From: an uncultured archaeon | GTDB lineage: Archaea > Iainarchaeota > Iainarchaeia > Iainarchaeales > DATDZZ01 | Assembly: GCA_964373795.1 (NCBI GenBank) | Contig: CAYJVY010000005.1 | Location: 1-13,226 of the forward strand | Length of the DNA stretch: 13,226 bases | Direction: 5' to 3' | Part shown: positions 1 through 13,226 of the stretch, piece by piece | Layout of the letters: every line of letters starts with the position of its first letter | Numbering within the stretch: position 1 is the first letter of the stretch | Position numbers and translations under genes: made by a program | Notes under the pieces: model-generated | Databases searched by the model: none | What the model was told of the DNA's origin: nothing | The model's input: the letters and a program-made list of their open reading frames with translations, nothing else

Positions 1-75
1 CTTTTTTCCAGCTCTCTCAGATTCCTCTACTTCTCCAACCATGTACTTTCCAATCGAAATTGGCTCTAGCTTCAT
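1..75 (-). CDS. 5' end (25 codons) of an unidentified CDS continuing beyond the left edge
   Basis: The reverse complement of 1-75 reads MKLEPISIGKYMVGEVEESERAGKK with no stop before the edge. There is a second in-frame ATG at 42-40. The fragment is too short to name or to be sure it is coding. Confidence 0.25.
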   Translation of the reverse strand, partial: MKLEPISIGKYMVGEVEESERAGKK

Positions 76-102
76 AAAACCACTTTTTAATACTTTTTTC
101 AA

Positions 103-232
103 CCACGCCAGCTGCGACGTCTCGTGCGTCGAGCACGAGAGGTCACGTGACCCTTCAGCTGCCGTCCCGCGCGGCAAGCGCGATGCCCACGTCGGCCCTC
201 AGCCACGCCGGCTGAACGGCGAGCGAACCGCG
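103..232. ncRNA. GC-rich structured island; candidate small structured RNA or cis-regulatory leader, class and strand unknown
   Basis: 130 nt at about 72% G+C (94/130 by hand count), in DNA that is otherwise about 30% G+C. Stem-loops: 121-127/133-139 (CTCGTGC gtcga GCACGAG); 141-152 (GGTCACGTGACC, perfect 12-nt palindrome); 168-172/178-182 (CGCGC ggcaa GCGCG); 199-204/210-215 (TCAGCC acgcc GGCTGA). A possible closing helix is 115-120/189-194 (CGACGT/ACGTCG). CAGCTG occurs at 109-114 and 156-161. An imperfect 12-nt direct repeat CCACGCC[A/G]GCTG occurs at 103-114 and 203-214. The island lies in a divergent spacer with TATA-like boxes on both sides (84-92 on +, 250-241 on -). Confidence 0.35.
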
Positions 233-283
233 ATAATTAGTTATAAAAAGGCAGAACTACTTAATTAAATTTGCGGCTTTAAA

Positions 284-844
284 ATGAATTCATTAAACAG
301 GGTTGAAAAAATAATTCAAGCAATAAAATTTCTAGCAATTTTTTTACTCATTTTTACAGTATTATATTCTTCAATTAATTTTTACTTAATTTCAGTGGAA
401 TTAATTTATTCAAATACCTCTGCATCCATTTTAGAGTTACTTGGATTTAAAGGAAGCATTACAGTAAAAGAATCTTTAAACTCTGTGTGGATTGTTTTTC
501 CTTCAATCATAATTCAAATAAGTTTTTTATGCTCAGGATTAATTGAATTATTTGTATTAATTTCAGCTGTTCTAGCTTCAATTAATACAAAATTGGAGAA
601 AAGAGTTATTGGGGTTTTATGGAGCCTGCCAACAATATTTGTTTTCAATAATGCAAGAATTGTTATTACTAGTTTGATTTTATTTAATTCTTCTCTTGAA
701 TTCGCGGACTTAGCTCACAATTTTTTATTCAGGGCTTCCCTGCTAATAGTAATTGTAGGGTTTTATTGGATTTGGTTTTATTGGGCTGAAAAAGGCAGTC
801 TACCACTTATTTCAAAGGAATACAAACTTAATGAAAAAAATTGA
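284..844 (+). CDS. Archaeosortase/exosortase-family integral membrane transpeptidase (minimal, 186 aa)
   Basis: ATG-to-TGA ORF with four to five hydrophobic helices. The family's ordered signature residues are present in membrane-embedded contexts: Cys83 in ISFLCSGLIELF, Arg125 in FVFNNARIVITS, His145 in ADLAHNFLFR. This matches the Cys/Arg/His arrangement described for EpsH/ArtA-type sortases. Confidence 0.75.
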   Translation: MNSLNRVEKIIQAIKFLAIFLLIFTVLYSSINFYLISVELIYSNTSASILELLGFKGSITVKESLNSVWIVFPSIIIQISFLCSGLIELFVLISAVLASINTKLEKRVIGVLWSLPTIFVFNNARIVITSLILFNSSLEFADLAHNFLFRASLLIVIVGFYWIWFYWAEKGSLPLISKEYKLNEKN

Positions 845-906
845 CAAAATATTCGTCGGAAAAAAGGTTTGCAAAGCTTGTTAAATTGTTTTTCAGAAAT
901 TTTTTT

Positions 907-1518
907 ATGAATTTAAAGTTTTCAAAAAACAAAATAATATTCAAAAAATCTTTAACAGATCTAGATAAACTTGTTTTACGTTTCGTGAAAATCCTTGAAA
1001 AACTAAAAATAAATTATGTAATAATTTCTGGATATGTTGTAATTCTTTTTGGGAGAAGTAGAAATACTGAAGACATAGATTTATTTGTTGAAGAAATGCC
1101 TTTCAAAAAATTTGCAAGTTTTTGGACAGAGTTGGAAAAAGCAGGATTTGAATGCATTAATGCTTTTACTGTAGAAGAAGCATACACTGATTTTTTACAA
1201 CAAAAACTTGCAATAAGATTTGCAGAAAAAGGTTTTTTTGAACCAAACTTTGAAATAAAATTTCCACAAAATAAATGGAATTATTATAGTTTATTTCACA
1301 TAGTAAAAGTATTTTTAGAAGAAGAGGAAAAACTAAATACTTCAGAGATTGAGTTACAGATTGCATTTAAACTGTTTCTTGGCTCAGAAAAAGACTTTGA
1401 AGATGCCAGACACTTGTACAAATTTTTTCAGGAAAACTTAAATATGTCTTTACTTAAAAATCATATAAAGGAACTAAATGTTGAAAAAGAGGCTAAGGCG
1501 GTTTTATGGAAGAACTAA
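907..1518 (+). CDS. Pol-beta-superfamily nucleotidyltransferase-fold protein (MNT/AbiEii-like), 203 aa
   Basis: Contains the minimal NTase motif hG[GS]-x(9-13)-DhDh as IISGYVVILFGRSRNTEDIDLFV (Ser41-Gly42, Asp56, Asp58 counted from Met at 907). The C-terminal segment SEIELQIAFKLFLGSEKDFEDARHLY resembles the K...R.KD..D helix seen in AbiEii/DUF-type NTases. The supplied track starts at TTG 841, overlapping the upstream stop. I prefer the first ATG at 907, but the start is uncertain. Confidence 0.7.
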   Translation: MNLKFSKNKIIFKKSLTDLDKLVLRFVKILEKLKINYVIISGYVVILFGRSRNTEDIDLFVEEMPFKKFASFWTELEKAGFECINAFTVEEAYTDFLQQKLAIRFAEKGFFEPNFEIKFPQNKWNYYSLFHIVKVFLEEEEKLNTSEIELQIAFKLFLGSEKDFEDARHLYKFFQENLNMSLLKNHIKELNVEKEAKAVLWKN

Positions 1519-1670
1519 AACTAACTAAAAAAGACTTAAAAGAATTAAAAGAAGAGATGAAAAGAAACAAACAGCAAAGAATGGAATTCATTGATGCATA
1601 CGTTGAATGGTTGAAAAAAACTCCAAACAAGGTATGGAGTAAACAACAAGCAAAATATGCAAACAAATAA
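1506..1670 (+). CDS. Small (54 aa) charged helical protein, translationally coupled to the nucleotidyltransferase; function unknown
   Basis: Not in the supplied ORF track because it is below the length cutoff. ATG at 1506 overlaps the NTase stop (TAA 1516-1518) by 13 nt; stop TAA at 1668-1670. Translation: MEELKLTKKDLKELKEEMKRNKQQRMEFIDAYVEWLKKTPNKVWSKQQAKYANK. The non-repetitive C-terminal half (FIDAYVEWLKK..VWSKQQ) looks protein-like. The 69-aa antisense ORF at 1493-1702 is low complexity. Confidence 0.45.
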   Translation: MEELKLTKKDLKELKEEMKRNKQQRMEFIDAYVEWLKKTPNKVWSKQQAKYANK

Positions 1671-1700
1671 TTGTTGGATAAGTTACTCAACACTTGCTGC

Positions 1701-1712
1701 AAAAAAAATTTT
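1701..1712. terminator. A8T4 tract between convergent genes; oligo-T terminator candidate (T8 on the minus strand, T4 on the plus strand)
   Basis: aaaaaaaatttt lies in the 53-nt spacer between the stop at 1670 (+) and the PIN stop at 1724 (-). Read on the minus strand it is a T8 run 16 nt after the PIN stop codon, as in archaeal oligo-T termination. Confidence 0.3.
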
Positions 1713-1723
1713 ACTCATTTCAA

Positions 1724-2128
1724 TTAATCAATTAAGTCTATTACTTCTTCTGTTGAAAATATAAAAACCTTGTTTTGTTTTTTTAAGTTTTTTTCGTTTG
1801 ACCAAATGCTGGAAGACATTTTTAATGCAAGTGCAAAAAAGTCTACATCATTTTGATCAGAAGTTATTTTCACTGCTTCTTGCAAAAAATCCTTATATTC
1901 GTCTAATGAAATGAACTCTACAATTGTTGCTAATTCTTTCCTTAAATCATTAAATTCTTTTCTTGAAAGCTTTGCTTTTTTTATTATTTCTTTTTCATAT
2001 TTCTTTATTTCTTCCAAAGAAAACTCTGCAGAAATGAGTTCAAGTTCTTGTTTTACAAATAGATTTCTAGTTGTTCCACGCTTCCAAAAAAAAGTAAACA
2101 AAACATTGCTGTCCACAACTAGTTTCAT
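1724..2128 (-). CDS. PIN-domain ribonuclease, VapC-like toxin (134 aa)
   Basis: N-terminal MKLVVDSNVL carries the first PIN acidic residue, Asp6. Also present are ISAEFSLEE, DVDFFALAL (Asp94/Asp96 followed by a small-residue helix) and IWSNEKNL, the position of the last acidic residue, here Glu112 rather than Asp. There is a 4-nt ATGA start/stop overlap with the upstream small gene, the classic toxin-antitoxin layout. Confidence 0.85.
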   Translation of the reverse strand: MKLVVDSNVLFTFFWKRGTTRNLFVKQELELISAEFSLEEIKKYEKEIIKKAKLSRKEFNDLRKELATIVEFISLDEYKDFLQEAVKITSDQNDVDFFALALKMSSSIWSNEKNLKKQNKVFIFSTEEVIDLID

Positions 2129-2367
2129 ATCAAGCCCTTGCTTTTCAATGCTTCAAATCTTCCTTGTTTTGTTATTCTATTAAGTCCAACTGACCATTCA
2201 ACAACTTCTTTTTCTTTTTTTAGTTTTTCACGCATTTCAGTCTTCCAGTTAAGTTCTTTGGTTTTTTCAATAAGGCATTTCCTAATAAAACCCGACCAAT
2301 TAACTTCATCAAATTCAGCCATTTTCTTTTTTACTTCCTCAGGCACAGACAAGGTAATACTAACCAT
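2125..2367 (-). CDS. Ribbon-helix-helix (CopG/VapB-like) antitoxin candidate (80 aa)
   Basis: MVSITLSVPEEVKKKMAEFDEVNWSGFIRKCLIEKTKEL fits a beta-strand/helix/helix RHH pattern and is followed by a charged tail. GGAGGT lies 6 nt upstream of the ATG (2379-2374 on the minus strand). The stop overlaps the PIN start (ATGA). Confidence 0.75.
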   Translation of the reverse strand: MVSITLSVPEEVKKKMAEFDEVNWSGFIRKCLIEKTKELNWKTEMREKLKKEKEVVEWSVGLNRITKQGRFEALKSKGLI

Positions 2368-2391
2368 TTCTAAACCTCCAACATGTGTAAA

Positions 2392-2405
2392 AACATAATT
2401 ATGTT
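2392..2405 (-). promoter_or_regulatory. Perfect 14-bp palindrome AACATAATTATGTT; candidate autoregulatory operator of the RHH/PIN operon
   Basis: Read directly from the sequence. It lies 25-38 nt upstream of the RHH start codon, between the TATA-like box (2409-2420) and the Shine-Dalgarno sequence. RHH antitoxins bind inverted repeats in their own promoters. Confidence 0.4.
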
Positions 2406-2408
2406 AAA

Positions 2409-2420
2409 ATATTTAAATAT
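2409..2420 (-). promoter_or_regulatory. TATA-like box (ATATTTAAATAT) for the RHH/PIN operon
   Basis: A/T palindrome 42-53 nt upstream of the ATG at 2367. A transcription start about 25 nt downstream would leave a short leader containing GGAGGT. Confidence 0.3.
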
Positions 2421-2466
2421 ATTGTTTGATCTTGCTGCAACTATTATGAAAAACACCAGACAATTT

Positions 2467-2664
2467 TCAAACTTTTTTGAGTTCTCTAGCTAAGTGGCTT
2501 TTACTTTTGAATAAAATAGTTTTCATTCCAAGTTTTTTCGCAGGGAAAAGATTTTTTTCTTGATCATCAATGTAAACAAGTTTCTTAGGATTTAAATGAA
2601 ATTTTTTCACAAATTTTTCATAAATCTTTTTTTCGTAATCGTTTAGGTTTGTGTGTTCAGTTTT
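2467..2664 (-). pseudogene. C-terminal fragment of a HAD-superfamily hydrolase (65 codons, no start codon, no motif I/II)
   Basis: The minus-strand frame between TAG (2667-2665) and TGA (2469-2467) reads KTEHTNLNDYEKKIYEKFVKKFHLNPKKLVYIDDQEKNLFPAKKLGMKTILFKSKSHLARELKKV. This matches the HAD C-terminal pattern K(P)..iY...l..l.v.P...vfIDD...N...A..lGm..i.f (motifs III/IV). The frame has a stop just upstream and no N-terminal DxD/DxxGV motif. Confidence 0.55.
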
Positions 2665-2893
2665 CTAATTCGAAAATCTCTAATACTATTTTTTCTTTTG
2701 TTTGTACATGCCTTTTATTTCAGATGAAGAATTAAATGCTTTACCACATAAATTGAATGTTTTGGAGAAATATGATTTTGGACTTCAAAATATTGCTGGA
2801 AGAATAGTATTAGGGCGTTTAGTTAGTTGTTTACCTGCTTTTCACAAGGAAAGGAAAACCCAGCCAAGAACAAGAATCATTGGAAGAAAGTGT

Positions 2894-4678
2894 TTAATTT
2901 GCAATTTGGTCATTTAGTATTTCAAGTTTGAAAATTTTTTCATCCTGCCAATTTTCATTAGTTCTTTGCGTTGCCCATAAATATCCATTAAAATTGTTAT
3001 TACCCGGCTCCCATTCCAAATCCCAAGTTCCTTCACTTGCTGCATAAATTTTTCCAACAACTTTTCCATCCCTTGATAATTTGCATATCATGTTTCCGCA
3101 AGGCACCCAAAAATTCTTGCCATCCCAGGCAATTCCTCCCCCGCCTTCCTGCAAGGTTATTTCCCGTAAAAGTTTTCCTTCAGTAGTCATTTCATAAACA
3201 ATATTAGTAGTCCATCCCATTATCAAAAGATTTTTTCCATTCCATGCAAGACCTTTTGCACCTCTTTCTTGGTCAGGGTTTTTGAAAGAAAACAATTCTT
3301 TTCCAGTTTCCGGATCTAAAGAGTATGTTCTTTTTTCAGCAAAATCCGTTATCCATAAATTTTTTCCATCAAAAGCCATTCCCCAAGGCTGTGCACTCGG
3401 AGCCTGGAATTCCTTCAATATTTTCCCAGAATCTTGGTCAATTTTATGGATGTCTCCTGAAACCCCAGAAACCCAAACATTTTTCCCTTCCAAAGCAATG
3501 CTCCAAGTAAGCCCCAAGCCTTTTCCAAACTTTTTTACAACACTTCTTGTTTCATCATCAGGATAAACATACAAATATTTGTCTTTTTTCTGGTCTCCAG
3601 GAGTATAATTCAAATCAAATTTTTTGGCATCAGAAAAACCAAAATCAATTTTTTCAATTCCTTTTCCTTCAAAGCCTTCAGGCAGAAATTTTTCAGGGCA
3701 GTTTGTTTTTTCATTAACTGCAACAAACTTGTTTTCACTTCCTAGCAATTTATTTTCTCCTTCTCCGCATTGCAATCCAAAAAGCCAATTATTTTCCAAA
3801 TAATTGCTGTTTGCAGTGACTTCTGCAGTGTTATCCAAAGATAAACCTGAAGCATGATTTTCGCGCAGAATATTGTTTTCAACCAAAGCCTTTGTTGCAT
3901 CAACATGAATTCCATGAGTTCCAGATTTTTCAAACAAATTATTCCTTATCACTGCATCATTGAACTGCTCTAAAGCAATTCCATTATACCCGTTCTGGTA
4001 AACCATATTGAATTCAATCAAAGGCGTAGAATAAGATTCAGCATACAAACCTTCCCAGTTGTTCCATCTTATAATTGAGTGGTTAATTTTTGCATCAGAT
4101 TTCCACAAATTCACTCCTTGCTGGCCGAACTCTATAACAACATAACTAATCTGGCTGCCAGTTTTTCCAAACAATCTTATCATTCCCCAGTCACCATTCT
4201 GCGGTTCATTTGCATCAGAAGTGAAAAATATCTGTTTTTCAGGAGAACCAATTGCCTTCAAAGTTCCTTCAACAAACAAACTAGTTTTTCCTTGTTTTTT
4301 GTAATCTCTGTTATGCTTGAATTTTACAATAGTTCCTGGAAGAATTGTCAAAGTAACTCCTTCTAGAACCTCTAAAGAATCAGTTATAAAAATTTCTCCA
4401 CTCCATGTTTCATTTTTCTCGAGCCTTCCAAATTTTTCATTGTTTGTTGTCGTTTCTTCTGGCATTTCTGGATTTTCAGGCATTGTCTTATTTCCAGTTT
4501 CTGGAATTATTACATCTGTGTTTTTGTCAATTTCGTTAGAAGGATTCTGCACATTATAAAAATTATTTTCCGGAACCTTATTTTTATCTACAATATTTTC
4601 ATTTACAGGCTTATTTGAAACCTGCACGCAGCCAGAGAGAAATACTAAAACCAAAATAGCAATAAGAATTCTTTTCAT
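2894..4678 (-). CDS. Secreted lipoprotein with a right-handed parallel beta-helix (PbH1/NosD-like) domain and a C-terminal beta-propeller (594 aa)
   Basis: GGAG lies 3 nt upstream of the ATG. The N-terminus MKRILIAILVLVFLSGC has a K/R n-region, a hydrophobic core and the lipobox L-S-G-C (Cys17), followed by an N/E/P-rich linker. Residues about 95-320 carry PbH1-type repeats (TLTILPGTIVKF, NHSIIRWNNWEGLY, NMVYQNGYNGIAL, AVIRNNLFEKSGTHGIHV, ALVENNILRENHASGLSL, ANSNYLENNWLFGL). Residues about 385-580 carry blades spaced about 40 aa apart: IALEGKNVWV (394-403), MAFDGKNLWI (434-443), LAWNGKNLLI (477-486), IAWDGKNFWV (516-525) and a degenerate NFNGYLWAT. Confidence 0.9.
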   Translation of the reverse strand: MKRILIAILVLVFLSGCVQVSNKPVNENIVDKNKVPENNFYNVQNPSNEIDKNTDVIIPETGNKTMPENPEMPEETTTNNEKFGRLEKNETWSGEIFITDSLEVLEGVTLTILPGTIVKFKHNRDYKKQGKTSLFVEGTLKAIGSPEKQIFFTSDANEPQNGDWGMIRLFGKTGSQISYVVIEFGQQGVNLWKSDAKINHSIIRWNNWEGLYAESYSTPLIEFNMVYQNGYNGIALEQFNDAVIRNNLFEKSGTHGIHVDATKALVENNILRENHASGLSLDNTAEVTANSNYLENNWLFGLQCGEGENKLLGSENKFVAVNEKTNCPEKFLPEGFEGKGIEKIDFGFSDAKKFDLNYTPGDQKKDKYLYVYPDDETRSVVKKFGKGLGLTWSIALEGKNVWVSGVSGDIHKIDQDSGKILKEFQAPSAQPWGMAFDGKNLWITDFAEKRTYSLDPETGKELFSFKNPDQERGAKGLAWNGKNLLIMGWTTNIVYEMTTEGKLLREITLQEGGGGIAWDGKNFWVPCGNMICKLSRDGKVVGKIYAASEGTWDLEWEPGNNNFNGYLWATQRTNENWQDEKIFKLEILNDQIAN

Positions 4679-4759
4679 AGCTCCAATATGAAATTCAGAA
4701 ATAAATACTTTTCCATGGCTTCGAGTAATGTTTCAAAAAGTGCCGAAGCATTCTCTGTT

Positions 4760-4954
4760 ATGGCTTATAAGTTTTTAGAAGAATAAGTTTTTAGAAGACT
4801 GGCAACAGCAGACATTGCTTTTGAGGTTTCTGCAAACAATTTACAGAAGTTGTTTGAGGATTCTTCCAGTGCAAGACAGTCAAACCAAAAATTCAAAAAA
4901 ATTTTCATGCAGGTAGAAACTCCTGAAAAACTTTTGCACGATTTTTTATCCTGA
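4760..4954 (+). pseudogene. N-terminal fragment of an archease gene, interrupted by an in-frame stop and truncated
   Basis: The frame reads MAYKFLEE*VFRRLATADIAFEVSANNLQKLFEDSSSARQSNQKFKKIFMQVETPEKLLHDFLS*. YKFLE..TADIAFEV....L.KLFED and VE....LL.DFL match the archease N-terminal consensus ([FY]E.[LF][DE]HTAD[IA].......LEE.FE.....VEVE....LL..FL.E). TAA at 4784-4786 lies inside the second copy of a 16-nt tandem duplication. Only about 60 of the about 140 aa expected are present. Confidence 0.5.
4767..4798. repeat. Perfect 16-nt tandem duplication (ATAAGTTTTTAGAAGA x2)
   Basis: Read directly: 4767-4782 is identical to 4783-4798. In copy 1 the ATAAG is read as (T)AT AAG (Tyr-Lys). In copy 2 it is shifted by 16 nt and read as TAA, a stop. 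Confidence 0.95.
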
Positions 4955-5033
4955 AATTTACTGCTATTTTTAAGCCATTATTGAATAATACTCCGCTTAA
5001 ATCAAAAACAAGAATTTTTCTAAAAACAGGCAT
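4905..5033 (-). pseudogene. N-terminal fragment of a HAD-superfamily hydrolase (42 codons, then stop)
   Basis: The minus strand from ATG at 5033 reads MPVFRKILVFDLSGVLFNNGLKIAVNFRIKNRAKVFQEFLPA*. ILVFDLSGVLF is HAD motif I (hhhhDxxGVL) at the usual distance from the N-terminus. Stop is at 4907-4905. The last about 17 codons are antisense to the archease fragment, so probably only about 25 codons are HAD-derived. Confidence 0.5.
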
Positions 5034-5107
5034 TACAAAATATAGTTTAGCAATAATAAAAAACTATTTATCAAACTGCAAGATTTTGTAACCCAACTTT
5101 TAAATAC

Positions 5108-5140
5108 TTGAATAGTTTTACTTTAATATATATAAATATA
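5108..5140 (+). promoter_or_regulatory. A/T-rich promoter-like region upstream of the giant gene
   Basis: TTTAATATATATAAATATA (5122-5140) is TATA-box-like, 40-65 nt upstream of the candidate starts. It can also be read bacterial-style as TTGAAT (5108-5113), a 17-nt spacer and TATAAA (5131-5136). GGAG at 5177-5180 would serve the ATG at 5187. Confidence 0.3.
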
Positions 5141-5186
5141 GAAGAAGAAAAGATATGTAGGATTAAGCTTTTTTGTGGAGATGTTA

Positions 5187-8100
5187 ATGGCTTTAAGTGA
5201 GGTTTTTTCAGGAATTTACAATAAAGTTGAAGAAACATATTATGGGTTCTTTGATTTCCTGGAAGAAAAAGGAATTCCTCTTTCAGGATATAATGCTTTT
5301 TTAGAGGAAAAAGGAATCCCTGCAATGCCTTTCACTATTGCATTAATTTTGCTTTTAATTATTGGCTCGCTTGGAGTAATGAATTTCTCTGCAGGAGTAA
5401 ATCAAAAAATTTCTTTCATAATTAAAGACGATTTTGGAAACCCATTAAAAGATGTTAAAATAACTTTTTTGAATGAAAAAAATGAAAAAATAATTGATGC
5501 AGAGAAAAGCGATTCAACTGAATTCCTTTTACAAGGAAGGCCTTTAGGAGAAAAAATCTTAGTTGAAGCAACTAAAAAAGGATTCAAAAAAGGAACTGCA
5601 AATTTAGAAATTGAAAAAGACAAACCTGTTTCTTTAAGTTTTACTTTGGAAAGAGAAGAAGGAGGAACAATTACTGGAAAGATTAGATTAGTTGATGCTG
5701 CAACTGATTCATTGATTTCAAAAGAAAAATTAATTGTAACAGCTAAATGGGGAAAAGGAGCTGAACAAATTACAAGGCAAGCAAATTTTATTGAAAAAAC
5801 TAGTTCATGGAATTTTCCTCAAATTCCAAGAGGAGAACAAGTATTAGTTGACATTAAAGCAGACAACTATGAATCGTTTAATCAATTAATGAGGTTTGAA
5901 AACGAGGAAGCAATTACAGTTGAATTAAAGCCAAAAGCTTCTCTTGCAGGATTAAAAGTTAAATTAACTTTAATAGTTAAAGACTTAGAAAAACAAGAAC
6001 TCTTACAAGAAATTGGAGTTAGAATTGTTCAACAAGACGGAGAAGATTTCGCAAACATTGAAAAAACTAATTCAGGGCATTCAATTGAAATTCCAACAGA
6101 AATAGGGTTTAAAATTGAAGTAAGAAAAGAAGGATTCATTACTTATTTGTCTCCGGAATTTATTACAATTAAAGAAGACACTGAACAAGAAATCTTTCTT
6201 CAAAAAGGAGGAGAAAGTTTAAGAGTACTAGTATTAAATGCAATAAATAATCCAGTTGAAAACAGTTTAGTGCAATTATTTGATTTTCAAGGAAACAAAA
6301 TAGGCGAAACCCAGACAACAACCTTTGAAGGAGTTGCAAGATTTGAAGGATTAAATCCTGAAGAAAAATATTTTGTAACAGTTTTCAATGAAAAATACTT
6401 GCCTAAAAGAGTTGAAGTGCAAACAAAAACTGAAAAAGAAACCTCAATTAAATTAGAAGAACTTACTTCAACTAATTCAAGTAGTTTAGTAATTTTAGTT
6501 GAAGACAATAAAGCAGTAAAACAAGCAAACACTTCCTTATTCTTTTACGAATTAATTGAAGACAAGCAATTGCCTTTAGGAATTCCAAAAAAAGAAACAG
6601 ATTTACAAGGAACTCTTACAGTTAACGTTCCGCAAAACATTAAAGTATTAGTTAAAGCAGTTAAAGGAGGATTTGAAGGAACAGGGGAAACAGAAATTAA
6701 AACAGAGCCAGTAGTTCAATTAAAAATAGTAATAGAGTTAAGCAGCACTGCAACAAAAATTTTGTTAAAAGATTTAGTAGGAAAACCAGTTAAAGGAAAA
6801 GTAAAAATTGAGTCTCCAACAGGAGAAATATTATTTGAAGGAGAAACAAATGGAGAAGTATTCATTAATCCTGGGAACTCAAAATTTGTTAAAGTAACTT
6901 TTACAGATGCATCAGGGCAAACATTTACAGAAGAATTAAATGTTGAAAGCAGACTTGCAACAATGAAAATTAAAACAGGTGAAACAACTGGATTAGAACC
7001 AAAAATTGAATTCTTAGGAGTATTTGATGTAAGAGGAAATAAAACTGAAGGAGTTGAAAAAGGAAAAGATTATTACTTAAATTTTGAATTAACTTTTCCT
7101 GAAGGAGACTTTGAAGGAGGAATGCATGTAAGAGTTGGCCCAGATGACGTGAAATTTGTTGACTCACAGTTTGCAGGAGTAACAGGTTTTCTAGGAGATG
7201 CAGATAGATTTGTTTATGGAAGAACTTATAACGCGTTTCCTTCTCCAGGACAACAAATAATTGATTTAAGAAACCAAGGAGTTTCAGGGGAATTCAATAA
7301 ATGGATTGAATTATATTTCAATAAACCAAAAGGAAAAAAAGTAATTAAAGTAAGAGTTCAAGCAAGAGAATCAACTACAGCTGATTCATTTGAATTACAT
7401 TACAGATCGTGGATTAAAACAGATTTAGGATATATTAGAACTCCTGAAGACTCAATTCTTCAACAAGCAGCATTTAATTCCAGTAAAAGCACTTTATATG
7501 CTGATTCAATTAAGCAAGACATAAAAATTTTTGAAGGAAAAACTAATTGTAAAAAACTATTATGCGCTTCATATAATTTTGTAACAAAAAATAGAGGAAT
7601 ATTTGCAGCAGATGCATTTAAAGCAATTAAAGATGAAGTAAATGCATTAGAAATAGAGTTAACTGCAACTGAATCAGTTAAACCAGTTGTAAGCATTAAC
7701 ACTCCAAAAGATCCAATAAACGTAGTGTTAACTGGATTTGATATAAGGAATTTCACTGAATTCATTAACCAAGAAAAAGAAGACACTTCTTTAGAGATTA
7801 GTTCAATTTCTTTAAACAAAAACGAAACACTAAAAATACGCGTGTATTTTAAAGGATTAAATGAAACAACTTCCAGCATTGCAACTCAAATAGTTGCAGG
7901 AAATGAAGTAATAAAAGAAACCTTTTACTTTCCAATATTTGTTGAAAAAGAAATGAATGTAACTGTTTCTCCTTCAAATGCAACGCTTGGAGAAAACATT
8001 ACAGTTCTTGCAAAAGATGTAGACGGAATAGGAATTGAAGACGCAAAAATTGAAATTAAAAGCTTGGGAAAAAGAACAGTTAAAACAATTCAAGGAAATG

Positions 8101-11100
8101 CTTCAAATAATAGAGGTTTAAGTGGAAGATATTTTATTGAAAACAATTTAGATCCAGGAAGATATAAATTATTAGTAACTGCTCCTGGGTTTAAGTTTTT
8201 TGAAACAGAAATTGAAATAGGGAAAACAAATGTATTAAAGATTGAGTCTCCAATTAAGTTAAACATTTTAAAGGAAATAAAAAAAGCTTCAAAAACTGTA
8301 AGCTTAAGTAATACAGGAGAAGAAACAATTGAAAACATTTCATTTACTTTAATTAAAGCAGAAGAATTTGATGAAAGCTTTAAAGTAGAGGTTTCAGGGC
8401 CAACAAGTTTGCCTGGAAAAGCAAGTCCAAGCAATTTAGTAATTAAAGCTGAATTCATTGGAGAAGACATTGAAGCAAGAAAAGCATCTCATGTAAAACT
8501 AGTTGTAACTGGAAACATTGTAGGAAAATATTCAACTAAATCAGAGGAAACAATTGATTTAACCTTTAATCAAAAACTTGAAGAAAATTGCATTGAATTC
8601 AGTAAACAAAAACTTGGAGTAGCATTACTTGCAGAAACAGATTTCACTAAAGACTTTGGAGGAAGTTTTGCTTATTCAAATCCTCCACTAAATCCATTCA
8701 CTAATCCTCAAAGAAGACAAGAATTGAAAACAGTTGGATTAAGTGCAAGCAAAAACGTTGACTTTGTTGCAAAAAATAAATGCAATGAAAAAGTTGTTTT
8801 AAGGCCAGCATTTAAAGGAAATCAATTCATTAAAATTGATGCCCAAGAAATTGCTTTAGATGCAGGAGCAGAACAACCAGTAATTATTACTGTAACAAAT
8901 TTAGTTGATCAAGCAGATTTTGGAAGAAGAATTCATAACTTTGATTTAGTGTTTGAAGCAAGCCAGTTAACTAAAAGAATTCCTTTAAGTGTAAGCATTT
9001 TAAGCTCCAGGTTTGCAATCATTGCTCCAACAAATATTGAAATAGCAATTGCTCAACCAACTCCAAATGCAAAAATAAGAGTAGTAGAGCCTATAATGAT
9101 TTTAAATCAAGGAGAATTTGATATTGAAGCAATTGATTTATCCATTGACCCAACAAGTGAAGGAGGATTAAAGTTCAGCATTTTCCCAGTACAAGCATTT
9201 CCATTGCTTAGAAGAGGGCAAAGCGTTTTCCCTCCAAAAGCAATAGTAATTGAAGCAGATCAAATCAAATCAGGAGATGTTTTAACTCAAATAAATGTAT
9301 TTGGAACAATTGAAGGAAAACGCTTACTGCTTAGAACAATTAATGTAATCTCTCATGTATCAGCTCCCGGATGCATGCAAGTAAGTCCTACAACTTTTTT
9401 CTTTGAAAGAGTTAAACCAGAAGGAGTAATATCCAAAGAAATTAAAATAAAAAATTTGTGTTCAGAGCCTTTAAGAATTTCAAGTGCATCAATTGAAAGC
9501 GAGTTAGGGCAAAACCAGTTAGGAATTCGCCCAATCTCAAACCAAACAGGTTTAATTGGATTAAACTTTGAAGAAACATTTGCATTAGAATTAGGAGTTA
9601 AAGCAATCAGTCAAATAAATACTGCTCTAAAAATTAACGGAGTATTAGTTAACAGTCAAACACCTATTTCTTCAGAGCCTTTAACTGCTTCAATTAATAT
9701 TGGGCCAACATCAGTGCAAGAAGGAAAAGCAACTCAAGAATTTGAAATGAATGTATGTGAAGAGCCAAACAAAAAAGTTACAGTGAAATTTCCATTACCA
9801 ACTAATTACGCTAACCCTAATTGCTCTGAAGGATACTGTGATGCAGTGCAATTAACTGATTTCTTGGCTAAAAAAATTAATCAAAAAGTTCAAGAAATTG
9901 ATGGAAGAGTTTCACTTGAAAAAGGAGAAACAACTGGAGACTTTAAAACATTTGAAGACTTAAAGGTAAGAGAAGAAGAATTCACTGTATTCTTTCAAAA
10001 CGATAATTTAACTCCAGAAGAATTAAAGAAAGCAATTTCAGAAGACAAATACTATAAAATAAGGCATTACATTGTAGAACTAGATTCAGTTAAAGGATAT
10101 GAAGCTAAAAGAACTGGAAAAGCATTTCTTGGATCTAGAATTTTATTGGAAACAGAAAATTTCAGGGGATGCGGAAAATACATTGCCAGAATTAAAGGAA
10201 GCGTTCCAGTAATTAATGGAAAACTTAGAACTGATTCAATAATTTTATTCGTTGAAGTAACTCAAGACAAAGATGAAACAGCTGAATGCCTGCCAGTAAT
10301 TGAAAACTTTTCAAACTTTTTGCCAAGAGATCGAGATGTAGATGCAAAATCTTCTCTAGGAGTATTGCCTGGAACTGTTTTCACTGAACAACAAGGATTA
10401 GAAGAAATGGGTAAAAAAATGGCAGAAGTTTTATTCAATTCAAGTGAAAGATATGTAAACAAAAACACTAACAAGTTATTACTTGAATTAGGAGCGGGAA
10501 AAGAATTACAAGGAAGGTTATTGAAACTAGATATAGAAAAAGCTTCAATTGGAGAAGGAGCAAAAATATTAAAGGCAACAGTAAACGATAAAGTGTTTGC
10601 TTCACTGGCAAAAGAAAAACTAGTAGAAGAAGCAGCTCAAGCAATTAATGCTTTAACTCAAAAAAAGTTAAGCAATATGTGTAAATCAAATTCAGGATAT
10701 TTCTTAATTTCTTCAAGCGAAGCAGTAACAGAATCCTTAGAGATTCCAAAAGAAACACTAAAAATAAGACTGTTAAGACAAACAAGTGCAACTCCTGAAA
10801 CTCAATGCACTGCATTCAATGTTTCAGCATTAAAACCAGTAAACGAATTAGTGTACGGGTTTTCAGAAGAAGCTCATTCCTTGCTTGCAACTCAAAAAAT
10901 TAATGTATTTGAATTAAGAGAAACAAATGAAAAAGGAAATCCAGGAAACATTGTAAGCAAAATAAGCAATTTGCCAGAAGAATTCACTGCAACAAATTTA
11001 AGCAGTATAAGGGAAAGCGATTTCGTTAAAGGAAAATACAGTAGAACATTCAATGTATGCGCTTTAGGATCTGCTGCAATGGCTGCAGCTCACGGAGAAA

Positions 11101-13226
11101 AATTCTTTACATCAGTTAAAAACAACGATGCAGAATTATTTCAGCCACAAAAAATTTCAGTTGAATTAGAAGCATGTTTTTCAAATCCATTAAAAGGAGT
11201 AGAAGAGTTTTACAGAGAAATAGAATCAGATGAAGCAAAAATAAAGCTAGGAGAAGGAGAAAAAATAGTGAAATATGCTTCATTTACTTGGAAAGGAACT
11301 CCAGAAAAACTTGCATTAAAAGACTTGATTGATGAAATGCTTAAACAAGGAGTTGAAGTAAAAGGATTTACAACAAATATAACAGATCAAACTGGAGCAA
11401 ATATTGGAAAAGAGTTAAGCAAAGAACACAATGAAAAAATAAAACAAGCAAACACTCAAGGAATAATGACTCGCTATCTTCCAGCATGCGCTGCAACTGC
11501 TGCAGGACTAGGATTTTTAACTAAAGGCGGGCCTTTAGGATCTTTATTTGATGCAGTATTTGATTGCGCTATTCCAGCAATAGTAGCAGCATCCTCTTAC
11601 GATCCATTGGCTAAAACAATTTACGATAACTCTATTGGAGTAATTAAAAAAGTTTTAGGAAGTGGTTGGGAAACAGCATTAGAATTAATTGGAGGAGAAG
11701 AAAAAGTAAAAGAAGCAGTTGAAGCAGGAGTAAGCCTTGAAACAGCTTCCACTCCAGAAGAAAGGTATACTGCATTAAATGCAATTGAAAATGTTTCAGG
11801 AAAAGAATTAGATGAATTCTTTGAAGGCGAATACGGAGACATGCAAAAATTAGTTGCAGAAGGAACAATTGAATCCACTATTGCAGGAGCAGCTGCTGCA
11901 GGAACAAGAGGAAGAATTCTTCATCCAAGGCTAGTGAAAGGATTTGCTTCACAATTATCAGATCAATACGTGAATGCATTCATTAAAGAAAGAGGTTTAA
12001 CAGGAGAAGCAGCAAAACAATTCAGAACATCTGCTGGAAAAGTTTTAGAAGAAAGACTTGCAAAAGCATTAGAAGCAGATGCATCAAAAATAATTGGAAA
12101 AAGAGGGGCAAGAGTTACAACAGGGTATTTAAGTAATCAATTAAAAACAGTTGCAAATCAACCAGACTTTTTAGACAAGGCTTGGGAAGAATTTGTTAAA
12201 GACACTAAAAAGATTCCAGCAGGAGCAACAATGCATCCAGCACTAACTGAATTAAGAGGAACTGGAGCTCCTGTAGGAACTCCTGCAACTCCATTTCAAG
12301 CAGAAGTAGAAGACATTTTAGAAAAAACAGTTAAAACAAAAACTACAGCTATTGCAAACAATTTAGGAGATGTAACAGGGCTTCCAAGGCAAAACATTCC
12401 AATTACTCCTGGAGGATTACCAACAGGAAGAAATGTAGGAGCATTCAGAGACTCAATTAGAGATGGTTTGACTTCAAGAGCAATTGCAAAACTTCAAGCA
12501 GAAGGAGTTGAAATAACTACTCAACTAGAAACAGAAATTAGAACATTTATGCATACACAATCCAGAACAATTCCAGTTCAATCTGAAAACATATTTGCTC
12601 CAAGAGGGACTACAGCTGTAACACAGTATTATATGGATCTTCCAGACAATCAAGCAAAAACAATGGTAAACAATGCTTTAAACAATACAAGAATTAAGGA
12701 TGAAATTGCTCAAGCTTTATACGAACACAATGACACTTTAGAAGCAATTGAAAAACAAGCTGCAAACAAGTTTTTGAAAGACTCTGCAGATAATGCATTA
12801 GAATCTGCAAGCAAAGTAACTACTACTAAGAAAATTGCAAGGCTTGGAAAAAATTTATTTACAGGAGCTGCAAGAGGATTCTTTATTGGAAGCATTGCAA
12901 ACTTTGCAGGACTAGGCGCATGGAAAGCATTCTTTTCAAACGGAGAAGGAGCAAAACCATTAGATTCAATTACAGTAATTGGCGCAAGAACAGATGTAAT
13001 TGAAGGCCTCCAAGGAAATGAAATGCAAAACGTGGAATTAGATAAAGAACATGTATTCAAATTAATTTACTCTAAACCAGATTTAAAGCAAGAAAAATAC
13101 ACTTTAGAAATTCAATTAATTGATCCATTAAGAACAGAGGTTCCAAGAAATGCGAAATGGATTTCTTGTAACACAAATCCTGCAGCAGAAGAAAGAGACT
13201 GGAAATACAGAGAAATAAAAGAATAA
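5187..13226 (+). CDS. Giant (about 2,680 aa) membrane-anchored surface protein with carboxypeptidase-regulatory-like/Ig-like and PapD/ASH-like beta-sandwich arrays and a novel C-terminal hydrophobic/helical module
   Basis: The frame is open for 8,052 nt (5175-13226, stop TAA at 13224-13226) in AT-rich DNA where stops are frequent, so it is certainly coding. Candidate starts are GTG 5175, ATG 5181 and ATG 5187. ATG 5187 has GGAG 6 nt upstream and is preferred. There is one strong TM helix (aa 52-70 in track numbering). Six tandem modules of about 85 aa (aa 79-600), with a seventh at aa 926-1016, fit the CarboxypepD_reg-like pattern, for example ISFIIKDDFGNPLKDVKITF...ILVEATKKGFK and SLRVLVLNAINNPVENSLVQLF...YFVTVFNEKYLP. 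Four modules of about 100 aa (aa 1027-1510) have 'v.l.N.G...l.i' sandwich patterns. Confidence 0.95.
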   Translation: MALSEVFSGIYNKVEETYYGFFDFLEEKGIPLSGYNAFLEEKGIPAMPFTIALILLLIIGSLGVMNFSAGVNQKISFIIKDDFGNPLKDVKITFLNEKNEKIIDAEKSDSTEFLLQGRPLGEKILVEATKKGFKKGTANLEIEKDKPVSLSFTLEREEGGTITGKIRLVDAATDSLISKEKLIVTAKWGKGAEQITRQANFIEKTSSWNFPQIPRGEQVLVDIKADNYESFNQLMRFENEEAITVELKPKASLAGLKVKLTLIVKDLEKQELLQEIGVRIVQQDGEDFANIEKTNSGHSIEIPTEIGFKIEVRKEGFITYLSPEFITIKEDTEQEIFLQKGGESLRVLVLNAINNPVENSLVQLFDFQGNKIGETQTTTFEGVARFEGLNPEEKYFVTVFNEKYLPKRVEVQTKTEKETSIKLEELTSTNSSSLVILVEDNKAVKQANTSLFFYELIEDKQLPLGIPKKETDLQGTLTVNVPQNIKVLVKAVKGGFEGTGETEIKTEPVVQLKIVIELSSTATKILLKDLVGKPVKGKVKIESPTGEILFEGETNGEVFINPGNSKFVKVTFTDASGQTFTEELNVESRLATMKIKTGETTGLEPKIEFLGVFDVRGNKTEGVEKGKDYYLNFELTFPEGDFEGGMHVRVGPDDVKFVDSQFAGVTGFLGDADRFVYGRTYNAFPSPGQQIIDLRNQGVSGEFNKWIELYFNKPKGKKVIKVRVQARESTTADSFELHYRSWIKTDLGYIRTPEDSILQQAAFNSSKSTLYADSIKQDIKIFEGKTNCKKLLCASYNFVTKNRGIFAADAFKAIKDEVNALEIELTATESVKPVVSINTPKDPINVVLTGFDIRNFTEFINQEKEDTSLEISSISLNKNETLKIRVYFKGLNETTSSIATQIVAGNEVIKETFYFPIFVEKEMNVTVSPSNATLGENITVLAKDVDGIGIEDAKIEIKSLGKRTVKTIQGNASNNRGLSGRYFIENNLDPGRYKLLVTAPGFKFFETEIEIGKTNVLKIESPIKLNILKEIKKASKTVSLSNTGEETIENISFTLIKAEEFDESFKVEVSGPTSLPGKASPSNLVIKAEFIGEDIEARKASHVKLVVTGNIVGKYSTKSEETIDLTFNQKLEENCIEFSKQKLGVALLAETDFTKDFGGSFAYSNPPLNPFTNPQRRQELKTVGLSASKNVDFVAKNKCNEKVVLRPAFKGNQFIKIDAQEIALDAGAEQPVIITVTNLVDQADFGRRIHNFDLVFEASQLTKRIPLSVSILSSRFAIIAPTNIEIAIAQPTPNAKIRVVEPIMILNQGEFDIEAIDLSIDPTSEGGLKFSIFPVQAFPLLRRGQSVFPPKAIVIEADQIKSGDVLTQINVFGTIEGKRLLLRTINVISHVSAPGCMQVSPTTFFFERVKPEGVISKEIKIKNLCSEPLRISSASIESELGQNQLGIRPISNQTGLIGLNFEETFALELGVKAISQINTALKINGVLVNSQTPISSEPLTASINIGPTSVQEGKATQEFEMNVCEEPNKKVTVKFPLPTNYANPNCSEGYCDAVQLTDFLAKKINQKVQEIDGRVSLEKGETTGDFKTFEDLKVREEEFTVFFQNDNLTPEELKKAISEDKYYKIRHYIVELDSVKGYEAKRTGKAFLGSRILLETENFRGCGKYIARIKGSVPVINGKLRTDSIILFVEVTQDKDETAECLPVIENFSNFLPRDRDVDAKSSLGVLPGTVFTEQQGLEEMGKKMAEVLFNSSERYVNKNTNKLLLELGAGKELQGRLLKLDIEKASIGEGAKILKATVNDKVFASLAKEKLVEEAAQAINALTQKKLSNMCKSNSGYFLISSSEAVTESLEIPKETLKIRLLRQTSATPETQCTAFNVSALKPVNELVYGFSEEAHSLLATQKINVFELRETNEKGNPGNIVSKISNLPEEFTATNLSSIRESDFVKGKYSRTFNVCALGSAAMAAAHGEKFFTSVKNNDAELFQPQKISVELEACFSNPLKGVEEFYREIESDEAKIKLGEGEKIVKYASFTWKGTPEKLALKDLIDEMLKQGVEVKGFTTNITDQTGANIGKELSKEHNEKIKQANTQGIMTRYLPACAATAAGLGFLTKGGPLGSLFDAVFDCAIPAIVAASSYDPLAKTIYDNSIGVIKKVLGSGWETALELIGGEEKVKEAVEAGVSLETASTPEERYTALNAIENVSGKELDEFFEGEYGDMQKLVAEGTIESTIAGAAAAGTRGRILHPRLVKGFASQLSDQYVNAFIKERGLTGEAAKQFRTSAGKVLEERLAKALEADASKIIGKRGARVTTGYLSNQLKTVANQPDFLDKAWEEFVKDTKKIPAGATMHPALTELRGTGAPVGTPATPFQAEVEDILEKTVKTKTTAIANNLGDVTGLPRQNIPITPGGLPTGRNVGAFRDSIRDGLTSRAIAKLQAEGVEITTQLETEIRTFMHTQSRTIPVQSENIFAPRGTTAVTQYYMDLPDNQAKTMVNNALNNTRIKDEIAQALYEHNDTLEAIEKQAANKFLKDSADNALESASKVTTTKKIARLGKNLFTGAARGFFIGSIANFAGLGAWKAFFSNGEGAKPLDSITVIGARTDVIEGLQGNEMQNVELDKEHVFKLIYSKPDLKQEKYTLEIQLIDPLRTEVPRNAKWISCNTNPAAEERDWKYREIKE

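Follow-up and report, generated by a model that had tools for sequence, protein, structure and literature searches.

We lean towards reading the giant protein encoded in this window (the whole stretch of DNA that was analysed, 13,226 nucleotides) as a single-pass surface contact arm of a DPANN archaeon that would bind the envelope of a host or prey cell. Its sequence places it among the tail-less members of a DPANN family, here called giant A, that is conserved but uncharacterised. In the mechanism that we propose, a conserved short cytoplasmic leader and one transmembrane (TM) helix would fix giant A in the cell's own membrane, and a rod of 13 beta-sandwiches would extend outward from it, bearing at its far end a Cys-rich alpha/beta head and a helical module, Ala-rich and amphipathic, with which the arm could reach and bind another cell. 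In tailed relatives the same scaffold would also bring wall-cutting enzymes, while the window protein would contribute only reach, head and helical module. A preliminary description had proposed a giant anchored stalk and component of an attachment organelle; an N-terminally anchored, mostly beta-sandwich protein is indeed what was recovered, but attachment is still something that we infer.

The gene lies in a single open reading frame (ORF) on the forward strand, 5175..13226, which opens with GTG, counts 2683 codons and reaches its stop at the window's final codon. The likely start codon, however, is ATG 5187 ('MALSEVFSGIY'), as backed by the alignment of homolog N-termini and by the public gene call (2679 aa), and the complete 2,683-codon gene first described is thus kept as a complete ORF with its start moved. 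The features of the window are listed in Table 1, and the domain layout follows the 2683-codon numbering.

Table 1. Features of the window, with AlphaFold2 (AF2) models where used
Feature	Residues (aa)	Coordinates	Strand	Basis or remark
Probable filament (FlaI/TadA-like, type IV) assembly ATPase, first 25 codons		1..75	-	tblastn; cut by window edge
Mini exosortase/archaeosortase-family membrane protein, 186 aa		284..844	+	NCBIfam TIGR04178; Pfam Exosortase_EpsH
Giant A gene		5187..13226	+	2,679 aa from ATG 5187; maximal ORF begins at GTG 5175
Conserved N-terminal leader, predicted cytoplasmic	5-50	5187..5324	+	Family alignment
Single strongly hydrophobic TM helix (signal-anchor)	51-70	5325..5384	+	Kyte-Doolittle (KD) score 2.41
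Six predicted tandem CarboxypepD_reg-like beta-sandwiches	75-604	5397..6986	+	Pfam PF13620, hhalign
Two larger beta-sandwiches	~610-786, ~790-922	7002..7940	+	AF2 model m65eb8f4866fe
Seventh CarboxypepD_reg/PEGA-like sandwich	926-1023	7950..8243	+	AF2 model, hhalign
Four PapD/ASH-like sandwiches	1027-1152, 1192-1276, 1287-1396, 1401-1509	8253..9701	+	AF2 model, Foldseek
Cys-rich alpha/beta 'head'	1515-1845	9717..10709	+	AF2 pLDDT ~80-90
Mixed beta/alpha region	1846-2090	10710..11444	+	AF2 pLDDT 35-70
Ala/Gly-rich helical module	2091-2600	11445..12974	+	Composition; AF2 all helix, pLDDT 30-65
Small terminal beta-hairpin domain		12975..13223	+	AF2 strands aa 2621-2648; conserved Cys C2665

The acidic N-terminal stretch of about 50 aa noted at the outset proved to be a conserved leader. 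Its motif, 'Y..VE..YY..FDFLEEKGIP...YN.FLEEKGIPAMP', was found in 82 of the 90 full-length relatives, and in the family alignment its mean column identity (0.56 over aa 1-50) is among the highest, slightly exceeded only by aa 651-700 (0.57); three of its residues, G33, G47 and P49, are invariant. The leader is also common to two paralogous giants, B and C. The TM helix that follows, also foreseen, is the only strongly hydrophobic one in the protein and the only segment with KD scores of 2.4-3.5 across the family. The arrangement by which we recognised members, a leader ending in '...FLEEKGIPAFP' and then a single TM helix, is present in the window protein and would place it in the membrane N-in/C-out, with nearly all of its length as an ectodomain.

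Pfam, hhalign, AlphaFold2 and Foldseek together identified 13 beta-sandwich domains in the window protein. Searched whole, the protein scored 56.1 bits against PF13620 (CarboxypepD_reg; cut-off 32.3) over three stretches and belongs to that family by its score. When the six CarboxypepD_reg-like slices were searched singly, only slices 1 and 4 matched alone; in profile-profile comparison all six were homologous to each other and to the seventh sandwich (hhalign, mostly 93-98% probability), in agreement with the six tandem CarboxypepD_reg/Ig-like sandwiches first described. The stretch of aa 600-925, thought to be unassignable, is modelled as two further ordinary sandwiches: aa ~610-922 is all-beta at pLDDT ~80-93 (mean of the AlphaFold2 model, 83), ranks with the family's best conserved stretches and holds an invariant pair, C792/C797. 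The seventh sandwich and the four PapD/ASH-like sandwiches were likewise found where expected, the former with 94-97% probability against slices d1-d4 in hhalign and a weak PEGA match, the latter with a disordered linker (aa ~1155-1190) between the first and second. The best Foldseek matches of the PapD/ASH-like region were ASH-repeat ciliary central-apparatus proteins (E = 1e-25), with macroglobulin MG domains also matched, and Cys 1139, 1203, 1400 and 1429 are invariant in the family alignment. From ~3.5-4 nm per domain, the extended rod would measure ~40-50 nm. We counted 24 N-x-S/T sequons in the window protein, where more than 15 had been reported, and these together with the invariant paired Cys of the ectodomain are consistent with a contact arm.

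Beyond the rod, a Cys-containing mixed alpha/beta region had been placed at aa 1527-2100; it is present, but confidently modelled only for aa 1515-1845 (AF2). This head carries an invariant 'GYCDA' motif, and C1528, C1550, C1555 and D1556 are invariant. It has no close solved relative: the sole Foldseek match in the PDB below 1e-3 was BcsB (E = 7e-5, TM 0.15), an uninformative result that counts against the contact-arm reading. The following aa 1846-2090 drew weak Foldseek matches to CBM32, F-lectin and GOLD domains and are possibly a jelly-roll or CBM-like domain. The C-terminal ~580 aa are, as had been observed, compositionally distinct; they contain 10-13% Ala and are modelled as helical, though with low confidence. 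AF2 confidence is low over the last 840 residues, which weighs against the contact-arm reading; C2105, C2131 and G2579 are conserved in the helical module. No catalytic domain was found in the window protein by Pfam, NCBIfam, PDB sequence profiles or Foldseek. It contains no HExxH, GDSL or RTX motif (for the RTX nonapeptide GGxGxD, no GG.G.D match and no HemolysinCabind match in Pfam), and Pfam found the SLT domain (lytic transglycosylase SLT / GH23) only in relatives. Nor was a recognised binding domain found in it, which together with the missing lytic tail counts against the contact-arm reading.

The architecture had at first fitted no nameable family. By sequence, ~20 full-length relatives were found at 25-32% identity with up to 100% query coverage, and an exhaustive HMMER search returned 188 clusters at E<=1e-3, of which 134 also pass E<=1e-30; these 134 come from DPANN MAGs and have the same colinear architecture. 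They form a family, and the small-genome source suggested earlier is a DPANN-type archaeon as judged from these relatives. In full-length members the C-terminal half always begins ~1,470-1,690 residues in, and the family profile matches the copy of the window protein in the Logan assembly (P0001) over aa 1511-2672 (2,679-aa numbering), so that head and helical module are included in the colinearity. No characterised adhesin or S-layer family proved homologous to the protein over its full length.

What distinguishes many relatives is a tail: 49 of the 62 full-length relatives run 120-700 aa beyond the point where the window protein ends, and 13 are tail-less like it. The window protein stops 7 residues past the end of the family profile and therefore has no lytic tail. 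Among 28 scanned tails, eight pass Pfam cut-offs as SLT, NlpC/P60, Amidase_3 or Glucosaminidase, with or without GDSL, and such wall-lytic tails recur across several subgroups of the family. The other 20 have no Pfam assignment, a point against the contact-arm reading, and the largest tail cluster is weakly SLT-like (hhalign 47%) with the catalytic Glu often missing. The earlier statement that there is no recognisable catalytic domain thus holds for the window protein but not family-wide, eight of the 28 tails being peptidoglycan hydrolases. It is established that archaea of this group make no peptidoglycan, so the tail hydrolases must act on other organisms, and bacteria would be their target.

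The gene neighborhood of the relatives was also explored. A recurring locus combines genes of a type IV filament system (ATPase, platform, pilins) with those for a mini-archaeosortase, giant A, a pilin-like protein of ~550 aa and the paralogues B and C; the ~550-aa protein and giants B/C are usually adjacent to giant A, the filament genes and mini-archaeosortase often so. The order giant A, ~550-aa protein starting 'MNKKGFNLFTALV', giant B was observed in 6 of 8 loci; an orthologue of the exosortase-like protein (35-43% identity) is encoded no more than 10 kb upstream of giant A, again in 6 of 8. A T2SSE ATPase was found within 10 kb in only 4 of 8, which weakens the synteny argument for a contact arm. 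Small proteins with archaeal KGQ pilin signals also occur in these loci. In the window itself, the exosortase-like protein scored 42.7 bits against TIGR04178 exo_archaeo (cut-off 23) and E = 1.2e-5 against Exosortase_EpsH, and has the conserved 'LCSG' Cys motif. The window start is suggestive of the start of a filament ATPase: positions 60..1 (-) aligned by tblastn with aa 1-20 of the ATPase of L002 (45% identity), and the putative start and the exosortase-like gene point away from each other, an orientation also found in L002 and L004. With just 20 aa aligned, this assignment is no more than suggestive. On the window's contig, toxin-antitoxin and other genes lie between the giant gene and the archaeosortase, and the downstream gene differs from the pilin-like gene of other loci, both of which weigh against the contact-arm reading; the public contig stops 1.6 kb after the giant gene. 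The conserved neighborhood of filament genes and paralogous giants strengthens the attachment organelle idea, and giant A may work together with its paralogues B and C and with the filament machinery.

The contact-arm reading also agrees with published proposals. Castelle et al. (2021) described large DPANN proteins ('up to 3,000 aa, lytic transglycosylase domain'), and Vigneron et al. (2022) a 'large lytic murein transglycosylase'; such proteins were proposed to bind bacterial walls (PMC8204110, PMC9723730). Equated by description, giant A is probably fam00969 of PMC8204110: both are DPANN proteins of ~2,500-3,000 aa, predicted extracellular and experimentally uncharacterised, and some giant A members share the C-terminal SLT (P0035 is the NCBI 'transglycosylase SLT domain-containing protein [Ca. 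Diapherotrites archaeon]'), whereas the window protein is without it. These proteins were described by their lytic domain alone, in Woese-/Pacearchaeota (PMC8204110, PMC9723730), and a survey of archaeal TFF does not mention giant proteins or sortases in DPANN loci (10.64898/2026.04.22.720090). In the literature found, there was no account of the full architecture, the shared leader or giants B/C, or of a link between giant A and type IV filament genes with a mini-archaeosortase.

SiiE, the LapA/MpIBP-type RTX adhesins and Bap are bacterial giant repeat adhesins, type I secreted, with C-terminal RTX and retained at the outer membrane. They resemble the window protein in that a long rod of tandem Ig-like/beta-sandwich domains holds the ligand-binding region at its tip tens of nanometres away from the cell; the window protein differs in its N-terminal TM anchor, lack of RTX, other distal modules and archaeal host. 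The SPEARE giants of Nanohaloarchaeum antarcticus reportedly exceed 5,000 aa and carry protease, adhesion and restriction-endonuclease-like domains. They too are giant surface proteins of DPANN episymbionts proposed for host attachment or invasion, but are larger, and no sequence relationship to the window protein was detected. Nanohaloarchaeal giant proteins are a subject of PMC10266531. The ultra-small, host-dependent Omnitrophota are reported to have giant surface proteins implicated in wall degradation and accompanied by tight-adherence or type IV filament genes (PMC10066038; 10.1101/2023.11.21.568195); these giants differ in being bacterial, tens of thousands of aa long and, as far as tested, unrelated in sequence.

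It seems to us improbable that giant A is instead a structural envelope protein (S-layer-like or canopy) with no role in cell contact, the relatives' hydrolase tails being secondary acquisitions. Archaeal envelope proteins, too, can combine an N-terminal anchor with strings of Ig-like domains, the window protein lacks any enzyme domain, and the S-layer protein SbsB was among its many generic sandwich matches in Foldseek. However, no characterised S-layer family matched in Pfam or NCBIfam, and three paralogous giants, one copy each beside filament genes, are not what a single highly expressed S-layer gene would look like; the recurrence of wall-lytic tails in several subgroups also speaks against it. 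Exosortase/archaeosortase substrates carry a C-terminal motif, a TM helix and a basic tail within the last ~30 residues. As a further point against an envelope role, no such signal (PGF-CTERM, PEP-CTERM, VPXXXP-CTERM) was found in the window protein, whose C-terminus ('...WISCNTNPAAEERDWKYREIKE') has no TM helix, or in giant B and the ~550-aa proteins.

That giant A is a giant pilin or pilus-tip protein is also unlikely. Archaeal class III (prepilin) signals consist of a short basic leader, a [KR]-G cleavage site and ~20 hydrophobic residues, and the window protein does have K-G immediately before its hydrophobic helix, the Gly being the invariant G47 of the widely kept leader motif. Cleavage between 'EEKG' and 'IPAMPF' would make this an unusually long signal, after which the type IV filament machinery encoded nearby would install the giant at the pilus tip or base, beside the ~550-aa pilin-like protein. 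The relatives' loci hold a FlaI/TadA-like ATPase, a T2SSF-like platform and KGQ-type pilins, with the large pilin-like protein directly downstream. PilY1 and GspK, a type IV pilus tip adhesin and a large minor pilin with a role in adhesion, likewise have genes for a filament ATPase, a platform and pilins next to their own; the window protein, in contrast, has no PilY1 homology, is about ten times the size of a pilin and carries a doubtful class III signal. Its leader is long (46 aa) and itself highly conserved, neither of which is typical of prepilin leaders; Pro at +2 and +5 does not fit the usual archaeal consensus (FlaFind type), and the helix leads straight into a sandwich domain without a pilin-like alpha1-C/beta head. 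Prepilin peptidases need the Gly at the cleavage site, but giants B and C carry N, V or G before 'IPSF', so the conserved element appears to be 'IP.F(P)' rather than the peptidase's Gly. In the Pfam pilin test, even control pilins gave no match.

We consider it very unlikely that giant A is a membrane-attacking effector arm whose distal helical module inserts into the target membrane and opens a channel, as phage ejection/tape-measure proteins or secretion-system translocators might, the relatives' lytic tails first clearing the wall. The module, which directly precedes the hydrolase tails in relatives, does contain two conserved, moderately hydrophobic segments, aa 2101-2142 ('YLPAC...FDCAIPAIVAASSY', with 'C...DC..PA') and the glycine-zipper-like aa 2557-2588 ('G.G...G...N.AG..AW'), and cryo-ET documents cytoplasmic bridges and nanotubes between DPANN and host to which no genes are assigned (PMC11329633). 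However, the hydrophobicity is weak (KD at most 1.7-1.9; roughly half of the relatives stay under 1.6), AF2 confidence in the module is low, its sequence profile had no match in the PDB, and among PDB and BFVD structures Foldseek matched no tape-measure protein or translocator significantly.

An assembly chimera or pseudogene fusion of unrelated ORFs is effectively refuted, even if the GC content climbs from 0.29 to 0.37 along the gene because of the Ala/Gly-rich composition: the NCBI protein on a 102-kb contig is identical to the window protein, the Logan assembly (L001) differs at 5 of 13,116 nucleotides (3 residues) with zero indels, and ~60 full-length relatives, independent of one another, show the same colinear arrangement all the way from the leader to the final domain. 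The giant A ORF is confirmed as real and complete.

Returning to the contact arm, the wall-cutting enzymes on the tails of relatives suggest that the window protein is probably part of a cell-gripping machinery. Its lack of a catalytic domain is that of a tail-less member of a family in which a sizeable minority carries bona fide peptidoglycan hydrolase tails.

A single forward-strand ORF (5175-13226) makes up the giant gene; counted from a GTG it has 2,683 codons, and the window ends with its stop codon. The true start is most likely the ATG at 5187, because the N-termini of the relatives align from 'M-x-x-S-E-x-x-x-x-x-Y' in the family alignment and the public gene call is a protein of 2,679 aa (residue positions here follow the 2,683-codon numbering). 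The gene is real and complete. An identical protein is encoded on a 102-kb contig at NCBI, and an independent Logan assembly of the locus (L001, run ERR3478686) differs from the window at 5 positions in 13,116 nt, with no indels; the agreement of the two assemblies rules out the chimera that the preliminary description had considered. Along the gene the GC content climbs from 0.29 to 0.37, because the C-terminal composition is rich in Ala and Gly.

Some 20 relatives of full length (2,500-3,450 aa, 25-32% identity, coverage up to 100%) were recovered by a word-indexed search; their source names include 'Candidatus Diapherotrites archaeon'. Scanning GTDB representative genomes for the N-terminal motif gave 7 loci under labels including Iainarchaeum, Micrarchaeota and 'archaeon', and one relative is adjoined by archaeal genes for RNA polymerase and ribosomal proteins. 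With the C-terminal half as profile, HMMER was run exhaustively against 1.84 billion representatives and matched 188 clusters at E ≤ 1e-3, of which 134 reached E ≤ 1e-30, and in every full-length match (proteins of 2,400-3,400 aa) the C-terminal module starts ~1,470-1,690 residues in. Giant A, as we call the window protein and its DPANN family, is one conserved architecture and no mosaic. Its most conserved parts in the family alignment are the sandwich at aa 650-800 and an N-terminal leader, found in 82 of the 90 full-length members, with the consensus 'Y..LE.KYY...DFL..KGIP.Y.YNDFLEEKGIPAFP' and invariant G33, G47 and P49. Strong hydrophobicity is confined family-wide to the N-terminal helix (Kyte-Doolittle, KD, 2.4-3.5), which in the window protein is the sole strongly hydrophobic segment (aa 51-69, KD 2.41); two C-terminal hydrophobic segments reach KD 1.9 at most and stay below 1.6 in about half of the members. 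Since the N-terminal helix alone is strongly hydrophobic across the family, we read giant A as a single-pass, N-in, C-out signal-anchored protein, the remainder of which would be extracellular.

The domain layout given in the preliminary description was borne out by Pfam, profile-profile comparison and AlphaFold2 models, apart from one correction: the ~325 aa that it had left unassigned are modeled as two ordinary sandwiches (see the table). Across the whole protein, CarboxypepD_reg was the sole family recognized by Pfam (56 bits against a cut-off of 32.3), and NCBIfam returned noise alone. Six slices of ~88 residues within aa 75-604 are homologous to one another and to aa 926-1022 when family sub-alignments are compared (mostly 93-98% probability for slice pairs), and slices 1 and 4 match CarboxypepD_reg individually. 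For aa 590-1530, 13 family sequences went into a model that is all beta with a mean pLDDT of 83. Its best Foldseek matches are ASH/PapD-repeat proteins of the ciliary central apparatus, followed by macroglobulin MG domains, DSCAM, PrgB Ig domains and SbsB; these are generic sandwich strings. The short disordered linker sits between two PapD-like sandwiches. A second model (aa 1515-2683) is confident for aa 1515-1845 only, an alpha/beta domain with an invariant 'GYCDA' and several invariant Cys residues; beyond it lie a low-confidence mixed region, ~500 residues of predicted helix and, as the last element, a small beta hairpin in which one Cys is conserved. Against the PDB, Foldseek matched this model to BcsB only (E = 7e-5), and a BcsB-like identity for the head was set aside given the low TM of 0.15; no viral model in BFVD was matched significantly, nor did sequence-profile searches of the PDB with aa 590-1530 and aa 1515-2683 return a significant match. 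HExxH, GDSL and RTX motifs were sought in the window protein and none was found, while its sequons, put at more than 15 beforehand, number 24. At the position of the linker, the homologs P0005, P0011, P0013 and P0014 carry long low-complexity inserts rich in Tyr, Gly, Asn and Ser, so that the site looks like a variable hinge.

Most relatives do not end where the window protein does. Among the 62 full-length relatives whose alignment extends to the profile end, 49 continue for 120-700 residues past the C-terminus of the window protein, and 13, the window protein counted among them, are tail-less. Peptidoglycan hydrolases passed the curated Pfam cut-offs in 8 of the 28 tails scanned: SLT in P0035, P0078 and P0086, SLT with GDSL in P0017 and P0130, NlpC/P60 in P0019 (E = 1e-24), NlpC/P60 with Amidase_3 and Glucosaminidase in P0041, and Glucosaminidase in P0085. 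Pfam matched nothing in the largest tail cluster, which counts 25 members. Its alignment with the SLT tails is weak (hhalign probability 47%, E = 2e-4), its best PDB profile match is MltC (E ~0.1), and the position of the catalytic Glu is often Lys; the cluster is possibly lysozyme-like. To our knowledge, DPANN archaea themselves lack peptidoglycan. Taken with the Pfam-confirmed hydrolases, this implies that such tails would act on the walls of other organisms.

The gene neighborhood of giant A was compared over eight loci. In 6/8, giant A is followed by a protein of ~505-582 aa with a pilin-like start ('MNKKGFNLFTALV...') and then by giant B, a paralogue of ~2,350-2,980 aa; in at least three of those six (L002, L003 and L013) a third giant, C, comes next. 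The match of giant B to the giant A profile is limited to the first ~1,160 positions, and the C-terminal half of giant B is unrelated save for a similar 'CDxxQ' motif. The leader and TM helix are common to the starts of giants A, B and C. Upstream of giant A, at a distance of no more than 10 kb, 6/8 loci have a gene of the exosortase/archaeosortase family (~180 aa), and a FlaI/TadA-like ATPase, accompanied by a T2SSF-like platform of ~775 aa, is present in 4/8; L002 and L004 also encode 6-7 small proteins with archaeal KGQ-type pilin signals. The filament ATPase of L003 (2431-6252) holds an intein with a LAGLIDADG domain and reaches 1,273 aa, versus ~760 aa elsewhere.

Parts of this neighborhood are found in the window itself (see the table). 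The ORF at its left edge is probably the N-terminus of a filament ATPase cut by the window boundary, and it is divergent from the exosortase-like gene, the same arrangement as in L002 and L004. The divergent intergenic region contains a ~135-nt island (~100-235) of ~68% GC in a ~29% GC genome, in which we found no tRNA, no Rfam match even at E ≤ 1 and no significant fold (z-scores -1.9 and -1.3). The archaeosortase is separated from the giant gene by an NTase-like gene, a PIN/RHH pair and a beta-helix protein; positions 841-2367 are a toxin-antitoxin and accessory cassette inserted there, and the beta-helix protein is predicted to be a further secreted surface protein of the locus. An exosortase C-terminal sorting signal was sought in the giant, giant B, the pilin-like proteins and the beta-helix protein, and none was found. 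In L001, a Cys-rich protein is encoded ~470 nt past the window end, where 6/8 homolog loci place the ~550-aa pilin-like gene.

Features of the window, of the window protein (aa) and of related loci
Feature	Location	Strand	Evidence or remarks
FlaI/TadA-like type IV filament ATPase (probable), first 25 codons	1-75	-	45% identity over 20 aa only
Mini exosortase/archaeosortase-family protein, 186 aa	284-844	+	LCSG motif; NCBIfam 42.7 vs 23 bits
NTase-like ORF	841-1518		weak DUF2204
DUF8150 ORF, 54 aa	within 841-2367		
PIN_2 toxin	1724-2128	-	
RHH antitoxin	2125-2367	-	
Right-handed beta-helix/NosD protein, 594 aa	2894-4678	-	lipoprotein-type signal
Two larger sandwiches	aa ~610-786, ~790-922		AlphaFold2 model
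Seventh CarboxypepD-like sandwich	aa 928-1023		AlphaFold2 model
Four further sandwiches	aa 1027-1152, 1192-1276, 1287-1396, 1401-1509		AlphaFold2 model
Disordered linker	aa ~1155-1190		AlphaFold2 model
Cys-rich protein, Sec signal	L001:13586-14752		C-terminal 'TQPPT' repeats; cut by contig end
Paralogous giants B	L002:20048-27127, L003:19695-27302, L004:20713-28458		giants C next

The best supported reading, and the one towards which we lean, is that giant A forms a stalk for contact with a host or prey cell, with a head and a helical module and that it delivers hydrolases in the tailed relatives. A membrane-anchored stalk of 13 sandwiches, extended to roughly 40-50 nm if its domains have typical lengths, would hold out the distal head and the helical module towards another cell's envelope, and the same scaffold would bring wall hydrolases in the tailed relatives. 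A broader and distinctly tentative proposal is that giants A, B and C, the ~550-aa pilin-like protein, the dedicated filament ATPase, platform and pilins, and the mini-archaeosortase make up an undescribed, DPANN-specific contact machine, the giants being recruited through their shared 'LEDKYY...IP.F(P)' leader and the window protein serving as an adhesin-only lead arm. The partners or prey of such a machine would be bacteria rather than archaea, since hydrolases occupy the distal ends in many lineages.

That giant A is instead a giant pilin seems unlikely, for although K-G directly precedes the hydrophobic helix and filament genes lie in the neighborhood, the leader is long and conserved, Pro stands at +2, and paralogues B and C have lost the Gly and conserve the element 'IP.F(P)'. 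A Pfam class III signal search was uninformative, since it left even the control pilins without a match. We consider a purely structural envelope protein equally improbable. Less probable still is a membrane-inserting effector function for the helical module, the hydrophobicity of which is low and which has no structural matches.

The giant A family has very probably been noticed before, through its SLT domain only: Castelle et al. proposed bacterial-wall binding for a family of large DPANN proteins (PMC8204110), Vigneron et al. (2022) reported 'large lytic murein transglycosylase' genes in Woesearchaeota (PMC9723730), and one relative is listed at NCBI as an SLT domain-containing protein. In the literature that we found there was no account of the full architecture, the shared leader or the paralogous giants, and no link of these giants to archaeosortases or type IV filament loci. 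Papers that describe the attachment organelles and nanotubes of DPANN archaea by cryo-ET, PMC11329633 among them, assign no proteins or genes to these structures. Within this noted and uncharacterized family, the window protein is a new member that lacks a tail, and it is a solid candidate for host-contact machinery; it contributes a variant without a tail and a clean reference sequence of full length, and does not by itself settle the function. Little is known at the level of genes of how other cells are recognized, held and tapped by DPANN archaea, and the giant A family is a concrete conserved candidate, with a defined architecture and a recurring gene neighborhood. The tail enzymes of many members make sense against bacterial walls only, which bears on whether some DPANN archaea live on bacteria.

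What the first reader, a model, noticed from the sequence alone, without database searches (positions are those of the whole stretch)
11475..13223. Distal C-terminal module: two Gly/Ala-rich hydrophobic segments flanking an Arg/Ala-rich 420-aa region
After about 2,000 aa of K/E/I/N-rich beta-sandwich sequence, the composition switches to A/G/T/R-rich.
- Segment 1 (aa 2101-2142, nt 11475-11600) is YLPACAATAAGLGFLTKGGPLGSLFDAVFDCAIPAIVAASSY.
- Segment 2 (aa 2561-2587, nt 12855-12935) is LFTGAARGFFIGSIANFAGLGAWKAFF. It contains a glycine zipper, G2564-xxx-G2568-xxx-G2572.
- The 420 aa between them look helical. Arg is otherwise rare in this protein but frequent here (GTRGRILHPR, GKRGARV, TGRNVGAFRDSIRDGLTSR). 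By the positive-inside rule this suggests a cytoplasmic location.
- A 96-aa tail follows segment 2.
Two readings are possible, both inference. In the first, both ends are anchored in the cell's own membrane, the 2,000-aa ectodomain is a giant loop, and the Arg-rich domain is cytoplasmic. In the second, the N-terminus anchors the protein and the distal module inserts into a partner cell's membrane, exposing the Arg-rich domain to the partner cytoplasm. Glycine-zipper segments are characteristic of membrane-inserting and pore-forming proteins. The second reading would be a new kind of contact-dependent device.
Basis: inference. Interest (0 to 1): 0.7.

Follow-up and report, generated by a model that had tools for sequence, protein, structure and literature searches.

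The report
Conserved hydrophobic tip of archaeal giant protein
The far end of a 2,679-residue surface protein from a tiny DPANN archaeon carries two conserved, weakly hydrophobic helices that match no known family and are too polar to be ordinary membrane anchors; because relatives fuse bacterial-wall-cutting enzymes just behind them, they may form a tip that engages another cell's envelope.

Summary
The two segments are at the stated coordinates. They are not chance features: every complete orthologue examined (about 23, mostly annotated Ca. Iainarchaeum, one Micrarchaeota) keeps both. They are conservation islands (35% and 32% identity) in a fast-evolving C-terminal region (linker 14%, tail 15%).

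The Ala enrichment is real. The claimed Arg enrichment is not significant.

Neither segment looks like a normal transmembrane helix:
- The longest uncharged runs are 16 residues.
- Insertion-energy sums are +5 to +8, against -2 to +1 for genuine TM helices of neighbouring genes.
- The charge bias around segment 1 is opposite to what the "cytoplasmic Arg-rich domain" reading needs.

In relatives the tail after segment 2 carries extracellular peptidoglycan hydrolases: SLT, NlpC/P60, or an SLT-like domain. The whole module is therefore most likely outside the cell, at the distal end of an N-anchored fibre. In relatives the gene sits in a type-IV-pilus-like locus beside an archaeosortase-like gene.

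Best reading (confidence about 0.45): a distal envelope-engaging tip made of a Cys-bracketed hydrophobic hairpin, a variable helical spacer and a glycine/Asn-zipper helix. Insertion into a partner membrane is not shown. A purely structural role for the segments remains a serious rival. There are no Pfam, NCBIfam, PHROG or PDB matches, and structure prediction failed (pLDDT 44).

The parts
5187..13226 (+). Gene for the giant surface protein ('giant 1'). It is 2,679 aa from ATG 5187; the ORF also opens at GTG 5175, giving 2,683 aa, the numbering used in the finding.
   Evidence: ORF list and translation. The near-identical database protein P0001 starts at the ATG. It is collinear at 26-32% identity with three other giants over the full length, and 30 genome loci, mostly annotated Ca. 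Iainarchaeum, encode relatives.
5262..5333 (+). Conserved N-terminal, presumably cytoplasmic, region with a duplicated EEKGIP motif that ends in GIPAMPF directly before the anchor helix.
   Evidence: This region is 45% identical among the four aligned giants, the best-conserved part of the protein. The motif recurs in paralogous giants 2 and 3 and in Micrarchaeota homologues.
5331..5387 (+). N-terminal transmembrane anchor FTIALILLLIIGSLGVMNF. It is the only TM-grade segment of the protein.
   Evidence: KD19 is 2.35-2.41 and the Hessa sum is -1.2. It lies within a 31-residue uncharged run. All orthologues with an intact N-terminus have it.
11433..11474 (+). Basic flank (EKIKQANTQGIMTR) immediately N-terminal to segment 1.
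   Evidence: Across 16 orthologues the 12 residues before segment 1 hold K+R 34 against D+E 14. The 12 residues after it hold 23 against 29 (Wilcoxon p=0.02).
11475..11600 (+). Segment 1: a hydrophobic Gly/Ala-rich helix-turn-helix. Two near-invariant Cys (C2105, C2131) lie about equally far from the TKGGP turn. It also holds the conserved D2130-C-x-x-P2134 motif.
   Evidence: Found in 29 family sequences with consensus K..Y.GAC...S....G....DC..PA. Cys spacing is 23-28 residues in 15 of 16 orthologues. In both AF2 models a long helix breaks at the KGG turn and a second helix follows, at low confidence. The Hessa sum is +5.8 and +7.7 for the two halves.
11601..12854 (+). Variable Ala/Thr-rich linker of 418 aa. 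It is predicted helical at low confidence, with Pro/Thr/Gly-rich breaks.
   Evidence: Identity is 14% with a 25% gap fraction. The HMM-hit spacing between the two segments ranges 81-591 aa in orthologues. It holds no Cys, Ala is 12% and Arg is not enriched. No family matched.
12828..12935 (+). Segment 2 with its basic lead-in (KKIARLGKNL...). It is a short apolar helix with one small-residue face: G2568, G2572, N2576, G2579, then W2583.
   Evidence: Consensus K.L.KG...GA..N.AG..A[YW] in 24 sequences, with G, N and G each present in about 90%. KD19 is 1.25 and the Hessa sum is +5.2; the uncharged run is 16 residues.
12936..13223 (+). Tail of 96 aa. It holds only the small conserved beta domain (about nt 13035-13169, ...HVFKLIYSKP...YTLEIQLI...VPRNAKWISC). 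The wall-hydrolase domain present in most orthologues is absent here.
   Evidence: Tail alignment. Three strands appear in the AF2 model at low confidence. Orthologue tails are 79-424 aa and carry SLT, NlpC/P60 or an SLT-like domain.
284..844 (+). Archaeosortase/exosortase-family gene (186 aa), syntenic with the giant gene across the family.
   Evidence: TIGR04178 at 5.2e-11, above its cut-off, and Pfam Exosortase_EpsH at 1.2e-5. Its orthologue cluster is present in 17 loci, usually just upstream of giant 1.

Best explanation
**What it is.** The region is the distal, extracellular end of a giant surface fibre anchored by its N-terminus. The fibre is encoded by DPANN archaea; most related loci are annotated Ca. 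Iainarchaeum.

**Anatomy.** The module has four parts:
1. A conserved hydrophobic alpha-hairpin bracketed by two near-invariant cysteines and preceded by a basic patch.
2. A fast-evolving, mostly helical spacer whose length varies between orthologues.
3. A conserved short helix with a Gly/Gly/Asn/Gly face, suited to tight helix-helix packing or oligomerisation.
4. A small beta domain.

**Enzyme tail in relatives.** In most relatives a peptidoglycan hydrolase domain follows the beta domain. The window's protein lacks it.

**Topology.** The two hydrophobic elements are too short and too polar to be inserted by the translocon as membrane anchors. The whole module is therefore exported behind the roughly 2,000-residue ectodomain.

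**Proposed function (inferred).** The hairpin and the zipper helix form the conserved working core of a tip that engages the envelope of another cell, probably a bacterium. They would act as conditionally membrane-active or oligomerising elements, assisted in relatives by wall-cutting enzymes.

**Shown versus inferred.**
- Shown: family-wide conservation, the failure of TM criteria, the extracellular enzyme tails in relatives, and the pilus-like genomic context.
- Inferred: the disulfide, the distal position, contact with a partner, and any membrane insertion.
For: - **Conservation.** Both segments occur in all complete orthologues. They are conservation islands.
- **Only giant 1 has the module.** The tandem paralogues lack it.
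- **Not TM-grade.** Hessa sums are +5.2 to +7.7 in the window protein. Across orthologues the medians are +3.7 (segment 1) and +7.4 (segment 2), against -3.6 for the N-terminal TM and -2.2 to +1.1 for most genuine TM helices of the locus's platform and sortase proteins. Uncharged runs are only 16 residues.
- **Charge flanks contradict alternating TM topology.** Both segments have the more basic N-flank.
- **Extracellular tail.** Pfam SLT is found in P0007 (2.3e-10) and NlpC/P60 at residues 2979-3065 of P0016 (2.7e-23). DNDGD-type acidic motifs resembling calcium-binding sites (my reading) and a weakly SLT-like domain occur in most tails.
- **Exposed, fast-evolving linker.** The linker varies in length (HMM-hit spacing 81-591 aa), carries Thr/Pro/Gly-rich tracts in orthologues, and has no Cys.
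- **Context.** Relatives carry a type-IV-pilus-like ATPase, a platform protein and at least five pilin-like genes next to the giants.
- **Literature.** DPANN 'large lytic murein transglycosylases' have been read as signs of attack on bacteria (PMC9723730). Archaeal peptidoglycan hydrolases kill bacteria (PMC12352652).
Against: - There is no structural model. AlphaFold2 gave pLDDT 40 and 44, so burial or exposure of the segments is unknown.
- No membrane-active family matched. The only hint is an insignificant NCBIfam hit to a type III translocon protein (E=0.052, in the linker).
- The window's own protein has no hydrolase tail, and its contig lacks the usual downstream genes.
- In most orthologues the SLT-like tail lacks an obvious catalytic Glu-Ser (my reading of the alignment), so it may only bind glycan.
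- No host of Iainarchaeota is known, and the lineage may be free-living.
- The hydrophobicity scoring is a simple sum of scale values recalled from memory, not a trained topology predictor.
Confidence: 0.45

Rival explanations
1. The role is purely structural. The hairpin and the zipper helix are buried core or oligomerisation helices of an extracellular helical domain, for example a bundle that holds several fibres together. They never touch a membrane, and the linker is an inserted variable subdomain.
For: - Hydrophobicity is only marginal. Segment 2 is no more hydrophobic than two ectodomain stretches.
- A conserved small-residue/Asn face fits tight packing of soluble helices as well as membrane helices.
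- The spacing between the two segments can shrink to 81 residues, so they could pack together.
- No membrane-active family matched.
Against: - Each segment has a basic N-flank beside an apolar Gly/Ala-rich stretch, a pattern typical of membrane-interacting peptides.
- Distant Micrarchaeota homologues expand segment 1 into a 150-200 residue Gly/Ala/Cys-rich hydrophobic region, which is hard to bury in a soluble fold.
- The module is regularly coupled to wall-lytic enzymes.
Confidence: 0.3
2. The C-terminal module is anchored to the cell's own membrane by segment 1 alone. Segment 1 dips into the membrane as a re-entrant or hairpin anchor. The 2,000-residue ectodomain is then a loop held at both ends, and the linker, segment 2 and tail lie on the cell surface.
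For: - Segment 1 has the right length (about 42 residues) and a central turn for a helical hairpin. In some orthologues it reaches KD19 1.9 and a Hessa sum of +1.7.
- This topology keeps the hydrolase tail outside.
Against: - In the window protein both halves score +5.8 and +7.7. They hold K, two D and a Pro-Gly turn.
- A paired-Cys hairpin suggests a disulfide in an exported domain (inference).
- A wall hydrolase held at the producer's own membrane could not reach another cell's wall (inference).
Confidence: 0.12
3. First reader's reading 1. Segments 1 and 2 are each single-pass TM helices in the producer's membrane, the 420-residue linker is cytoplasmic, and the tail is outside.
For: - This topology also places the enzyme tail outside.
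- Segment 2 has a basic N-flank and a slightly acidic C-flank (median net charge +2 and -1 over 15 orthologues), which fits an in-to-out orientation.
Against: - Segment 2 has Hessa sums of +4.9 to +9.5 and KD19 0.66-1.30 in all orthologues. In several, the apolar stretch is about 12-14 residues between charged residues (my count).
- The basic flank of segment 1 is on the ectodomain side, so the positive-inside rule predicts the wrong orientation.
- Arg and K+R are not enriched in the linker.
- The linker is the least conserved and most length-variable part, with Thr/Pro-rich tracts in orthologues.
Confidence: 0.08

Closest known systems
Giant repetitive surface adhesins of bacteria (RTX/BIg-type, e.g. 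SiiE, LapA, MpIBP) and the giant membrane proteins of episymbiotic CPR bacteria (Vampirococcus, PMC8080830)
   Same: The plan is anchor, long beta-sandwich extender, then a distal functional module. CarboxypepD_reg, Big_1-like and MG3-like hits occur in the stalk. The organism belongs to an ultrasmall, probably partner-dependent lineage. Pilus genes lie nearby in relatives.
   Different: The organism is an archaeon. The anchor is an N-terminal TM helix rather than an outer-membrane retention module. The distal module is an unannotated hairpin/zipper unit rather than a lectin or RTX region. There is no sequence homology in the module.
Phage tape-measure and tail-tip proteins that carry hydrophobic segments plus a lytic transglycosylase, M23 or NlpC/P60 domain (own knowledge)
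   Same: Both combine a long Ala-rich helical region, two marginally hydrophobic Gly-rich segments and, in relatives, a C-terminal peptidoglycan hydrolase. This suggests an envelope-penetrating role.
   Different: No PHROG family matched any of 21 modules, apart from a transglycosylase family for the one SLT tail and two marginal unannotated hits. The module is attached to a cellular surface fibre, not a virion.
Internal fusion loops of class I viral fusion glycoproteins (Cys-bracketed hydrophobic loop, helical repeats; own knowledge)
   Same: A Gly/Ala-rich hydrophobic element is bracketed by two conserved Cys, preceded by a basic patch and followed by a long helical region.
   Different: The anchor is at the opposite (N-terminal) end. 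No heptad repeats, trimerisation or cleavage were tested. There is no homology. This is an analogy only.
Hydrophobic helical hairpin of colicin-type pore-forming domains and type III translocators (own knowledge)
   Same: A hairpin of about 40 residues with marginal hydrophobicity sits next to (predicted) helices.
   Different: The only sequence signal is an insignificant hit (PRK15362, E=0.052, 12 bits against a cut-off of 540) that lies in the linker, not in the hairpin.
Polymorphic toxin / contact-dependent inhibition proteins (CdiA-type)
   Same: A very long surface protein has a conserved pre-C-terminal module and a C-terminal domain that differs between orthologues: SLT, NlpC/P60, SLT-like or none.
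   Different: The swapped domains are wall hydrolases, not nucleases or other toxins. The gene downstream in relatives is a conserved pilin-like protein, not a variable immunity gene. No pre-toxin domain was detected.

Membership tests
Classical translocon-inserted transmembrane helix | About 19 or more contiguous apolar residues with TM-grade hydropathy (KD19 of about 1.6 or more; apparent insertion energy near or below zero) | tested here: not met
   Segment 2 has KD19 1.25 and a Hessa sum of +5.2; across orthologues the values are +4.9 to +9.5. The two halves of segment 1 score +5.8 and +7.7 (orthologue median +3.7, borderline). Uncharged runs are 16 residues. The positive controls score -2.2 to +1.1. 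The scale values were recalled from memory and summed without positional weighting.
Classical translocon-inserted transmembrane helix | Charge flanks consistent with alternating topology (positive-inside rule) | tested here: not met
   Both segments have the more basic N-flank. For segment 1 the N-flank holds K+R 34 / D+E 14 and the C-flank 23 / 29, p=0.02. The linker is not enriched in K+R.
Transmembrane glycine zipper (GxxxGxxxG-type motif) | Sequence pattern of small residues at i, i+4, i+8 | tested here: met
   G2564/G2568/G2572 are present in the window. The conserved pattern is G2568-x3-G2572-x3-N2576-x2-G2579, each present in about 90% of 24 sequences.
Transmembrane glycine zipper (GxxxGxxxG-type motif) | The motif lies in a membrane-spanning helix that forms homo-oligomeric bundles or channels | not testable with these tools
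   Hydropathy argues against a constitutive TM helix. Oligomerisation and conditional insertion need experiments.
Pfam glycine-zipper families (Rick_17kDa_Anti, Gly-zipper_Omp, Gly-zipper_YMGG and related) | Significant match to the family HMM | tested here: not met
   No Pfam family matched the 583-aa module at E up to 0.1. None of these families matched any of 21 orthologous modules at E up to 0.01.
Archaeosortase/exosortase substrate (PGF-CTERM-type) | Extreme C-terminal tripartite signal: short motif, TM helix, basic cluster | tested here: not met
   The C-terminus is hydrophilic (...NPAAEERDWKYREIKE). No TM-grade segment lies after aa 71.
Archaeosortase/exosortase substrate (PGF-CTERM-type) | Sortase-family gene in the neighbourhood | tested here: met
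   The gene at window 284-844 matches TIGR04178 at 5.2e-11. Its orthologue cluster is present in 17 loci. Its substrate is unknown.
Lytic transglycosylase SLT domain (PF01464) | HMM match in the tail | tested here: not met
   The window's tail has no match. The orthologue P0007/L021 has one (2.3e-10). Most other tails are only weakly SLT-like: hhalign probability 37%, and the best PDB hit is MltC at E=0.38.
Polymorphic toxin / CDI effector | Variable C-terminal effector behind a conserved module | tested here: inconclusive
   The tail differs between orthologues: SLT, NlpC/P60, SLT-like or none. All are wall hydrolases or absent, and only about 30 sequences were sampled.
Polymorphic toxin / CDI effector | Cognate immunity gene immediately downstream | tested here: not met
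   In relatives the downstream gene is a conserved pilin-like protein of 370-560 aa. In the source contig a RelE-like ORF (my reading of the sequence, no HMM run) and a Cys-rich secreted protein follow.
Phage tape-measure protein | Match to a tape-measure family profile | tested here: not met
   A PHROGs scan of 21 modules found one transglycosylase family for the SLT tail and two marginal unannotated hits.
Type IV pilin-like protein (class III signal peptide) | [K/R]-G/A cleavage motif followed by a hydrophobic helix at the N-terminus | tested here: inconclusive
   Giant 1 has EEKG-IPAMPF followed by the TM helix, after an unusually long 46-residue leader. Paralogous giants often have N in place of G, which argues against prepilin-peptidase cleavage.

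The most novel reading that the evidence does not exclude
The module is the working tip of an archaeal contact-dependent device. A fibre of the order of 100 nm (my rough estimate from the ~2,000-residue stalk) is built beside a type-IV-pilus-like machine. It presents a Cys-stapled, fusion-loop-like hydrophobic hairpin and a glycine/Asn-zipper helix to a bacterial partner. In most lineages a peptidoglycan hydrolase at the very end cuts the wall, and the two hydrophobic elements then insert into and oligomerise in the partner's membrane to tether it, open it or fuse with it. This would be a new class of cross-domain envelope-breaching apparatus in DPANN archaea.
Probability: 0.22. Interest if true: 0.88.

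Novelty: new variant of a known kind. Interest (0 to 1): 0.6.

Why it matters
How DPANN archaea attach to, feed on or kill other cells is largely unknown. No host is known for Iainarchaeota.

This analysis defines a lineage-wide, unannotated module in precise terms:
- A Cys-bracketed hydrophobic hairpin, consensus Y.GAC...DC..PA.
- A KG...GA..N.AG zipper helix.

The module sits at the far end of the largest protein of a pilus-like locus. In relatives it is physically fused to bacterial-wall hydrolases.

That gives concrete constructs and residues for testing whether these archaea physically breach bacterial envelopes. It also links the earlier, loosely described 'large lytic transglycosylases' of DPANN genomes (PMC9723730) to a defined architecture; that these are the same proteins is my inference.

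If the segments turn out to be merely structural, the result still corrects a tempting misannotation of the protein as a three-pass membrane protein.

Tried and rejected
- **Homologue searches with the module.** A word-index search with the module alone and with a 21-sequence module alignment found nothing. The exhaustive phmmer search was what found the family.
- **Exact-sequence contig look-up** failed at first because the window differs by a few residues from the database copy.
- **PDB sequence search** of the module found nothing at E up to 10.
- **Pfam, NCBIfam and PHROGs** gave no family for the module. The NCBIfam type III translocon hit (E=0.052) was rejected as noise.
- **AlphaFold2** was run without an alignment (pLDDT 40) and with the 11 sequences the tool would accept (pLDDT 44). 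Both models are unusable, so fold search was deliberately not run.
- **Tail profile against the PDB** gave only weak MltC hits (E=0.38).
- **Horizontal acquisition of the module** was rejected. GC3 is flat across the gene at 0.12-0.17.
- **Antisense ORFs** at 11621-11878 and 12710-13060 were rejected as spurious, because the + frame is conserved as protein across the family.
- **RNA families and tandem repeats:** no Rfam family anywhere in the window, and no tandem repeat in 11000-13226.
- **Considered and dropped:** a thioester (CGEQ-type) or autoproteolytic role for the DC motif (no motif match), and prepilin-peptidase processing of the N-terminus (paralogues have N at position -1).
- **Literature:** five full-text searches found no description of this module.

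Full report
**1. What is in the window**

The finding lies at the 3' end of one very long gene. The ORF runs from 5175 (GTG) or 5187 (ATG) to 13226 on the + strand, giving 2,683 or 2,679 aa. A near-identical database protein, P0001, starts at the ATG.

The source contig is a 14.75-kb Logan assembly of run ERR3478686. The window ends exactly at the stop codon.

No Rfam family matches anywhere in the window, and there is no tandem repeat in 11000-13226. The two antisense ORFs inside the region are spurious, because the + frame is conserved as protein across a whole family.

**2. Checking the observation**

- Ala enrichment is real: 5.8% in the ectodomain against 12.0% in the linker, p=2.6e-5. 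It already starts near aa 1800.
- Arg enrichment is not significant: 3.1% against 4.8%, p=0.10. K+R is about the same as in the ectodomain.
- GC3 is flat at 0.12-0.17, so nothing suggests that the module was acquired separately.
- After the N-terminal helix, the two segments are the most hydrophobic stretches of the protein. Segment 2 (KD19 1.25) is nevertheless no more hydrophobic than two beta-rich stretches of the ectodomain.
- The longest uncharged run in either segment is 16 residues, against 31 for the N-terminal anchor.

What makes the segments non-random is conservation, not hydropathy.

**3. The family**

A word-index search found nothing. An exhaustive phmmer search of 1.8 billion representative proteins found six weak relatives, among them three other giants. 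These align with the window protein over their full length at 26-32% identity.

A genome scan found 30 loci. Most are annotated Candidatus Iainarchaeum, one is annotated Micrarchaeota, and several only as uncultured archaeon. A metagenome scan added 10 more loci.

Profiles of each segment detect both in all 19 complete orthologues from genomes, in 4 from metagenomes, and in further database proteins.

| Element | Consensus | Sequences |
|---|---|---|
| Segment 1 | K..Y.GAC...S....G....DC..PA | 29 |
| Segment 2 | K.L.KG...GA..N.AG..A[YW] | 24 |

In the four-protein alignment the two segments are 35% and 32% identical to the window protein. The linker is 14% identical with a 25% gap fraction, and the tail is 15% identical. 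The spacing between the two segments ranges from 81 to 591 residues and the tail from 79 to 424 residues.

They keep the two segments, let the spacer drift, and vary the extreme C-terminus.

**4. Are the segments transmembrane helices?**

I summed two hydrophobicity scales over 19-residue windows. The scale values were recalled from memory and carry no positional weighting.

| Segment | Hessa sum | KD19 | Source |
|---|---|---|---|
| N-terminal helix, orthologues with an intact N-terminus | -1 to -6 | 2.4 to 3.35 | |
| Segment 1, across orthologues | +1.7 to +8.1 (median +3.7) | median 1.6 | |
| Segment 2, across orthologues | +4.9 to +9.5 (median +7.4) | median 0.94 | |
| Window protein: segment 1 first half, second half, segment 2 | +5.8, +7.7, +5.2 | 1.18, 1.70, 1.25 | |
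| Genuine TM helices of the window's archaeosortase-like protein and a relative's platform protein | -2.2 to +1.1 (one at +3.8) | 1.95 or higher (the +3.8 helix: 1.72) | |

In several orthologues the apolar part of segment 2 is only about 12-14 residues between charged residues, for example KEGAFGLLSNYIGMKAYDW.

The charge flanks are also wrong for two successive spans. Both segments carry the more basic flank on the N-terminal side. For segment 1, the N-flank holds K+R 34 / D+E 14 and the C-flank 23 / 29 (p=0.02, 16 orthologues). That basic side faces the ectodomain.

The 'positive-inside, cytoplasmic Arg-rich domain' argument therefore does not hold.

**5. Where is the module?**

In relatives the tail behind segment 2 carries domains that act outside the cell.

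- P0007 (=L021) has a Pfam SLT lytic transglycosylase (2.3e-10). It is preceded by an acidic DNDGD-type motif that resembles calcium-binding sites (my reading).
- P0016 has an NlpC/P60 endopeptidase at residues 2979-3065 (2.7e-23).
- Most other tails share a roughly 130-residue Cys-containing helical domain. Its only weak affinities are to SLT enzymes: hhalign against the P0007 SLT domain gives probability 37% with pairwise E=3.5e-4, and the best PDB hit is MltC at E=0.38. I treat this as suggestive only.

If the tail is outside and segment 2 is not a TM helix, the linker is outside too.

The linker's behaviour fits an exposed region. It is the least conserved part, it varies in length, it has Thr/Pro/Gly-rich tracts in orthologues such as P0007, P0014, P0015 and P0016, and it has no Cys.

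The window's own tail has only the small beta domain and no enzyme. The same is true of P0003/L008 and several other family members.

**6. Anatomy of segment 1**

Two Cys are near-invariant. They lie 23-28 residues apart in 15 of the 16 orthologues scored, roughly symmetric about a Gly/Pro-rich turn. In both AlphaFold2 models the helix breaks at the KGG turn and a second helix follows, although confidence is low.

I infer an alpha-hairpin whose arms are held by a disulfide or by close Cys packing. This is inference only. A conserved Asp-Cys-x-x-Pro motif sits in the second arm.

Distant Micrarchaeota homologues replace the 42-residue hairpin with a 150-200 residue Gly/Ala/Cys-rich hydrophobic region.

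**7. Genomic context**

In relatives the gene is embedded in a conserved locus. The Pfam assignments below were made on L019; the locus counts come from clustering ORFs across loci.

- A T2SSE-type ATPase (gene cluster present in 12 loci).
- A T2SSF-type platform protein (gene cluster present in 10 loci).
- At least five small proteins with pilin-type N-termini.
- An archaeosortase-family gene (17 loci; window 284-844, TIGR04178 at 5.2e-11).
- Giant 1, followed by a large pilin-like protein of 370-560 aa.
- One or two paralogous giants.

The paralogues share the N-terminal EEKGIP-TM anchor but lack the C-terminal module. In the window's contig the downstream part has been replaced by a RelE-like ORF (my reading of the sequence) and a Cys-rich secreted protein.

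**8. Mechanism**

Best-supported reading, confidence about 0.45. The protein is anchored by its N-terminal helix. About 2,000 residues of mainly beta-sandwich stalk project outward. The C-terminal module is the distal end of this fibre.

Its conserved core consists of the basic patch with the Cys-bracketed hairpin, and the Gly/Gly/Asn/Gly-faced helix. This core is marginally hydrophobic, like conditionally membrane-active or oligomerising elements. In most lineages it is coupled to wall hydrolases, which have no substrate in the archaeon itself.

I therefore propose that the module engages the envelope of another cell, probably a bacterium.

- Shown: conservation, failure of TM criteria, extracellular enzyme tails in relatives, and the pilus-like context.
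- Inferred: the distal position, the disulfide, contact with a partner, and any insertion or pore formation.

Rival readings:

| Rival | Confidence |
|---|---|
| The segments are buried core or oligomerisation helices of a soluble extracellular domain | 0.30 |
| Segment 1 alone is a re-entrant anchor in the producer's membrane | 0.12 |

**9. Comparison with what is known**

No Pfam, NCBIfam, PHROG or PDB sequence match exists for the module.

By architecture it resembles giant adhesins, which have an anchor, an extender and a distal module. By composition it resembles phage tape-measure or tail-tip proteins and Cys-bracketed viral fusion loops. By its variable C-terminus it loosely resembles polymorphic toxins. 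It fails the testable membership criteria of each family (see the membership table).

Five full-text searches found no description of this module. Related observations in the literature are:

- 'Large lytic murein transglycosylases' in DPANN genomes, interpreted as predatory potential (PMC9723730).
- Archaeal peptidoglycan hydrolases that kill bacteria (PMC12352652).
- Giant membrane proteins of an episymbiotic CPR bacterium (PMC8080830).
- DPANN pilus-like islands with 'specific surface proteins' (PMC6393860).

**10. Verdict**

The 'cytoplasmic Arg-rich domain between two TM anchors' reading is disfavoured. The 'distal partner-engaging module' reading is plausible and now has circumstantial support, but it is unproven.

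I rate this as a new variant of a known kind: a giant surface fibre with a distal functional tip, carrying an unannotated domain family. Interest is 0.6.

Noticed in passing
window 284-844 (+): An archaeosortase/exosortase-family gene (186 aa, shorter than typical sortases by my recollection) is syntenic with the giant gene in 17 loci. None of the giants has a C-terminal sorting signal, so its substrate is unknown.
   Followed up: partly
window 5262-5333 (+): A duplicated EEKGIP motif ends in GIPAMPF directly before the N-terminal TM helix. This is the best-conserved part of the protein (45% identity). It is shared by the paralogous giants and by Micrarchaeota homologues. It might be a recognition site for the sortase-like enzyme or for the pilus machinery. 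In the paralogues N often replaces G, which argues against prepilin-peptidase cleavage.
   Followed up: partly
window 1724-2128 (-) and 2125-2367 (-): A PIN_2 domain protein (1.3e-21) overlaps by 4 nt an 80-aa ORF that is annotated as RHH-like (weak) in the contig record. This is a VapBC-type toxin-antitoxin pair lying between the sortase gene and the giant gene.
   Followed up: no
window 841-1518 (+): A 225-aa ORF overlaps the sortase gene by 4 nt. It has only weak nucleotidyltransferase-like hits (DUF2204 at 0.0056; Lnu-type at 0.01).
   Followed up: no
window 2894-4678 (-): A 594-aa protein with a lipoprotein-like N-terminus (weak hit), a right-handed beta-helix/NosD region (2.6e-15) and a weak BamB/PQQ-like propeller signal. 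It is probably another surface protein.
   Followed up: no
window 6987-7514 (+), about aa 605-780 of the giant: An ectodomain block (FPEGDFEGGMHVRVG...GRTYNA...NKWIELYF) is 44% identical across the giants, far above the rest of the stalk. It matches no family, so this is a second unannotated conserved domain.
   Followed up: no
L019, L021, L025, L002, L027 and others (loci of relatives): A conserved locus: T2SSE ATPase, T2SSF platform protein, at least five pilin-like genes, the sortase-like gene, giant 1, a pilin-like protein of 370-560 aa (KGFTLFTALV...), giant 2, a small membrane protein and giant 3. Only giant 1 has the hairpin/zipper module.
   Followed up: partly
L031 13126-13386 (-) and 13586-14752 (+), just beyond the window's end: In the source contig the usual downstream genes are replaced by an 86-aa RelE/ParE-like ORF (my reading of the sequence, no HMM run) and a signal-peptide-bearing, Cys-rich, Pro/Thr-tailed secreted protein. 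L031 also differs from the window by a few residues in the giant protein.
   Followed up: partly
P0017, P0019, P0020, P0023 (distant homologues sharing the EEKGIP-TM anchor; P0020 is named Micrarchaeota by its source): In place of the 42-residue hairpin these proteins carry a 150-200 residue Gly/Ala/Cys-rich hydrophobic region ending in NDCIAGG...ESLLSAVP. They also have a second conserved hydrophobic stretch (LLPLLFHIDIRPV) before a Cys-rich C-terminal domain.
   Followed up: no
Tails of L021, L002, L001, L009 and L013: An acidic DGxDNDGDxxxDED motif, resembling calcium-binding sites by my reading, lies between segment 2 and the small beta domain. It is absent from the window's protein.
   Followed up: no
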